In this document: positions 1 to 64,000 of the stretch, piece after piece | Numbering within the stretch: position 1 is the first letter of the stretch | Layout: every line of letters begins with the position of its first letter | NCBI GenBank assembly: GCA_963662335.2 | Contig: CAXXVD010000001.1 | Location: 96,001 to 160,000, forward strand | Length of the DNA stretch: 64,000 bases | Direction of reading: 5' to 3' | Source of the DNA: Chloroflexota bacterium | GTDB taxonomy: Bacteria > Chloroflexota > UBA11872 > VXOZ01 | The notes under the pieces: model-generated | Database searches by the model: none | Seen by the model: the letters and a program-made list of their open reading frames with translations, nothing else | Told to the model about the DNA's origin: nothing | Position numbers and translations under genes: made by a program

Positions 1-489
1 GCAAACGACGGCAAAGAAAAGCAGCCACAGCAAGTACGCGTCGATGTCGAACAGGGTCTTGACCGCGTGATTGGCCGCCCACGACATGGCCCACAACTCG
101 AATGCCGTCCACCCCACCAGTTGCAGAAAGTTGAAGAAACTGGGCACATAGGAACCGCGTATGCCCAAAACGGGACGCAGCAAGACCATGGTCGGCACGT
201 GCACGCGCGCGCCGGCGTAGGCCATGAGCGCCAGCAGGAAGACGCCGATGAAACTGCCGACAATCACCGCCAGCAGCGCCTGCCGGGGCGCCATGCCCAG
301 GCCGTGGTCTTCCGCGGGCAGCACCAGCAGCGCGCCGGTGAGAATGACCAACAGGCCGATCCCCAGGTTGAACCAGAGCACGAAGTGCTGCCGGAACGAC
401 ATCCGGCGTTCGGCGGCTGGCACCGGGTCCACGCCCCACTCGGGCGGCACCTCGACCCTGGGCAGAAACTTGGACAATGTACCGAGCAT
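1..489 (-). CDS. NCS1/cytosine-permease family transporter (CytX-like thiamine-precursor permease), runs off the window edge
   Basis: Not in the ORF track; translated by hand from ATG 489 after AGGAGG: MLGTLSKFLPRVEVPPEWGVDPVPAAERRMSFRQHFVLWFNLGIGLLVILTGALL...VPTMVLLRPVLGIRGSYVPSFFNFLQLVGWTAFEL. Multiple TM helices, typical NCS1 N-terminus, downstream of a TPP riboswitch. Confidence 0.85.
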   Translation of the reverse strand, partial: MLGTLSKFLPRVEVPPEWGVDPVPAAERRMSFRQHFVLWFNLGIGLLVILTGALLVLPAEDHGLGMAPRQALLAVIVGSFIGVFLLALMAYAGARVHVPTMVLLRPVLGIRGSYVPSFFNFLQLVGWTAFELWAMSWAANHAVKTLFDIDAYLLWLLFFAVVC

Positions 490-588
490 CTGTGCATACC
501 TCCTTCTGCATGCCGGCCCCGCAATTTGCACGGGACAGGCCTTTCGCCGCAACAAGGGACACCGCGCCTGGAGTTGCCAGGCGCTCTT

Positions 589-622
589 AACGAAAACAGG
601 CGTGCTGCGGATTCAGCACGCC
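589..622 (-). terminator. Putative intrinsic terminator in the riboswitch expression platform
   Basis: Perfect 9-bp stem GGCGTGCTG/CAGCACGCC followed on the minus strand by TGTTTTCGTT; lies between aptamer and start codon. Confidence 0.6.
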
Positions 623-647
623 CAGAATTTGCAGGCTCAGCAGTGCA

Positions 648-737
648 TTCCCTCCGCAGGTATTACCCTGATCAGGTGCAAGGGTTCGAGGCCGTACGCG
701 CGCCTCATCTCAGCCCGGACTCCCGGGCTCCCCTATC
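648..737 (-). promoter_or_regulatory. TPP (THI-box) riboswitch
   Basis: Minus strand reads GGGGAGCCCGGGAGTCCGGGCTGAGATGAGGCGCGCGTACGGCCTCGAACCCTTGCACCTGATCAGGGTAATACCTGCGGAGGGAA, with the canonical CTGAGA and ACCTGATC..GTAAT.C..GCG.AGGGA motifs; extended -10 (TGcTATAGT) near 767-775. Confidence 0.93.
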
Positions 738-827
738 ACGCCGCTCTTCAGTTGTCCAACGCCGTAACTATAGCACGCGCGCGTTGCGCCCGCAACAGCA
801 CTCGTAGTTTATGGCTTCCGCCAAGAG

Positions 828-851
828 GCGGGGAACAAGCCCCCGCGCTAC
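828..851 (-). repeat. GTAG-type REP, family A (GTAGCGCGGGGGCTTGTCCCCCGC), inverted copy
   Basis: One mismatch to the copies at 1047, 1107, 54403 and 58863. Confidence 0.8.
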
Positions 852-901
852 GACTATTCGGTGTCACTAACCTTCACGGGCTAGGCGCAATCGCGGGACC
901 T

Positions 902-1576
902 CTATTCCCGATCGCGCGCCTGAAGCACGCATCGGAGGAGACGCAAAGACTCCACCGCAAACTGTCGTTGATTTGCCCCGCGCCCGCCATCCGGCAGCAG
1001 AAGCGTGGACGTCCAAACACGCTCCCGCCCATCATGCACTTCCGCCGTAGCGCGGGGGCTTGTCCCCCGCCCACGCGCAAGTTCCGCTTCGCTCTCCAGC
1101 CCTTCGGTAGCGCGGGGGCTTGTCCCCCGCTCTTGCGCGGATGTCCCTGCTTCAACCGGCCCGGCCACGGCCAGGCACACCATCCCCACCGGTTTCGCCG
1201 AACGGCGGCCGGTCTGGGGTCCGGCAATACCGCTTTCCGCCAATGCCCATTGACAGTCAAACGCGCCGCGAACATACCGCGCCAACGCCGCTACGTACTC
1301 CTCACTCACGACACCGTGTGTGCGCGCTACACCGCTAATATCCCGCGCCAGCGGCGCGTCGCTGCCGGCATACACGACCACCCCGCCGCGAAACCGCGTC
1401 TCAAACGCGGCGACGGCGCTGAGCGCGCTGGCGAGCGCGCCGCCCCCAGCAGTCTCACCCACCGCCAGCGTCTCGCCGCGCTGGGCAAGCACGTCGCCCA
1501 CCTCTTCCGCCAACCGCCGCAACTCATGGCGGCCGGACTGCGCCGGTTCACTCGGCAAGGGTGCGTTCATCGCCAT
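902..1576 (-). CDS. CinA C-terminal / PncC-like protein with an in-frame REP-derived insertion
   Basis: TLAVGETAGGG, GVVVY, HGVVSEE, SGIAGP and KPVGMVCLAV match the CinA/PncC fold; start overlaps the selB 3' end. Confidence 0.75.
   Translation of the reverse strand: MAMNAPLPSEPAQSGRHELRRLAEEVGDVLAQRGETLAVGETAGGGALASALSAVAAFETRFRGGVVVYAGSDAPLARDISGVARTHGVVSEEYVAALARYVRGAFDCQWALAESGIAGPQTGRRSAKPVGMVCLAVAGPVEAGTSAQERGTSPRATEGLESEAELARGRGTSPRATAEVHDGRERVWTSTLLLPDGGRGANQRQFAVESLRLLRCVLQARDRE
1047..1130 (+). repeat. Two family-A REP copies (1047-1070, 1107-1130) inside the CinA CDS
   Basis: Identical 24-mers 60 bp apart; encode RGTSPRAT twice on the minus strand. Confidence 0.85.
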
Positions 1577-3419
1577 GCCTTCGGGTCACGCCGTCGCGGT
1601 CCATTTGCTCTAGCAGCGGCAGCACGTACTTGCGGCTGGTGCCAAAGGCGTCACGCACCTGGGCCACGGTCGCCCGCCCCTCCCGGCCCAAGAATTCCCG
1701 CACGCGCGCCACCGCCTGCGCGTAGGCCTTACGCGAGTAGACGAGGTCGGTGTCCAGCCGGATGATGCGGCCCTGCGCCGCCAGCACGTTCAGGAAGTCT
1801 TCATCCAGCGCCAACGTCTTGCGCACCTCAGCCAAACTCGGCGGCGCGAACGGCTCCCGCTCCAGCGCGGCGAGCAGCGCGTTTGCGGTCTCTTCCTGCC
1901 GCGCGTCCAGCCCAATGCGAAAACCGAAGAGGCGCAACGCGCCTTGCTCTTCAGCAACTGCCTCGTCGGCAGAGAGGCGCTGTATGACCTCGTTGAACAC
2001 GCGGCTATGCAAGCCGAGATGACGCCGCACTTCCTCCTTGCCTTGCCCGTTGCGTAGGGGATACCGTTCGTGGAAACCCTGGAGCAGAGCGGTCACGCGC
2101 GCCGTAATCTCAGTCCAACCGGCCGCGGAGTAGAGCGAGCGGCCGAGGTCTACGGCCAGTTCCGCGCCCAACAGCCGCGCCAGGATTTCGTCAATTTCCG
2201 CAGCGGTATGCGGCAGCACACCGGCGATCTCGGCGCGCGTGCAGGGCTCCCGTTGCCGTAAGGCCTGCAGAACGACGTCGTCGGGTGAGCCGCGTTCCAA
2301 CGTAGCCAAAGCCGCGATCACGTCGTGCGCAAAGCGTTTGTGGCGCGGCGGGTAGGGGTCGAGCACTTCCCCGCCGCCCAGCGTGCACGCCGGGCTGAGC
2401 TGGCGGAGGATGAAGAGGTCGCCCTTGCTGAGGCACACCGGCTTTACGAGCAGCAGTTGCGCCAGCCCGTCCGCCCCGGGCGGGATTGATTCGCGGTCGA
2501 GCAGACGCACCCGCGCCAGCGTCTCCATGGTCCCGCTGTGGAAGGCCACCACGGTCCCATGCGCCAGCGGCCGCGGCGCGGCGGGCAAGACGCGCACGCG
2601 CACGTCGGCGAAGCGCGTGGCGGCGAGCCTTTGTGGCAACGTCAGCACCTGACCGCGATAGACGTCATCCGTGTCAACGCCGCCGACGTTCACGGCAACG
2701 CGATTGCCGGGCAGGGCGGACTCCAGCGCGTGCTTGTGACTCTGCAAGCCGCGAATGCGGCCGCTCACGTTGCCGGGGACGAACTGCACGTCGTCACCGA
2801 CCTGCAGTTGACCGTCCAGCAGCGTGCCGGTAACGATTGTGCCGAAGCCGCTGAGCGTAAACGCCCGGTCGATGGGCAGGCGCGGCCGGCCTACGTCTCG
2901 CTTCGCCGCCGTTTCCGCGAGCAAGGCGTCTAGGGCCGCGCGGAGCGCGTCCAGCCCCTGGCCCGTGACCGCGGAGACGCGCACGAGCGGGCTGTCGGCG
3001 AGCACGGTCTCCGCCACCGTCTCACGTGCTTCTTCTTCTACGAGTTGCAGCCACTCTTCATCCTCCACCAGGTCGCAGCGCGTCAATACCAGGATGCCCG
3101 CCGGCACGCGCAGCAAGTCGAGAATATCCAGGTGCTCGCGGGTCTGCGGCATCACGCCTTCGTCGGCGGCAATCACCAGCAGCGCCGCGTCGATGCCGCC
3201 CACGCCGGCCAGCATGTTCTTGATGAAGCGCTCGTGGCCCGGCACGTCTACAATGGAAATCTCCTTGCCGCTGGGCAGGGAGAGCCAGGCGAAGCCCAGG
3301 TCGATCGTCAACCCGCGCTCTTTCTCCTCGCGGAGCCGGTCCGGGTCGATGCCGGTGAGCGCCTGGATGAGCGTGGACTTGCCGTGGTCTACGTGTCCCG
3401 CGGTGCCGATCGTGTACAT
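1548..3419 (-). CDS. selB: Selenocysteine-specific translation elongation factor
   Basis: [44 protein letters not shown], and C-terminal winged-helix region ending [14 protein letters not shown]. Confidence 0.96.
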
Positions 3420-3600
3420 CTACGTGCCTTGCGGATTTTCTTTAATGCGCAGACGATTACGGGCGAGTTTCAGGACTGCGCCGGTAGTCGTCTTCCCAAC
3501 GGCCAGACGGCGGCAATGCGCGGTCGGGCGCCGCCGCGCGCTCGTGCGCAGCGTATCACACCGGCGGATACCGGCGTAAGCAACAGCCTCTTCAACCACT

Positions 3601-4662
3601 TCACGGCGGCCCGGCAGCCTTCCCAACTTTGAATACGCTCGCCTTCTTGCCGGAGACCAGCACGTCGTAGCGCTTCAAGACCGTAAAGTCGCCCCTCAAG
3701 TCCTGGATGCACCGCTCGAAGAGCGCCGGCCTTCCCGCCAAGAGCACCAGGAGGCCCCCCGGTCGCAGGATTCTGTGGCATTCGCGCAGCATTTCGCGGT
3801 GAAACTGCTCCGGATCGCCGTGCTGGGCCGAATAAAATCCCCATGGCGGGTCGGTGATGATCTTGTCCACAGAACCCGGCGCGAACGTCCGCAAGTCCAG
3901 CGCGTCCCAGCGGCCAACGACGATCTGCTTCCGCTGCCTGCCCCCTGCCCGGCCAAGCCGCCGCGCGTGCGAGCGCAGGCTCTTGACGTGCTTTGGATCG
4001 ACGTCGCCGGCCAGGATTTCGCGGTAGGGAAAAGCCCGCGCGCGCTCCAGCGGTATGGCGCCCGAGCCGCAAAACGGATCGAGCACAACGTCCGTTTCCG
4101 CCGGCTCGGAGATGAGGCAAAGCAGGTGGCAGAGTTCCGGCCGCAATTCGCCGCGTGCCAGCGTCTTCTCGTACGCCCGGTGTCGAGTGAGGCGCAGGCC
4201 CACGAAGCCAACGCCTTCCCGCCGGGACAGCAGCCAGACCTCCACGTCGGGCTTGCTATGGTTCGGCCTCAGCCGCTCGTCGGGCGCGAGCGCCCGCTCC
4301 AGGGCCGCGCGGACGCCCCGCGGCAGCGAGACGAATTGGTTGCCGTGCGAGGCCACAAACCGGTACGTGAGGCTCTTGCGCGGCAGATGGGGCGCGAGAC
4401 GGCGCGGGAAGCTGTCGTCGGCCAGAATCGCCCGGCTCATCTGCCCGATTGGATTGCGCCCCAGCCCAGCAAATGACATAAGGCAGACGAAACTATTGTT
4501 GCAAAACCGCAGCGCCCGCACCTCCGCGGCGGTGGCGGCGGAACGATACACCACGAGTCCATCGAGAAGCGTCTCTATCTTTACGCTCTCAAGCGACCGC
4601 TCCAGGGCGGCGGCAACCACCTCTCCCATGCCGGGAATGAACGTGGAGGCATACGTGGTCAT
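3601..4662 (-). CDS. THUMP/UPF0020-type RNA methyltransferase (TrmN/Trm14/RlmL-like)
   Basis: LRPEL, VLDPFCGSGAIPLE and ITDPPWG motifs. Confidence 0.75.
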   Translation of the reverse strand: MTTYASTFIPGMGEVVAAALERSLESVKIETLLDGLVVYRSAATAAEVRALRFCNNSFVCLMSFAGLGRNPIGQMSRAILADDSFPRRLAPHLPRKSLTYRFVASHGNQFVSLPRGVRAALERALAPDERLRPNHSKPDVEVWLLSRREGVGFVGLRLTRHRAYEKTLARGELRPELCHLLCLISEPAETDVVLDPFCGSGAIPLERARAFPYREILAGDVDPKHVKSLRSHARRLGRAGGRQRKQIVVGRWDALDLRTFAPGSVDKIITDPPWGFYSAQHGDPEQFHREMLRECHRILRPGGLLVLLAGRPALFERCIQDLRGDFTVLKRYDVLVSGKKASVFKVGKAAGPP

Positions 4663-4790
4663 GGGCGTGAATTCGCGGTATAGGCGTCTGATGCGCTGGA
4701 GTTACGGATTGGTCTCCCGCAATTATACCGCGATACGCACGCCGTCTCGCTTGCCTGCGGCCGCGCGCATTGGAGAACAAAGGCCCGCCG

Positions 4791-5783
4791 CTACACCTCG
4801 CACACAATGCCGTCGCCGTCACCGTCACGCGCGCTTGGCACCATCGCCTGCGGAAATCCCTCTCCGTCTCCCACGCTGCCTCGCACGCGCTCCTCACCGG
4901 CTTCGACAGCCGCGTCGCAATCGTCGTACGTGGGCGTTGGCGTCGGTGAAGATCCGGGCGTGGGTGTTGGCGCCGGAGTAGGAGTCGGTTTCGGTGTAGG
5001 TGTCGGATTGGGCGTGGGCGTGGGTGAAGGCGTCGGCGAGGGGGTAGGAGTGGGAAAGACGATTCGCGGCCGCTCCTCGCACCCGGTCAGCATCGCCCGC
5101 AGCGCGCGCACTTCGGCGGCGTCCGCGCTCAGTCCCCAGTATACCTTGACCGCAATCCAGTCCTGCGCGTATTGGCACCACGCCCCTTCCGCCGGCGGCT
5201 TCCACTGCGCCGGGTCGCGCGCGCCTTTGGCGCGGTTGCTCTCCGCCGAAACCGCGGTCAGGGTCTGCGGCAGCGTCAGGTCGTTCGCGTAGGCGTAGCG
5301 CCGCGCATACGACCACCGCCAGCCTCCGGATTCATGCGCTTCGGCAAGAGGCACGACGTGGTCGACGTCCACGTCTGAAGCGCGCCTGAGCGTCCGCTCA
5401 TCGTACCACGACCACCACGTGCCGCCGGGCACGCACGACTCGCCGTCAGCCAGCGTCCGGGCCTCGGCTACCAGCACTTCCTGGCGTGTGTTGCAGCCGT
5501 CGCCGTCATCGTCGTCCCAGCCGCCTTGCTCGTACATCCAGCGGCCGTAGGTCACGCCGCCGTCAGTTTCCGGCGCAAGCGTGAGCCACACGCCCGCCAC
5601 GTAGACTCTCCTGGGCCGGGTGCGCTCCGGCAGGCAGTTGGCCGCGTAGAATGCGTCAACGCCTTGCCAGCCCGCTTCTTTCAAAGCCGGCCGCGCGTCC
5701 TCAAGCTGGCCGCACAGCGCCGCCGTCGGCCCATCGTCGATGACAATCGAAATCCACAGTATCGAAAGTACCAGCGCCAGCAC
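4791..5783 (-). CDS. Secreted HNH (DUF1524-type) nuclease with Pro/Thr linker and C-terminal Excalibur Ca-binding domain
   Basis: [38 protein letters not shown], (PT)n linker, YDDC..A...[11 protein letters not shown]. Confidence 0.8.
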
Positions 5784-6032
5784 GTGTCACTCCTTTGCCT
5801 TGCGCTTGCCGAAATTCGTGGCACACACAGTTAAATGCGCGCAAGCAGCCTACACGCAACGCAAACATTGGAGAATCCTGCCGTCCCCACAAGCCTCACA
5901 CAGGCAAAGCCGCGCATAGAAGGGCCTCCCTCTCCCTGGGGAGACCATTGCATAAGCCCCTTCCCCCTCGAGGAAGGTTGGGATGGGAGTGAAAGGGCTT
6001 GACTAAGCGAGTTTCTTAGCTGCAATTAGCCT

Positions 6033-6062
6033 CTGGATTCGGGCTCTCGCCGGAGTGACGGA
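6033..6062. repeat. dRS3-like palindrome (CTGGATTC-N-GGAATGAC family); related copies near 9039, 17857 and 49237
   Basis: Shared (G)TCATTCC.....GGAATCCAG architecture. Confidence 0.55.
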
Positions 6063-6152
6063 TTCAAGCAGAGGTCTTCCCGGTGAGAGGGGAAAGCCCG
6101 CGGGGTATCAGCCAATCTCCTGCCGCCAGCCGGAGCAGCGCCAAGCCCGCCC

Positions 6153-7589
6153 CTACTCCGTAGCCGGAGTCTCATCTGCCTGAGAAACCGCCCACCGCTC
6201 CGCCAGCCGATAGAGGCCCATGCCGTGGGAACCCTTGACGAGCACCGCGTCGTGCGGCTGCGCTTCCGCCGCCAGGAGCGTTTCGGCTGCCACCAGGGCC
6301 GCATTCAGCGCAACTTCGTCTGTGTAGTCCGCCGGCATCTCCGTAATCCGCGCCGGGTCCATACCGGCCGCCCGCGCGCCGGCCGCAATATGCGCGCTCT
6401 CGGCGCCAATCGCTATCAGCCGGTAGGCATAGCGGGCCGCGGCCTCGCCTAAGAGGCGGTGCTCTTCAGCCGCATACTCACCCAGTTCCAGCATGTCGCC
6501 AAGCACCGCAAACCGCCTGCCCCGCGCGCCCAACTGGGCCAGCGTCTCCAGCGCCAGAATGCCGGAAACGCGGTTGGCGTTATAGGCGTCGTCGAGCAGG
6601 ATCGTGCCATTGCGGCCCGTCCGCGCGTGCAGGCGGCCCGGCGCGGGGCGCACGTTTGCCAGTCCCGCCGCAATCTCAGCCAGCGAGAGGCCGAATACCT
6701 GTCCTACGGCGGCGGCGGCCAACGCGGCGTAGACCCCGGCCTGTCCCAAAATTCGCGTCTTAACCTGCCCCTGGCGGTCGCCTACGCGCACGTCGCACTG
6801 CGTCCAGCCGTCCGGCAGGAGGGTCACGTTCCGCGCCGACACGTCCGCCGCGCCGTTCGTGCCGTAGAATATCGTCCGCACGCGCGTGCGGGCCGCCATC
6901 GTCCTGACCCGCGCGTCATCGCCGTTCAAGACCGCCGCACCGCTTGCCGGCAGCGCCTGTGCCAACTCGCCCTTTGCCTGCCGCACCACGTCCAGCGAGC
7001 CGAACAACTCGAGGTGCACCGGCCCGACCGCCGTCACCACGCCGACGTGGGGCCGCACCCGGCGGCAGTAGGCGGCAATCTCGCCGCGCCACTGCGCGCC
7101 CATCTCCAGTACCAACACGTCGTCTGCCGGGTGGCAGCGCGCCACCGTGCGGGGAATGCCGAGTTCGTTGTTTTCGGTGCCCAGCGTCTTGCAGACCCGG
7201 AAGCGCTCCGCCAGCACCGCCGCAATCGCCTCTTTCGTGGTCGTCTTGCCATAGCTGCCCGTGACGGCCACGATTCGCAGGGCAGGGCGCTTTCGTATCA
7301 GGTAGGAAGCCAACTTCCACGCCGCGTCATTTGGATTCCGCACGCGAATCTGCGGGATACCCACGCCGGCACGCGGACGTTGGCACAGAATCGCGGCGGC
7401 GCCCTTGGCCGCGGCGTCCGGTATGAACGCATGACCGTCGCGCTGGCCGGTGCGCAGCGCCAGAAAGACCTCGCCCGGTTGCAGTATGCGCGAATCGTGG
7501 CAGAGACCCGTGCAGCCAATGTCTGCCGCATCTAAGCCGGGCGGCGGCTCGCGGCGCAAAGCGCGGTAGAGATCGGCAAGTTGGAACAC
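6153..7589 (-). CDS. murF: UDP-N-acetylmuramoyl-tripeptide--D-Ala-D-Ala ligase
   Basis: HDSR, DGHAFI, AVTGSYGKTTTKE, NNELG, VLEMG, DDAYNAN, VLGDMLELG, VLVKGS; start taken at GTG 7589 because the ORF-track extension overlaps ddl. Confidence 0.9.
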   Translation of the reverse strand: MFQLADLYRALRREPPPGLDAADIGCTGLCHDSRILQPGEVFLALRTGQRDGHAFIPDAAAKGAAAILCQRPRAGVGIPQIRVRNPNDAAWKLASYLIRKRPALRIVAVTGSYGKTTTKEAIAAVLAERFRVCKTLGTENNELGIPRTVARCHPADDVLVLEMGAQWRGEIAAYCRRVRPHVGVVTAVGPVHLELFGSLDVVRQAKGELAQALPASGAAVLNGDDARVRTMAARTRVRTIFYGTNGAADVSARNVTLLPDGWTQCDVRVGDRQGQVKTRILGQAGVYAALAAAAVGQVFGLSLAEIAAGLANVRPAPGRLHARTGRNGTILLDDAYNANRVSGILALETLAQLGARGRRFAVLGDMLELGEYAAEEHRLLGEAAARYAYRLIAIGAESAHIAAGARAAGMDPARITEMPADYTDEVALNAALVAAETLLAAEAQPHDAVLVKGSHGMGLYRLAERWAVSQADETPATE

Positions 7590-7690
7590 GAGTGGGCGCG
7601 CTCCTTGCGAGCGGTTCTGCGGGTCGGGGAAAGATGCGCAGGCGACCGCGGCGCACGCCGCCCTACACGCTAGGAGAGACCGCGCCGACC

Positions 7691-7699
7691 TGCTATAAT
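7691..7699 (+). promoter_or_regulatory. Extended -10 promoter element upstream of ddl
   Basis: TGCTATAAT about 50 bp before the ddl ATG. Confidence 0.5.
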
Positions 7700-7749
7700 G
7701 GTGCCGCCACTCGTCAGCATAGCACACGGCGTCGAGCGCCACTTCAACC

Positions 7750-8859
7750 ATGGGCAGAAAGCTCCGGGTCGGCTTGCTCTTTGGCGGACGTTCAGCCGAA
7801 CACGACGTGTCGGTGGTTTCCGCCCGCTGCGTGCTGGCGGCGCTCGATTCGGCGAAGTACGAAGTAGTTCCCATCGGCATCAGCCGCGACGGGCGCTGGC
7901 TGCCGGACGACGACCTCCGGCGCTCACTGGTGGACCAAGCGCAGGTGTCGCCCGGCGCAGATTCATCACAGCCGGCACTCAGCCCGGCCGCGGCCTTGGC
8001 CCGCGGCGCAACGGCCAGGGCCACCCACGACTCGTCGCCTTTCGCCGCGCTGGACGTTGTCCTGCCCATTCTCCACGGCCCCAACGGGGAAGACGGCAGC
8101 ATTCAAGGCCTGTTGCAACTGGCCAACGTGCCCTACGTGGGCTGCGACGTGCTCAGTTCGGCGTTGGGCATAGACAAACTGGTGCAGAAGCGGCTCTTCC
8201 GTTACGCCGAACTGCCAGTCGTCGACCACGTGGAAGTGCGGCGGCGGGCGTGGCGCGAGCAGCCGGACGCGTGTATCGCGGAAATCGAGGCCAACCTTGT
8301 CTATCCGCTGTTCGTAAAGCCGGTCACGCTCGGCTCCAGCATCGGCATCACGAAAGTCCACGCGCGCGCCGATCTCGCGCCCGCTCTTGACACGGCCGCG
8401 CGCTACGACCGTAGAATGATCGTGGAAGCCGCCGTGCCCCACGCGCGGGAGATCGAACTCTCGGTGCTCGGCAACGACGAGCCGCGGGTATCCGTGCCGG
8501 GGGAGATCGTGGCGGCGCACGAGTTCTACGACTACGCCGCAAAGTACGAGGCGGACTCGGCGCTGCACGTGCCGGCGCGCGTTTCCGATGCTCTCACGCG
8601 GGAGTTGCAGGCGCTCGCGCTCCGCGCCTTCAAGGCTCTGGAGTGCTGCGGCATGGCGCGGGTGGACTTCCTGCTGGACGGCGAATCCGGCGCGGTGTAC
8701 GTGAACGAGATAAACACCATACCCGGCTTTACGCCCATTAGCATGTACCCTAAACTCTGGGAAGCTTCGGGGTTGCCGTATCCGGCGCTGTTGGACGAAT
8801 TGATTCGCCTGGCGCGGGAGCGCCATAGCGAAGCCAGCGAGCAAGCTACCGCGCGGTAG
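7750..8859 (+). CDS. ddl: D-alanine--D-alanine ligase
   Basis: FGGRSAEHDVS, LHGPNGEDG, FVKP..GSSIG, FYDYAAKY, NEINTIPGFT. Confidence 0.95.
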   Translation: MGRKLRVGLLFGGRSAEHDVSVVSARCVLAALDSAKYEVVPIGISRDGRWLPDDDLRRSLVDQAQVSPGADSSQPALSPAAALARGATARATHDSSPFAALDVVLPILHGPNGEDGSIQGLLQLANVPYVGCDVLSSALGIDKLVQKRLFRYAELPVVDHVEVRRRAWREQPDACIAEIEANLVYPLFVKPVTLGSSIGITKVHARADLAPALDTAARYDRRMIVEAAVPHAREIELSVLGNDEPRVSVPGEIVAAHEFYDYAAKYEADSALHVPARVSDALTRELQALALRAFKALECCGMARVDFLLDGESGAVYVNEINTIPGFTPISMYPKLWEASGLPYPALLDELIRLARERHSEASEQATAR

Positions 8860-8890
8860 ACATGGCGCGCTAGACTGAGTAGGCGCTCTC

Positions 8891-9064
8891 TGTCATTCCG
8901 AGCGCAGCGAGGAATCTCGTGTTGCAGTAGGGCGGCAATCCGCATCCCCGTGGCGCGGGGGCTTGCCCCCCGCTTTGGGCAATTGAAGGTGGGGGCTTGT
9001 CCTCCGCTTTGGGCCGGATTGACTGACCGCGGGGCAGATGGAATCCGGCTTGCGCCGGAATGAC
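8891..9064. repeat. Mixed REP cluster (family B TGTCATTCCGAGCGCAGCGAGGAATCT, two degenerate family A, one dRS3-like)
   Basis: Direct sequence match to copies elsewhere in the window. Confidence 0.7.
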
Positions 9065-9136
9065 AGTCCACGGGCGACGGCATCACGGTTCGTGCGCGAA
9101 GGCCAGAAGACGTGCAAATCAGAAGGGGCAGCCGCC

Positions 9137-10087
9137 ATGGTAAACGGTGACATCAAGATTCTCTCCGGCCTGGCCAACGTCCCATTGGCCGCCCAGATTG
9201 CCGACCTGCTGGGCACCGGCCTCTGCGACGTCAGCATCGAAGAGGCGCCGGATTCCGAGACCCTCGTAATGGTGAATGAGAGCGTGCGCGGCTGCGACGT
9301 CTACGTGGTGCAGACCACGTCCGCGCCCGTGAACGACAACCTGATACAACTGCTCCTGATGAGCGACGCCCTGCGCCGGGCCTCGGCCAAGCGCATCACC
9401 GCCGTCATACCGTACTACGGCTACTCCCGCCAGGAACGGATGGCCCACGGCCGCGAACCAATCAGCGCCAAGGTGGTGGCGGACATGCTCCAGGCCGCCG
9501 GCGTAGACCGCATTGTGCTCACCGACATCCACGCGCCGGCCATGCAGGGCTTCTTCAACATCCCCTTCGAAACGCTCTCCGCCGTGCCGCTCATCATCGA
9601 CTACCTGAAGCAGCAGGACCTCACGGATGCCGTCGTCGTCGCGCCCGACGTGGGCCGCGCCAAGCTGGCGGAAAAGTACGCCGAACGCCTGGGCGTGCCG
9701 CTGGCGCTGATCCACAAGGCCCGCGAATCCGCCACTACGTCGCGCATCGTTGGCATGATCGGCGAACTCAAGGGCAAGAACCCAATCATCATCGACGACA
9801 TCATCACCACCGGCGGCACCATCGTCGAGACCGCCCACGCCGTGATCAATGCCGGCGCGCAGCCCCGGCTGCGCCTGGCCGCCGTCCACGGCCTGCTGGC
9901 CGGCGACGCGCCGGACCGCCTGCATCAAGACTTCATTCAGGAGGTGATTCTGACCGATACCGTGCACGTGCCGGCCGACAAGCGCACGCCCAACATGTCC
10001 ATACTCTCCGTGGCCCAACTCTTTGCCGAAGCCATCCACCGCGTGCACAACGAAGATTCGGTAAGCGGCCTCTACCTCCTGACGTGA
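9137..10087 (+). CDS. prs: Ribose-phosphate pyrophosphokinase
   Basis: ESVRGCDVYVVQ, PYYGYSRQER, VVAPDVG, IIDDIITTGGT. Confidence 0.93.
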   Translation: MVNGDIKILSGLANVPLAAQIADLLGTGLCDVSIEEAPDSETLVMVNESVRGCDVYVVQTTSAPVNDNLIQLLLMSDALRRASAKRITAVIPYYGYSRQERMAHGREPISAKVVADMLQAAGVDRIVLTDIHAPAMQGFFNIPFETLSAVPLIIDYLKQQDLTDAVVVAPDVGRAKLAEKYAERLGVPLALIHKARESATTSRIVGMIGELKGKNPIIIDDIITTGGTIVETAHAVINAGAQPRLRLAAVHGLLAGDAPDRLHQDFIQEVILTDTVHVPADKRTPNMSILSVAQLFAEAIHRVHNEDSVSGLYLLT

Positions 10088-10118
10088 GGCCGGGCTCTAC
10101 CTCCTGACGTGAGGCCGG
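10070..10118 (+). repeat. 24-bp tandem direct repeat covering the prs stop codon
   Basis: CTCTACCTCCTGACGTGAGGCCGG at 10070-10093 and 10095-10118. Confidence 0.85.
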
Positions 10119-10160
10119 CCGCGCCGCCGCCGCGAGCGCGCTGCGCCTGACACATGGGCT

Positions 10161-10500
10161 TGCAAATGTCATTCCGAGCGCAGCGAGGAATCTAATGCTG
10201 CTGCTGCTGCTGCTGCTCGTGCAGTGCCGTACTCTAGATTCCTCACTTCGTTCCACCGGCGGCATGCAAATGTCATTCCGAGCGCAGCGAGGAATCTAGA
10301 GACGCTGATTGCGCAGGGCCGTACTCTAGATTCCTCACTTCGCTCCACCGGCGGCATGCAAATGTCATTCCGAGCGCAGCGAGGAATCTAGAGACGCTGA
10401 TTGTGCAGGGCTGTACTCTAGATTCCGCGAACAGGGTTCGACACTTCGCTGCGCTCCGTTCGGAATGACGCGTGAAGTCAGTTCTGGAAAACATGCCCCC
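10161..10500. repeat. Tandem array of three family-B REP doublets (BIME/REPIN-like), with a (GCT)7 microsatellite in the first spacer
   Basis: TGCAAATGTCATTCCGAGCGCAGCGAGGAATCTA at about 10161, 10265 and 10357, each followed by TACTCTAGATTCC. Confidence 0.85.
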
Positions 10501-10634
10501 GTCGGCCCGCCCGCGCCCCGCCGGCGGCAGTAAACCGCGACCGGTTGTAGGCGCGCGCACAGATAAATGTCCCGCATCCGGTATACTAGGACTAGAGCCG
10601 CCAAGACGCGCGTTGCAAGAGGAGGTTGCGCGGC

Positions 10635-11372
10635 ATGATACTCGAGGTTGGCATTGCCTTCGGCGCCGGCGTTCTCTCCTTCCTCTCACCCTGCTTTCTG
10701 CCGCTGGTGCCCGCCTATCTGGTCTATCTCGGCGGCCGCCACGTCAACGCGGTGCGCCACGATCAGCCGGCCCAGCGCGCCGTCATCATCAATGCGCTCG
10801 CCTTCATTCTCGGCTTTGGCACGATCTTCGTCGCGCTGGGCGTTGCCATCACGTTCGTCGGCCTGGCTTTTCAGCAGGGCTTGCCGACAATGCGGCTCGT
10901 GGGCGGCGCGCTGCTGGTCGTCTTTGGCTTGAGTTTTCTTGGGTTCCTGCGCATTCCCTGGCTGCAGCAGATCCTGCAGCGTGAGGTCTCGCTCCGCAAT
11001 ACGCCCCTGGGGCGCATCGACACCGAAAAGACCGGCCCGCCCACGTCGTTCTTGATTGGCCTCGTGTTCGGCACCGGCTGGACGCCGTGCGTGGGGCCGA
11101 TTCTTTCCGGGATTTTGCTCCAGGCCTCCGGCTCCGGCACCGTGCTCCAGGGCGGCATTCTGCTGGCAATCTACGCCGCCGGTATGGGCCTGCCGTTTCT
11201 TGCAATGGCGGTGGCGATCGAGCGCGCTAGCGCGGTCCTGAACTGGCTCAAGTCACACATGCTCGTGGTAGAGCGGGCGAGCGGGGTCTTCTTGATACTC
11301 ATGGGCATCGCGGTCGCGTCCAATTTCCTCGCGTACGTCAGCAGTATTCTCGGATTGTATTCGTTAGGGTAG
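10635..11372 (+). CDS. ccdA: CcdA/DsbD-beta family transmembrane electron transporter
   Basis: SFLSPCFLPLVP and GWTPCVGP (both redox Cys), about six TM segments, GAGGAGG RBS. Confidence 0.9.
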   Translation: MILEVGIAFGAGVLSFLSPCFLPLVPAYLVYLGGRHVNAVRHDQPAQRAVIINALAFILGFGTIFVALGVAITFVGLAFQQGLPTMRLVGGALLVVFGLSFLGFLRIPWLQQILQREVSLRNTPLGRIDTEKTGPPTSFLIGLVFGTGWTPCVGPILSGILLQASGSGTVLQGGILLAIYAAGMGLPFLAMAVAIERASAVLNWLKSHMLVVERASGVFLILMGIAVASNFLAYVSSILGLYSLG

Positions 11373-11483
11373 GCGCCCGAGACGACCGCGAGCCACAGCC
11401 CGCCTACAGAGGTGAAGAGCGCCAATGCCGGCGCGAGGATATACGTCATTCACAGGACGACTGCTATGAAGAGGAGGAAGGCA

Positions 11484-12140
11484 ATGCAACGGAGACGCCT
11501 ACTGTCACTGCTGTTCGCCGGCGCGTCCGCCACCGCCCTGGCGGCCTGCGGCGGCGGGTCGGACGAGACGGATGCGGCGGAAGAAGAGACTGCCGGCTCC
11601 GCGCAGGGGTCCGCAGCGGAGCCTACCGCGGCCCCAAAACAGGCGGAGATTCCCCCAACCCCCGCGCCCACCGCGGCGCCGGAACTGGACTTGCCCATGC
11701 TGGGCAAAGCGCCCGAAATCAACCTCGACACGTGGTTCAATTCCGAGCCAATTACGATGGCCAGCCTGGAGGGCAAGGCCGCGGCCCTGGTGGTCTTCTG
11801 GACCTACACCTGACCGGTGTGCCGCAGCGAAGTCCCCAGTTTGGTGGACCTCTTCAATACCTATCACGACGATAGGTTCAAGCTCATCACCGTGCACTTC
11901 CCGTATGCCGGCTCATCCCTGGACGCGGCGAAGATCAAGGAGCAAGCGGACAATCTTGGCGTCACCTATCCCGTTGTCGTCGACAACGACCTCTCGCTTT
12001 GGAATGCCTACGGCAACCGCGTGTTCCCGTCCTTCTACGGCATCGACCGGCAGGGCAACATCCGCTTTGCCAAGTTCGGCGGCGGCGACGGCATGGAAGC
12101 CGTTTTCGAAGCGGTGAAGAAACTCAAGGAGTTTGGCTAG
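11484..12140 (+). CDS. Tat-type lipoprotein thioredoxin-fold redoxin (TlpA/DipZ-like), putative selenoprotein with UxxC; TGA at 11811-11813 read as Sec
   Basis: MQRRRLL..LAAC signal; VVFWTYT-TGA-PVC continues in frame into ITVHFP, YPVVVDND, YGNRVFPSFYGIDRQGNIRF; split by the track into 11412..11813 and 11817..12140. Confidence 0.85.
11832..11849 (+). promoter_or_regulatory. Candidate bacterial SECIS hairpin
   Basis: GTCC-CCA-GTT-TGG-T-GGAC starting 18 nt after the TGA; same geometry as the hairpin at 60948-60965. Confidence 0.55.
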
Positions 12141-12358
12141 CGGGTTAGAGCCACCTGCCCTGGCAAGTGTTGGTTCGATTGTGTGTCCGTTCGCGGGGCG
12201 ACTGCTGCGCTGCGGACGGACAGTCATTTAACCCCCCCCCCCCTTAAACTCTCGCGCAGCCAGTAACTCGTGTTTCCCCCGGCATTGCCTCAGCCGTTAC
12301 GCGCCGCCTGTGCTAGGCTTGTGAGAACGGTTGCCAACACAGCAAAGGAGCGCATGGA

Positions 12359-13660
12359 ATGGACACCCAAAGTCTTCCCCAGCCCGCGCCGACGCCGGGC
12401 AATACCGCCTGGTGGACCCACGACCGTTTCGGCCTCTTCATCCACTGGGGCATCTACGCCCTGGCCGGCCGCCACGAGTGGGTGAAGAAATATGAAGAGA
12501 TCAGCGACGCGGACTACCAGCCGTACTTCGACCACTTCGATCCCGATCTCTACGACCCGGCGGAATGGGCGCGCGCGGCGCGGCAGGCCGGCATGAGGTA
12601 CGTCGTCCTTACCAGCAAGCACCACGACGGCTTCTGCCTGTGGGACAGCCAACTCACCGGCTACAAAGCCACCAACACGCCCGCCAAGCGCGACCTGCTG
12701 CGGCCCTTTGTCGAAGCCTTTCGCGCCGAGGGGCTAAAAGTGGGGTTCTACTACTCGCTCATCGACTGGCATCACCCTGAGTTTCCCGTGGACGGGGTGC
12801 ATCCCCAGGCCAACGACCTGGCGTTCCGGGAAGCTACCAAAGACCGCGACGTGCGCAAATACGCGGAGTATCTTCACGGCCAAGTGCGCGAAATCCTGAC
12901 CATGTTCGGTACCATCGACCTGCTCTGGCTCGACTTCTCGTATTCGCAGCAGGACTATGGCTGGAGCAGGGGCAAAGGCAAGGACGACTGGCAGAGCGAG
13001 GAACTCATCGCGATGGTGCGCGAAATAAACCCCGACATCATCATCAACAACCGCAGCGAAATCGAGCAGGACTTCCACACGCCGGAACAGTTCATCCCGC
13101 CCAGTTGGCTGCACGTGGACGGCAAGCCGGTGAACTGGGAGGCCTGCCAGACCCTGAACGGCTCCTGGGGCTACCACCGCGACAACCTGGACTGGAAGTC
13201 GCCAACGCTGCTGGTGCAGATGCTGATCGACTGCGTTTCGAAAGGCGGCAACATGCTCTTGAACGTCGGCCCTACGGCCCGCGGCCAGTTCGATCCCCGC
13301 GCCCAGGCGACGCTCGGCGCAATCGGGGGCTGGATGCGCCGGCACGGGCGCGCGATCTACGGCTGCACGCAGGCGCCGTTCACGCCCCCACGAGATTGCC
13401 GCTACACGTACAACCCCGAAACGAACCGGCTCTACCTGCACGTGCTCGCCTGGCCGCTGAAGTACCTGCACCTACCCGGCCTGCGCGGCCGCGTGCGCTA
13501 CGCCCAACTGCTGCACGACGGCTCGGAAGTCAAGACTTTGGACTTCACCCAACACCACCGCTACCCCAGCGGCGGCGAAGACCTGCTCACGCTGGAACTG
13601 CCCATCCAGATGCCTGACAATCTTGCGCCGGTGGTTGAACTCTTCTTGAACGACAGATAG
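12359..13660 (+). CDS. Alpha-L-fucosidase (GH29)
   Basis: RFGLFIHWG, TSKHHDGF, YYSLIDWHHP, LWLD, WEAC.T...WGY, NMLLNVGP. Confidence 0.9.
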   Translation: MDTQSLPQPAPTPGNTAWWTHDRFGLFIHWGIYALAGRHEWVKKYEEISDADYQPYFDHFDPDLYDPAEWARAARQAGMRYVVLTSKHHDGFCLWDSQLTGYKATNTPAKRDLLRPFVEAFRAEGLKVGFYYSLIDWHHPEFPVDGVHPQANDLAFREATKDRDVRKYAEYLHGQVREILTMFGTIDLLWLDFSYSQQDYGWSRGKGKDDWQSEELIAMVREINPDIIINNRSEIEQDFHTPEQFIPPSWLHVDGKPVNWEACQTLNGSWGYHRDNLDWKSPTLLVQMLIDCVSKGGNMLLNVGPTARGQFDPRAQATLGAIGGWMRRHGRAIYGCTQAPFTPPRDCRYTYNPETNRLYLHVLAWPLKYLHLPGLRGRVRYAQLLHDGSEVKTLDFTQHHRYPSGGEDLLTLELPIQMPDNLAPVVELFLNDR

Positions 13661-13752
13661 GATATGTACACCGGTAAACGTGCTTGCGCGCATGCACAGA
13701 AGATTCCGGTCGTATACGGTGCATGCGAGCGCCAATTCAAGGAGGCGTTGTA

Positions 13753-15165
13753 ATGGATACCCGGTACGCTCTTTTGCACGGCCTAAGTCGGCGCGCGCTC
13801 TTGCAGTCCACAGCCATAGCGGCTGGTGTGTTGGGACTTGCAGCGTGCGGCACGGTGGCCACCGCGCCCGCGGCCCAGCCCGAACAGGCCGCCGCTGAAG
13901 AGGCCCCCGCCAAGGCCGAAGAAGCGCCCAAAGAGGCTGAGCCGATCACCATCCAGTACTACACCGCGCTCAACGACCGGCAAACCGAACTCTACCCCAC
14001 CATGGTGGTGGACGAGTTCCAGGCGGCCTTTCCCGGCATTATGGTCGAAACGGTGCTCCGCGAGGGGCCGTTCTATGACAAGCTCCACGCGCTGGTCGCC
14101 GCCGGTGAGCCGCCGGACACGTCTTGGTTCTCGTATCCGGAGGCGTATCTACGCGGTGTCTTCACCCATGTGACTGATTATGTCAAGCGTGACAGCTATG
14201 ACATCAGCGTCTTCCCGGCGGGCGCGATGAAGACGCTCGCCATGTGGGAAGGCGACGTGCTGGGCCTGCCGAACCAGTCCGGCGGCTCGTGGCCGGTGAT
14301 GCCCTACAACAAGGAAATCCTGGCCAGCGAAGGCATCAGCGATCCGCCGCTGACCTGGACGGATGATAGCTGGAACGCCGAAGCCTGGCTCGAAGCCCTG
14401 CAGAAACTCGCCAAGTGGGAGGGCGACAACCCCACCCGCTTTGGCATCAACGGCATCGGCGCGGGCGTGATGGTCTACTGGGGCCCCATGTGGGCCGGCA
14501 GTTGGGTCAGCGAGGACCTGAAAACGGTCACCTGCGACAGCGAGGAGATGATCGCCGGCATCCAGTATCTGACCGATCTCGTGGCGCGCTATCGGGTCAT
14601 GGACAAGCCTGGCCAACTGAACGAAGTCTTTGGCACCGGCAACGCCCGCAACCTCTTCTTCGACGGCAAACTGGCGTTCTTCCGCACTTCCGGCGGCCAG
14701 ACTTTTGCCGTGGCTGAGGCCGTGAAGGACGGCAAGCCCTATGGATTCGCGCCCATTCCCAAGTTCGGCATCGTCGGCTCCGGCCAGGCGGTTGACCCCA
14801 ACGGCATCATTAGCGGCGCCAAGCACCCGGATGAGGGCTGGGAGTTCATCAAGTGGCAGGCCGATACGCCCAATTGGGCGATCACGCGCGGCAATGCGCC
14901 TTCGCGCCAGGACCACTTCGACGCCTGGGGCGAGGCGGTGTACGGCGGATTCGCGGCGGAAGCGCGGGTTGAGGTCTATCGCGAATCCTTGGCCCACGCG
15001 GTTAACATCGATCCTGTCTTCTCGTTGCCGAACTGGCGCATCCCCATTTGGCGCGACATGGTCGGCCCGGCCATGACCAAACTCTACAACGGCGAAGGCG
15101 ACGTGAAGGAGACTTTGGAGCAGCTCAAAGGCCAGATCGAGGGTGAAATGCCGGAGCTTGACTAG
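13753..15165 (+). CDS. Carbohydrate ABC solute-binding lipoprotein (SBP_bac_1, Tat signal)
   Basis: LSRRALL..LAAC, AAGEPPD, YNKE, KHPDEGWEFIKW; AGGAGG RBS. Confidence 0.8.
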   Translation: MDTRYALLHGLSRRALLQSTAIAAGVLGLAACGTVATAPAAQPEQAAAEEAPAKAEEAPKEAEPITIQYYTALNDRQTELYPTMVVDEFQAAFPGIMVETVLREGPFYDKLHALVAAGEPPDTSWFSYPEAYLRGVFTHVTDYVKRDSYDISVFPAGAMKTLAMWEGDVLGLPNQSGGSWPVMPYNKEILASEGISDPPLTWTDDSWNAEAWLEALQKLAKWEGDNPTRFGINGIGAGVMVYWGPMWAGSWVSEDLKTVTCDSEEMIAGIQYLTDLVARYRVMDKPGQLNEVFGTGNARNLFFDGKLAFFRTSGGQTFAVAEAVKDGKPYGFAPIPKFGIVGSGQAVDPNGIISGAKHPDEGWEFIKWQADTPNWAITRGNAPSRQDHFDAWGEAVYGGFAAEARVEVYRESLAHAVNIDPVFSLPNWRIPIWRDMVGPAMTKLYNGEGDVKETLEQLKGQIEGEMPELD

Positions 15166-15258
15166 CCGCGAGAACGGCTGTAAGCTCCGATTCACTCGCA
15201 TGTATTTCAAGAGGGGCGCGGGGTACCGTGCCCCTCTTGCGTAGGGAGGTTCTGCCGC

Positions 15259-16521
15259 ATGTCCGTATCCGTAGCTCAACTCGCCATCGCCGGCGGCGCG
15301 CCGGTGCGGGATGTCAAGACCCGGCCGTGGCCCGCCTGGCCGGTGGCCACCGAGGAGGACATTGCCGCCGTAGCCGATGTGCTGCGCAGCGGCAAGTGGA
15401 ACCGCTGGCGCAGCGACCGCGTGGAGGCGCTGGAAGAGGCGCTGCGGGAGTTCACCGGCGCGGCCCACGTAGTGGCTTTAGCGAGTGGGACTGCGGGACT
15501 GGAAGTCGCGCTCAAAGCGGTGGGCGTGCGTCCCGGCGACGAGGTCATCGTGCCCGCCTATACCTACGTTGCGACCGCCACGGCGGTCTTGCAGGTGGGC
15601 GGCGTGCCGGTCTTTGCCGACATCATCCCGGAAACGGAGAACGTCGCTCCCGCTTCGATGGAGTCGCTCATCACCGAGCGCACGCGCGCGCTCTTGCCCG
15701 TCCATGTTTCGGGGCTGCCCTGTGATATGGCCGCTATCAACGACCTTGCCACGCGGCATGGGCTTCGGGTCGTCGAGGACACTGCGCAGGGAATTGGCGG
15801 CCTTTGGAACGGCCAGCGTCTTGGCACGATTGGGGACGCGGGCGCCTATTCATTTCAGGCGAGCAAGAACCTGCCGGGCGGCGAGGGCGGCGCGGTGGTC
15901 ACGAACGACCCGGCAATCGCCGAAAGAGCCTTCATGTTGATGCACATCAACTACGAAGTCCTGGGCTGGAATTACCGGCTGACGGCCGTGCAAGCCGCGC
16001 TTATCCTCTCCCAGCTAGAACGCTTTCCACAGCAGCAGGCCCGCCGCCAGGCGAATGCCACCTTCCTGCGTGAAGCCTTGGCTGCGATTTCCGGCATTGC
16101 GCCCACGCGGGTAGACCCGTTCGTTACCGGCGACGGCTTGCACGGGCTGGGCGTGCGCTTTCTCAGCGACGAATTCAGTACCGGCGCGCCGGTCTCGCGC
16201 GAGACGTTTGCCAAAGCCCTGCGCGCCGAAGGCATCCCGTGTGCTCTGGGCTACGGCGCTCCGGTGTACAAGCTGCCGCTCTTCCAGGAGGCCCACAAGC
16301 GCATGCGAGACCAGTGCCCCGTGGCCTGCAACCATCCCGCAATGGCGGCCCAGGACTACGCCAACCTACATCTCCCAAACGTGGAACGCCTCTGCGGGCA
16401 GGGAGCGCTGCGCTTCAACCAGCCGCTCTTGCTCGGCTCGCGGGAGGACATGCAGGACATCGTGGACGCCGTAGCGAAGGTCCATGCCAACCAGGATGCG
16501 CTCGCCGCAACGGCAGTCTAG
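15259..16521 (+). CDS. DegT/DnrJ/EryC1/StrS PLP aminotransferase
   Basis: SGTAGL, PGDEVIVP.YT..AT, VEDTAQ, SFQASKNL.GGEGG, GWNYRL. Confidence 0.88.
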   Translation: MSVSVAQLAIAGGAPVRDVKTRPWPAWPVATEEDIAAVADVLRSGKWNRWRSDRVEALEEALREFTGAAHVVALASGTAGLEVALKAVGVRPGDEVIVPAYTYVATATAVLQVGGVPVFADIIPETENVAPASMESLITERTRALLPVHVSGLPCDMAAINDLATRHGLRVVEDTAQGIGGLWNGQRLGTIGDAGAYSFQASKNLPGGEGGAVVTNDPAIAERAFMLMHINYEVLGWNYRLTAVQAALILSQLERFPQQQARRQANATFLREALAAISGIAPTRVDPFVTGDGLHGLGVRFLSDEFSTGAPVSRETFAKALRAEGIPCALGYGAPVYKLPLFQEAHKRMRDQCPVACNHPAMAAQDYANLHLPNVERLCGQGALRFNQPLLLGSREDMQDIVDAVAKVHANQDALAATAV

Positions 16522-16535
16522 GAATCGCCAAGGCC

Positions 16536-17846
16536 ATGCTCAGCGCCGGAGTAGGACGCGCCACCCTCACGCCGCCGCTCGGCACGCCGCTCATCGGCTA
16601 CGGCGGGCGCGAGCGCGGCGCGGACGCCGTGCGCGACGACCTCTACGCCACGTCGTTGGTGCTTGCGGACGGCGAAACGACGGTAGCCCTCGTCACCTGC
16701 GACCTCTGCGCCTTGCCCGCGCAGCAGGTGCGCTACGTGCAACGGCGGCTCGAGGAGCGCGCCGGCATCCCGCCCGGCCACGTGCTCATCAATACCTCGC
16801 ACACTCACTCGGGGCCGTTGACTACGTTCAATGAGGAGACCCCGGCCGGTCTGCGGCGTGTCGTGCTGAATCTGCTCGATGGCATCGCAGAGTCGGTCGT
16901 CCAAGCGGCGGCAAAGCTCGTGCCTTGCCAAATCAGGGCGGGCACGGGTTCTGTGCGCGCGAGCATCAACCGGCGCAAGCGCAACGGCTACAGCGACGCG
17001 GTGACGCCGGACTCGCCGGCGGGCACGGTGGATCCCGCTCTGCACGTGGCGCGGATCGACGGCGTTGACGGCGTGCCACTCGCAATTCTCACTAGCTACG
17101 CCTGCCATCCGGTGGCGCTGCGCCCGCCCAGCCACGTCGTCTCCGCGGACTTCGTCTGCGCGCTGCGCGAGGCCGTGGAGCCGCAGATCGGCGCGCCGCT
17201 GCTCTTCGCTCAAGGCGCGGCCGGCAATCTGGTGCCAATCGGCCCGGAGATGGAGATGGAAGAGCGGCTGCAACTGACGGGGAGAATGCTCGGCGCTGAG
17301 GCCCTGCGCGTGCACGCCGCCCTGGGCGCTGAGGACGGTCCTTCTTCTGCAACGCAAGCTGGCGCTGCGCTGGCCGCTCCCGAGCCTACCGCTGCGTCCG
17401 GCGGCGCAACGGCCACAGCCCAGAGACCGGTGCTCGCCGCCGCAGCGGAAACCCTCTTGCTCGACCTTTGGACAGACCAGCCGAAAGCCACCGGCGCGGG
17501 ACACGCGCACCGGACGTTTCCCTATCTCACCCCGCCGTTGGTGGACGGCAAGGTAGAATGCGCGGTGCAGTCCCTGCGAATTGGCGATCTGGCGTTCGTG
17601 GGCGTCGCGGGTGAAGCCTTTGTGGAGATCGGCCTGGCCGTAAAGGAACGCTCGCCCTTTTCCCACACCATCTTCTTGGGCTACACCAACGGCTGCCTGG
17701 GCTATATTCCCATCGCCGCCGCCTACCCCAACGGCGGCTACGAAGTCCACCGCGCCTACGCCGTCTACCGCCTGCCCGCCACAATAGCCCCTGGCAGCGC
17801 CGACAGAGTTATCGACACCAGTCTAAGGCTACTGTGCGCTCTCTGA
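16536..17846 (+). CDS. Neutral/alkaline ceramidase-like amidohydrolase
   Basis: TPPLG.PL.GY, SHTHSGP, YACHP, SAD, QGAAGN, GYTNG..GYIP, GGYE; start ATG 16536. Confidence 0.75.
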   Translation: MLSAGVGRATLTPPLGTPLIGYGGRERGADAVRDDLYATSLVLADGETTVALVTCDLCALPAQQVRYVQRRLEERAGIPPGHVLINTSHTHSGPLTTFNEETPAGLRRVVLNLLDGIAESVVQAAAKLVPCQIRAGTGSVRASINRRKRNGYSDAVTPDSPAGTVDPALHVARIDGVDGVPLAILTSYACHPVALRPPSHVVSADFVCALREAVEPQIGAPLLFAQGAAGNLVPIGPEMEMEERLQLTGRMLGAEALRVHAALGAEDGPSSATQAGAALAAPEPTAASGGATATAQRPVLAAAAETLLLDLWTDQPKATGAGHAHRTFPYLTPPLVDGKVECAVQSLRIGDLAFVGVAGEAFVEIGLAVKERSPFSHTIFLGYTNGCLGYIPIAAAYPNGGYEVHRAYAVYRLPATIAPGSADRVIDTSLRLLCAL

Positions 17847-17967
17847 CCCCCGTCCCCTGGATTCCCACTTTGCGGGAATGATGGAATCCGTCGTGCTACT
17901 TTCATGGTATTGACGGCTTAGATTGAAACCACCTAAAAGACCTTGGTCAAGCGGTCAATTGGCGAAA

Positions 17968-18756
17968 CTAGCTACTCGCGCTGGAGTACTTGGTCAGCGC
18001 GAACCGCCAGAAGAGGTGGGAGACGATGAGGAGGCCGGCGGTCATGGCGAAGGCGGCCAGCGCGAAGGTGGGGCTGAGGATGCCGATCAGGGCCTGGCTG
18101 GGGACGGTGGCGATGAAGGCCACCGGCAGTCCGAACGTCAAGCCAAAGCGCAGCGCGCCGCGGAAGACGTCGGTGGGCACGCGGGCGACCTCGATGAAGT
18201 TGTAGTAGAGGTACGCGATGTTGCGGAGCCGGCCGGCCCAGAAGACTGTCGAGACCGCCATGAACCAGAGCGAGTAAGCAATGAGGCAGGCGCACACGAC
18301 CAGCGCCAGGTAGAGCAGCGCGCCGGGCCACGTCACCGGCTCGCCGAACAGGCCGACCGCGTACCACAGCACGCCGCCGCCAATCAGCACCTGCACCAGC
18401 GGGTCCCAATCGAACTTGCGCGTAGAGACGTAGAACCGGGCGCTGACGGGCTTGCTCAACACGAAGTCCAGTTCGCCGCGATTGATGAGGTCGGAGAGCG
18501 CGTTCATGTTTTCGCCAAAGATCGTCTCCACAACGCCGTCCACGAGCATCACGGTGGCGGCCAGCACGAGCATGTGTTCCATGCGCCAGCCGGCGATGGC
18601 CTGCACGTGGCCGAAGATGAAGTGGATCGAGGCGACGTACACCGCGGAGTAGAGGATGGTCGCCACGCTCCACACCACCGTGCTCAAGCGGTATTCCAGC
18701 GCGTTCAGGATGGAGTTCTTGGCAAAGGCGGCGTAGAGCCGCAGGTAGCGTGCCAT
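17968..18756 (-). CDS. ABC-2 type permease (DUF990 family), subunit B, copy 2
   Basis: GELDFVLSKPVS, P.DVF, LPVAFIATVP; multi-TM. Confidence 0.85.
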   Translation of the reverse strand: MARYLRLYAAFAKNSILNALEYRLSTVVWSVATILYSAVYVASIHFIFGHVQAIAGWRMEHMLVLAATVMLVDGVVETIFGENMNALSDLINRGELDFVLSKPVSARFYVSTRKFDWDPLVQVLIGGGVLWYAVGLFGEPVTWPGALLYLALVVCACLIAYSLWFMAVSTVFWAGRLRNIAYLYYNFIEVARVPTDVFRGALRFGLTFGLPVAFIATVPSQALIGILSPTFALAAFAMTAGLLIVSHLFWRFALTKYSSASS

Positions 18757-18759
18757 CGT

Positions 18760-19572
18760 TCAGCCTCCGTACGCGCCGTAGCGGCGCAGGCCGGCGGCCA
18801 AGACGCGCCGCATCAGCAGGAACGCCGCCAAGAGCCACGCCGCCTGCACCGCCAGCCCGCCCAGCGCCGCGAGAAAGTCGAGCCGGCCCTGGAGCAACTG
18901 CACGGGGAAGAAGTAGAGGTAGCGAAACGGCAGGAACTCCGTGGCGCGTTCCACGGCGCTCGGCATGAGGTCCAAGGGGATGATGCTGCCGGCCAGAAAC
19001 ATCATGACGACCAGATAGGCCTCGATGATGCCGTCCACCTGACCCACCCAGAATGCCAGCAAGCCCAAGGTTGCTTTCAAACAGTAGCTGAGCAGGAACG
19101 AGAACACCGCGCTCAGGAGCAAGATGGGCGCGGTCTCCCACCGGAGGCCGAAACTGCCGACTAAGCCCTGCCCAAAGATCAGGAAGAAGAGCAGCAGCAT
19201 CGGCGCCAGAAAGAAGACGCGCACGCCCCGCCAGGCCACCTCTCCCGTCAGTTGCTCCAAGAGATAGGGAAACGGGCGCACGAGGTACTTCGAGAACTGG
19301 CCGCTGCGGATCAAGCCGCTCGTATTCCACTCCGGATGCGGCGTGAGCAGCGTGCTAAGCACGAGAAACAGGACGTAGTAGTTCACCATGTCGTGGACCG
19401 TGTAGTCGCCTACCCGCTCCACAGTGCGGTAGGCCGCGGTCCAGAGGGCAATCATCACCAGCGGCAGCACGGCGTCGCCGACGAACCACACGAGCGACTC
19501 GGCGCGGTACATCAAGGAGTCTTGCCAGGAGGCAAGAAAGAGCACGCGTACTTTACGAAGCAGTTTCGGCAT
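18760..19572 (-). CDS. ABC-2 type permease (DUF990 family), subunit A, copy 2
   Basis: YRAE, IRSG.FS.YLVRP, LAG.IIPLDL.P, LPFRY..FP, YGAYGG. Confidence 0.85.
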   Translation of the reverse strand: MPKLLRKVRVLFLASWQDSLMYRAESLVWFVGDAVLPLVMIALWTAAYRTVERVGDYTVHDMVNYYVLFLVLSTLLTPHPEWNTSGLIRSGQFSKYLVRPFPYLLEQLTGEVAWRGVRVFFLAPMLLLFFLIFGQGLVGSFGLRWETAPILLLSAVFSFLLSYCLKATLGLLAFWVGQVDGIIEAYLVVMMFLAGSIIPLDLMPSAVERATEFLPFRYLYFFPVQLLQGRLDFLAALGGLAVQAAWLLAAFLLMRRVLAAGLRRYGAYGG

Positions 19573-19583
19573 TCCAAGTTCGC

Positions 19584-20375
19584 CTAACTACTCGCGCTGG
19601 AGTATTTCGTCAACGCCAGGCGCCAGAAGAGGTGGGAGAGGATGAGGATAGCGGCGGTCATGGCGAAGGCGGTGAGGGCGAAGACCGGGCTGAGGATGCC
19701 CATGAGGGCTTGGCTGGGGACGGTGGCGATGAAGGCTACCGGCAGCACGAACATGAGACCGATTCGGAGCGAGCCACGAAATACGTCGGTAGGTACGCGG
19801 GCGATCTCGATGAAGTTGTAGTAGAGATGCGCCACGTTGTTGAGCCTGCCAGCCCAGAAAGTAACCGACACGACCATGAACCAGAGGGAATAGGCCATCA
19901 AGCTCGCGCAGAGTATTAGCCCAACGTAAAGCAGCGCGCTGTGCCATTCAATCGGTTGCGCGAGCATCCCAATTGCGTACCAGAGTACAGCGCACCCAGT
20001 AACCACCTGTACTAGCGGGTCCCAATCGAACCGCCGCGTTGAGACGTAGAAGCGAGAGCTTACCGGCTTGCTCAGCACGAAATCGAGCTCCCCGCGATTG
20101 ATAAGCCCGGAGAGCGCGTTCATGTTTTCGCCGAAGATCGACTCCACGATGCCGTCCACAATCATCACGGTGGCCGCCAGTACCAGCATCTGCTCCATGC
20201 GCCAACCAGCAACTGACTGCACGTGGGCGAAGATGAATTGGACCGAAAGCACGTAGACCACAGCAAAGAGAACCGTCGCAACGCTCCAGATCGTGAAACT
20301 CAGCCGGTATTCCAGCGAGTCGAGGATGGAATTCTTGGCAAAGGCGCGATAGAGCCGCACGTATCGTTGCATCAT
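19584..20375 (-). CDS. ABC-2 type permease (DUF990 family), subunit B, copy 1
   Basis: Close paralog of 17968..18756; both end LTKYSSASS. Confidence 0.85.
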   Translation of the reverse strand: MMQRYVRLYRAFAKNSILDSLEYRLSFTIWSVATVLFAVVYVLSVQFIFAHVQSVAGWRMEQMLVLAATVMIVDGIVESIFGENMNALSGLINRGELDFVLSKPVSSRFYVSTRRFDWDPLVQVVTGCAVLWYAIGMLAQPIEWHSALLYVGLILCASLMAYSLWFMVVSVTFWAGRLNNVAHLYYNFIEIARVPTDVFRGSLRIGLMFVLPVAFIATVPSQALMGILSPVFALTAFAMTAAILILSHLFWRLALTKYSSASS

Positions 20376-21188
20376 TCAGCCTCCATACGCGCCATAGCGG
20401 CGCACCCCGGCGGCAAACACCCACTGCATGAGCAGGAACGCCAGCGCCAACCACATGCCCTGCATAGCGAGTCCACCGAGCGCAGACGGAAAGTCGAGCC
20501 GGCCCTGGAGCAACTGCACCGGGAAGAAGTAGAGGTAGCGAAACGGCAGGAAGAACGTCATTCGCTCCACTGCCGCCGGCATCAAGTCCAAAGGGATGAT
20601 GTTCCCGGCCAAGAAAATCTTGACTACGATAAACACTTGGGCAATTCCATCCACACGGCCTATCCAGAACGCCAAGAGGCCGATGGCCAGCTTGAGGCAA
20701 TAGCTCAGCAAGAATGAGAGCACCATGCTTGCCAGCAGGATTGGCGCAGTTGCCCACGTGAGCGCGAACGCATCCAGCAGGCCCGGCCCAAGAATGAGGA
20801 CAATCAATAGTATGAGTGGAATGAGAAAGAAGAGCCGGACGCCTCTTCCAGCGACTTCACCTGCTAGCAACCACAGTTGGAACGGGAACGGCCGCACAAG
20901 ATGCAGGGAAATAGTGCCATTGCGAATCAAGTAGCTCGAGTACCCCTCCGGATAGGGCGTCAGAATCGTGTTCAAGGCCAAGAACATGACGTAGTAGTGT
21001 ACCATGTCCGCGACCGCGTACTCTCCGACCCGATCAACGGTGCGGTACGCCGCCAGCCAAAACGCAATCATCACGAGCGGTATAACGGCGTCGTTGATGA
21101 ACCACACAAATCCTTCAGCGCGATACGTGAGGGCATCTTGCCATGAGAATAGAAGGGCTGCGCGTAATTTACGAAACAGCTTCCGCAT
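20376..21188 (-). CDS. ABC-2 type permease (DUF990 family), subunit A, copy 1
   Basis: Paralog of 18760..19572; start MRKLFRK at 21188 overlaps the ATPase 3' end. Confidence 0.82.
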   Translation of the reverse strand: MRKLFRKLRAALLFSWQDALTYRAEGFVWFINDAVIPLVMIAFWLAAYRTVDRVGEYAVADMVHYYVMFLALNTILTPYPEGYSSYLIRNGTISLHLVRPFPFQLWLLAGEVAGRGVRLFFLIPLILLIVLILGPGLLDAFALTWATAPILLASMVLSFLLSYCLKLAIGLLAFWIGRVDGIAQVFIVVKIFLAGNIIPLDLMPAAVERMTFFLPFRYLYFFPVQLLQGRLDFPSALGGLAMQGMWLALAFLLMQWVFAAGVRRYGAYGG

Positions 21189-22170
21189 ACGTTGACTGTC
21201 CACCGGAGAAGAGCTGGCGCACCACGTCGTCGACCTCGGGCTCGACGATGTTGAGGTCCAGCACCGGGTAGTCCTGCAAGAGTTGCGCGGAGACCTGCGG
21301 CACGGCGTCGCGGGCAATGCGCAGGGTGGTGGTGCGGGGGCGGTAGGAGGTTACTGCGCCGTATCTTTCCAATTCAGCTTCCGCCACCGGAGACGCGAAC
21401 GTGACCGTCATGAATTTGTAGTCCGCATAGCGGCGCACGACCGTCTCCAGGTCGCCGTCGAAGACGAGATGCCCGTGGTCGATGATGAGCACCCGGTCGC
21501 AGAGGGCCTCCACGTCGCGCATGTAGTGGCTGGTGAGGATGACCGTCGCGCCGTAGCGGGCGTTGTACTCGCGCACGAAATTGCGAATATTCTGCTGCAT
21601 CACCACGTCGAGGCCGATGGTCGGCTCGTCCAGGAAGAGCACCTGCGGCCGGTGCAGGAGCGCGGCCAGCAACTCGCACTTCATGCGCTCGCCCAGCGAA
21701 AGCTTGCGCGCCTGCACGTTGATGACCTTCTCTAGCTCCAGGATTTGCACCAGTGTGTCGAGCGTTTCCTGAAACTGCGCGTCCGGCACCTCGTAGATCT
21801 CTTTGTTGATGAGAAAGGTCTCCATAGGCGGCAGGTCCCACCAGACCTGGTTCTTCTGCCCCATCACCAAGGCAAAGCGCCGCTGGAAGGCCGCCTGGCG
21901 TTCCCACGGCGTGTACCCGAGCACGGAAACCTCGCCGCCGGTGGGGTAGAGCAGGCCGGAGAGCACCTTGAGCGTGGTGGTCTTGCCCGCGCCGTTGGGC
22001 CCCAGGAAGCCGACCAATTCGCCGCTCTCGATGGCAAACGAGATGTCGTCCACCGCCTTCACGTCGTAGGTCTTGCGCCGCACGAACGACTTGAGCGAGC
22101 CCACCAGACCCGGTTCCTTCTGGTGGACTTCGTAGTATTTTGAGAGATTCTTAACTGAAATTGCGCTCAT
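21169..22170 (-). CDS. ABC transporter ATP-binding protein
   Basis: GPNGAGKTT, LSLGERMK, LFLDEPTIGLD, TSH. Confidence 0.92.
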   Translation of the reverse strand: MSAISVKNLSKYYEVHQKEPGLVGSLKSFVRRKTYDVKAVDDISFAIESGELVGFLGPNGAGKTTTLKVLSGLLYPTGGEVSVLGYTPWERQAAFQRRFALVMGQKNQVWWDLPPMETFLINKEIYEVPDAQFQETLDTLVQILELEKVINVQARKLSLGERMKCELLAALLHRPQVLFLDEPTIGLDVVMQQNIRNFVREYNARYGATVILTSHYMRDVEALCDRVLIIDHGHLVFDGDLETVVRRYADYKFMTVTFASPVAEAELERYGAVTSYRPRTTTLRIARDAVPQVSAQLLQDYPVLDLNIVEPEVDDVVRQLFSGGQSTYAEAVS

Positions 22171-22399
22171 GGCCTTCTCGGTTAGCGCGCCGGTCGCCGT
22201 GGGTTGAGCAACCAGGTCATACAGCGGAGCTACTTATGATATTCTAGCACGTACCCCATGCTCCTCAGAGGCGGCGTTAGGAGGACGCTTGCCGTACGTA
22301 CTTCGGCAAGTTCAGTACGAACGGCGCTTTCTCTACCTCACCGGGCAAACGGAGAAGCGTATCACTACAGCCTAGAGAAAGCGCACTGGAGAGCCTCTG

Positions 22400-23023
22400 T
22401 TGGACACAGAATCACAGACTGAGACACCCGAAGCCTCACCGCCGGTCGTCAACATCGTGGGGCAGAAGGTCGCGCTCGGCCCGCTGCGCAAAGACCTCGT
22501 ACCCACCTACACGCGCTGGTACAACGATTTCTACACACTGCGCACGCTCGGTACCACGCCCGTGCCGCTGACCTTGGAGCAGGACGAAAAGCAGCATGAG
22601 CGCTTGGTTGCCAATAGCGCGACTGAGATCTCGTTTACGGTCTACGAACGGAGCAGATCACGTCCGATTGGCAATGCCGGCCTCTTCGATGTCGACTATC
22701 GCAACCGCACTGCCGAACTGGGCCTTATCATTGCTGAACCGGACGCCCGCAACAAAGGCTATGGTACGGAAACTACGCGGCTCGTGGTCGATTATGCCTT
22801 TATCGGATTGGGCTTGCACAACGTGATGCTCACGGTGTTCGAGTACAATCTGGCCGGCATCCGCGTCTACGCGAAGGCCGGCTTTAAGGAGTTCGGCAGG
22901 CAGCGCGAGAGCATCTTCATGGGCGGCAAGCTGTGGGACATCATCCTTATGGATTGCCTGTCCAGTGAGTGGGTGCCCGGCCCCGTGCTGGCGGATGTCT
23001 TCAAGCCGGACGAGCCACGATAG
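22400..23023 (+). CDS. GNAT acetyltransferase (RimJ/RimL/SpeG-like), copy 1
   Basis: PIGN, RNKGYGTE, N.AGIRVY.KAGFKEFG; TTG start. Confidence 0.85.
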   Translation: MDTESQTETPEASPPVVNIVGQKVALGPLRKDLVPTYTRWYNDFYTLRTLGTTPVPLTLEQDEKQHERLVANSATEISFTVYERSRSRPIGNAGLFDVDYRNRTAELGLIIAEPDARNKGYGTETTRLVVDYAFIGLGLHNVMLTVFEYNLAGIRVYAKAGFKEFGRQRESIFMGGKLWDIILMDCLSSEWVPGPVLADVFKPDEPR

Positions 23024-23152
23024 CGTTTCCTAATGACGACTTCCGTACGCCCCCGTATCGTGTCGATACACTGTATCGAGTTCGGGGCAGGCTCTGAGCC
23101 TGTCTAAGGGCAATGCGCAGTACAAAGTGTGTCAGTTTCCCAGGGAGTGAGG

Positions 23153-23785
23153 ATGGCTGAGAAACAACAAGACAAGACACCTGAAGCCACATCGCCAATC
23201 TTCAACATCGTTGGCGAGAAAGTGGCCCTTGGCCCCCTGCGCAAAGACCTGGTGCCTACCTATTTGCGCTGGTTCAACGACTTCGGCACGCTGCGCACCC
23301 TGGGACAGTTGCCCGTGCCGCTCACCTTGGAACAGGAAGAAAAATGGTACGAGCGGGCGGTCACGCGCGGCGATTCCGACATAGCCTTTACCATCTATGA
23401 GAAGGCCACCGCGCGGCCCATCGGCAACGTCGATCTCCGTGACATCGATCATCGCAACCGCACTGCCGCCTTTGGCATCGCAATCGGCGAGCCGGACGCC
23501 CGCGGCAAGGGCTACGGCACGGAAGCGACTCAACTCATGCTGGACTATGCGTTCACGGCGCAGGGCCTGCATAACGTGATGCTGCACGTCCACGAATACA
23601 ACCTGGCCGGCATCCGCGCGTACACCAAGGCTGGTTTTAAAGAATTCGGCCGCCGCCGCGAGTGCCACTTCATGGGCGGCAGGTACTGGGACCTGGTCCA
23701 CATGGAGTGCCTGGCCTCGGAGTGGGGCCCCAGCCCGGTACTGGCCGCGGTCTTCAAGCCCGATGAGCCGCGTCCGGCCACCTAG
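23153..23785 (+). CDS. GNAT acetyltransferase (RimJ/RimL/SpeG-like), copy 2
   Basis: Tandem paralog sharing KVALGPLRKDLVPTY and VFKPDEPR. Confidence 0.87.
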   Translation: MAEKQQDKTPEATSPIFNIVGEKVALGPLRKDLVPTYLRWFNDFGTLRTLGQLPVPLTLEQEEKWYERAVTRGDSDIAFTIYEKATARPIGNVDLRDIDHRNRTAAFGIAIGEPDARGKGYGTEATQLMLDYAFTAQGLHNVMLHVHEYNLAGIRAYTKAGFKEFGRRRECHFMGGRYWDLVHMECLASEWGPSPVLAAVFKPDEPRPAT

Positions 23786-23814
23786 CTGCGGCAGCCGCCC
23801 GGCATTGACCCACC

Positions 23815-24212
23815 TCCGTTCGCCCTGAGCCACCTCCGTTGCCTCTGAGCCATCTCCGCTCGCCCTGAGCTTGTCGAAGGGCAAAAAGCGCGGGACTATT
23901 CATACTTGCACTGCTGCAATCCGTTCATGCTTCGACAAGCTCTGCACGAACAGATTGCATAGACGCGCTCAGTGAATCCGTTCGCCCTGAGCCTGTCGAA
24001 GGGCAAGAACGTGGGGTAAGCATCTCTTGATCTGCCAAAGGCCGTTCATGCTTCGACAAACTCAGCACGAACGGCCTATCGCCTGAGGCGCGCCCTCGCA
24101 GTTGGAGACTGATCCCGCTCGCCCTGAGCCTGTCGAAGGACGAGAACGTAGGATCGCCACTATCCTGCCTGCTGCCCGCCGTTCATGCTTCGACACACTC
24201 AGCACGAACGGC
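23815..24212. repeat. Array of three family-C REP doublets (CCGTTCGCCCTGAGCCTGTCGAAGGG / CTTCGACAAGCTCAGCACGAACGG)
   Basis: Alternating inverted arms with unique spacers; related copies near 22293, 23093, 29759 and 54319. Confidence 0.82.
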
Positions 24213-24266
24213 TAAAGGCATCGCGCGCAGGCTTCAACCTATTCCGCGGACTTCTAATCCGCGTAC

Positions 24267-25052
24267 TTACGCCAGCCCCAGGCGCTGCTCCAAGAACTCG
24301 CGGTTATACACTGCCGAGGCGCGCGCGTCGTCGCCGGTGGCGGTTTCCAGCACCAGCCAGCCGTCGTAGCCGATGGCGTCGATTGCCGCGAAGATGGCGT
24401 CCCAATCCAGCGGCCCGTCGCCCATCAGCGGGATGCGGTCCGGTTCCTTGGTGTGGATTTGGCTAATCATGCTGCCAAGCGCCCGCAGATCAGCAGCGGG
24501 GTCGAACCCCTGCGTGTGCGCGTTGCCCACGTCGAAGTAGACGCCAATCTGCGGCGAATCAACGGCGGCGAGCAAGCGGCGGAAGCGCGCCACCGACTGC
24601 GGGTGCGTACGGCCCACGCTCTCCGGGGCCATGATCACGCCCGCACTCTCCGCCGCGGGCATGATCTCGCTGAACCCGTCCACCCAGCGGGCAAAGGATT
24701 CTTCATAGGGCTGTTCCGGCGGCGCGTCCATGGCGCAAAGAATCAGGCACGCATCAAGATAGGCCGCAGCCGCGATGGTCTCGGTGGCCACGCGAATGCC
24801 CTGCGCCCGCGCCGCGCTATCGCCCGTCAGCATCACGCCCAGATTGCCCACGCACAGCGAACACACCGCTACCCCCGTCTCCGCCGATTGGCGCTTCAGC
24901 AAGTCCCAACCGGACTGTTCCGCCAGCACGTTCCCGACCGGGTCCCGGGCGCTGATGGAAAACTCCACGCCCGCAAAGCCCAGTTCCGCCGCCAGCGGCA
25001 GAGCGTCCCCGCCATCTGCGCCGATAGAACCGGTGCGCGTGCCGATCTTCAT
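24267..25052 (-). CDS. Sugar phosphate isomerase/epimerase (AP_endonuc_2 TIM barrel)
   Basis: GFAGVEF, APES, YFDVGN, QIHTKE, GYDGWLVLE. Confidence 0.82.
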   Translation of the reverse strand: MKIGTRTGSIGADGGDALPLAAELGFAGVEFSISARDPVGNVLAEQSGWDLLKRQSAETGVAVCSLCVGNLGVMLTGDSAARAQGIRVATETIAAAAYLDACLILCAMDAPPEQPYEESFARWVDGFSEIMPAAESAGVIMAPESVGRTHPQSVARFRRLLAAVDSPQIGVYFDVGNAHTQGFDPAADLRALGSMISQIHTKEPDRIPLMGDGPLDWDAIFAAIDAIGYDGWLVLETATGDDARASAVYNREFLEQRLGLA

Positions 25053-26086
25053 GTCGCCACCACTTCCAGGTCGTCGGTAATCCGCACCTCGCTGCGCAGT
25101 TCCGCCGACTTCTGCCCGGCGTACGTAAAGGCGAACGACCGCAGCGCGTCGTCGTACGGTGAGAGGATGCCCTCCTGGGTGTTGTTGGCAACCGCGTTGA
25201 CGAACGCCTGATTGAGCAGGAAGTTCGAATCTTGCTCAGACTCGATGGTCTCCGCTGCCTGGCCCGGGCGCAAGACGGTCGTGCTGCCAAATCCCGCCGT
25301 CACGGTCATGTCTTTTGCGAGAATGTGGAGCACGTTGGTGACGTTTGGCGGCACGCCGGCATGGGCCGCGGGCGAGTTGCCGATCAAGCCCACCGCGCGG
25401 TTCTTGAAGCGCACGGTAGCGGCGTTTACGTCGAAGATGTTCAGCTTCGGTTCGTCCGTGAGCAGCACCGTGTCGCCGGCGGCGTAGACGGTGTCCGGCT
25501 CGCCCACGAAGTACCGCACCAGGTCGATGCCGTGGGTGTGCTGCTCGATGAGCATGCCGCCGGACTGCTCCTGAATCCGCCACCACGGCGTGCCCGGCAA
25601 CTGGCCCCAGCGCACGGCAATCACCATGCCGATCGGCACGCCCTCCAGCAAGGCGCGCGTCTGCTGCACGGAAGACCCGTAGCGCATCTGGTAACCGACG
25701 GAATTCACGACTCCCTTTTCGGCAATGTGCGCCGCGATTTCCTTGGCGAGGGAAAGCTCAATGGCGATCGGCTTCTCGATCATCACCGCCTTGCCGGCCC
25801 CGATCACGTCGTGGTCAATCTCGCCGTGGGCAAATGTCGGCAGCGAGATGTAGACGGCGTCCAATTCCACCGCGTCGAGCATGGCGCGGTGATTGGAGAA
25901 GAGGCCCGGCTGAATGGGCGCCGCCCCTTCCGGCAGCGCGCCGTTGATCGTCTCCACCGCTCCCGCGCAGCGCGGCTCGTCGATGTCGCACAACGCGGCA
26001 ATCTCGGCCTCCGGTATGCGCACCAGGTGCCGCATCTCGTGCACGGACCGCCCGCCAACGCCAATGATGCCAATTCTTACGGACAC
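25049..26086 (-). CDS. Gfo/Idh/MocA family oxidoreductase
   Basis: IGIIGVG, IEKPIA, VGYQMRY, SGGMLIEQHTHGID. Confidence 0.88.
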   Translation of the reverse strand: MSVRIGIIGVGGRSVHEMRHLVRIPEAEIAALCDIDEPRCAGAVETINGALPEGAAPIQPGLFSNHRAMLDAVELDAVYISLPTFAHGEIDHDVIGAGKAVMIEKPIAIELSLAKEIAAHIAEKGVVNSVGYQMRYGSSVQQTRALLEGVPIGMVIAVRWGQLPGTPWWRIQEQSGGMLIEQHTHGIDLVRYFVGEPDTVYAAGDTVLLTDEPKLNIFDVNAATVRFKNRAVGLIGNSPAAHAGVPPNVTNVLHILAKDMTVTAGFGSTTVLRPGQAAETIESEQDSNFLLNQAFVNAVANNTQEGILSPYDDALRSFAFTYAGQKSAELRSEVRITDDLEVVAT

Positions 26087-26271
26087 GGTAATCTGCTCCC
26101 TTCATCCAACTACGGTTTCCTCATGCAGCGCGACTCCGCCGGCGCCCGCCGCCCCGGCGCGTCACGTGCCTATTGTACGCCCCGCAGCGTGAAACACAAA
26201 ACCGCCGCCCGGCCGGCAAAACATCTTACAGTTCAAGACTTTGCCGCCTTCGATCAAGTGTTCGCGACTGT

Positions 26272-26393
26272 TGTCATTCCGAGCGCAGCGAGGAATCTAG
26301 GGCTCGTCCCGCAGCGGATTCTTCATTGCCGCGCACGAGATTCTTCGTCGCGGAGTTTATCCTGAGCTAGCCGAAGGACTCCTCAGAATGACA
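26272..26393. repeat. Family-B REP doublet with a nested family-C-like insert
   Basis: TGTCATTCCGAGCGCAGCGAGGAATCT ... AGATTCTTCGTCG ... CTCAGAATGACA. Confidence 0.6.
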
Positions 26394-26548
26394 TATGGAG
26401 TTTGCGGCCGAACCTGTGGCGCGTGCGTTCTCGAGCGCTCCTGTGTGCTGCACGTCCACGCCTGCCGCTTGTGAACGGGCGTTGTTTGGCACGTTGTGGC
26501 GGTCTATACTGACCGGTGTACGAACAGATGGCTTTGGAGAATTGCGCC

Positions 26549-27439
26549 GTGCAACTGACCGGCATCTACCCGCCGCTGGCGACGCCGTTCGTCCAGCAGG
26601 AACTCGCGCTGGACCTGCTGGCGGAGAACGTCAGGAAACTCGCGCCTGCGGGCCTCGCCGGCTTCGTCGCGCTTGGCTCCAACGGCGAACTGCCCGCGCT
26701 CACCGAGACCGAAAAGCTACAGGTGGTCGAGACCGTGGTGGCGAACGCTCCCGCACAGTCGCAAGTGATCGCGGGCGTGGGCTACGAATCGACCCGGCAG
26801 GCGCTCACGTTTATTGCCCAGGCCGCTACGTACGGCGCGCAGGCCGCCCTCGTGCTGCCGCCTTCGTACTACAAGGCCGCCCTTACGCCGGACGTGCTGC
26901 GCGGCTACTACACGGCGCTGGCGGATGCGGCCGCCCTGCCGCTGCTGCTCTACAACATGCCCGCCAACACCGGCGTGAACCTGGGGCCGGACGTGGTCGT
27001 GCCCCTGGCGGAACACCCGCGCATCCTCGGCCTGAAGGATAGCTCCGGCAACATCGTTCAGATCACGGAAATCATCCGGCAGACGCAAGGCGCGGACTTT
27101 GCGGTGCTGGCGGGATCGGCCAGCTTTCTCTTTACGTCTCTCTGCGTGGGCGCAACCGGCGGCGTGGCCGCGCTGGCGAATCTCGCGCCGCGGGAGTGCG
27201 TGCAACTCTTCAAACACTTTCAAAACGGCGAGATGGACGCGGCGCGCGCGCTTCAATACCGGCTCATGGCGCCCAACGCCGCCGTCACGACCCGCTTCGG
27301 CGTCGCCGGCCTGAAAGCGGCCATGACCCTCTGCGGCTACCACGGCGGCGAGCCGCGCCAGCCGCTCGCGCCGCTGCCGCCGGCGCAGCACGCCGAAGTG
27401 AGCGCCATTCTCGCCGAGGCCCTACTGCCTGCGAAGTAG
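26549..27439 (+). CDS. Dihydrodipicolinate synthase family aldolase (HOGA/DapA-like)
   Basis: GIYPPLATPF, LGSNGE, LYNMP, GLKDSSG; GTG start after GGAG. Confidence 0.85.
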   Translation: MQLTGIYPPLATPFVQQELALDLLAENVRKLAPAGLAGFVALGSNGELPALTETEKLQVVETVVANAPAQSQVIAGVGYESTRQALTFIAQAATYGAQAALVLPPSYYKAALTPDVLRGYYTALADAAALPLLLYNMPANTGVNLGPDVVVPLAEHPRILGLKDSSGNIVQITEIIRQTQGADFAVLAGSASFLFTSLCVGATGGVAALANLAPRECVQLFKHFQNGEMDAARALQYRLMAPNAAVTTRFGVAGLKAAMTLCGYHGGEPRQPLAPLPPAQHAEVSAILAEALLPAK

Positions 27440-27458
27440 CTCGCGACGTGGGTGGCTG

Positions 27459-28346
27459 CTACGTGGTGGGAGCGAACAGCTTACAGCCGTCACACGCCCG
27501 GCTTATGGGCAGTTTCTCGCGCTTTTCCTCGCAGAACTTGCAGCCGTGCATGCCAAAGAACCACAGCGCGGGGTCCAGCGCGGCGCATGTGCCTTCTATA
27601 CCCGGCGGTCCACCAAAGTCCGCTTCCGCGACCGCTTCCTGCCACGCCGCGTGGATGATAGGCTTTGCCTTCTCAACAGTGAGATCGCCTGTCTGGGTCA
27701 CGCCAAGGTTTTCAGTGACGCGCTTTACATGCACGTCAACCGCTACAGTGAGAACGTTAATGCCATTAATCTTGGCCCCGCCGGGATTCGCCAGAATGCG
27801 CACCCACATAGGCCCAACTTTAGGACCCCTAAGCTTGGGATAGCGGTTCCTGCCATGCCGTTTGCTCCGCAAGTCTCGGAGCACTTCTTCGGCTTCGCCA
27901 ACACCATCGGCAACCGCGCGGGCGACCGCCCCTTCCCCAGAAGCCAAGCTCGACGCTATAGCGCTCCATGCCTCTGAATCCGGCCGATGATACCGGCTAA
28001 CCCCATGACTTGCTAATACTTCCCGCAGTGAGTCAATAGGTATAGCGGCGACCTTTGCCGGCTCAAATAGCTCCGGCCGCACGTGAAAGAACTCCAACCC
28101 GACGCGCCACAGGAGTTTGGCGTCTCTCATGGTGTTCATGGCCGAAATGAACGTGAGGAATTGCCGCACGTCGCGACTGGACACGCCTAGATCACGCAAC
28201 TCATCAACGCATTTCTTCGCAGGCATTTCAAGCCACGTGTCGCTCTGTACTATTCCTCTCAGTGACAAATCGAGGTTTGTGCCGTAGAAGTCGTTGGCGA
28301 TAGTTTCCGCCAACCGCGCGGCGCGTGTAGTTTTTTCGTCATTCAC
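27459..28346 (-). CDS. HhH-GPD superfamily DNA glycosylase-like protein with C-terminal 4-Cys cluster
   Basis: LRGPKVG (HhH-like), VAVDVHVKRV, LWFFG..GCKFC...ACDGC. Confidence 0.6.
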   Translation of the reverse strand: MNDEKTTRAARLAETIANDFYGTNLDLSLRGIVQSDTWLEMPAKKCVDELRDLGVSSRDVRQFLTFISAMNTMRDAKLLWRVGLEFFHVRPELFEPAKVAAIPIDSLREVLASHGVSRYHRPDSEAWSAIASSLASGEGAVARAVADGVGEAEEVLRDLRSKRHGRNRYPKLRGPKVGPMWVRILANPGGAKINGINVLTVAVDVHVKRVTENLGVTQTGDLTVEKAKPIIHAAWQEAVAEADFGGPPGIEGTCAALDPALWFFGMHGCKFCEEKREKLPISRACDGCKLFAPTT

Positions 28347-28397
28347 CGTGTGGTGCCTCTCACGTTGGCGTTGCAGTCAGATCCCCGCTAGCGCCAA

Positions 28398-29561
28398 TTA
28401 CGTCTTCACCGCCGCCAGCCGCTCCATCGCCTCCTTCAGCCGGTCGGTCGGGCACGCCAGCGAAATGCGGAAGTAGCCTTCGCCCGCCTCACCAAAGCCC
28501 ACGCCGGGTGTGATCACCAGGCCCGCCTCGTCCAGCAGCCGCACGGAGAAATCGATGGCGGAGATGCCCGCCGGTGTGGGCGACCACACGTAGAGGCTGG
28601 CCTTGGGCGTCTGCGCGTTCAGCCCCATGCCCGCCAGGGCGTTCAGGATCAGGTCGCGGCGTTCCTGGTAGATGGCGTTGCGCTCGTCGATCCACGCCTG
28701 CGGCGTCTCGTTCAGCGCCACCACGCCGGCCTCCTGCACCGCGCGAAAGATACCGGAGTCGATATTGGTCTTCACCCGCCCCAGCGCCTCGATGATGTCG
28801 GTATTGCCCACGGCCATGCCGATGCGCCAGCCGGTCATGTTGTAGGTCTTGGAGAGCGAATGGAACTCGATGCCCACGTCCATCGCGCCGTCCACTTCCA
28901 GGAAACTCAGCGGCTTATAGCCGTCGAAGCAGACCTCGGTGTAGGCCGCGTCGTGGGCGATGATCAGGTCGTGCTCCTTGCCGAACGCCACGCACTCCTC
29001 GAAGAACGCGCGCGGCGCCACCGCCGCCGTCGGGTTGTTCGGATAGCAGATCCAGAGCAGCTTGGCGCGCCGGATTACGTCTTGCGGAATGGCCTTGAGG
29101 TCGGGCAGAAAATCGTTCTCCGCCCGCAGCGGCACGTAGTAGGTCTCGCCGTCGGAGAAGAGCGTGCCCGTGTGGTAGACCGGATAGCCGGGGTCGGTGG
29201 CCAGCACCACGTCGCCGGGATCCACCACCGCCACCGGAAAGTGCGCGATGCCCTCTTTGGAGCCGATCAGCGAGACCACTTGGGTCTCCGGGTCCAGCTT
29301 CACGCCAAACCGCTTGCCATACCACGCCGCCACCGCCGCGCGGAATTCAGGCAGGCCCTCGTACTCCGGGTACTGGTGGGTGTAGGGCTTGGCCGCGGCC
29401 GCCGCCAGCGCGTCGATCACGTGCTGCGGCGTGGGCAGATCGGGATCCCCGATGCCCAGCGAGATGACGTCCACGCCCTCCTGCCGCTTGGCGGCAATGC
29501 GCCGGTCAACTTCGGCAAACAAGTACGGCGGCAGTTTGGCGATCCGATTGGCAAAACGCAT
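28398..29561 (-). CDS. dapL: LL-diaminopimelate aminotransferase
   Basis: LPPYLFAE, LGIGDPD, LIGSKEGIAH, YPNNPT, HDAAY, EFHSLSKTYNMTGWRIG, KTNIDSG. Confidence 0.85.
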   Translation of the reverse strand: MRFANRIAKLPPYLFAEVDRRIAAKRQEGVDVISLGIGDPDLPTPQHVIDALAAAAAKPYTHQYPEYEGLPEFRAAVAAWYGKRFGVKLDPETQVVSLIGSKEGIAHFPVAVVDPGDVVLATDPGYPVYHTGTLFSDGETYYVPLRAENDFLPDLKAIPQDVIRRAKLLWICYPNNPTAAVAPRAFFEECVAFGKEHDLIIAHDAAYTEVCFDGYKPLSFLEVDGAMDVGIEFHSLSKTYNMTGWRIGMAVGNTDIIEALGRVKTNIDSGIFRAVQEAGVVALNETPQAWIDERNAIYQERRDLILNALAGMGLNAQTPKASLYVWSPTPAGISAIDFSVRLLDEAGLVITPGVGFGEAGEGYFRISLACPTDRLKEAMERLAAVKT

Positions 29562-29758
29562 GTGTGCATCCTCTTTCGTGTGCGCGTGTGTTCAGCTTCT
29601 CCTAAAGGGGAATTGGGGCTCCCCAACATGCAAAGCAGTCGCAATATACGGTATCACGAAACCGAACGAGAGCGGTAATTGCGCGAAGTAGCGCCTACGG
29701 TGTGTCAAGAACCGATTCAGCGGGACGGGAGAGCGCTACTGAAGTAGACGGTCTCTTC

Positions 29759-29860
29759 CCGTTCGTGCTGAACTTGTCGAAGCGTGAACGGCCGGAGCGT
29801 ACTTCGACAAGCTCAGTACGAACGGCTGGAGTGTACTTCGACAGGCTCAGTGCGAACGGC
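29759..29860. repeat. Family-C REP cluster
   Basis: CCGTTCGTGCTGAACTTGTCGAAG followed by two CTTCGACA(A/G)GCTCAGT(A/G)CGAACGG arms. Confidence 0.75.
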
Positions 29861-29894
29861 TGGAGCGCGCGGGCGGCAACCCTGCAACCATGCC

Positions 29895-32348
29895 CTATGG
29901 CGACCACGCCGGATCGGCGTCCAGGGCGGGATTGTCCGTGAGCCGCGTAATCTCCCCGTCGGCCAGGTTCAGCACGTAGAGCTCGTAGTTCAAGTGTCTG
30001 ATGCTGTAGAACGCCAGGCGTTCGCCGTCCGCCGACCAGGCTGGGGCAAAGTCGTCGGCCGGGTGGGTGGTAAGCCGGGTCAAGGCGCTGCCTTCGGCGT
30101 TGATGAGATAAATCTCCCAGTTGCCGGAGCGCTTGCTGGTGAAGGCGATTCTGCGCCCGTCCGGCGACCACGCCGGCGCCGTATCCGCGGCCCGGTCGCT
30201 GGTGAGCCGCGCGTGCCCGCTGCCGTCGGCATTCATCACGTAGAGGTCGAAGTTCCGCTCGCTGTCGCTGATGTAGGCAATCCGCAGCCCGTCGGGCGAC
30301 CAGGACGGCGACAAATCGCGCCCCCGGTCCGTCGTGAGCCGCGTCTGCCCGCTGCCGTCGGCGTTCATCACGTAGACGTCCACGTTATTCTCGCGCTCGC
30401 TGTAGAAAGCCACCTTGCGGCCGTCGGGCGACCAGCGGGGGGAAAAGTCGTCGCCGGGATCGTCAGTTAGTTGCGTCACGCCGCTGCCGTCGGCGTTCAT
30501 CACGTAGATGTCGAAGTTGCCGGCCCGGTTGCTGGCAAAGGCGAGGCGGCGGCCGTCGGGCGACCAATTGGGGGCAACGTCGTTCGCCGGGTTATCCGTC
30601 AACCGCGTCAAGCCGCCTCCATCCTCATTCATCACGTATATCTCCCAATTTTCGTCGCGCAGGCTGGCAAACGCGAGCCGCGCCGGCCGCTCGACGCCGC
30701 CGGAGACGACGACGAACCGCTTGGCGCCGCCATAGCCGCTATTGTCGAAGATGATGGGAATGGCAAAGTCCGCGTCGGCCACCTCCGCCACCACAATCTT
30801 GAAGAGCAGACCGAAGTTGCCAAACGGCAGCGGCGCCGGCCCGGCGGCCGTCCAGTAGCCCGCCTCATCCGGCGGGGAGAGTTCCCATTCGCCCAGCAAC
30901 CCGCCTTCGCTCTCCGGCGCCAGCGTAACCGTGGCCGGCTGCTCGATGGGAAGCGTAAAGCGGAAGTGGCGGATATTGCGCGGCACGTGCAGCGCGCGCA
31001 CGAACGTGGTCGCGGTCTGCTCCTCTACGTCGAGCGTCGGCGGATCGACCGCGATGCGCCCCTGCGTATCCGGGCTATAGACGTCGCCAAACGGCAGCGC
31101 CGCGCTGCTGAAGACGCCGGTGACGCCGTTCACCGTCGTCTCGATGCGCACCGCGTACGCGCCGTCGCGGCGCAGCGTGGTGTAGCTGAGTTTGTATTGA
31201 CCGGCAAAGTCATTCACCAGGGCCTCGAATTGCGCCTCGAGCTGCGCCAGCTCCGCAACCGCGTAGTATGCGCCGTTCGTGGCCGTTGCCAAAGCGCGCA
31301 ATTCCGGCTCCTGGTAGACGTCCCCCAGCCCGAGCGGGTAGAGTTGCACGCCGCGCTCCTGTGCTCGCTCGATAACGCCGGCGCGCGTGCGCAGGCTGCT
31401 GGTGTCGCGACCGTCCGAGAGAAAGACCAAGGCGCGGCTGACGTCGCCCGGTACATTCTCCTCTACCGGGAACACGTCCAGCCCGCGCGCCACGGCGTCC
31501 CACAGGCGGCTGGAACCGGAATCGAAGCCGGATGCGGCAAACCGCGCAACCTCCGCCCGCACAGACTCCCGATCCGTGGTGGGAAACGCGAGAATCACCG
31601 GCTCCACGCTCCGATCGTGAAACGCCACGACCCCCACGCGATGGGCGGCCGGCAAGCGGTCGAGCGCGTTTGCAAGCGCGCGGCGCATGAGGACGCTGCC
31701 GGTCGTGCCGTCCGGCAACCGCCAGGTGGTCATGCTGCGCGTGAAGTCCAGGACGAACACCACTTCCAACGCAAACCGCGCCGCGGAATGCACGAAGAAG
31801 TTAGTCTCCGTGTAGTCGATTTCCTCCCAATCCGCCGCGCCGTCGCCGCGCTCGAAGATGCGCGTCGCGTCTTGCAGTTCCGCCGCCGGCAGAATCACGG
31901 GTTCGCCGTCCTGGTCGCGGAGGGAAAAGACCGCCTGCACCTGGCTGGGCTCGTTGAGCAACACGCGCACGCCCGCAAAGTTCAGCGCACTAATCTCGGC
32001 CGTTGCGGGTGTCGCCCCGGGCGTGGGAGACACCGAGGGTGAAGACGTCGGAGTCGGCTCGGGCCGCGGCATTGGCGTCGGCGTCCGTACCGGCATGGCG
32101 GCGGGACTCGGCGTCGGCTCAGGCGTAGGCGTGACCGCTGGCGCGGTAGGCGCCGCCGTGGCCGCGGCCGTTGGCGTCGGCGCAATCGCGGTAGCAGTTT
32201 GCGTCACTTGCGGGGAAGGCGACGGCGCCGCGCGCGTTGCCTCCGGCCGGGATTCCGGCTCATCGTCACCACAAGCGGCCAGCAGCAAGCAGAGACAGCC
32301 GAGCAAAGCGGCGATGACGCAGCGCATAGTCTTTACAGTAAGTGCCAT
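29895..32348 (-). CDS. Lipoprotein with Pro/Thr linker, VWA domain and six TolB-like PD40 repeats
   Basis: LLAAC lipobox; VFVLDFTRSM and FLSDGRD (MIDAS-like); six P.WSP repeats. Confidence 0.8.
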   Translation of the reverse strand: MALTVKTMRCVIAALLGCLCLLLAACGDDEPESRPEATRAAPSPSPQVTQTATAIAPTPTAAATAAPTAPAVTPTPEPTPSPAAMPVRTPTPMPRPEPTPTSSPSVSPTPGATPATAEISALNFAGVRVLLNEPSQVQAVFSLRDQDGEPVILPAAELQDATRIFERGDGAADWEEIDYTETNFFVHSAARFALEVVFVLDFTRSMTTWRLPDGTTGSVLMRRALANALDRLPAAHRVGVVAFHDRSVEPVILAFPTTDRESVRAEVARFAASGFDSGSSRLWDAVARGLDVFPVEENVPGDVSRALVFLSDGRDTSSLRTRAGVIERAQERGVQLYPLGLGDVYQEPELRALATATNGAYYAVAELAQLEAQFEALVNDFAGQYKLSYTTLRRDGAYAVRIETTVNGVTGVFSSAALPFGDVYSPDTQGRIAVDPPTLDVEEQTATTFVRALHVPRNIRHFRFTLPIEQPATVTLAPESEGGLLGEWELSPPDEAGYWTAAGPAPLPFGNFGLLFKIVVAEVADADFAIPIIFDNSGYGGAKRFVVVSGGVERPARLAFASLRDENWEIYVMNEDGGGLTRLTDNPANDVAPNWSPDGRRLAFASNRAGNFDIYVMNADGSGVTQLTDDPGDDFSPRWSPDGRKVAFYSERENNVDVYVMNADGSGQTRLTTDRGRDLSPSWSPDGLRIAYISDSERNFDLYVMNADGSGHARLTSDRAADTAPAWSPDGRRIAFTSKRSGNWEIYLINAEGSALTRLTTHPADDFAPAWSADGERLAFYSIRHLNYELYVLNLADGEITRLTDNPALDADPAWSP

Positions 32349-32453
32349 CCCGCCTAAGCCCATCGTCCACGCCGTCACATGCTGTTGGCGTATAATGAAG
32401 CAACGCAATCGCCGTACGCCGAGGGTTCTGCACACAGTATTTGCCGATCGTCC

Positions 32454-33677
32454 ATGTTTCGTCAAACCCGACACTCCCCGAGGAACACCGCGCTTTGGCT
32501 GCGCGCGCTGAGCACCGTCTTCTGTTCCGCGCTCGCGCTGCTCACGCTCGCTCTCCCCGCAGTGAAAGCGGCCGCCGCGCCGCAAGCGCAGAGCGCTGCT
32601 GAAGTCACGCGCGCGAGCATCATCACCACGCTTGCGGGCAACGGCATCGCCAGCGGCGGCGCCTTCGACGAAGTCGGCGGCGATGGCGGGCCGGCTGCGC
32701 AGGCCACGCTCAACCTGCCGGCCAGCGTTGCCGTCGACGCCGCCGGCAACGTGTACGTCGCGGATTCGGCCAACCACCGGATTCGCCGGGTCGCGCCGGA
32801 CGGCGTCATCACCACGGTTGCTGGCACCGGCGAGGCCGGAGACGACGGGGACGGCGGTCCGGCCCGTGACGCCCGCCTGCGCCGGCCGTTGGGCGTAGCC
32901 GTGGGCGCGGACGGCACGCTGTTCGTGGCCGATACCTATAACCACCGCATACGCATGGTGACCGCCGACAGCACAATCACCACGATAGCAGGCACGGGGG
33001 AGCCCGGTTTCGGCGGTGACGGCGGCCCCGGCGCGGCGGCTATGCTCGCCTATCCCACCGGCATTGCGTTAGCAGCCGACGGCGCGCTCTACATCGCCGA
33101 CACGGGCAACCACCGGGTGCGCAGGCTGGCAACCGACGGCGCCATTACGACCGTTGCGGGCACGGGCGCGGCCGGCTTCAACGGCGACGGCGGGCCGGCG
33201 GCGCTCGCTCGCCTGAACAGTCCCCGCGGCGTGGCCGTCGCGACCGACGGCACACTGTACATTGTCGATCGGGAGAATAGGCGTGTACGCATGGTGGACA
33301 CGGACGGCCTCATCACGACGGTCGCGGGCAACGGCAGTTCCGGCTTCAACGGCGATCGCGGCGATGCCACCCAAGCCACGCTCCGCGCCCCCTACGGCGT
33401 TGCCGTAGATAGCCAGGGCAACCTCTACGTTGCCGACACGTTCAACCACCGCGTCCGCAAAGTTACGCCCGACGGCGGCATCCGCACGGTGGCCGGCAGC
33501 GAGCGGTTCGGCTTCAGCGGCGACGGCTGGCCCGCGGGCCAAGCCGCCCTCCACTATCCCCTCGGCGTAGCGGTGGACATCGCCGGCAATCTCTACATTG
33601 CCGATGCCTTCAACCACCGCATCCGCAAGGTCTGGGCCAGCGCGGATACCGAACCGACGCCTAATCTCTTCTTCTAA
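32454..33677 (+). CDS. Secreted NHL-repeat beta-propeller protein
   Basis: Signal peptide and six repeats of TTVAG.G..G..GDGG.A..A.L..P.GVAV...G.LYVAD..NHR.R. Confidence 0.88.
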   Translation: MFRQTRHSPRNTALWLRALSTVFCSALALLTLALPAVKAAAAPQAQSAAEVTRASIITTLAGNGIASGGAFDEVGGDGGPAAQATLNLPASVAVDAAGNVYVADSANHRIRRVAPDGVITTVAGTGEAGDDGDGGPARDARLRRPLGVAVGADGTLFVADTYNHRIRMVTADSTITTIAGTGEPGFGGDGGPGAAAMLAYPTGIALAADGALYIADTGNHRVRRLATDGAITTVAGTGAAGFNGDGGPAALARLNSPRGVAVATDGTLYIVDRENRRVRMVDTDGLITTVAGNGSSGFNGDRGDATQATLRAPYGVAVDSQGNLYVADTFNHRVRKVTPDGGIRTVAGSERFGFSGDGWPAGQAALHYPLGVAVDIAGNLYIADAFNHRIRKVWASADTEPTPNLFF

Positions 33678-33831
33678 CTGCGCCGCGCCCTCGACATGCT
33701 CTCAATGCGATTACCGACGGCACGGCGGGCCGCCGCATTACGGCCTTACTCGCTCTTCATTGCTGCGTCAAGCAGCAGGGTTGCGGTTCTTGATAAAATG
33801 AATGAACAGAAAATAGGTGAGGGAGGGTGCG

Positions 33832-34212
33832 ATGGCAATCAACGGGCGAGAAGCAGCCGTTGAGCGGTACCTGCAAACCAGCCGCCGCTTCATCGAACAA
33901 GCGGAGACTGAATTCGCAAAAGGCGACATGCGGCAGGCATCCGAAAAGGCCTGGGGCGCCGCCGCGCAAGCCGTGAAAGCCGCGGCCGAGCACAGGGGTT
34001 GGCAGCACAGCACACACGCGCGGCTCTTTGAGAACGTAAAGCTGTTCTCCCAGGAAACCGGCGACGCCGAGTTACACGACCTCTTCCACGTAGCGAATTC
34101 CCTGCGCCAAAACTTCTACGAGGGCTGGCAACCAGACACGTTCGTGCAAACGGGTATCAGTCGGGTGAAGATTCTCGTTGACAGACTCGCCGCGCTGGTC
34201 ATCCGAGAATAA
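33832..34212 (+). CDS. PaREP1 / HEPN-fold family protein
   Basis: GDMRQASEKAWGAAAQAVKA and ANSL.QNFYEG. Confidence 0.75.
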   Translation: MAINGREAAVERYLQTSRRFIEQAETEFAKGDMRQASEKAWGAAAQAVKAAAEHRGWQHSTHARLFENVKLFSQETGDAELHDLFHVANSLRQNFYEGWQPDTFVQTGISRVKILVDRLAALVIRE

Positions 34213-34451
34213 TGACACCTTGCTTCCAGCGAACGTAGCGGCCCGGTGTCATTGCAGTGACCGGCAATGGTCCGTGGCGTTGCCGCTCATCAACGTGTGA
34301 AGCCAGCGCAGGGTTCGCGCGGGACGTGCGCGCAACCTGTGTTTGCGGTAGGGAGTCAGTCCCCTGCACACCCGTTTCTCTTAGCGCCGGTTCTGCGGCA
34401 CACACCGGATTTCCGGCTGCGCTCGCAGTGACAGAGCTTGGTAGTGCCGGC

Positions 34452-34493
34452 CTGGACGCTCGCGCTTGGAGCGAGCGTCCGGTTCTTCATTTT
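34452..34493 (+). terminator. Intrinsic terminator between convergent genes
   Basis: Perfect 10-bp stem GGACGCTCGC/GCGAGCGTCC followed by GGTTCTTCATTTT. Confidence 0.6.
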
Positions 34494-34511
34494 GCGCTTA
34501 CGGCGTTACGC

Positions 34512-35429
34512 CTATGCGCCGACCAATTCCCGCAGGCCGATCTTGGCCACTGCCGCGTGCACGGCGGCTTTGTCGTCCGGCGTTAGCTCGGCCAGCGGCG
34601 GGCGCACCGGGCCGCCGGCCAGGCCGATGGCCATCATCACCTCTTTCATCACCGTGACCTCGTAGCCGCGCACCTTGTAGCGGATGTCGTAGATCGGCAG
34701 GGTCTCGCGTTCGATCTTGGCCTGGAGTTCGCTGAAGCGTCCCGCTTGCGCCAGTTCCAAAGCCTCGATCGCCGACCTGGGGTTGTAGTTGGCGTTGCTG
34801 GAGGTATAGCCCTCGGCGCCGGCCGCAAAATAGGCGTGCACCATGTCGTCGCCCACGCCCGCCAGCCAGAGCAGCTTATCGCCCACGTAGGAGCGGATGC
34901 GCTGGAACATGCGCACGTCGCCCTGGCCGTCTTTGAAGGCCACGAGGTTGGGAATATCCGCCAGGCGGTCGACCAATTCCGGGCTGAGCTTGGCGTGGTC
35001 GCGGGCGTAGGGGAAGACGCCGAGATTGGTGGAGTCGGCAATGGACTGGTAGTAGCGGTAGAAGCCCTCGTCGCTGGCTTCGCCGTAGTGCGGCGGCATG
35101 ATCAACAAGCCGTCCACGCCGGCGCTTTCGGCAAACGCCGCCATTTCCCCGGCCACGGCCGGATTGACGCCCACGCCCGCCAGCATCAGGCAGCGGCCGT
35201 CCGCCGCCTCGGCCGTGGCGGCAACGACCGCCTGCCACTCGGTGAACGTCAACGAAAAGAATTCGCCCGTGCCGCCGGCCGCCAGCACGGCCGGGGAACC
35301 CTCGCGCGCCAGGAAATCGACGTTGCGGCGCAGGCCGTCCAGGTCGAGCGAATAGTCATCGTGGAACGGGGTTACGGGAAAGGGGATTACGGTGCGCAGT
35401 TGTTCGCGCAGTTCCGCCGGACTCATCAC
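34512..35429 (-). CDS. DHDPS-family lyase, 5-dehydro-4-deoxyglucarate dehydratase-like
   Basis: PFPVTPF, AAGGTGEFFSL, AFKDGQGD, AGPVRPP-like C-terminus. Confidence 0.78.
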   Translation of the reverse strand: MMSPAELREQLRTVIPFPVTPFHDDYSLDLDGLRRNVDFLAREGSPAVLAAGGTGEFFSLTFTEWQAVVAATAEAADGRCLMLAGVGVNPAVAGEMAAFAESAGVDGLLIMPPHYGEASDEGFYRYYQSIADSTNLGVFPYARDHAKLSPELVDRLADIPNLVAFKDGQGDVRMFQRIRSYVGDKLLWLAGVGDDMVHAYFAAGAEGYTSSNANYNPRSAIEALELAQAGRFSELQAKIERETLPIYDIRYKVRGYEVTVMKEVMMAIGLAGGPVRPPLAELTPDDKAAVHAAVAKIGLRELVGA

Positions 35430-35734
35430 GGGTTCAAGTCTCCTTGCTCATGCGTAGCGAGCGTTTCAATGCCGCCGCCGTCGTAAAGTACACCAAGACC
35501 TATCGTACCAATGCGCGCGGGCAAATTCCACCAACGCCGGCCCCCGGGAGGGGCTGACATGTCGTGCCCCTACCGGGGACGCGGGGAGACGTGTCGCGTC
35601 CCTAGGCCGGTGGCGTGTTCGGTTACCACGGGAACGGCGCGGCGGCGTTGCTCTCTGACAGACTCGCGGCTCAGCGCATATAATGGGGAGAAGGCACTAA
35701 TTCAGGAATTCCGCAGGAAAGAGAGGGTCTAGGC

Positions 35735-36457
35735 ATGAAGAAATTACTTGCGCTCGCGCTCATACTCGCCCTAATGCTCGGCCTCGCGGCGTGCGGCGGC
35801 GACGAACCGGCGGAGGCGGAACCGACGGCGGCGCCGGCGGCAACGGCAGCGCCCGCGGCGACGGCGGAACCGGCGCCAACCGCGGCCCCGGCCCAAGAGG
35901 GCAGCGACACCGCCGCCAAGACGGTCTTCAACATCGATGCGTCGCGCTCCACCGCCCGCTATCTGATCAACGAGCGGCTCGCCAACGTGGCCTCGCCCGT
36001 TGACGCCATCGGCGAGACGTCGGACGTCTCCGGCGCGATCGTGCTGGACGCCGACGGCAAGGTGGTGAGCGGGGAATCGCAGATCGTGGTCGGCTTGGCC
36101 GGTCTCAAGAGCGATTCCGACCGGCGCGACGGCTACGTGCGCCGCAACACCCTGCAAACCGACCAGTATCCCACCGCCACGTTCGCGGTGAAGGCGATCG
36201 AGGGCCTGCCCTGGCCGCTGCCGGCGTCGGGCGAGGTGACGGTGCAAATGGTGGGCGACCTGACGGTCAAGGACCAGACGCGGGAGGTGACGTGGGAAAC
36301 CGTCATCCAGGCCGGCGCGGACGAGGCGGCGGGCAGCGCCAAGACGGTGATTACCTTTGAGCAGTTTGCCCTGGAGAAACCGCGCGTGGCGATTGTGCTC
36401 AGCGTGGTGGACGAAATCCGGCTGGAGCTTGACTTTACCGTCGTGCGGGAGGAATAA
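35735..36457 (+). CDS. YceI-family lipoprotein
   Basis: LAAC lipobox; ID...S.ARY, RD..VR...L.T..YP.ATF, GDLTVKDQTREV. Confidence 0.8.
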   Translation: MKKLLALALILALMLGLAACGGDEPAEAEPTAAPAATAAPAATAEPAPTAAPAQEGSDTAAKTVFNIDASRSTARYLINERLANVASPVDAIGETSDVSGAIVLDADGKVVSGESQIVVGLAGLKSDSDRRDGYVRRNTLQTDQYPTATFAVKAIEGLPWPLPASGEVTVQMVGDLTVKDQTREVTWETVIQAGADEAAGSAKTVITFEQFALEKPRVAIVLSVVDEIRLELDFTVVREE

Positions 36458-36818
36458 CAGCCTGCAAAAGACCGAACTGAACGATCACGATCTGACTTCA
36501 GATTCTTTTGCGGTTCACTTCAGTTGCCTTAGAAGTGGCTGCTCAATTCCTGAAGAACCGGCCGGACGATGCCCTGTGGGGCCAACCGCCCAATGAAGAA
36601 ACGGCCCTGTTCGGGCTACCTGGGCATGGGAAAGTCGTGGTCGACGTGCGAGCGGAACAAGCCCACTTGCGTAAAAGGCACCCCTTTACCGTCAGTGAGC
36701 GGTAGAGTCTTGGCCTTCTTCCAATAGCCTATACCCATGCTAACCAACAGGGTTGACACTACTGCTTACCCTGAGGGAGTATGGTACCTATGAGGACTCT
36801 ATAGAGAAGGAGACTATC

Positions 36819-37091
36819 GTGAACGAAGTGATGGCGAAACTGCATCCGCCTGAAGTCATTGATGAACTGAGGAAGAACGCGGCGGCATACCGTGCCGTCA
36901 TGACTGAGATGGAGGCGGAGCACTGGGGAAAGATTATCCTACTCCATGACGGTGAGGTCAGTGCCATCTATAACAATATGGAGGATGCCTACTCAATTGG
37001 CTGCGAGAAGTACGGTGAGGGCCATTTTAGTCTGTATCAAGTCGGGCAACAACCAGTAGGCTTCGGGTTCCAGGCATATGCCCTCCTTTGA
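36819..37091 (+). CDS. Small DUF5678-like protein
   Basis: N.AAY......L/M..EH.GK.IL.HDGEV...Y....DA pattern; overlaps the start of the protease gene. Confidence 0.5.
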   Translation: MNEVMAKLHPPEVIDELRKNAAAYRAVMTEMEAEHWGKIILLHDGEVSAIYNNMEDAYSIGCEKYGEGHFSLYQVGQQPVGFGFQAYALL

Positions 37092-37503
37092 ACAGGCGAT
37101 CACTGACAACCGCATCATTGTCATCGTTGATGTGAGCCGCGCCGCGGGCGAACAGGGCTTTTCCTTCAAGGCGTTACTGGATACCGGCGCAACGATTACT
37201 GGAATCTCACCCAAAGTCGTAGAGGCATTGCAACTCACCCCACTGGGTACCATCAGTCTTTCGGTTGCATCAGGAGAAACTATTGAATCAGCACGCTACC
37301 ACGCAAGGGTTGATATCCCCATAGGGGTTGCTGTTGCTTCGCAACCTGATGAACAGTGACAGGAGCGATTCCTAATGGGTAGAGACCTCTTTGTTACAGG
37401 ACTGCCCTATCAACCAGATGAATACGATGTAATTCTCGGCATGGACTTCATCGATGCATTCCACATTACCATCTATAGAAACCGAATCATCCTGAGCAAC
37501 TAA
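37078..37503 (+). pseudogene. Retropepsin-like aspartyl protease interrupted by an in-frame TGA (37357-37359)
   Basis: ALLDTGAT before the stop; the frame continues QERFLMGRDL...YDVILGMDFIDAFHITIYRNRIILSN to TAA 37503. Confidence 0.65.
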
Positions 37504-37506
37504 GGT

Positions 37507-37900
37507 ATGCTCTTCATCTATCTTGAGCTTCTACGGCGTGTAAGTGACATCAAGGTCGTTGTCTTCACTCATGATGTACCCGAGTGCCTTACAGCCGGAG
37601 AAAACGAAGCCGTTGTTCTTGTTGAGGCCCAGGACCCGCTTGCGGAGGCAATTGAGGGACGGATCGATGACAATGAGCCGATTTTGAAGCCGAGTGCCCG
37701 GCGCAATGGCGATTTGCTTGTTCCGGTACCTACCGAAGTGGCCCCATGAGCTGCGCCTGCTATTGAGTGCCGTCGGAGTGAGTCGTTTCTGACCAGGCGC
37801 GCGAAAATCCCAGATGTAGATCAAGAAACGGTCAGCCAAATGCTCAATACACGACACGCCAAGGAATCAGCGAATATTGACCGACCGTTCATTCTTGGTA
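37507..37900 (+). pseudogene. Degenerate HicB-like antitoxin with HTH tail
   Basis: VVFT.DVPECLTAG....EA...AQD.L.EAI......EPI..PS, then a stop at 37749 and HTH-like DVDQETVSQMLNTRH. Confidence 0.45.
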
Positions 37901-38000
37901 GCGAACTCGTTCTCAAGGCACCCTCGCTCGCCCCTGTCAACGCGGATTGAGAGCGTAGATCTCGATTTTCACGAATAGGACTTGCTAGGGAACACTATTC

Positions 38001-38897
38001 CTACAGTCCCAGCACCCGCTCGGCGTTGCCCTGCGTGATCGCGTGGTATTTCTCGTCCGAGTCGCAGTATTCCTTGAGCAGGGGCAGACTCTGCGAGGCG
38101 AAACACGGGCGCGGGCCCATGCCTTCCCAGTTGCCCTTGCCGTCCAGGCAGTGGCAGTCGGTGGCCCAGAGCAGTTGCTTCCAGTGGCGGTTGACGAATT
38201 CCGCGCCGAATTCCGGGTCGCGGGAAATGGCGTTGAGGCCCGAACCGGCGGAGAGGTCGCCGTAGAGGTTCGGGTACTTGGAGAGCCATTGGTCGCTCAG
38301 GCCGCCGCGCACTACCGGCCCCGGCGGATAGCTGGTGTAGTCCGCGGCCTTCCAGTCCCGGGGCACCTCGGCGCTCACGTTCGCCCACCACGCCTGGGCG
38401 TGCGCCACGAAGATCGTATCGGGAAAGGCCTCCAGCACCTGGTCGAACTGCTCGAAGTTGTAGTTGTAGTTGCGGTACTCGAAGTGCAGCAGCACCACCC
38501 AACCCAGCTTGCCGCAGAGTTCGTAGATGTCCATGCTGTCCGGGTGGTCAACCGGCAGCCGCACCTTGTGCTCGCCAAAGCCCATGCAGCCCGCTTCGTG
38601 GTAGCGGCGGATTTCGTTGAGCACGTCCGGGTGCAGGGGGTCAACGTGGCAGAAGGGAATCACCACGTCGGGAAAGCGGTCGTAGGCTTGCAGCGCCAGG
38701 TCGGTGCGCATGGCCGACTGGCGCTGGCCCCACTTTTCTTTCGCCATGGCCGTGCTGTTGCCCTGGTCGATGGGCAGCACCACCGCCTTGCCTCCGCCGT
38801 GGGCATCGATGTGCGCCACGATGTGCTCGCCAATGCGGGGATTGCCGCAGTCGTATTCAGTGGGCACCATCACGTGCTGATGAAAGTCAATCGGCAT
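38001..38897 (-). CDS. Amidohydrolase family protein (Amidohydro_2)
   Basis: IDFHQH, GFGEHK, VLLH, FVAHA, YPNLYGDLSA, LWATD. Confidence 0.82.
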   Translation of the reverse strand: MPIDFHQHVMVPTEYDCGNPRIGEHIVAHIDAHGGGKAVVLPIDQGNSTAMAKEKWGQRQSAMRTDLALQAYDRFPDVVIPFCHVDPLHPDVLNEIRRYHEAGCMGFGEHKVRLPVDHPDSMDIYELCGKLGWVVLLHFEYRNYNYNFEQFDQVLEAFPDTIFVAHAQAWWANVSAEVPRDWKAADYTSYPPGPVVRGGLSDQWLSKYPNLYGDLSAGSGLNAISRDPEFGAEFVNRHWKQLLWATDCHCLDGKGNWEGMGPRPCFASQSLPLLKEYCDSDEKYHAITQGNAERVLGL

Positions 38898-39162
38898 AGC
38901 TTTCTCATCCCTCTCTTACTGCAACAAATCAGCCTCGCGCGTAGAACGAGCGTGTGTCTCGACGAAGCGGCATACTGCAGTATAGTATCGGCATTCTGGA
39001 GTTCACACAAGCGCGGCACGAGCACATCGCGCATCTTCTGCCAGCGCCGCGAGGCAATGTCAGAGCATCCAACGTGCAGGCGCTCGATAGAGATTGTAAC
39101 CAGGCTCCAAGACCAAGAAATCCACGCTCTCCAAGTTTATTAAAGAATATCTTTTAAATCCC

Positions 39163-39192
39163 TTGCCCTTTTCTAGAACGTATTGGTATACT
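39163..39192 (+). promoter_or_regulatory. Sigma70-type promoter in an AT-rich patch
   Basis: TTGCCC-N18-TATACT with extended TG and AT-rich upstream sequence. Confidence 0.5.
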
Positions 39193-39305
39193 TAAACTCA
39201 GATATTCGATAAACAGCAGCTACCGTGTGCGGAGGCGTCGGCGGCGAGGTTCTTGCGGCGCTGAGCCGTTCGCAGCGCAACCGGTAGCGCCCACAGGAAG
39301 GAGTT

Positions 39306-39527
39306 ATGGGAATGGAGAACACACACGAGAAAGGCAACGGCAACGGCCAGCAGAACCAGGCGCAGCAGCCGTTTTGCCGCATCACGATCGAGGTGCGCGG
39401 TTCGCCGGGCGAGGCGGTCGGCGGCCTGCAGGAAAAACTGCGCCAAGGGGCGAACGACGCCCTGGACTTCATCCGCCGTTACGTGGACATTCGCATCGAG
39501 GCCCGCGCGAAGGACAGTCCCGGCTAG
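39306..39527 (+). CDS. Small hypothetical protein
   Basis: AAGGAG RBS, upstream promoter, GC3-rich codon usage. Confidence 0.55.
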   Translation: MGMENTHEKGNGNGQQNQAQQPFCRITIEVRGSPGEAVGGLQEKLRQGANDALDFIRRYVDIRIEARAKDSPG

Positions 39528-39640
39528 GCCGAGCGCATTGCTATTGAGTAGTCGCGCGCTCTAAGCAAACCGCGCGGCCTTGGGACCATCTCTGACATGC
39601 GTGGGAGCGCGGCGCGCCTGCGCAGCCTTCCTCAAAAGGT

Positions 39641-39668
39641 GTAGGGGCACGGCATGCCGTGCCCCTAC
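39641..39668. repeat. Perfect GTAG palindrome, family D (GTAGGGGCACGGCATGCCGTGCCCCTAC); relatives at about 15213, 35550 and 54596
   Basis: Self-complementary 28-mer. Confidence 0.75.
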
Positions 39669-39706
39669 ACCTTTTCAATAGGCGCAATCCGCACCTCGCC
39701 GCACGC

Positions 39707-41587
39707 TCACGGCGCGCGAATCCGGCCCGCGCCCCCCACCGGATAACGGTCCGCCGTAATCACCCCGCCGAGTTCCTCCCCGATGTAGTTCACGATCGCT
39801 TGGCGGTACGTCACGCCCAGGGAAACGAACGGCGCGCCGCGATAGGGGTACTCGTCGCCGCCCCGCGCGATGAAGTCGAGCGTAGCGATATGCACCGGGC
39901 CCGCGCCGGCCACCGCCGCGCCATCCCGCACCAGCCACGTGCCGTCGGCCAGTTGCGCGCTGCGCACCCGCGTGCCGGGGGTCACCACCCGGCCGTCCTC
40001 ATCCAGCGCCTGGGACGTCCCATTCGCGTCCCACACGAACGTAAACCCGGCAATCTGGGGGAAGCGGCCGTCCCGGTGTTCGGCCTGGGAAACGGCGTTT
40101 TCCAGAATCTCCTTGAACTGTGCCGCCCCGATGTCCGGCACGATCGTAATGAAATTCGGGAAAGGCGCCATGCCGTAGACGTCCAGCGCGTACACGGGAC
40201 CGGCCGCGATCATGCCGTCGTTGCGAATACCGCCGCCGTTTTGGATTGCGACGTGCGGCGCGGGCGCGCCAAAGTCCGCGGCTAACGCCCGCGCTTGCCA
40301 GAGCACGGCGTCGGCCATCAGGTTGCCCTGGTTGGTCTCCCGCGTCCGCACCGCCTCGCGCCGTCCGTCTAGCGGCGCCTCGGTTACGGCCACGACCTGC
40401 CGCGCCAGAGCACTGACGTGCGCGGCCACCGGCGCTACCACGCGCTCCTGCACCTCGGGGTGCGACGCCACGGCGTCAGGCTGCGCGCCGCCGGCCACGC
40501 GCACCGGGCCGCTGGCGGGATCAATCGCCGTCACGTTGCCATTGGCGTCGAACTCCACCGTTAACCGGCCCACGTACAGATACCGGCCGGGCACGCTCAC
40601 CACCGGCACGGCGCTGCCGCCGGCGCTCTCCGCCAGCAGCGGGTACGGGCCATAGCGCGAATCCTCATCGCCGGGCACGAGCAGGTCGCCCTCGTTCGCC
40701 AGCAACTCGCTGCCGCCGCCCGCTACCACTATGTCAACGCCCCGTAATTGGGCAACGAGCGCAAGGTCGCCCGCAATGCCGTGAAGATGGCTAAGCAGGA
40801 TAATCTTGTTCACGCCCGCGGCTGCCAGCGCGTCGATCTCCTGCTGCACCCGCCCGGCAACGTCGTCGTCCACGCGCACGTTGCGGGGACTGGAAATATA
40901 GGGCAGGCCGGGAGTGGTGGCGCCGACCACGCCGACGCGCTCACCGCCGACGGTGAGAATCACGCTGGCGGCAATGCGCCCGTCCGCCGCCAACGCGGCC
41001 AGGCGCGGCTCCCCGCTGAAGTCGAGATTCGCGCTGAGAAAGGGAACCGGCGTGGAGAACGCGCCGATCGCGTCCGCCAGCACTTCCGGCCCAAAGTCGA
41101 ATTCGTGGTTGCCCAACGCAATCGCGTCGTAGCCGATCAACTCCAAAGCCATGACGTCGTAGAAGGGCGTGTCAGGCGATTCCAGGCTTGCGCTAATCTC
41201 CGGTCCGGCAAGGTAACTGTCTCCCGCGGACAGCGCTACAACGCCGCCGCCGCCGTCGCGCGCTTCCTCCCGCAGCTTGGCCACCAGCGCCGCGAAGCGG
41301 GCCGCGCCGCCAAAGTCCTCGCGCCCCCGGCCGGCGTGCAGCAACTGGGACTCGGCGTCGTTGTTGTGCAGAATCGTCAGCCGGAACGACTCCGGCGCGG
41401 GGACCGGCGTCTCCTGGATGGTTTCCGGAGCGGCGGTTGCGGTTGGTTCCGGTGACGGCCTTGACGTCGGTTCGCCAGGCTCCACGACCGCGCAGGCGGC
41501 ACACGTGAGCGCAAACGCAAGAGCAAGCGCACATGCCAGCGCCTGTCGCGTATGGCGCAGTGTCCTGAGTCTATGCATGTCAGTCAC
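39707..41587 (-). CDS. Bifunctional metallophosphatase / 5'-nucleotidase lipoprotein
   Basis: TILHNND.ES, LSAGD, LGNHEFDFG, ILLSH, QNGGGIR, PFPN, GRFPQ. Confidence 0.88.
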   Translation of the reverse strand: MTDMHRLRTLRHTRQALACALALAFALTCAACAVVEPGEPTSRPSPEPTATAAPETIQETPVPAPESFRLTILHNNDAESQLLHAGRGREDFGGAARFAALVAKLREEARDGGGGVVALSAGDSYLAGPEISASLESPDTPFYDVMALELIGYDAIALGNHEFDFGPEVLADAIGAFSTPVPFLSANLDFSGEPRLAALAADGRIAASVILTVGGERVGVVGATTPGLPYISSPRNVRVDDDVAGRVQQEIDALAAAGVNKIILLSHLHGIAGDLALVAQLRGVDIVVAGGGSELLANEGDLLVPGDEDSRYGPYPLLAESAGGSAVPVVSVPGRYLYVGRLTVEFDANGNVTAIDPASGPVRVAGGAQPDAVASHPEVQERVVAPVAAHVSALARQVVAVTEAPLDGRREAVRTRETNQGNLMADAVLWQARALAADFGAPAPHVAIQNGGGIRNDGMIAAGPVYALDVYGMAPFPNFITIVPDIGAAQFKEILENAVSQAEHRDGRFPQIAGFTFVWDANGTSQALDEDGRVVTPGTRVRSAQLADGTWLVRDGAAVAGAGPVHIATLDFIARGGDEYPYRGAPFVSLGVTYRQAIVNYIGEELGGVITADRYPVGGAGRIRAP

Positions 41588-41633
41588 AGCTATTTCCTCG
41601 CGGCAGCGTCTCCCGTGCGCGGGCCGATTCGCC

Positions 41634-42392
41634 TTATGCCGTCCGCCGCGCGGTGAGGATGAGCCGGCCGCTGTCGGGCGCGAGCGCTTCCCCGGCCAGG
41701 CCGCCAAAGAAGTCGAGCCGCTCCATGCCGGCGAGAGTTAACATGCGCTCCAACTCGTGCGGCAGGTAGACCCGCACGCGCAAGTCGCGTTCGATGCGCT
41801 CGCCGTCCGGCGTGATGATGACGCGGCGCGTGTGCTGGCAGCCGGTCTCATAGTCCATGCGGTTCCGGTTCACCATGGCGTAGCCGGTGGATGCCATTTC
41901 CGAGTCTTCCCACACGTGCTTCTGGTAAGTCTGGATTGGGTTCGGCATCTCCATCACGAAACGGCCGCCGGGGCGCAGCGCCGCCGCCACGTCGTTCAGC
42001 ACCTTCTGGTCTTCCTCATCGCTCTCCAGGTAGCCCAGCGCCGTAAACCAATTGACCACGCCGTCGAACGCCCGCTCGAACGGCAGCGCGCGCATGTCAC
42101 CCTGCACCAAGTTGACGTCCAGCCCGCGCACCTGCCCGTCCTTGTACGCCTGGCGCATGAGCACGGCCGAGCGGTCCAGGCCGATGACGGAATAGCCGTG
42201 GATTGCCAGTTGAATGAGGTGGCGTCCCTGGCCGCAGGCAAGGTCCAGCAACGTCGAGCCCGGCCGCAACTCCAGCAAGCGCTCGATCGCCTCCACCTCC
42301 GGCACGGTGTAGCGGTCGCCGGTCAGGTCGGCGTAGGTTGCCAGATAGAGTTCGTCGAAACGGTCGCGGGACGACGGGCCTTGCGGGGGCAT
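41634..42392 (-). CDS. Class I SAM-dependent methyltransferase
   Basis: LLDLACGQGRH, GLDRS, QGDMR.LP, LRPGGRF. Confidence 0.87.
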   Translation of the reverse strand: MPPQGPSSRDRFDELYLATYADLTGDRYTVPEVEAIERLLELRPGSTLLDLACGQGRHLIQLAIHGYSVIGLDRSAVLMRQAYKDGQVRGLDVNLVQGDMRALPFERAFDGVVNWFTALGYLESDEEDQKVLNDVAAALRPGGRFVMEMPNPIQTYQKHVWEDSEMASTGYAMVNRNRMDYETGCQHTRRVIITPDGERIERDLRVRVYLPHELERMLTLAGMERLDFFGGLAGEALAPDSGRLILTARRTA

Positions 42393-42686
42393 GAGTCTCT
42401 TCCTCTCGCTCGTGCGGTCTTAATGCCTCTTGACCGCCGGGAGCGCTCTCTACTAAGGATACTATGCCGCCGCCATGCGCGTCTCCCATACGGCATCGTT
42501 TGGAAGTACGGCAGCGTACCGCAAGTAATGGTGGGCTCCCACGTTCTAGACGCCCCCTTAGCGCTTTCGCAAGGAATGGGTCAGCAAGCTAAGATAGGTA
42601 GAGTACTTACTTGGCTACTTTTCGGCGCGCGCTTCGCGGGAAGCAGTGATGTAAGCTGGACGCGGCACAGTAGAGGGAAGAGATTC

Positions 42687-44252
42687 TTGAGAACACCGTC
42701 AGCGAACCTTGGTAAACTCGGCATTCTCGCCGGCGCCGCTGCCTCCGCGCTCCTGCTCGTGCTGGCCTCGCCGCCGTACGACTACTGGTTCCTGGCGTGG
42801 GTGGCGCTGGTACCGATGTTCGGGGTGATGGCGCTGCCCGCGCCGCGGCCGCGCGCCGCCCGGGCCGCGTGCGCCTTGACCTACGTGCTCTACGTGGGCG
42901 TGCTCTTGTGGCAGGCCTTTCCGCCCGGCCTAACCTCCCGCGCGTGGCGGGGCAGCGACTTTCCGCCGATTCTGTTTCTCGACTCGCCGGCGCTCTTCGT
43001 GAGCGTCGTCCTGCTGCCGGCGCTCTTCGCGCTCTTCTATTTTGGCCGCGTGCCGTGCGGGCCGCCGCTGGCGCTGGCGCGGGCGCGGCCGCATCTCTGG
43101 CTGCTGCCGCCGGCGGTCTGGACGCTGACGGAATACGTCCGTTACCGCTTGCAACTCGGCCACATCTGGGGCAATCTCTTCACCACCCAGCACACGGTAC
43201 CAGGGGCGATGGCGCTCTCCCACGTGGGCGGGCCGTGGCTAATCACGTTCTGCATCGTCCTGATCAACGTGCTCATTGCGGTCGCGCTTGCGCTGATAGT
43301 AGCGCGCCGCGCCGTTAACGCTACCGGCGCGGTTGCGCTGGCGGTACCGCTTCTTGCCGTCGGTTTGCTGCTGGGCGCGGCGGGACGCGCCTCTGCCGTG
43401 CCACCGGCCCAGGACGGCCCGCAAACGATTGACGTGGCGCTCGTGCAGACCGGCCTCGACATGGCCGACTATTTCGACAAGGCGTATGCGCAGGGCGTGC
43501 AAGACTACTACGGCTTCGCCTGGAACGACGTGGAGGCGCTCACCCGCGAGCAGGCCCAGGGCGCGGACCTCATCGTCTGGCCTGAGGCCACGGTCTGGCA
43601 CGACCTGCAAGTCGACGACGAGGCGCGCGAACGGCTGGCGGAATTCGCCCGCGAAATGAACGCCTACCTCTTCGTGCCCTATTTCGTGGATACCGATCCG
43701 CGCGGCTACCGCAACGAGGCCATGCTGATTGCGCCCAGCGGCGAGTTTCTCGGCATGTACGCCAAGAACTACCCCATCATCTTCGTGGGCGAACAGAGCG
43801 TCACCGGCGGCGGCCATCCGGTTTTCTCTACCCCGCTGGGCACGTTCGCGACCATGATGGCGTACGATTCCGACTTTCCCGACGTGGCGCGCAAACTCAC
43901 CGCCAACGGCGCGCAACTGATTGCGGTCACCAGCCACGATTGGCTGGAGATGAGCCCGTACCAGGTGGCCGCCAGCGCCCAACGCGCCGCCGAGAACAAC
44001 GTGACGGTAGTGAAAGTGGACTGGCGCTACGGCAGCGCGGTAATCCGGCCCAACGGCGAGATCATCGCCGCCACGTCGGCTTCGGAACCGGCGCGCACGG
44101 TGCTCCGCGCCGCCGTGCCCCTGCCGGAGTCGTCGGGCACCCTCTACACCCGCACCGGCGATTGGTTTCCGGTGCTCTGCGCGCTCTACCTTTTGGCTGT
44201 GAGCGCCCGCGCCCTCTGGACGCGGCGGCAAGCCAAGCGAGCGCAAAGCTGA
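42687..44252 (+). CDS. Apolipoprotein N-acyltransferase (Lnt)-like membrane nitrilase-fold protein
   Basis: LAWVALVP, W...EY.R, VALVQ, IVWPEA, RN.A, YAK, TLYTRTGDWF; TTG start estimated. Confidence 0.72.
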   Translation: MRTPSANLGKLGILAGAAASALLLVLASPPYDYWFLAWVALVPMFGVMALPAPRPRAARAACALTYVLYVGVLLWQAFPPGLTSRAWRGSDFPPILFLDSPALFVSVVLLPALFALFYFGRVPCGPPLALARARPHLWLLPPAVWTLTEYVRYRLQLGHIWGNLFTTQHTVPGAMALSHVGGPWLITFCIVLINVLIAVALALIVARRAVNATGAVALAVPLLAVGLLLGAAGRASAVPPAQDGPQTIDVALVQTGLDMADYFDKAYAQGVQDYYGFAWNDVEALTREQAQGADLIVWPEATVWHDLQVDDEARERLAEFAREMNAYLFVPYFVDTDPRGYRNEAMLIAPSGEFLGMYAKNYPIIFVGEQSVTGGGHPVFSTPLGTFATMMAYDSDFPDVARKLTANGAQLIAVTSHDWLEMSPYQVAASAQRAAENNVTVVKVDWRYGSAVIRPNGEIIAATSASEPARTVLRAAVPLPESSGTLYTRTGDWFPVLCALYLLAVSARALWTRRQAKRAQS

Positions 44253-44273
44253 TCTTCCGGTTCCCTCTCCCAG

Positions 44274-44420
44274 GCTAACAGGGGCATGTACGTGTCATTC
44301 CGAGCGCAGCGAGGAATCTAAGGTGCAGACATTGCGGGGCAGCGCCTTAGATTCCTCACTCCGCTGCGCTCCGTTCGGAATGACACGCGAAGTCGATAGT
44401 TGATATCACATCGCTGTCAG
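44274..44420. mobile_element. Composite MITE/REPIN-like element, copy 1
   Basis: GCT(A/G)ACAGGGG...CTGTCAG termini enclosing an asymmetric family-B doublet; homologous to 49304-49469 and 58528-58685. Confidence 0.6.
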
Positions 44421-44482
44421 TTGGGGAGAGGGAAAAGGCGAGGGGCTCGCCAGCCTGCGCAGCGGCGCGAAGGAACTCAACC

Positions 44483-45646
44483 ATGAAAAAGGCAACGCTC
44501 ACCGGCAAGCAGAGCGACTTTCTCAAAATCGTCGTGGCCGCCGCGGGCCGCGGCGACCTGGAAGTGGTGCAGGCGCTGGTGGAAGACAATCCCCGTTGGC
44601 TGCACACCGTCGGCTCTCACGGGCGCACCATGCTGTGGGAAGCGGCGTACCGGGGCAAGCTGGCGGTGGCGCGGTATCTCGTGGAGCGCGGCGCGGACAT
44701 CGACGCCAGCGCCTGCCACTACAGCGAGCACTACGTGGAAATAAGCTGCTACTGCGTCGCGCGGGTCAAGCAACGGCACGCGCTGGCCGACTATCTCCTG
44801 GCTCAGGGCGCGGTCGTCGGCATACACACGGTCGCCTATCTGGGCGATACCGCGGCGGTCTGCGCATTCCTGGATGCCGACCCGGCGCTGTTGGAACAGA
44901 CCCACGCGCAACACGACGTGCAGCGCAGTGAGGGTAAGCGGCTGGCGTTCGATCCCACGCCCCACTCGTGGTCTACGCCGCTTGCCTACGCAGTCAGCGG
45001 CGGCTGCGCCGAAACCGTGGCGTTGCTACTGGCGCGCGGCGCGGCGGTGGCGGCCCACAGCGCGCGCCTGCTGGCGATTGCGGTCGGCCGCGGCCGGCTC
45101 GACTTGACGCGGATGCTGCTGGGACACGGGGCCGAAGCCGCCCAACTGCCATTGGCAGATCCCTCCCAGAATCGAGAACTGGCGAAACTGGCAATTGCCC
45201 ACGGCTACGACATCGATACCGGACGCCCCGGCTGGCCGCCGCTGGTGGTTGCCAGCCGCGGCGACAAAGGCGAGCATCCCGAGCGCATTCAGGCGCTGCT
45301 GGAACTGGGCGCGGACGTAAACGTGCGCGACTACAAGGGCAAGACCGCGCTCCACCGCGCCGCCACTGCCGGCTTTCTGTATAGCATGGAAGTTCTCCTG
45401 GCCCACGGCGCGGACATCGAGGCGGCAGACAAGCAGGGAGAGACGCCAGTCTTCGACGCGGTGCGCGCAGACCGGGTTGAGTCTGTGGCGCTGCTGCTCG
45501 AAAAGGGCGCCAATCCAGCGGTCAGAAACACCAAAGGCGTCTCTATAGTCTCTATGTCGCTTAGGATGAGGAAGAAGGGCGCAGCCGAAATAGCCGCAAT
45601 ATTGGAAGAGGCTTTTCGGTCCCTAGGCAAGAGTCGCAAGCATTGA
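44483..45646 (+). CDS. Ankyrin-repeat protein
   Basis: GRTMLWEAA, TPLAYAV, PPLVVAS, GKTALHRAA, GETPVFDAV with LL..GADVN linkers. Confidence 0.88.
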   Translation: MKKATLTGKQSDFLKIVVAAAGRGDLEVVQALVEDNPRWLHTVGSHGRTMLWEAAYRGKLAVARYLVERGADIDASACHYSEHYVEISCYCVARVKQRHALADYLLAQGAVVGIHTVAYLGDTAAVCAFLDADPALLEQTHAQHDVQRSEGKRLAFDPTPHSWSTPLAYAVSGGCAETVALLLARGAAVAAHSARLLAIAVGRGRLDLTRMLLGHGAEAAQLPLADPSQNRELAKLAIAHGYDIDTGRPGWPPLVVASRGDKGEHPERIQALLELGADVNVRDYKGKTALHRAATAGFLYSMEVLLAHGADIEAADKQGETPVFDAVRADRVESVALLLEKGANPAVRNTKGVSIVSMSLRMRKKGAAEIAAILEEAFRSLGKSRKH

Positions 45647-45767
45647 TGGAATTTCGTGCCCTCGCTCTGCTGGTGACTTTCTGGGATGCTTGCTCTTCGC
45701 CTATTCACTATGAGACTGCCCTTGGGACTTAGGCTCCAATGCTGGAACTCCTAGCAGATGAAGATCT

Positions 45768-45926
45768 CTAGGAGTCATCTTCTCGACTGGCGTGAAAGCT
45801 CTCCCAAAAGACGTCTACCACGCGCTTTGCAATTGACTCCGGATCATTCTTGTCTTCCTTGGGGGCATCAATAGCCTTGAGACTTTCTCCGTCTTCAAGC
45901 GGTTGGTCGGTGCGAGGTACTTCCAT
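45768..45926 (-). CDS. Small acidic hypothetical protein overlapping the 3' end of the Ntn-like gene
   Basis: ATG preceded by AAGGAGG; MEVPRTDQPLEDG...VVDVFWESF. Confidence 0.4.
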   Translation of the reverse strand: MEVPRTDQPLEDGESLKAIDAPKEDKNDPESIAKRVVDVFWESFHASREDDS

Positions 45927-46857
45927 CTTGGCCTCCTTTGAACTTTTGAAAATACTGTGGATTGATCTCTGGGTCAAAATATCGTTTCCGTTTTATCCAA
46001 ATGAATCCATCTCCTTTCGAGATTAAAGCCACGTCAATCGGTCCACCGACGGTTTCATGATCTTCAGAAACCTTCCGCTTGAGCGATTGCAACCCTACTA
46101 AGGCCTCCGCTACTGTTGGCAATTCACTCTTGGGCATTTCGGCGATAGTTCGAAGCACAGGTAGCGCGTATTCGTCACGCTCCATTCGCCTAACTTCCCG
46201 ATAAAGACTTTGCAATGCATCTTCCACTCCCCGGGATATCTTTTCATCGGACCCTTCAATTGTATCGGCCAAGAGCTTTGTGAGCATAATCTCAAATACG
46301 TTCAACAGCTTGCCTCTATATGATGGCTCGACTCCGTTCATGAAGCCCTGTACTACTTCCTTTTGCGCATATGGGAGAATTAAGGCCTCAATCCCTTGAA
46401 TGGCTATGCTCGGTTTTTCTAAACGATACGAGAGTTGTCCCCGAAAGCCCAAAACCTCCAAAGATACAATGGCAGGATACACTTCGCTTCCGCCAAATCC
46501 GGCTACCACAATGCCAGAGCGCGGCCACTTTACGTTGCTTCCGTCTATCCGAAACTTGCTAGCTTGCTCATTGATGAAGCGGATGAAATCCAATGTAAAG
46601 TCTTCGACAGTTTCCTTTTCCTCCGCCCCCAAGCGGTCTCTGTACAGCTTGATAACAGTTTCCCACGGCACTTCTCCCAGACGTGTATTCCCATAGATCA
46701 TTATCCCCACTGGATGCCACTGTGAAAGCGCAAAGAGCTTGTCTGCCGACGTAAATATCTTGGTGATTTCCTCATCTTCACCTTCCACGATTGTAACTGC
46801 ACTGTCAGCGGCTAGAGCTACTGCCTCTTGGTTCATCACTGCGATTTCGGCAGTCAC
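45895..46857 (-). CDS. Proteasome-beta/Ntn-hydrolase-like hypothetical protein
   Basis: GTG start giving TAEIAVMNQEAVALAADS (Thr1, Asp17), DKLF, IVVAGF, TVGGPIDVA.I. Confidence 0.6.
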   Translation of the reverse strand: MTAEIAVMNQEAVALAADSAVTIVEGEDEEITKIFTSADKLFALSQWHPVGIMIYGNTRLGEVPWETVIKLYRDRLGAEEKETVEDFTLDFIRFINEQASKFRIDGSNVKWPRSGIVVAGFGGSEVYPAIVSLEVLGFRGQLSYRLEKPSIAIQGIEALILPYAQKEVVQGFMNGVEPSYRGKLLNVFEIMLTKLLADTIEGSDEKISRGVEDALQSLYREVRRMERDEYALPVLRTIAEMPKSELPTVAEALVGLQSLKRKVSEDHETVGGPIDVALISKGDGFIWIKRKRYFDPEINPQYFQKFKGGQDGSTSHRPTA

Positions 46858-47017
46858 CAAACCCTCCCTCAGGCGCTCTTACCCTATTGGCTCGCCACCC
46901 TCACGGCCATACAATCTAAACAGCATACCGTCACCTAAACCCATAGTACACCCTAGTGGGCTCTATTCAAAGTGCAGTGCAGAAACAAGACCGGGAAGAG
47001 TGCTACACGCCTTGCGT

Positions 47018-47803
47018 TCATCCGTTGGTGTTACCGCTAGAGCTTTGACCCAATTGTGCCCGGAAGCGTTCCAGCGCCGCCAGTATGCCGTCTTCCTCGA
47101 CGTCCGGCGCGATCCAGTGGGCTATGGCCTTCAGGTCCGGGTGCGCGTTGCCCATGGCGATGCGCAGGCCGCACTCCTGGAGGAACTCCACGTCGTTGGG
47201 CCCGTCGCCGATGCCCATGATGTGGGCAGGGGTAGTGTCGAGCAGGCGCGCGTAGCGATGGACGGCCGTGGCCTTGGTGCCGCGCTTGTGTGTGACGTCC
47301 ACGCCCCACGTCCGGCCGGGCTCGTACGGGAAGCGCGTCACGTGCACCGGGCATTCCGGGCCAAAGAGTTGCCCAAAGCGTGAAAGTTCGGCGGTTGGCA
47401 CCGGCAGCACCGTGACGCGCGTGATGCGCCAGTGACGCACGTCGCCAATCGTATCCACCACCGTCGTATCGTCCACGGCCGAGAACGTGTAGCCGCCCTG
47501 CACCGCAGCCTCCAGTACGGCGCGCGCGTCCTCAGGTTCCAGATAGAGGCAGTCCAGCGTCTCCATCGTTTCCACGTGGAAGATGCGCGCGCCGCCGTCG
47601 GACACGTGCGGGCCTTTGAGGTCGAACCGCGCCGCCATGGCGGCCACGTAGTGGAGATCCCGGCTGGAGATGAGGCTCACCTGACACCGTTGGGCCGCGG
47701 CGGTAAGTCCCGCAACTACGGCCGGCGAGGGCGGCACGCCATAGGGCGCCAGCGTGCCGTCGATGTCGCTGAGCACGGCAGTGTAAAAGGGTTGAGACGG
47801 CAT
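47018..47803 (-). CDS. HAD-superfamily hydrolase, Cof type (IIB)
   Basis: SDIDGTL, SSR, TKATA, GDGPND, AMGNA. Confidence 0.87.
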   Translation of the reverse strand: MPSQPFYTAVLSDIDGTLAPYGVPPSPAVVAGLTAAAQRCQVSLISSRDLHYVAAMAARFDLKGPHVSDGGARIFHVETMETLDCLYLEPEDARAVLEAAVQGGYTFSAVDDTTVVDTIGDVRHWRITRVTVLPVPTAELSRFGQLFGPECPVHVTRFPYEPGRTWGVDVTHKRGTKATAVHRYARLLDTTPAHIMGIGDGPNDVEFLQECGLRIAMGNAHPDLKAIAHWIAPDVEEDGILAALERFRAQLGQSSSGNTNG

Positions 47804-47824
47804 GGGAGGCTCTCGCGAAGCGGC

Positions 47825-49189
47825 CTATGCCGCAGCAACGCGCCGCGCCGCCTGTGCCGCGCCTTCAACGAAGCGGTTAATCTCAGCCGGCCCCATCGGC
47901 GTGGAGAGCGCGCCCAGTCCCTCCTTGGAAACGATGATTCCCGCATCCATGAGGCCGCGATGCAAGCCGCGCATGAGCGCCTCCGCCGCCGGCCCCTTGG
48001 GGATGCTGCGATAATTGACGATGGGCGCGTCCGTCGGCGTAACCAGAATCAGCGAACCGGCGCCGGAAACCTGCCCCGCCACGCCCGCGTCCGCAAAGGC
48101 CGCGTTGGCGCGGGCGCGCAGGTCGTCGCCCAGTGTCTCCAGGCGCGTGTACGCTTCCGGCGTGAGTTGGGTAAGCGCCGCGTAGCCGGCCGTAGCCGAG
48201 AGCGGATTGCCGCTGTACGTGCCGCCGGAGGCCAGGGCGGGCGGCCCCTCGGTCGGATCCAGCAGGGCCATGACTTCGGCGCGCCCGCCTACCGCGCCAA
48301 TCGGCAATCCGCCGCCGATGATCTTGCCAAAGACCGTCAGGTCCGGCTCGCCGCCAAAGCGCGCCGCCCCGCCCGCGTAACTCACGCGAAAGCTGATCAC
48401 CTCATCTGAAATCAGCACGATGCCGTAGTCGCGGGTGATCTCGCGCAGGAATTCCAGAAAGCCGTCCTGCGGCAGCGGAAAGCCGGCGCGGTTGCAAAGC
48501 GGATCGTAGAGCACCGCCGCCAGGTCTCGTCCGTGTTGGTCGAGCAGGCGGGCCACGGCTTCGGGGTCGTTGTAGGGCAGCGTGAGCACGTCGGACTCCA
48601 CCGCATCCGCCAGGCCGCCGCTGCTGGCCACGCTGTGCGGCGCGTCCGCCGGGCCCCACGTGTTGGGCTGCGAGGAGTAGCTCACCTGCACGTAGTCGTA
48701 GTAGCCGTGGTAGAAGCCCTCGAATTTGGCGATGCGGCTGCGACCGGTGTAGGCCCGCGCCAGCTTGACCGCCAGCATCACGGCCTCGGTGCCGGAATTC
48801 GCAAAACGAATCTTCTCCAAAGACGGCACCCGCTCCACCAGCAACCGGGCCAGCCGCAGTTCCGGCTCAGCCGGTTCCGAGAAGGCCGTGCCGCGTTGCA
48901 GTTGGTCGCTGATGGCCGCGTTGATGGCCGGGTTGGCGTGGCCGTGAATCAGCGCGGTCATGTTGTTGAGATAGTCGACGCGCTCGACGCCCTCGACGTC
49001 GGTCAGGTAGCAGCCGCGCCCTGACTGCGCGTAGATCGGATACGGCTGGTAGTAGTAGTGCAGCCGCGACGTGCCGCCCGGCATGTACCGGCTGGATTCC
49101 GCGAATAGCTTGGCGGTTTCATCCGTGGGGGCCGCAACTGCCGCGCCCGGCCCTGTCGCAACCGCTCCCGGGCTCTGCCCCTGGCTCAT
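47825..49189 (-). CDS. Class III PLP aminotransferase (HemL/GSA-aminomutase-like paralog)
   Basis: RFANSGTEA, KFEGFYHG, DEVISFR, FGKIIGGGLP, GTYSGNP. Confidence 0.87.
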   Translation of the reverse strand: MSQGQSPGAVATGPGAAVAAPTDETAKLFAESSRYMPGGTSRLHYYYQPYPIYAQSGRGCYLTDVEGVERVDYLNNMTALIHGHANPAINAAISDQLQRGTAFSEPAEPELRLARLLVERVPSLEKIRFANSGTEAVMLAVKLARAYTGRSRIAKFEGFYHGYYDYVQVSYSSQPNTWGPADAPHSVASSGGLADAVESDVLTLPYNDPEAVARLLDQHGRDLAAVLYDPLCNRAGFPLPQDGFLEFLREITRDYGIVLISDEVISFRVSYAGGAARFGGEPDLTVFGKIIGGGLPIGAVGGRAEVMALLDPTEGPPALASGGTYSGNPLSATAGYAALTQLTPEAYTRLETLGDDLRARANAAFADAGVAGQVSGAGSLILVTPTDAPIVNYRSIPKGPAAEALMRGLHRGLMDAGIIVSKEGLGALSTPMGPAEINRFVEGAAQAARRVAAA

Positions 49190-49303
49190 AGCCACCTCCT
49201 CGTGCGTGTCATGTCTATGGAGACATTCGAGTAATTCCGTCATTCCGGCGGAAGCCGGAATCCAGAGGCGCACCTCCACCCCCATCCGAACCTTTCCTCA
49301 TCA

Positions 49304-49469
49304 AAGGGCTGGCAGGGGCAGGTATTCCACAATCGACCTCACCTGTCATTCCGAACGGAGCGCAGCGGAGTGAGGAATCTAAGGTACAGCCAAGCAAAAT
49401 CAGCATCTTTGGATTCCTTAGATTCCTCGCTGCGCTCGGAATGACACTTACCTACCCCTGTCAGCCCTT
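49304..49469. mobile_element. Composite MITE/REPIN-like element, copy 2
   Basis: AAGGGCTGGCAGGGG...CCCCTGTCAGCCCTT inverted termini around a family-B doublet. Confidence 0.62.
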
Positions 49470-49616
49470 CGAAGGGTTAGGGGTTATGCTATGGCCCCTT
49501 AGGCCGATAGTATACCCAATGGCGCGCCCGCATAGTGACGCGGCCGGGAGACTAACCCGCTTGTGCTAGAATCTCTGTACCGAAACCCGATGCAAGAACG
49601 AGACTGCGCGGCAACC

Positions 49617-51128
49617 ATGCTCACATCACAAGTGCCTCGCTATGCGGACACAGTCGTCATTGGCGGCGGCACGGCCGGCGCCGCCGTGGCCGGTCTATTG
49701 GCCGAACGCGGCGACCAATCGGTGCTGTTGCTGGAAGCCGGGCCCGACTACGGCCCGCTCGCGGCGGGAAACTGGCCCCGCGAACTGCGGGACGGGCGGG
49801 TTCTCGCCAGCACCCATGATTGGTCTTTCACGAGCGCGGCGGCGCACGGCCAACCGGACCACGCGCTGCAGCGGGCCAAGGTCATCGGCGGCTGCTCGGC
49901 ACACAACGGCTGCATTGCGATCTGGGGCCACCGCGCCGACTACGACGGTTGGGCCGCCGCGGGCAACGACGGCTGGGCGGTGGCCGACGTGCTGCCCTAT
50001 TTCCAGCGCGCGGCGGCCCGGCTGCGCGTGCGCGAGTTTGCGCCGGAAGAAACAACCCCGTTCCACGGCGCGTGCCTGAAGGCGATGAACGGCGTAGGCA
50101 TTCCCCGCTCGGCCAATCTCAACGACCTGGACGAAGACGCGGGCGCGGCGCTCGCGCCCGTCAATATCCGTAACGGCGTCCGCTGGAGCACGGCCCTCGC
50201 CTATCTCGACCCGGCGCGGGAACAGAGCAATGTGACTATCGTGGGCGACGCCCCGGTGGACAAGATCAACCTGCGCGGCCCGCGCGCGGTCGCGGTCGAT
50301 GTGGTTGTCCAAGGCGTAAAGGCAACGATCGCGGCGGAGCGAATCTTCCTGTGCGCGGGCGCATACGGCTCTCCCGCCGTTCTGCTGCGCTCGGGCATCG
50401 GCCCGGCGGCGGAACTCGCCGCGCTCGGCATACCGCCCTTAGCCGATCTACCCGGCGTGGGCCGCAATTTGCACGACCATCCGGGCGTTACGCTGACCCA
50501 CCACGCTACGCCGCTGTTCAACAACGCAATGCGGGACCACATTGCCGGCGGCAAAACCGTCTTCACGGAGCAGAGCCTGGCCAAGGCGCGGAGCAGCCAC
50601 TGCACCGGGGCGTTCGATCTTCACGTCGCTCCCCTCACCGCCGCCGCGCCGGATGCGGCAGGCCGCTGGGAGTGCTCCATGTACGTAGCTAACATGGCGC
50701 CGCGGTCCCGCGGCCGGCTCACGCTGCGCGACGGCGACCCTGCGAGCAACCCGGTGATCGACACCGGCTACTTCACCGACCCCGGCGACCGCGACCTGGC
50801 GGCGCTGCTGGACGGCGTTGCGCTGACCCGGGAGATTGCCCGCCGGCCGCAACTCGCCGCGCTGATCGGCGCTGAACTGGAGGAGACGGCCGGCATGGTC
50901 ACCGCCGAGGACCTACGCCGCAACAGCCTGCACTACTTCCATCCCGTGGGAACCTGCAAAATGGGTCCAGCCTCCGACCCAGCGGCTGTGGCGGATTCAA
51001 CAGGCAGAGTCCACGGCATCAAGGGTCTCCACGTTGTCGACGCCTCCCTTATGCCCACCGTGCCCCGCGCCAACACGAACCTGCCCACGCTCATGCTCGC
51101 CGAACGCATCGTGGCTGGGCTCGACTAG
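49617..51128 (+). CDS. GMC family FAD oxidoreductase
   Basis: VIGGGTAG, LLEAG, GGCSAHN, LLRSGIG, VGRNLHDH, HPVGTCKMG, VDAS.MP, NTN. Confidence 0.9.
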   Translation: MLTSQVPRYADTVVIGGGTAGAAVAGLLAERGDQSVLLLEAGPDYGPLAAGNWPRELRDGRVLASTHDWSFTSAAAHGQPDHALQRAKVIGGCSAHNGCIAIWGHRADYDGWAAAGNDGWAVADVLPYFQRAAARLRVREFAPEETTPFHGACLKAMNGVGIPRSANLNDLDEDAGAALAPVNIRNGVRWSTALAYLDPAREQSNVTIVGDAPVDKINLRGPRAVAVDVVVQGVKATIAAERIFLCAGAYGSPAVLLRSGIGPAAELAALGIPPLADLPGVGRNLHDHPGVTLTHHATPLFNNAMRDHIAGGKTVFTEQSLAKARSSHCTGAFDLHVAPLTAAAPDAAGRWECSMYVANMAPRSRGRLTLRDGDPASNPVIDTGYFTDPGDRDLAALLDGVALTREIARRPQLAALIGAELEETAGMVTAEDLRRNSLHYFHPVGTCKMGPASDPAAVADSTGRVHGIKGLHVVDASLMPTVPRANTNLPTLMLAERIVAGLD

Positions 51129-51177
51129 AATGAGCTTATATCTCTTAATCGCAGTTGACTAACCTAAGGAGCGAATC

Positions 51178-52386
51178 GTGAAGGTTGACAGAGACCAATT
51201 CATGGACCAGGGCTATCTCATCTTTCGCAACCTCATTCCGCCGGACAAGCTAGACTCCATGCGCGCCGGTTGCGAGACCATGCTGGAGCGGCAGAAGGCA
51301 ATTTGGGCGCGGGAGCGCGGGCCGGACGACCCGCCCGGCGGCGAGTATGAGACGTCGCGCCAACCCCGCGTCATGATGATGCGCCCGGGCCTCATCGACG
51401 CGGAGACCGCCCACGTCGTGGAAGATTTCTGGGTCGCCGACCGGACCCTGGAGATCGCCAGCCAACTGTTGTGCAATCCCGAACCCTGCATCACCGAAAT
51501 GATGATGATGTGCAATCCCGTTCGCGATTGGCCGGGCGGCACCGGCTGGCACCGGGACGTGCATCCGGTGGACATGGCGCCGCTCGATGCGCTGCAGGCG
51601 GACGTGGTAGAGAACGGCCCCCGCTACACGCAGTGGAACGTGCCCCTGTATGACGATAACGTGCTGTGGGTCATTCCCGGCAGCCACCGCCGGCGCAGCA
51701 CTGCCCAGGAGCGCGCCGAATTGCTCGGGGACCGCGCCGGGCCGGTCACCGGCGGCGTGCCGGTGGAATTGAACGCCGGCGACGGCGTGGTCTATATCAA
51801 CTATCTCAACCACACCGGCAGCAACTACACCACCAAGACACGGCGCACGCTCCACGGCGGCCACGCGGTCTACGGTACGTATCCCGAACTTGGCTTTACT
51901 GAGAGCCTCGCGCCCTGGGCGCGGGAGCGTTTTGCGTCCTTTGCGGCGCGCGGCGAGCGCATGAAGGACGCCACCGAGGCCGCGCTCCGCGCCGTCATCG
52001 CAAGAGACGAGGTCGGCTACCGCGCCGCTTTGGATACTTTGCAACCGAATGTCGGCCCTCACGGCCGGACCACGCTCACGCTCTACCTGTCAAAAGTCGC
52101 GTTGCAGATGCGCTTGTTGAGAAGACCTGAGCAGCGAGAGCCGGACGACCTCCACCGCTGGGTCGAATCGTCGCACCCGATTACGCTGAATTGGGGCCCG
52201 GACTTCACCGCGCGCTTTACGGATGAAGAAGCGGCAACCCTGTGGCGCCGCTTCAGAGGCATCGACGCCGCGCTGCAAAGCGATGAAGAGATGTTCGAGC
52301 CGGCCTTTCAGGGACGGCCCATGCGCTACTTCTTCAATGAGTTGCCGGCGGGCGTGGACTGCGAGTCGTTCATCGCCGGCTGGTAG
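51178..52386 (+). CDS. Phytanoyl-CoA dioxygenase (PhyH) family protein with C-terminal extension
   Basis: QGYL, WHRD, LWVIPGSH, L.AGD, H.G. Confidence 0.75.
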   Translation: MKVDRDQFMDQGYLIFRNLIPPDKLDSMRAGCETMLERQKAIWARERGPDDPPGGEYETSRQPRVMMMRPGLIDAETAHVVEDFWVADRTLEIASQLLCNPEPCITEMMMMCNPVRDWPGGTGWHRDVHPVDMAPLDALQADVVENGPRYTQWNVPLYDDNVLWVIPGSHRRRSTAQERAELLGDRAGPVTGGVPVELNAGDGVVYINYLNHTGSNYTTKTRRTLHGGHAVYGTYPELGFTESLAPWARERFASFAARGERMKDATEAALRAVIARDEVGYRAALDTLQPNVGPHGRTTLTLYLSKVALQMRLLRRPEQREPDDLHRWVESSHPITLNWGPDFTARFTDEEAATLWRRFRGIDAALQSDEEMFEPAFQGRPMRYFFNELPAGVDCESFIAGW

Positions 52387-52542
52387 CGCGCGGACTCTAG
52401 ACGGCAGAAAGCGCCCGATGCCGCCGCCCACGCGGGGAGTGCGCGCCTTGCGCCAAAGGGCGTTTCTCCATACACTGGAATCATAGGCGCGGCGCAGCCT
52501 CTCGCGGCCGCGACAGCCAACATTTCAGTAAGGAGACTTCTC

Positions 52543-54279
52543 GTGAACGACGTGCAAAGACGCATGCGTGGCGGTATTGCAATTCTTCTGGCAGCGGCGG
52601 CGCTTGTGCTCGCGGCTGCTTGCGGCGTGCAGATGGAGCCGCCCCCTCCTGATCCTGACGCCGATCCCGCCGCCTTCACCCAGGCTTACGTGGCCGAGGC
52701 CATCGCCATGTACGAGGAGCAAGGCCGCGAGGCGATGTTCGCCCACTACAGCACGCCGGAAAGCGCCGTGGGTGTCTGGTATCTCTTCGTCATCGACCCG
52801 GCAGTGGACGAACTCGTCGTCCATCCCAACCAGGCGCTACTGGGCGCAAAATCCGTGCAGCGGCGCGACGTGCGCGGCTACCTCTACGGGCCGGAATTGC
52901 TCACAGCGACCGCGGACGGCCTCTGGGTGAGCTACTACTACCGCACGTATGAAGGCGACCAAACCCTGGCGGAAGGCCAGAAGCACGCCTGGATCGTGCG
53001 CCACGACGGGCTGCTCTTCGCTTCCGGCTGGTATGGCGACTTGGTTCCCGTCCCCACCAAAGCGGACGATCCGGCGGGCTACACCGAGTGGTTCGTCTAT
53101 GAAGCCGTGAACACCCACGACGTGGGTGGAGTCGAGGCTCTGGTTGAAAAGTACAATGACCCCGCGAGCGTGGACGGCGCGTGGCTCGTCACCGTGTACA
53201 ACGCGGAAGGCACGATCATTGCGCATCCCACGCTGCCGGAACTCGTGGGGCAGAACATCCTCGGCCCCCTGGGCACTGACGTGGCGGGCGTGCGCTTTGG
53301 GCCGCAGTTCTTGCAAGTGGACGAGGGCGGCGGCTGGATAACGCACCACGTCCGCGTTCCCGATGGCCCCGCCTGTTCGTTGCAGCACTCCTGGGCGGTC
53401 CGCCGGGGCGACGTGATCATGGCTTCCGCTTGGTTTGAGAGCGCGGTCGCGCACCCGCTCCTGCCCACTAAGTGCGATCCGATCTACTACACGGTGGCGA
53501 CCGTTGAGCGCGCCGTGGCCCGCTACCGCGCCGAGGGCCGCGCGGCCGCGTTTAGCTTCCACAACTCATTGGCCAGCAAGGACGACCGCTGGTACGTATT
53601 CATTCTGGGAACGGAGAGCAATGACATTCTTGCGCACCCGGCCCCGGTCTTTATCGGCCAGGACATATTAACCAGCGAAGCGTCCTACGACGACGCGCGC
53701 TACTTCTACGCGCGAGACTTAGTCGAGGCGACGGAGGAAGGACTCTTCGTCCATGATGTAATCGGCGTTCCGACGATAGATGAAGAGAACCCTTTTCACA
53801 CGTTTGAGGAAGTAAAGCACTACTACGCCGTGCGGGTGGATGACCTCATCTTCGTCAGCGGCTGGTACACGCCGGCCCCCACGAAAGATGACCCGGCCGA
53901 GTTCGCGCGGCTGCTGGTAGGGCGCGCCTTGACGCGCTACGACGACCAGGGTCTGGAGGCCACGCTCGCCCACTACAACGATCCGTCCAGCCTGGACGGC
54001 CCGTGGTACGTCTGGATCCTGGAAGACCGTGACGGCGATCTCTATACGATCGCGAACGCCAGCCTTCCCGAACTGGTGGGCACGACGCGCGAGCGCATCG
54101 ACGCCAACGGCTTCAACTACGGCGAGGCCTTTGCGGCGGTCAGCGAAGCCGGCGGCGGCGAGTGGGTAAGCTACCTCTTAACCCATCCCGAGACGCGCGA
54201 GGACGCGCCCAAGCATAGCTGGGTTGTGCGGCGCGGCAATCTGGTCTTTGGCGCGGGCTGGTACGAGGGCATCGAGTAG
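52543..54279 (+). CDS. Lipoprotein of four tandem single-Cache-like domains
   Basis: LAAAC lipobox; four repeats with WY.F, HP, G.WV.Y, KH.W, SGWY patterns. Confidence 0.75.
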   Translation: MNDVQRRMRGGIAILLAAAALVLAAACGVQMEPPPPDPDADPAAFTQAYVAEAIAMYEEQGREAMFAHYSTPESAVGVWYLFVIDPAVDELVVHPNQALLGAKSVQRRDVRGYLYGPELLTATADGLWVSYYYRTYEGDQTLAEGQKHAWIVRHDGLLFASGWYGDLVPVPTKADDPAGYTEWFVYEAVNTHDVGGVEALVEKYNDPASVDGAWLVTVYNAEGTIIAHPTLPELVGQNILGPLGTDVAGVRFGPQFLQVDEGGGWITHHVRVPDGPACSLQHSWAVRRGDVIMASAWFESAVAHPLLPTKCDPIYYTVATVERAVARYRAEGRAAAFSFHNSLASKDDRWYVFILGTESNDILAHPAPVFIGQDILTSEASYDDARYFYARDLVEATEEGLFVHDVIGVPTIDEENPFHTFEEVKHYYAVRVDDLIFVSGWYTPAPTKDDPAEFARLLVGRALTRYDDQGLEATLAHYNDPSSLDGPWYVWILEDRDGDLYTIANASLPELVGTTRERIDANGFNYGEAFAAVSEAGGGEWVSYLLTHPETREDAPKHSWVVRRGNLVFGAGWYEGIE

Positions 54280-54402
54280 ACGCGTTTTTCTTGCTGGGCC
54301 GCTGCCCTCAGGCCCGCTCTTCGACAGGCTCTGAGCGAACGGAGAGGAAGCCACGCTCAGAGCGAACGGAAGGGCGCCGCAGCCGCTCGATGCCGCCCTC
54401 AC

Positions 54403-54506
54403 GTAGCGCGGGGGCTTGTCCCCCGCCTCTGCAATCAACCATGTAGCGCGGGGGCTTGTCCCCCGCCTCTGCAATCAACCACGTAGCGCGGGGGCTTGTC
54501 CCCCGC
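54403..54506 (+). repeat. Three tandem family-A REPs, 40-bp period
   Basis: GTAG starts at 54403, 54443 and 54483; spacers nearly identical (CTCTGCAATCAACCA). Confidence 0.88.
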
Positions 54507-54805
54507 TTCTGCGCTCGCATTGGGAGCGCGAGGGCTTGCGGGTAATGGCTGTCGCAAAAGCCCCTTTAGCGGCGAAGAGGCACGACTATTCAGGCGTAGG
54601 GGCACGACGTGTCGTGCCCCTACGCCATTTGCAGACCAATTGGCTGCATTTTCGTGACACCTCGAGCCGCAAGTGCGACCTCATTGGTTCTTGCGCCCCC
54701 CTTCGCAATGTTCACGCAGGCGCGCCGCTGCGCTATACTTGAGGAGAGTAGCGCAGCGCGTCACCGCGCCCGTTCCACTACAGATTCTCAAGGAGGAGAT
54801 TCTTC

Positions 54806-56062
54806 GTGCATAGCCGGATACACAAGAGCATAGGAGCAATTCTGGCGGCGGCGCTTTTGCTGGCCGTCTCCTGCAGCGTGCAGGTAATTCAACCTCCGCC
54901 CGATCCTGAAACCGAGCCCGCCGCGTATACGCAACATTTCGTGAACCAAGCGATAGCCCGTTACAAGGCGAACGGGTTGGCGCCAACCATTGCGTTCTAC
55001 AACACGGCTGAGAGCATGAACGGCCAATGGTACGTCTTCATCGGCGACGAGAACGACATCATGCTCGCCCACGCCTCCGTGCCGGAGAACGTGGGCATGC
55101 GGTTCGACGACATCCTGGGGCCGGGCGGCTATCCGGCCGGCGCGCAGGTGGCGGCCGCGGCCACGGCGGAGGGCGCGTGGACGACCTACACCTATTACAA
55201 CTCGGCGACTGATTCTTTCCAGTCGAAGCACTCGTGGGTGGTGCGCTACGACGGCAGGATCTTTGGTTCCGGTTGGTATGAAGATGGGGTATCCAAGTCC
55301 GATCCGGCAGCGTACACCCAGGAGTTCGTGCAGCAAGCCATCCGCCTCTATGACGCGGTCGGCCGGGACGCCGCGTTCGCCTACTACAACACGCCGGCGA
55401 GCGTGGACGAGGACTGGTACATCTTCATCATCGACGAGAATGAGAACACCATCATCCATCCCACCCGGCCCGAAATCCGGGGCACCTCGTCCAAGACGCG
55501 GCTCGACATCACCGGCTACGCCTATGGCTACGACCTGGTCAACGCCGATGAAGCCGGCAAGTGGGTAAGCTATTTCTTCACGAACCCGCAGACCGGCTAC
55601 GAGGACCAGAAGCACACCTGGGCCATCGAGCACGACGGCTACATCTTCGCTTCCGGCTGGTACGAGCGCGACGTGGACGTGGACGACGCGACGTATACCC
55701 AGTTCATGGTGCACCGCGCCATCCAGCGGTACGACGCTCAGGGGCTGGAAGCGACCATCGCGTACTTCAACTCTGAGGAGAGCGTGGAAGGCCAGTGGTA
55801 CGTCTTCGTGCTGGATGAAAACCAGGTCACGATCTCGCACTACAATCCGGAGCACATCGGCCGCACCCGCGAGATGCGCATCGACGCCCGCGGCTACGAC
55901 TACGGCGCCGACTTCCTGAAGGCCACCGAGGCAGGGGCGTGGATCGACTACGTCTTCCTGAATCCGGAAACTAACAAGGAGATGCTGAAGCACACCTGGC
56001 TGCGCAAGCACGACGGCATCTACTTCGGTTCCGGCTGGTACGAGGAAGTGAAGAAGGAATAG
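54806..56062 (+). CDS. Lipoprotein of three tandem single-Cache-like domains (paralog)
   Basis: LAVSC lipobox; three repeats YTQ.FV..AI..Y...G...WY.F...KH.W..DG..F.SGWYE. Confidence 0.75.
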   Translation: MHSRIHKSIGAILAAALLLAVSCSVQVIQPPPDPETEPAAYTQHFVNQAIARYKANGLAPTIAFYNTAESMNGQWYVFIGDENDIMLAHASVPENVGMRFDDILGPGGYPAGAQVAAAATAEGAWTTYTYYNSATDSFQSKHSWVVRYDGRIFGSGWYEDGVSKSDPAAYTQEFVQQAIRLYDAVGRDAAFAYYNTPASVDEDWYIFIIDENENTIIHPTRPEIRGTSSKTRLDITGYAYGYDLVNADEAGKWVSYFFTNPQTGYEDQKHTWAIEHDGYIFASGWYERDVDVDDATYTQFMVHRAIQRYDAQGLEATIAYFNSEESVEGQWYVFVLDENQVTISHYNPEHIGRTREMRIDARGYDYGADFLKATEAGAWIDYVFLNPETNKEMLKHTWLRKHDGIYFGSGWYEEVKKE

Positions 56063-56114
56063 GGGGCAATTTGGTCTTAGGCCAAGTTGCGTGATGGGTT
56101 TGGATTCGGACAGA

Positions 56115-56150
56115 GAGACGCGGCGGGTGCTCCTGCACCCGGCGCGTCTC
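56115..56150. terminator. GC-rich hairpin downstream of the Cache genes
   Basis: GAGACGCGGCGGGTGC-TCCT-GCACCCGGCGCGTCTC, near-perfect stem, weak U-tract. Confidence 0.45.
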
Positions 56151-56339
56151 GCCTTAACCTTGCACAGCGGTGTCGCTCCAGTCACGCCGTTGCAAGGGGG
56201 CGTGGCCCTCACACTTTCGCTATAATGAGCCTTAACCTGTGCCGTGCTGCCATGGGACGGGGCTTATTGTGCAGAACGTGAACCGGCTCTGTACTGAGGC
56301 GATTGAAATGGCCGCGTGGGCGGAGAAAGGGGCGCCGTG

Positions 56340-57614
56340 ATGGCTGACGTATTGCAGGCCGGTGTCGGGCGCGCGACGATTACGCCGCCGCTGGGAACGT
56401 GGTTGTGCGGCTATGCCGGACGCGAGCGCGGTTGCGATTCGGTTCTCGACGATCTCTTTGCCACCACGCTCGTGCTCGCCAATGATGAGACGACCCTGGC
56501 GATCGTTACCTGCGACGTGTGCGGCCTGCCCACGCAGCAAGTGGCCGCGCTGCGCGCCTTGATTGCCGAACGCACCGGCATCCCGGGCGCAAACGTCCTC
56601 ATCAACACCTCCCACACCCATTCCGGGCCGATTACGAGCATCCGGGACGACATGCTGGCCCACGAGCGGGCCTATTGCGAGACGCTGATTCAGGTTATTG
56701 CGGGTTCCGTGGAAATGGCGCGCCACGACGTGGAGCCATGCCGCATCACCCACGGCGCGGGCAGCGCGCCCGTCAACGTCAATCGCCGCCTGCTGCGCGA
56801 GTCCGGCTGGGCGGGGATGGGCGAAAACCTTGGCGGCGCGATCGACAGGACCGTGCAGGTGCTGCGCGTGGATACCGTGGAGGGCGAGCCGCTCGCCGCG
56901 TTGGTGCACTACGCCTGCCATCCGGTGGTGTTGCAGCCGCCCAGCCTGGCGGTCTCCGCCGACTTTGTGGGCGTGGCGCGCGGGCTGTTCGAAGCCGCGA
57001 CCGGCGCGACCATGCTCTTCCTCCAAGGCGCGTGCGGCAACATCAACCCCATCGGCCAGCGCGGCGACATCGACATGCGGGAGCGCCTCTGGAACGTCGG
57101 CAGCGCGCTCGGCGCGGCGGCGTTGCAGGTCTACGCGCTGAACGGCCTGCACGCCACGCTTGGGGACACCGAGACCCTTGAGCCCGCGCTTGGGGCGGCG
57201 CAAGAGACCCTCGCTTTGGCCCTGCATACACCCAACGAACCGCCGGACTCCCATGGCGCGCGCACGCCGGCCCTCCGCTACTGGACGCCGCCGCTCCGCG
57301 ACGACGGCCGGGTCGCGTTCGAGGCGCAGGCCCTCCGTATCGGCAACGTGGCCCTGGTCGGCGGCGGCGGCGAGGTCTTCATCGAACTCGCCCAGGCGGT
57401 GCAGGAACGCTCGCCCTTCGCCCACACCATGTACCTGGGCTACACCAACGGCGACGTGGGCTACGTCCCCACCGCCAGCGCCTACCCGGAAGGCGGCTAC
57501 GAGGTCGATAGCGCCCACTTCCACTACAACCTCCCCGCCGCCGTCGCGCCGGACAGCGCCGGGCGGGTAGTTGACACCAGCGTGGCGCTCCTGGAGTCGC
57601 TACATCAAGAGTAG
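56340..57614 (+). CDS. Neutral/alkaline ceramidase-like amidohydrolase (paralog of 16536..17846)
   Basis: TPPLG, SHTHSGP, YACHP, QGACGN, GYTNG..GYVP, GGYE. Confidence 0.77.
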   Translation: MADVLQAGVGRATITPPLGTWLCGYAGRERGCDSVLDDLFATTLVLANDETTLAIVTCDVCGLPTQQVAALRALIAERTGIPGANVLINTSHTHSGPITSIRDDMLAHERAYCETLIQVIAGSVEMARHDVEPCRITHGAGSAPVNVNRRLLRESGWAGMGENLGGAIDRTVQVLRVDTVEGEPLAALVHYACHPVVLQPPSLAVSADFVGVARGLFEAATGATMLFLQGACGNINPIGQRGDIDMRERLWNVGSALGAAALQVYALNGLHATLGDTETLEPALGAAQETLALALHTPNEPPDSHGARTPALRYWTPPLRDDGRVAFEAQALRIGNVALVGGGGEVFIELAQAVQERSPFAHTMYLGYTNGDVGYVPTASAYPEGGYEVDSAHFHYNLPAAVAPDSAGRVVDTSVALLESLHQE

Positions 57615-57667
57615 AGGTGGTACTGCGCACTGGGACTCGCAGTGATAGCAGTCGCACGAGGAAGGCT

Positions 57668-58495
57668 ATGTTCACACTTGGCGTAATGACCGACGAAATC
57701 TCGCAGGACCTCGCCCACGCCTTGGACGTGATCGAGGAGTTCGGCGTGCGTACCGTGGAATTGCACGAAATGTGGGACAAGAACATCTGCGACCTGGACA
57801 GCCATGAATTGACCCAGGTGCTGCGCATGGTGCGGCAGCGGGGGTTAGCGGTCTGTGAAATTGCTTCGCAATTCCTGCGGTGCCCCATCGACGACCTGGA
57901 CGCCTACAACGACCACGTCGCTATTCTGGAGCGCTCGATACAGATTGCGCCGCTCTTCGACTGCCAACTGGTGCGCTGCTTCTCCTTCTGGCGGGAGGAT
58001 GACCTCGAGACCCACTGGCACACCATTCTGGAGCGCCTGGAGTTGCCGGTGCGCATGGCGGAGTCCGCCGGCGTCACGCTGGCGTTCGAGAACGTGCGTT
58101 CGTGCAACATCGGCACCGGCGCGGAAACCGCGCGCCTGATGGAGACGATCAATTCGCCGAACCTGCGGGTGATCTGGGACCCGGGCAACGCCTATGTATC
58201 CGGCGAGGCGCGGCCGTATCCCGACGGCTACGAGGCGGTGAAGCCCTGGATCGTGCACGTGCACGTCAAGGACGCGGTGCTCAGCCCCGCAGGCGAATCT
58301 GTGTGGAAGCCCATCGGCGCGGGCAAGGTGGACTACGCGGGACAGTTCAAGGCGCTGGCGGACGACGGCTACGACGGCGTGGTCTCGCTGGAGACCCACT
58401 ACCAACCTGAGAACGGCACCCGCGAGCAGGGCAGCCGAGAGTCGTTCGCCGGGTTGCAAGCAATCTTGGCCGCGCAGGGAATCGTGCCCGACTAG
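57668..58495 (+). CDS. Sugar phosphate isomerase/epimerase (AP_endonuc_2)
   Basis: TDEISQD, LAFEN, WDPGN, HVHVKD, GYDGVVSLETH. Confidence 0.85.
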   Translation: MFTLGVMTDEISQDLAHALDVIEEFGVRTVELHEMWDKNICDLDSHELTQVLRMVRQRGLAVCEIASQFLRCPIDDLDAYNDHVAILERSIQIAPLFDCQLVRCFSFWREDDLETHWHTILERLELPVRMAESAGVTLAFENVRSCNIGTGAETARLMETINSPNLRVIWDPGNAYVSGEARPYPDGYEAVKPWIVHVHVKDAVLSPAGESVWKPIGAGKVDYAGQFKALADDGYDGVVSLETHYQPENGTREQGSRESFAGLQAILAAQGIVPD

Positions 58496-58527
58496 CGGAG
58501 TTTCCCCTCACCCTAACCCTCTCCCCG

Positions 58528-58685
58528 GCTGACAGGGGTAGGTATTCTACAATCGACTTCACCTGTCTTTTCGAACGGAGCGTAGCGGAGTGAGGAATCT
58601 GGAGCGCTGTGGCCATAGGAATGCGTGGAGCATTGGCCCTAGATTCCTCGCTGCGCTCGGAATGACATTTACCTAGCTTGTCAGC
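58528..58685. mobile_element. Composite MITE/REPIN-like element, copy 3, inside a CCCTCTCCC/GGGAGAGGG hairpin repeat
   Basis: GCTGACAGGGG...TTGTCAGC termini; arms collinear with copy 2, central spacer unrelated. Confidence 0.62.
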
Positions 58686-58745
58686 ATCTCCCCAGGGAGA
58701 GGGAACCGGAGAAGACAACCGCTCGGTCGCCCTTGAACAATGGCC

Positions 58746-58925
58746 GTAGCACGGGGGCTTGTCCCCCGTCTCCGTCGGCTCCCCGTAGCGTGGGGGCTTG
58801 TCCCCCGCCTCCGTTTGCTCCCTGTAGCGCGGGGGCTTGTCCCCCGTCTCCGTCGGCTCCCCGTAGCGCGGGGGCTTGTCCCCCGCTTCCGTCCGCTCCC
58901 TGTAGCGCGGGAGCTTGTCCCCCGC
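58746..58925 (+). repeat. Five tandem family-A REPs, 39-bp period
   Basis: GTAG starts at 58746, 58785, 58824, 58863 and 58902; 15-bp linkers are related and alternate. Confidence 0.9.
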
Positions 58926-59046
58926 CGCATGGCGAGCAGAGGCAACGTCACGCAAGACCAGGCGGTAAGGCGCGGCCGCGCGCACGTCAGCGGCGCGTTT
59001 TCGCTACAATAAGAGCACGTAGCTTCTGTATCCCAGGGAGAGCGCG

Positions 59047-60441
59047 ATGAGCACCACCGTCGAGACTTCCAACCGTACGCTTGACGAACTCTTTGTCCGG
59101 CAGTTTGCCGGCTCCGCCGCGCGCTTCCAGGAAGCCGTCGGCATCTTTCCCAATGGCGCGACCCACGATAGCCGCGCGCAGAAACCCTTTCCGCTCTACA
59201 TCGAGCGGGCGCAGGGTGCGCACAAGTGGGACGTGGACGGCAATCGCATCATCGACTTTCTCGTCGGCCACGGCGCGTTGCTGCTCGGCCACGGCCACCC
59301 CGACGTTGTCGCGGCCGTAAACGACCAGATGCAGCGCGGCACGCACTACGGCGCGGCGCACGAGCGCGAAATCGAATGGGGCCGCTGGGTGCAGCGGCTC
59401 GTGCCCGCCGCCGAGCGCGTGCGCTTTACCGGCACCGGCACTGAGGCCACTCTCATGTGCCTGCGGCTGGCGCGCGCGTATACCGGCAAAAGCAAAGTTA
59501 TCAAATTCGAGCATCACTTCCACGGTTGGCACGACTACGTGGTGGTGGAAGAACCGCCCGCGCCGCCGCCCGCCGGTGTCCCCGCGGGCACGGCCGGCTC
59601 AATGCTCGTGCTGCCGGTGCATGATCCGGAGCGGCTGGAGTCCGTCTTGCGCAGCGACCCCGACATTGCCGCCGTCATCCTGGAACCCACCGGCGCGGGG
59701 TACTCTTCGCATCCGCTCGATCCCGACTTCCTGGCAGCCGTGCGCAAACTCACGCTGGACTACGGCGTGCTGCTCATCATGGACGAGGTGATAACCGGCT
59801 TTCGCTGCTCACCGGGCGGCGCGCAGGCGGCCACCGGCGTCATTCCCGACCTCACGAGCCTGGCGAAGATTCTGGCCGGCGGTTTGCCCGGCGGCGCGGT
59901 AGCCGGGCGCGCCGACATCCTCGCCCACCTGGAATACCGCGCTGAACCGGGGTGGAACGCCCGCAAGAAAATTCGCCACCAGGGCACGTTCAACGCTAAC
60001 CCGTTGTCGGCTGCGGCCGGCACTACTGCCCTGTCAATCGTGGCCGAAGGCTGGCCGGCCCGCCACGTCAACGACCTGGCGGCCATGCTGCGCACTGAAC
60101 TCAACCAGGTCATGGACGCCCACGGCCTTACCGGCTGCGTCTACGGCACGTACTCCATGTTCCACATCCTGCTCTACAATCCCCACAATCCCCACGAGAA
60201 GATCAACCTGGCGGATTTCGATTCCGCCGATGCCCAGCCGTTCCTCACCATGCGGGACGCGGATGCGGCGCTCTACGGCAAGCTGAAACGCGGCTTGCAG
60301 GTCAACGGCGTGGACCTCATGGGCGACGGCGGCATGCTCTCCACCGCGCACACCGAGGAAGACGTGCGCGAAGCGGCTGCGGCTTTCGACCGCACGGTGG
60401 ACCTCTTGAAGCGGGAAGGCGCGATTCCCGGCGTCCGGTAG
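59047..60441 (+). CDS. Class III PLP aminotransferase (HemL-like paralog)
   Basis: WDVDGN, LLGH, RFTGTGTEA, FHG, DEVITGFR, AKILAGGLP, HQGTFNANP. Confidence 0.87.
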   Translation: MSTTVETSNRTLDELFVRQFAGSAARFQEAVGIFPNGATHDSRAQKPFPLYIERAQGAHKWDVDGNRIIDFLVGHGALLLGHGHPDVVAAVNDQMQRGTHYGAAHEREIEWGRWVQRLVPAAERVRFTGTGTEATLMCLRLARAYTGKSKVIKFEHHFHGWHDYVVVEEPPAPPPAGVPAGTAGSMLVLPVHDPERLESVLRSDPDIAAVILEPTGAGYSSHPLDPDFLAAVRKLTLDYGVLLIMDEVITGFRCSPGGAQAATGVIPDLTSLAKILAGGLPGGAVAGRADILAHLEYRAEPGWNARKKIRHQGTFNANPLSAAAGTTALSIVAEGWPARHVNDLAAMLRTELNQVMDAHGLTGCVYGTYSMFHILLYNPHNPHEKINLADFDSADAQPFLTMRDADAALYGKLKRGLQVNGVDLMGDGGMLSTAHTEEDVREAAAAFDRTVDLLKREGAIPGVR

Positions 60442-60519
60442 CACAGGCGGCTACGTCCTGGTAGTACTCGATGCGCCGGCGCTTCATCGCTTGCGGCTGC
60501 CACGCGGGGTGGGCAGAGA

Positions 60520-60597
60520 GGGCGCAGGTTGCAAACCTACGCTACCGCTATTGCCGCCAGTACATTCGGGCGCAGGTTGCAAACCTACGCTACCGCT
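60520..60597 (-). repeat. Two tandem GTAG-type REPs, family E, 48-bp period
   Basis: GGGCGCAGGTTGCAAACCTACGCTACCGCT at 60520-60549 and 60568-60597. Confidence 0.82.
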
Positions 60598-60656
60598 GTC
60601 ACGGCCTATCGATTTGAGCGCGTTGGACCACGGTCCGGCAGCGCGTGGCGCGCTGG

Positions 60657-61226
60657 CTAGGCGTCTTGCTCTTTGAGGTATTCGATAGCGCCGCGCACCA
60701 CGTCGAAGCGGCCCTCGCCGACCTTGGCCAAGCGCACGTCGCCCCGGCGGTCGATGAGGTAGAGGGTCGGCCAGGCGCGGTTGCCAAACGCCCGCCAAAT
60801 CTTGAAGTCGTTGTCGATGGCGACGGGATAGGGCACGCCGAGCCGATCAACGGCCTTGCGCACGTTTTCCACGACCTTCTCGTGGACGAACTCAGGCGTG
60901 TGGATGCTGAGCAGCGTGAAGCGGTCATCCGCGTAGGTGTTGTGAATATCCACCAGACCGGGGATGTCGTTGAGGCAGTTAATTCAGCCGTAGGTCCAGA
61001 AGCCGATCCCAACTGCCGACTTTCCCCGAAAACCCGCCAGCGTAAGCGGCTCCGAGTTGATCCACGTGGCCGAACTAATCTCCGGCGCTTTGCCGAGCCT
61101 CGGTAGACCGTCAAAGTGCCGTACTTCGCCGCCGCCGCTTTCCGTAAGCGACGACCCGCCGCACGCGCTCAGCCCAATTGCCGCTGCGCCGCCGGCCAGT
61201 CCGTAGAGCAGGTTTCGCCTTCGCAT
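60657..61226 (-). CDS. Tat-type lipoprotein thioredoxin-fold redoxin (DipZ-like), putative selenoprotein with UxxC; TGA at 60986-60984 read as Sec
   Basis: MRRRNLL..LSAC; WINSEPL; FWTYG-TGA-INC matches DipZ FWTYxCINC; continues IHTPEF, YPVAIDND, NRAWPTLYLID, VGEG; split by the track into 60984..61229 and 60657..60953. Confidence 0.88.
60948..60965 (-). promoter_or_regulatory. Candidate bacterial SECIS hairpin
   Basis: ATCC-CCG-GTC-TGG-T-GGAT starting 18 nt after the TGA; apical GGUCU resembles the E. coli fdhF SECIS loop. Confidence 0.6.
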
Positions 61227-61241
61227 CACCGGCCTCCTCTA

Positions 61242-63842
61242 TCAGCCCACCACCACGTTTATCAAGCGGCCCGGCACGTATTTGACCAGTCTGACGTCCC
61301 GGCCGTCCAAGAACTGCTGTACGCGCGCGCTCGCCAGCGCCAATTCGCGGGCGCCGTCCTCGTCCAGCGAGACGCTGGCCTCGATCGTATCGCGCACGCG
61401 GCCGTTCACCTGGACGACCAGCGTAAACGTCTCCTCCTGGATGAGCGCCTCGTCGAATTCCGGCCACTCCTGCTGGTGGACGGAGAATTCATGCCCCCAG
61501 CGTTCCCACACTTCCTCGGCCAGGTGGGGCGCGACCGGCGCGAGCACCAGCAGGAACTGTTCCATCGCCGTGCGCCACGTCTCGGTGGCCGCCAACTCCG
61601 GCGAGTAGACTTTGTAGAGCCAGTTGGTAAACTCCATGAAATACGCGACCATGGTGTTGAACTTCATGGCGTCGATGTCCTCGCCGGCGCGCTTGATCAC
61701 GCGGTTGATCCAGCGCGTCAACTCGGCCTCGGCCTTCTCCACCGGCAGCGGCTCGCTGCCCTGCTCCACCCGGCCCAGCAGCATGTTCCACACGCGCACC
61801 AGCCAGCGGCGCGCGCCGGGAATGCCCTCCGTGCTCCACTCGATGTTCTGGTCGAATGGGCCCATGAAGAGTTCATACACGCGCAGCGCGTCAACGCCGA
61901 ACTTCTCTACCATTTCATCCGGGCCAATGACGTTGCCGCGGCTCTTGGACATCCTGCTGCCGTCCGGCGCCAACACCACGCCCTGGTGCCGCAGTTTGGT
62001 AAACGGCTCGTTGAAGTCGATGAGCATGGCGTCTTTGATGACTTTCGTCCAGAAACGCGCGTAGATCAGGTGCATGGTGGCGTGCTCGGCGCCGCCGACG
62101 TAGAGGTCAACCGGCAGCCAGTGGCGCGCTTTGTCCAGGCCGAACGGCAGTTCGTCGTTCTGCGGATCGGCAAAGCGCAGGAAGTACCACGATGAGCACG
62201 CGAACGTATCCATGGTGTCCGTCTCGCGCTCGGCGGGACCGCCGCAGTCCGGGCACGTGGTGGCAACGAACGACCCCGCCTTGGCGAGCGGCGAGCGACC
62301 GTCGCCGGTGGGTTGGAAGTCTTCAATTTCCGGCAGCAGCACCGGCAGTTGCGGCGTGGGCATCTCGACCCAACCGCACTTCGGGCACTTGACCATGGGA
62401 ATTGGCGCGCCCCAGTAGCGCTGGCGCGAAATCAGCCAGTCCCTCATGCGGTATTGCACCTTGGCGCCGCCCAGGTCGCGCTCCTTCAGCCACCCGGTTA
62501 TTCTTTCCCCACCTTCAGTGGACGTTTCGCCGTCGAACGCGCCGGAATTCACCAGCGTGCCTTCGCCCTCGTAGGCGTCGGCAACGGCCCAGTCGACGTC
62601 GTCCGGCGGTTGCACCACCACGCGCACGTCCAGGCCGAACTTCTGAGCGAACTCGAAGTCCCGCTGGTCGTGGGCGGGCACCGCCATGATCGCGCCGGTG
62701 CCGTAGGTCACCAGTACGTAATCGGCGATCCAGATTGGGATGTGTTCGTCGTTCACGGGATTGACGGCGTAGGAGCCGGTGAAGACGCCGGTCTTCTCGC
62801 GCTCGGCGGACTGGCGCTCGGTTTCTTCCGTACGCTCCGCGGCGGCCACGTAGCGCGCCACGGCCTCCTTCTGTTCCGGCTTCGTGAGCTTGTCCACCAG
62901 GTCGTGTTCCGGCGCCAGCACCATGAAAGTCGCGCCGAACAACGTATCCGCGCGCGTGGTAAAGACCCGCAGTTCGTCACCGAATTCCGTCAGAAAGACG
63001 GCTTCCGTGCCCTCGCTGCGGCCAATCCAATTGCGCTGCATCTCCTTGGTGGATTCCGGCCAGTCCAGTTTCTCCAGGTCGTTCAGCAGGCGGTCGGCGT
63101 ACTTGGTAATCGCGAAGTACCACTGCTCCAGGCTCTTCTTCTCCACCAGCGAATCGCAACGCCAGCAGCGGCCGTCGTGCACCTGCTCGTTGGCCAGGAT
63201 GGTCTGGCAGGAAGGACACCACCACTGCTGGCCCTTGGCCTTGTACGCCAAGCCGCGGCGGTGAATCAGCAAGAACAGCCACTGCGTAAACTTGTAGTAT
63301 TCCGGCGCGCTGGAGTCGATCTCGCGCTCCCAATCGAACGAGCACCCAATCAGGTCGAGTTGGCGTTTGTAGTTGGCGGTGTTCTGGTCCACGGTCAGCC
63401 GGGGCGCGATGCCCGTATCGCGGGCGCGGTTCTCGGCGGGCAAGCCAAAGGCGTCCCAACCCATAGGGTGCAGCACGTTATAGCCGCGCATGCGCATCTG
63501 GCGGGAGATGACGTCCGTGGGGATATAGTTGTGGCAGTGACCGACGGAGATGCCGTCCCCCGACGGATACGGGAAGAAGTCAAGACAGTAGAACGTCTTG
63601 CGGCTGTCCTCGCTGTCTGCGGTCTTGTAGAGGCTGGTATCGCGCCAGCGCGCCTGCCAGGCCTGCTCGAAATCCTGCGGCTGGTATTCCTCTGAGACTT
63701 CCTTTGCCGACGCCTGGGTTTCGTCGGCCGGCGCTTCCGCCGGGACGGTCTCCGCTGGGGATTCCTCTGGGTTGGCTTCCGCCGGCGCCGCCACGGGAGT
63801 TTCTACTTCGCCCGCCGCTGCCGGCTCATCCGCTTGGCTCAT
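61242..63842 (-). CDS. leuS: Leucine--tRNA ligase
   Basis: FPYPSG..SVGH, PMGWDAFGLPAEN, LANEQV, MQRNWIGRSEG, FTTRADT, GTGAIMAVPAHDQRD, WLISRQRYWGAPIP, RMSKS, QVNGRVR. Confidence 0.96.
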   Translation of the reverse strand: MSQADEPAAAGEVETPVAAPAEANPEESPAETVPAEAPADETQASAKEVSEEYQPQDFEQAWQARWRDTSLYKTADSEDSRKTFYCLDFFPYPSGDGISVGHCHNYIPTDVISRQMRMRGYNVLHPMGWDAFGLPAENRARDTGIAPRLTVDQNTANYKRQLDLIGCSFDWEREIDSSAPEYYKFTQWLFLLIHRRGLAYKAKGQQWWCPSCQTILANEQVHDGRCWRCDSLVEKKSLEQWYFAITKYADRLLNDLEKLDWPESTKEMQRNWIGRSEGTEAVFLTEFGDELRVFTTRADTLFGATFMVLAPEHDLVDKLTKPEQKEAVARYVAAAERTEETERQSAEREKTGVFTGSYAVNPVNDEHIPIWIADYVLVTYGTGAIMAVPAHDQRDFEFAQKFGLDVRVVVQPPDDVDWAVADAYEGEGTLVNSGAFDGETSTEGGERITGWLKERDLGGAKVQYRMRDWLISRQRYWGAPIPMVKCPKCGWVEMPTPQLPVLLPEIEDFQPTGDGRSPLAKAGSFVATTCPDCGGPAERETDTMDTFACSSWYFLRFADPQNDELPFGLDKARHWLPVDLYVGGAEHATMHLIYARFWTKVIKDAMLIDFNEPFTKLRHQGVVLAPDGSRMSKSRGNVIGPDEMVEKFGVDALRVYELFMGPFDQNIEWSTEGIPGARRWLVRVWNMLLGRVEQGSEPLPVEKAEAELTRWINRVIKRAGEDIDAMKFNTMVAYFMEFTNWLYKVYSPELAATETWRTAMEQFLLVLAPVAPHLAEEVWERWGHEFSVHQQEWPEFDEALIQEETFTLVVQVNGRVRDTIEASVSLDEDGARELALASARVQQFLDGRDVRLVKYVPGRLINVVVG

Positions 63843-64000
63843 GTTCTCCAACGCCTCCGCGTACGTTTTGCGTCCAAATCTACGTCTAGTGATGTAATTC
63901 CGAAGCACTGTACGCCCATTGTAGCATAGAAGGAAGCCTCTCCCCGCTGTAGATTGCAATCTTTCTGTAGCTGTAGCATTTGATGGTGAGATTACGCGAG

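Follow-up and report, generated by a model that had tools for sequence, protein, structure and literature searches.

The gene at 11484-12140 of the window (the whole 64-kb stretch of Chloroflexota DNA analysed here) carries an in-frame UGA at the active site of a thioredoxin-fold domain, and this UGA is very probably decoded as selenocysteine (Sec). The product would be a Sec-containing thioredoxin-fold lipoprotein that is reduced by the product of the adjoining ccdA gene and acts on exported proteins. As a whole, we consider this explanation probable. Its parts differ in strength and are taken in turn below, and the coordinates of the features are collected in Table 1.

Table 1. Features of the selenoprotein locus and related genes, in window coordinates
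Feature	Position	Strand	Basis or remark
selB, Sec-specific elongation factor	1548..3419	-	TIGR00475 at 381.6 bits (cut-off 242.25)
ccdA, DsbD/CcdA-type membrane electron transporter	10626..11372	+	PF02683 at 70 bits; both redox Cys (SPC, TPC)
Shine-Dalgarno-like GGAGG	11473..11477	+	6 nt before ATG 11484; read from the sequence
Predicted selenoprotein gene	11484..12140	+	218 codons + stop; DipZ/YkuV-type TlpA-like thioredoxin-fold protein
Predicted signal peptide with RR and lipobox L-A-A-C	11484..11549	+	Cys22 codon 11547-11549
Thioredoxin-fold domain, residues ~70-218	11691..12137	+	pLDDT >95; Foldseek; phmmer against PDB, E 1e-23
TGA, predicted Sec codon (U110)	11811..11813	+	first position of UxxC
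TGC, predicted resolving Cys113 of UxxC	11820..11822	+	invariant column in the 60-sequence alignment
SECIS-like hairpin	11829..11852	+	9 pairs, one bulged U, GUU loop 11839-11841; starts 15 nt after the UGA
Second UxxC lipoprotein paralogue, 190 aa	60657..61229	-	GFWTYG-U-INC; TGA 60984-60986

The in-frame TGA, its conservation and the Sec machinery

A single frame runs from the ATG to the TAG at 12138-12140, and the only TGA within it is that at the active site. Read with this TGA as U, it gives 218 residues (...VVFWTYT-U-PVC-RSEV...) in three parts: a signal-like N-terminus, a linker rich in Pro, Ala, Glu and Thr, and a thioredoxin-fold domain that holds the FWTYT-U-PVC motif. Pfam matches to AhpC-TSA (PF00578; 49.7 bits, cut-off 26), Redoxin (46.6 bits) and Thioredoxin_8 (28.4 bits) cover residues 75-202 and thus span the TGA. 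In an AlphaFold2 model built from 60 aligned relatives, U110 lies between the strand 100-106 and the helix 111-127, which is the classical position of the CxxC motif. The frame and the model therefore confirm what a preliminary description had seen in the bare letters, a TGA in the place of the first Cys of a thioredoxin CxxC, with the frame continuing through the rest of the fold.

A six-frame search of the genomes of 40 relatives recovered an orthologue in 15 of the 16 other genomes of the genus (65-81% identity) and a second copy in 14 genomes of the genus (56-73%). A third paralogue type (44-50%) is found in all 16 and in the window's own genome; the one genome lacking an orthologue, G014 (69% complete), has this third type only. 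When the active-site column was aligned for 44 tblastn matches from 30 loci, it read U in 32 and C in 12. TGA occupies the column in every one of the 31 genus copies aligned (15 orthologues, the window's own gene, 14 second copies and one copy of the third type), an agreement whose independence is overstated because these genomes are kin. The remaining U is that of L047, a more distant long protein, and the 12 Cys forms come from other families of the class and read FWTFG-C-INC and similar. Across a phylum sample of 301 genomes that includes the window's own, 63 gave a match at E <= 1e-18. The TGA form is present in 15 of them (10 of this genus and five that belong to three other families); the matches of the other 48 contain no stop, two of these being unpublished genomes that were used for the count only. 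The five Sec forms from outside the genus were checked at the motif and read FWTYG-U-INC, MWTFG-U-INC or MWTFS-U-INC. U and Cys thus alternate at this position, a pattern that the preliminary description had proposed as a test.

Beyond the TGA, codons +14 to +88 of the 15 orthologues differ per site by 0.101, 0.092 and 0.329 at codon positions 1, 2 and 3, a pattern that marks them as evolving as coding sequence. Independently assembled contigs from three public runs cover the TGA without a differing letter, which gives no sign of an assembly error, with the proviso that the three runs belong to one study and that the source sample may be among them. In the same runs the stretch after the stop codon of the gene may be hard to assemble. 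The long contigs of two runs end at 12141, with 12112-12200 covered by short, shallower contigs only, the contig of the other run departs from the window sequence at about 12142 and stops at 12198, and a run of 12 C lies at 12233-12244, some 90 nt past the stop.

The genome contains the complete machinery for Sec insertion. The selB gene had been recognized in the preliminary description and its match is well above the cut-off; the genome also encodes selA (455 bits), selD (379.6 bits) and a tRNA-Sec (67.8 bits), which ARAGORN calls tRNA-SeC with anticodon tca. The selD gene (C1:382996-383925) itself carries one in-frame TGA, and selenophosphate synthetase is probably a selenoprotein here as well. 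Another selenoprotein of this genome is probably encoded at C5:322264-322635, a TlpA-like frame with an in-frame TGA (...MWASW-U-RC...) that is followed by a TPR region and resembles the WAxxUGC type. No tRNA was found in the 64-kb window, and the sole match in its Rfam gathering scan is a TPP riboswitch (RF00059, 631-744, minus strand, 62.8 bits).

In the consensus for bacterial SECIS elements the loop lies 16-37 nt from the UGA and has G among its first two bases, and the bSECISearch model requires G in the apical loop. The hairpin that follows the UGA here appears in the minimum-energy structure computed for the local 76 nt (z -2.1), a stability that 5 of 200 shuffled sequences also reach. 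Over the 31 genus copies, which comprise 25 distinct sequences, 95.1% of cells pair, compared with 33-60% once the partners are shifted by one to three columns. One pair (22-39) covaries, being A-U in 17 and G-C in eight of the distinct sequences and never unpaired; where one side changes from a Val to an Ile codon, the other carries a compensating synonymous change between GAC and GAT. As a single pair among related sequences this covariation is modest on its own, and the stronger indication of a constrained hairpin is the suppression of synonymous change. Among 29 copies, mean synonymous identity is 0.93 over codons +5 to +13 against 0.64 for the whole stretch, and codons +5 to +11 and +13 each use one codon for the commonest residue. 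The five most conserved of 139 nine-codon windows, ranked by synonymous sites, start at codons +2 to +6. A permissive Rfam scan of 11780-11900 returned no SECIS family and two chance snoRNA matches (E 2-2.7), as is to be expected because bacterial SECIS elements are described as diverse in passages of a recent review (PMC9312934).

The paralogue at the other end of the window has the same general make-up. It combines an RR pair with a lipobox (LSAC), lies 10 nt downstream of leuS (61239-63959, minus strand), has counterparts in all 16 relatives of the genus and resembles the Sec forms of one of the other families (f64; G280 and G303). By eye, its sequence can form a hairpin in the same register; single-sequence folding of the stretch after its TGA does not prefer it (z -0.82). 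At the locus itself, 14 of the 16 other genus genomes hold two convergent UxxC copies with N-terminal halves that are near-identical within a genome, an arrangement that points to inverted duplication combined with gene conversion. In the window's genome and in G011 a single copy is present there, right after ccdA, and its closest counterpart is the copy that elsewhere lies distal. Longer relatives were also seen in other families of the class. These are open frames of 547-614 aa, L047 among them, with FWTFC-U-INC in a thioredoxin domain (residues 75-194), and may be Sec-containing proteins in which a thioredoxin domain is joined to an extension.

Predicted export and anchoring, and the neighbouring ccdA

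The N-terminal sequence is MQRRRLLSLLFAGASATALAACGGGS, of which MQRRRLLSLLFAGASATALAAC-GGGS forms the signal-like part. Residues 19-22 (LAAC) fit the lipobox pattern L-[AS]-[GA]-C after a hydrophobic signal, and an RR pair together with an L-[AS]-A-C-G lipobox is present in 31 of the 31 genus copies aligned. The genome encodes LspA (signal peptidase II) and TatC. Lgt (PF01790) was not found in the 5-contig, 96%-complete assembly, and because all 16 relatives in the genus have it we regard this as a probable assembly gap. Lipoprotein anchoring, with Cys22 as the predicted site, is likely. Of the twin-arginine-like signal plus lipobox proposed in the preliminary description, the lipobox and the RR pair are upheld by every copy; the twin-arginine reading remains a pattern, with a conserved RR, a TatC in the genome and a weak motif context. 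The linker extends to about residue 65, and the model is disordered over residues 1-65, with pLDDT <50 over residues 6-49.

The gene directly upstream had been identified in the preliminary description as ccdA with both redox Cys residues, and the PF02683 match and the two motifs agree with this. At all 16 genus loci ccdA adjoins a UxxC copy. It directly precedes the window-type gene in the window, G011 and G016; at the other 13 loci it precedes the second copy, on which the window-like copy converges. Among Cys relatives, ccdA is adjacent at six of the ten loci L035-L044 and also at L071-L073 and L078-L080. Three further loci carry fusions. L067 has the full DipZ architecture in Pfam (DsbD_TM, thioredoxin and Thioredoxin_10), L068 is a DsbD_TM-thioredoxin fusion by Pfam with the CcdA and thioredoxin matches in one open frame, and at L069 tblastn places both matches in one open frame. 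Fusions of CcdA with a thioredoxin are a classical sign of a functional pair, and these natural examples lead us to read ccdA and the selenoprotein gene as a split DipZ. Reduction by CcdA, as put forward in the preliminary description, thus gains support from conserved adjacency and from the fusions, and we infer from these genomic data that CcdA is likely to be the reductant. The pairing is frequent and not obligatory by the loci sampled, since no ccdA was found within the 1.5-4 kb fetched around each of the five Sec forms outside the genus, nor near the paralogue at 60657-61229.

Between ccdA and the selenoprotein gene, a scan of 10300-12450 detected neither a promoter-like nor a terminator-like site, which weakly fits co-transcription. 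The pair is flanked by prs, an alpha-L-fucosidase gene and a gene for a sugar-binding protein, none of which gives a clue to the substrate. The gap between prs and ccdA contains, at 10157-10456, a 92-nt unit in two full copies (95% alike) and a partial third, with the sequence GTCATTCCGAGCGCAGCGAGGAATCT. The core of the unit recurs at 8881-8934, similar peptide traces occur near 58.5 kb, and the unit looks like a dispersed intergenic repeat. Elsewhere in the genome, a second ccdA (C5:474387) has as its neighbour a molybdopterin oxidoreductase that includes an NrfD-type subunit.

These elements suggest the following scheme. SelB, helped by the hairpin, would insert Sec at the UGA. The protein would be exported, probably cleaved and lipid-anchored at Cys22, and the flexible linker of some 45 residues would tether the catalytic domain at the outer face of the cytoplasmic membrane. 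There the U110-x-x-C113 centre would alternate between a selenolate/thiol and a selenenylsulfide form. CcdA, encoded 111 nt upstream, would carry electrons from cytoplasmic thioredoxin across the membrane and re-reduce the selenoprotein, the two together functioning as a split DipZ. In its reduced state the selenoprotein would then reduce disulfides or sulfenates of exported proteins.

Of the possible roles, repair or oxidant defence is slightly favoured, at less than even odds; a part in the maturation of cytochrome c or copper centres is somewhat less likely, and some other role equally so. System I genes (ccmA, B, C, E, F and H) and a Sco protein gene are located on another contig (C2:399-410 kb), no thioredoxin gene was found in or beside this Ccm cluster, and two ordinary CxxC proteins of the TlpA-like type (WCGPC and WCPHC) that are encoded elsewhere in the genome could serve it. 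ResB was not found in the 96%-complete assembly. MsrA and MsrB were also not found in that assembly, and with them the target best studied for surface thioredoxin lipoproteins seems to be missing here. A more far-reaching conjecture, which we think improbable, is that the CcdA relay of the genus ends in selenoproteins, with two or three Sec-containing DipZ-type lipoproteins forming a selenol-based reducing system at the outer face and one of them taking a CcmG/ResA-like role in the maturation of cytochrome c or copper centres. If true, this would make a selenoenzyme the terminal thioredoxin of a CcdA/DsbD pathway, an arrangement of which the literature we searched holds no description.

The protein could also be a genuine selenoprotein for which CcdA is not the reductant, or which is not a reductase at all, acting instead as a peroxide-scavenging Prx-like enzyme, as a thiol oxidase or isomerase, or in the handling of selenium or metals at the cell surface. 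The best Pfam match is indeed AhpC-TSA, the function of the DipZ-type domain is not established, no target gene is linked to the locus, and the Sec forms of three other families and the paralogue behind leuS stand without a nearby ccdA. However, the adjacency to ccdA holds at all 16 genus loci, CcdA-thioredoxin fusions occur in the same subfamily, and the UxxC lies at the thioredoxin position and not at the TxxC position of peroxiredoxins. We judge this alternative unlikely and retain the CcdA-reduced lipoprotein as the preferred reading.

Readings of the TGA other than Sec fare worse. A variant code or near-cognate suppression might place Trp, Cys or Gly at the site, and one minus-strand orthologue (L026, in G004) could be taken in this sense: it has a second in-frame TGA (...LTG-TGA-FNSEP...) at a Trp codon that is conserved in all other copies. 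This second TGA could stem from a sequencing error or a fresh nonsense mutation, or it could be read through, and the copy was excluded from the alignments for the 60-sequence set and for the synonymous-site and codon-position analyses. Against decoding as another residue, TGA terminates ordinary genes here, leuS being an example, the Sec system is complete with its tca tRNA, and the residue that alternates with U at this position of the redox motif is specifically Cys, with a constrained hairpin following; we regard such decoding as very improbable. A reading of the TGA as a true stop or a defect, by which the frame would be a pseudogene, contain a sequencing error or consist of two separate small genes, is hardly credible and already contradicted: translation table 11 does give two ORFs (11412..11813 and 11817..12140), but the TGA stands in 31 of 31 genus copies and in the contigs of three runs, homology to DipZ spans it, and conserved amino acids with a three-fold excess of third-position change follow it. 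The two ORFs also bear out the preliminary claim that standard gene calling misses the gene. A protein database search returned 10 matches, three of which, fragments of 119-121 aa without Pfam domains that might be counted in favour of a true stop, would fit the product of truncation at the TGA.

Relation to known selenoproteins and thioredoxin-fold proteins

By sequence and predicted structure, the nearest type is the DipZ/YkuV subtype of the TlpA-like superfamily. A phmmer search of the PDB ranked DipZ first, followed by YkuV (E 1.4e-21) and then ResA, StoA and others. Foldseek on the model gave the same order, with DipZ entries at the top (5cyy and 2hyx; ranks 1-6 are DipZ-type), followed by YkuV (2b5x), ResA and pneumococcal Etrx2. 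Proteins of the NHLRC2/SOQ1 type were also seen among the Foldseek neighbours. No NCBIfam model scores above its cut-off, and those for ResA, StoA, TlpA and WAxxUGC fall far below, so no curated equivalog covers the selenoprotein and automatic pipelines will probably keep missing the gene.

UxxC selenoproteins with PF00578 have been a listed family since the mid-2000s, according to passages of a 2006 survey and a later review (PMC1794560, PMC9312934). The survey counted eight members of the Prx-like family and, for Chloroflexi, only three selenoproteins in three families (PMC1794560). The relevant sections of two reviews define a 'Prx-like thiol:disulfide oxidoreductase' family by PF00578 together with UxxC or UxxU, and list thiol:disulfide interchange, DsbA-like, DsbG-like and UGC-containing TlpA-like selenoproteins beside it (PMC9312934, PMC13188914). 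By these printed criteria the window's protein belongs to the known Prx-like selenoproteins: it has PF00578 and a UxxC motif with the predicted Sec first (U110-P-V-C113), and the logic of prediction, a Cys homologue and a SECIS element, is the same as ours. It stands apart within that family in being nearest to DipZ and YkuV, in its lipoprotein signal, in its place beside ccdA and in its copy number, which is two to three per genome in this genus of Chloroflexota.

A preprint describes lipoprotein selenoproteins as well (bioRxiv 10.1101/2022.07.06.499078). The preliminary description had held that the architecture and context of the gene might be new. The UxxC-PF00578 combination and the lipoprotein nature are thus known already, and the newer parts are the ccdA pairing, the DipZ subtype and the presence of two to three copies in each genome. 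In the literature we searched, outside which lay most subscription journals and supplementary files, there was no Sec form of the DipZ/YkuV subtype, no pairing of one with ccdA and no genus with two to three such genes.

The gene opens no new category, as UxxC thioredoxin-fold selenoproteins, lipoproteins included, are already in the literature. It does correct a systematic error of annotation, in which the TGA causes this gene and its paralogues to be split or truncated, and it adds a well-supported case of Cys/Sec alternation to the DipZ/YkuV branch of the TlpA-like proteins. It would also tie a selenoprotein to the CcdA transmembrane electron relay and point to a lineage that keeps several selenoproteins predicted to be exported. 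If confirmed, this would offer a natural system in which to study the benefit of Sec over Cys in the oxidising space beyond the membrane, resistance to over-oxidation and faster exchange being two candidates.

Among the other known selenoproteins, those of the NCBIfam model WAxxUGC_long (UGC-containing TlpA-like selenoproteins) are likewise TlpA-like; they differ in their motif, UGC instead of UxxC, and the window's protein scores 30.7 against a cut-off of 300. ResA, CcmG and TlpA depend on CcdA or DsbD. They have the fold and the extracytoplasmic site in common with the window's protein, which nevertheless scores far from the equivalogs (ResA 48.2 against 170, TlpA 23.9 against 230; NCBIfam). 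Unlike what would be expected of a ResA, TlpA or CcmG, its gene shows no linkage to ccm or sco, both of which are on contig C2. In Streptococcus pneumoniae, Etrx1 and Etrx2 are re-reduced by their partners CcdA1 and CcdA2. Both are surface-exposed thioredoxin-fold lipoproteins, as stated in PMC3914529, and Etrx2 is one of the top structural matches. They have Cys in place of Sec and pass electrons to the surface methionine sulfoxide reductase MsrAB2, whereas MsrA and MsrB were not found in the window's genome.

The closest likeness is to DipZ of M. tuberculosis (2hyx, 5cyy), which matches best in sequence (E 1.1e-23, 87 bits) and, for the thioredoxin domain, also in structure. The two have in common the FW.Y.[CU].xC motif context and the link to a CcdA module. 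DipZ, however, is a single polypeptide that combines a CcdA-like membrane domain, a thioredoxin domain with Cys and a C-terminal domain. The last of these (Thioredoxin_10, PF17991) was absent from the Pfam scan of the window's protein, unlike DipZ, and is found in Cys relatives. In the window, ccdA is a separate gene that ends at 11372, the thioredoxin-fold protein would be held at the membrane by its lipobox anchor, and Sec would take the place of Cys as the attacking residue.

Follow-up and report, generated by a model that had tools for sequence, protein, structure and literature searches.

DipZ consists of an N-terminal CcdA-like membrane domain fused to a redoxin domain. In the Etrx system, thioredoxin-like proteins receive electrons from CcdA proteins and pass them to a methionine sulfoxide reductase at the cell surface. 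A bacterial SECIS is a stem-loop which follows soon after the UGA codon and carries G/U in a small apical loop; in that of E. coli fdhF the stem has 6 bp with a bulged U, and the small apical loop contains GU.

Selenoproteins with a UxxC active site in a thioredoxin fold are already known, and the redoxin described here belongs to this known kind. The 2006 survey includes a 'Prx-like thiol:disulfide oxidoreductase' and a 'Thiol:disulfide interchange protein' among its selenoproteins, and it reports that Cys-to-Sec conversions are concentrated in thiol oxidoreductases (PMC1794560). The GOS survey lists Prx-like 1 (pfam00578, UxxC) and Prx-like 3 (pfam08534, UxxC) (PMC2398784), and predicted families include 'Thiol-disulfide isomerase-like' (cd02966, TlpA-like) and 'Redoxin family protein' (PF08534) (PMC1794560; PMC2398784; PMC13188914). 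Sec peroxiredoxins carry TxxU (PMC13188914). According to BSepDB, Chloroflexota MAGs are among the most selenoprotein-rich bacteria (PMC13326102). Compared by description, the catalogued UxxC families share with the redoxin PF00578/PF08534 domains, a U-for-C replacement in CxxC, many Cys homologues and a nearby downstream SECIS. The redoxin differs from them in its DipZ-C-terminal subtype of active site (FWTYxUINC), in being a predicted lipoprotein, and in having 2-3 paralogues in one Chloroflexota genus. Literature searches gave no description of a DipZ-type Sec lipoprotein, although the supplementary tables of these catalogues may include one.

The redoxin gene is located at 61226..60657 on the minus strand of the window, that is, of the whole 64,000-nucleotide stretch of DNA analysed here. 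Read from the ATG at 61226 to the TAG at 60657, the frame encodes 189 amino acid residues (190 from an alternative GTG start at 61229, one codon 5' of the ATG). Sequence and translation show a single interruption, a TGA at 60986..60984 (minus strand), which is codon 81 from ATG and codon 82 from GTG and is the putative Sec codon. The original prediction had placed the gene at 60657-61226, which is identical to the CDS from ATG through stop. Under translation table 11 the frame was cut into an 81-aa ORF (60984..61229) and a 98-aa ORF (60657..60953). With the TGA read as Sec, the redoxin active site becomes GIGFWTYG-U-INCLNDIPGLVD, and the UGA-encoded residue stands in place of the N-terminal Cys of a CxxC motif (WxxCxxC). 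The TGC at 60975..60977 (minus strand) encodes the resolving Cys of U-x-x-C; this residue and the preceding Asn (C85 and N84, counted from GTG) were nearly invariant in the homologue alignment.

In the public protein collection, the redoxin and its congeners' copies were present solely as fragments, some of them labelled 'alkyl hydroperoxide reductase subunit AhpC' (JGI; the 98-aa ones). The fragments came from many assemblies and fell into 17 clusters of 98-aa sequences, 22 clusters with lengths of 78-81 aa and a single 66-aa cluster. Among the best 120 of the 152 homologues found in a collection of 5.8 billion proteins, no full-length relative had more than 52% identity to the redoxin. A frame split by table 11 and public gene calls which yield fragments alone are also what a pseudogene or an assembly error would give, i.e., a Cys-type redoxin gene damaged by a random nonsense mutation or by a miscalled base. 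Relatives were obtained by a six-frame search of 40 genomes, 16 of which were the other members of the genus. All 16 contained an orthologue (76-81% identity) with exactly one in-frame TGA, and in the codon alignment the TGA occupied one column in 17/17 genus genomes. Because the genomes are related to one another, the counts do not represent independent observations. The assemblies themselves are independent, and the TGA was also found at that place in 30 genes of two further paralogue lineages. The original prediction had held that the same stop at the same catalytic column is hard to explain by chance, and the conservation in related genomes bears this out.

Decay of the half downstream of TGA, which would have been expected of a broken gene, was not seen in the relatives. 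The mean pairwise dN/dS after the TGA (codons 83-190, 108 codons) was 0.127, compared with 0.146 for the part of the domain before the TGA; signal peptide and linker together gave 0.258. Constraint on the downstream half is therefore no weaker than on the upstream half. Together with the 17 clusters of 98-aa fragments and 23 clusters of 66-81-aa fragments from many assemblies, these data leave the pseudogene or error explanation with practically no probability. We conclude that the public gene calls wrongly break one selenoprotein gene in two.

Another explanation is that UGA is decoded by a standard tRNA (a near-cognate Trp, Cys or Arg tRNA) or that the code is reassigned, in which case the residue would not be Sec. 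On sequence alone such read-through is indistinguishable from Sec insertion. However, leuS, whose stop codon lies 15 nt upstream of the redoxin start, ends with TGA; TGA serves as an ordinary stop in this genome and is therefore not reassigned. Furthermore, the residue aligned with U is an invariant catalytic Cys: Cys was found at the U column in 16/16 aligned database homologues (of 120 listed and 152 found), and Cys versions with FWT..CINC were found in nine relatives from the class, among those whose motif was read. A tally of CxxC against UxxC gave 46:3 among 80 loci (31 unparsed), but it came from a search pattern containing Cys, is biased accordingly and is not a frequency.

The genome also contains the full set of selA, selB, selD and tRNA-Sec. 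In the window, selB is located at 1557..3410 on the minus strand (TIGR00475, 381 bits vs a cut-off of 242) and its product has SelB-wing_2 and SelB-wing_3 winged-helix domains. SelA (562 bits) and SelD (380 bits) were found in the genome, and the selD gene has an in-frame TGA of its own, with a hairpin after it. There is one tRNA-Sec (67.8 bits), with the anticodon TCA as determined by ARAGORN. SelB was detected in 34/41 genomes of the sample. In family f4, SelB was found in 0/4 single-contig genomes (95-96% complete), and only Cys forms were found there; the three TGA-bearing genomes without a SelB match are 69-87% complete. The presence of dedicated machinery, the Cys forms in genomes without a SelB match and the hairpin described below all argue against non-Sec read-through, which we consider very unlikely.

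A SECIS-like hairpin was identified from comparative sequence data at 60945..60968 on the minus strand, with its core at 60965..60948. It begins 21 nt downstream of the U of UGA. The core, AUCCCC-GGUCU-GG(U)GGAU, is a 6-bp stem in which a U bulges from the 3' strand and whose apical loop of 5 nt contains GU, i.e., it is a stem-loop soon after the UGA with G and U in a small apical loop. Third codon positions inside the hairpin did not vary among the 17 orthologues (0/6), as against 9/11 in the flanking codons (Fisher 0.002) and 115/138 elsewhere in the mature domain (4e-5). Because the hairpin overlaps the codons of a conserved peptide (I/V-P-G/S-L/W-V-D), part of this invariance reflects constraint on the protein.

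Covariation was examined in 47 orthologue and paralogue sequences (39 distinct rows) from three paralogue lineages. The closing pair, 22-39, was A-U in 31 and G-C in eight of the 39 distinct rows, with zero mismatches; the switch ties an Ile/Val codon to a synonymous Asp codon. Six of the eight pairs (five in the core and one outer) were invariant and are uninformative either way. One pair alone covaries; the outermost pair was formed in 28/39 rows. In register, 96.5% of cells were paired, compared with 37-54% when the 3' partners were slid by 1-3 columns. The hairpin motif occurred just twice in the 3.2-Mb genome, each time 21 nt past one of the two redoxin TGAs.

Prediction from single sequences gave mixed results. 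For the 71-nt stretch of the target, the minimum-energy fold of RNAfold paired differently, with an unremarkable z (-1.13); for the corresponding stretch of paralogue A the hairpin was recovered (z -2.11). Since the single-sequence fold of the target disagrees, the hairpin claim is based on the comparative data. An Rfam scan of 60300-61400 gave no match to a curated bacterial SECIS; a match to the GRIK4 3' UTR (E 0.21, below gathering) was at chance level.

The conserved TGA, the Sec/Cys pairing, the purifying selection, the hairpin and the machinery, taken together, make it hard to see the frame as a pseudogene, as misassembled or as the product of codon reassignment. The proposed small selenoprotein family is backed by the same five lines of evidence, and we consider it highly probable that the gene encodes a real Sec-containing redoxin of the thioredoxin fold. 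From these sequence data we infer that selenium is inserted. In the proposed mechanism, the hairpin at 60965..60948 would recruit SelB-GTP with Sec-tRNA(Sec) at the UGA at 60986..60984, Sec would be inserted and a protein of 189 residues would be made.

The Pfam matches of the redoxin were AhpC-TSA (PF00578, 1.1e-9, the best), Redoxin (PF08534) and Thioredoxin_8 (PF13905); in NCBIfam, ResA/TlpA models matched with scores far under their cut-offs. Its closest solved relative was 2HYX, the C-terminal domain of DipZ from M. tuberculosis, which matched residues 42-184 with an E value of 7.7e-33. In this alignment FWAYSCINC of DipZ lies opposite FWTYGUINC, in agreement with the proposal of FWTYG-TGA-INC in a DipZ-like thioredoxin domain; the sequence itself could be read in the translation. 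An AlphaFold model built with an 18-row alignment had a pLDDT of 87.9, and above 93 from residue 41 on. The model has a TlpA/ResA-type thioredoxin fold, in which the Sec position comes immediately before helix 83-99, at its N-terminus. The motif W-x-x-C-x-x-C at the N-terminus of helix 1 is therefore present, with U replacing the first C. The best fold matches were DipZ 5CYY/2HYX (TMq 0.75), followed by NHLRC2, SOQ1, ResA and the pneumococcal Etrx2.

Like the DipZ C-terminal domain (2HYX, 5CYY), the redoxin has an FW.Y.[C/U]INC active site, and the two are 38% identical. DipZ has Cys where the redoxin has Sec, and the redoxin is free-standing with its own signal peptide. DipZ has an additional C-terminal domain, PF17991; the Cys forms of family f6 share this domain, but the redoxin lacks it. 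Identity with full-length DipZ was rejected, as the 190-aa redoxin contains neither DsbD_TM nor PF17991; ccdA is a separate gene, beside the paralogue. The thioredoxin-like domains of NHLRC2 (6GC1) and SOQ1 (7DJJ) are the second-best solved relatives (E 1e-21 to 1e-23); unlike these proteins, the redoxin has no NHL domain. Etrx1 and Etrx2 of Streptococcus pneumoniae (2YP6, 4HQZ) are lipoprotein-anchored TlpA-like thioredoxins by their entry titles and by the fold match, but they are Cys enzymes with 23-25% identity to the redoxin, and for the redoxin no Msr partner was found. Two further assignments were tried and rejected. Against the ResA equivalog NF002854 the redoxin scored 46.8 bits (cut-off 170), which reflects general family likeness alone. 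Against the ResA-like WAxxUGC selenoprotein NF041054 it scored 15.8 bits (cut-off 300), and with its WTYGUINC motif it is not a member; NF041054 shares the TlpA/ResA-like fold and an active-site Sec, but has U-G-C where the redoxin has U-I-N-C.

The N-terminal region of the redoxin, MRRRNLLYGLAGGAAAIGLSAC, has the pattern of an exported lipoprotein. The signal peptide (61161..61226, minus strand; read from the translation and the orthologue alignment) has an RR n-region and a lipobox L-S-A-C, with the Cys codon at 61163..61161. The lipobox was present in 17/17 orthologues and consecutive RR in 16/17. The genome encodes TatC and LspA. Lgt was not found in this assembly, which is 96% complete in five contigs; as 16/16 congeners have it, the gene was probably missed through a gap in the assembly. 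A search with Tat-signal HMMs gave no match to the redoxin at E <= 0.01. Of the predicted Tat-lipoprotein signal, the lipobox thus held in all orthologues and the RR in all but one; export via Tat is plausible. On this sequence pattern the redoxin is likely a lipoprotein, which may be exported from the cytoplasm by its RR/lipobox signal peptide, possibly via Tat, and would be lipidated at Cys22. The result would be a membrane-tethered thioredoxin domain of the DipZ-C-terminal/TlpA/ResA type with the redox pair Sec81-x-x-Cys84.

A second Sec redoxin, paralogue A, is encoded at 11412..12140 on the plus strand, with the active site FWTYT-U-PVC and the TGA at 11811..11813. Its probable start is an internal ATG near 11484 (MQRRRLL...). 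It is 48% identical to the redoxin over residues 41-187, and its hairpin core, GUCCCC-AGUUU-GG(U)GGAC, is at 11832..11849. The two TGAs are 49.2 kb apart, so that a diverged paralogue about 49 kb away with TGA at the same catalytic column, as described in the original prediction, does exist. A ccdA gene (DsbD_TM, PF02683, 2.4e-19) is located at 10626..11372 on the plus strand, 40 nt upstream of paralogue A. The accompanying suggestion of a single CcdA, possibly shared, is wrong at the level of the genome: besides the DsbD_TM gene in the window there is a second, at C5:474387, and 'single' is true of the window only. By analogy, ccdA and paralogue A may be regarded as a split DipZ-like pair, with CcdA as the candidate electron donor.

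The thioredoxin-type active site, the extracytoplasmic reductases among its relatives and the ccdA-paralogue A pair lead us to take the redoxin as a membrane-tethered reductase reduced by CcdA, with the Etrx system as the working model. It would most likely act as an extracytoplasmic thiol-disulfide (selenosulfide) reductase, kept reduced by the CcdA membrane shuttle and passing electrons to oxidised surface or periplasmic-side proteins. Candidate substrates by analogy are a surface methionine sulfoxide reductase, apocytochromes and oxidised envelope proteins. No gene near the redoxin hints at a substrate, and the nearest ccdA is 49 kb away. We hold this CcdA-fed role to be somewhat better than an even bet.

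Its main functional rival is that the Sec redoxin is a thiol(selenol) peroxidase which detoxifies surface peroxides and does not reduce protein disulfides. Sec generally favours peroxide reduction, the best Pfam match is AhpC-TSA (PF00578, 1.1e-9), and the 98-aa fragments are called AhpC by JGI. However, the active site is W-x-x-U-x-x-C at a helix N-terminus and not the T-x-x-C of peroxiredoxins (TxxU in Sec peroxiredoxins). Moreover, the closest structural matches (DipZ, ResA, Etrx2, NHLRC2) belong to reductases or proteins resembling thioredoxin, and ccdA precedes the paralogue. A peroxidase role is therefore unlikely, and the reductase role is preferred.

The leuS gene (leucyl-tRNA synthetase; tRNA-synt_1_2, 2.7e-68) is located at 61242..63959 on the minus strand, with its stop TGA at 61244..61242. 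This stop is followed by TAGAGGAGGCCGGTG and then by the redoxin ATG at 61226. The gap of 15 nt and the ribosome binding site GAGGAGG inside it (61233..61239, minus strand) were read directly and agree with what had been claimed for this junction. A scan of 60300-61500 gave zero promoter-like sites. As the gap is too short to hold a promoter and the scan found none, co-transcription with leuS is the simplest reading in this genome and, judged from the sequence, a plausible one. The redoxin mRNA would then most likely be the tail of the leuS transcript, and translation would start from ATG 61226. The downstream neighbour of the redoxin gene is a convergent class-III aminotransferase gene, an arrangement common to 2/17 genus genomes.

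Linkage to leuS in related genomes, a check that the original prediction had called for, was confirmed within the genus: leuS is upstream on the same strand in 17/17 genomes. Such constancy, with the 15-nt gap, the ribosome binding site and the lack of a promoter-like site in this genome, could mean that redoxin and leuS are obligatorily joined in one operon, with the redoxin having, for instance, a protective or sensory role matched to the capacity for translation. But the window's genome alone has a 15-nt spacer. One congener has 80 nt; in the remaining 15 the spacer measures 303-663 nt, is poorly conserved and can be aligned just between close pairs. Scanning of three of the 16 congeners' spacers gave zero promoter-like sites. 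Terminator-like sites were found at 60650..60664 (plus strand) and in the spacer of congener L026, both at chance level, and two other congener spacers had none. A 48-nt repeat downstream of the redoxin gene had no blastn-short match in the congeners' spacers and so is not their filler. Outside the genus, leuS was found neither beside the homologues in other families of the class (0/13) nor at 77 named loci; the three named loci with a leuS neighbour all belong to the same genus. Synteny within one genus is weak evidence, and the two products would act in different compartments. A functional link to leuS is accordingly quite improbable, and the close junction between leuS and the redoxin is a local, derived arrangement.

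Paralogues from 15 congeners revealed two further lineages. Lineage A comprises 17 genes and lineage B 13, and every one of them has the TGA in the corresponding position and the same hairpin. Three Sec redoxin paralogues are the norm in the genus; the window's genome and one congener have no paralogue B. When the redoxin domain was analysed by maximum likelihood, all 47 Sec lipoprotein genes from the genus formed one group with an SH-aLRT of 98, in a data set of 71 rows of which one was mis-extracted (L036, branch length 10) and from which three NHL forms were missing. This group was split into the leuS-linked lineage (17) and A+B (30; support 100). The trees used 14 of the 152 database homologues, and a rebuilt tree dropped L036 and added the three NHL forms. 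A single Sec lipoprotein clade with near-identical hairpins is what one would expect if a single ancestor already carried Sec and was later duplicated.

Elsewhere in the class, 16 genomes from other families contain longer open frames (519-826 aa) that match the redoxin query and have a TGA at the same column. Three of these long frames were read; they have the motif FWTFC-U-INC and a 6-7-bp hairpin with the loop GGUCUG or AGUU at the same offset. NHL repeats were found in the one long TGA frame that was scanned for domains. In the free tree, the three NHL forms stood apart from the Sec lipoproteins, which means that the state must have changed twice; a topology that groups all 50 Sec rows was not rejected (p-AU 0.67). 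Sec in DipZ-type domains, with the SECIS fixed at codons +7 to +12, might have arisen once, long ago, in this Chloroflexota class. It would have been passed on both to the lipoprotein redoxins (three paralogues, one captured behind leuS and expressed with it) and to Trx-NHL proteins related to NHLRC2/SOQ1. We put this forward tentatively, as a scenario with a modest chance of being right. If true, a single Sec origin would point to an uncatalogued selenium-dependent extracytoplasmic reducing system. The term 'NHL' is absent from the 2026 selenoproteome review.

The redoxin leaves the understanding of how selenoproteins work unchanged. It offers a clean natural case of a bacterial SECIS within conserved coding sequence, with a compensatory change, frozen synonymous sites and three paralogue lineages. 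It also corrects the annotation of the redoxin and its relatives, which otherwise appear as fragments, some named 'AhpC'. Since the protein collection searched contains the redoxin and its relatives only as fragments, the selenoproteome of these uncultured Chloroflexota has been under-counted, and the finding suggests that selenium supply may bear on the maintenance of envelope redox state in this lineage.

Paralogue A of the lipoprotein redoxins (11412..12140, plus strand; FWTYT-U-PVC) is located directly behind ccdA (10626..11372, plus strand). Of 16 genomes examined, 13 also have paralogue B (...UPVCRGEIPSWVDIQ...), a third Sec redoxin that is convergent to paralogue A (congener loci L138-L152). 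The congener G016 has a second A-like copy at this place, and among the same 16 genomes no third redoxin was found beside paralogue A in the window's own genome or in G011.

As a separate observation, about 8 kb separates selB (1557..3410, minus strand) from the ccdA/paralogue A pair (10626..12140, plus strand). The spacing between selB and the paralogues is similar in the congeners G012 (paralogues C17:139503-140910, selB 148540-150393) and G001 (paralogues 2172493-2173667, selB 2162554-2164407).

Outside the window, SelD itself is a predicted selenoprotein of this genome (C1:382996-383925); about 25 nt 3' of its TGA, which falls in ...ACAG-U-AGK..., is a G+C-rich hairpin whose loop is GUG. 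LspA is present, and Lgt (PF01790) was not found in the assembly, which is 96% complete. As Lgt is encoded in 16 of 16 congeners, its absence here is probably an assembly gap.

The redoxin behind leuS (60657..61226, minus strand; FWTYG-U-INC) is convergent to a class-III aminotransferase gene (59047..60441, plus strand; PF00202, 1.2e-53), whose end lies 216 nt from the redoxin stop and which adjoins the redoxin in only 2 of 17 genus genomes examined. Between them is a tandem repeat (60520..60615), two copies of a 48-nt unit that are 81% alike. Because a 22-nt core of this unit occurs 10 times in the genome, the unit represents a small dispersed repeat family.

Cys-type homologues from f6, another family of the class (L034, L035 and L037), carry an additional domain, PF17991 ('Thioredoxin like C-terminal domain'), which DipZ also has in its C-terminal part; the domain scan did not find PF17991 in the Sec lipoprotein forms. 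In other families of the class, a six-frame search of 40 relatives also detected, in 16 genomes, open frames of 519-826 aa with a thioredoxin-like domain and TGA at the same catalytic column. Three such loci from other families (L044, L045 and L046) share the motif FWTFC-U-INC, and in each a hairpin follows the TGA at the offset seen in the lipoprotein redoxins. The word 'NHL' is absent from the main text of a 2026 selenoproteome review (PMC13188914). In a domain scan of one of the three, NHL repeats accompany the thioredoxin-like domain, an architecture like that of NHLRC2/SOQ1.
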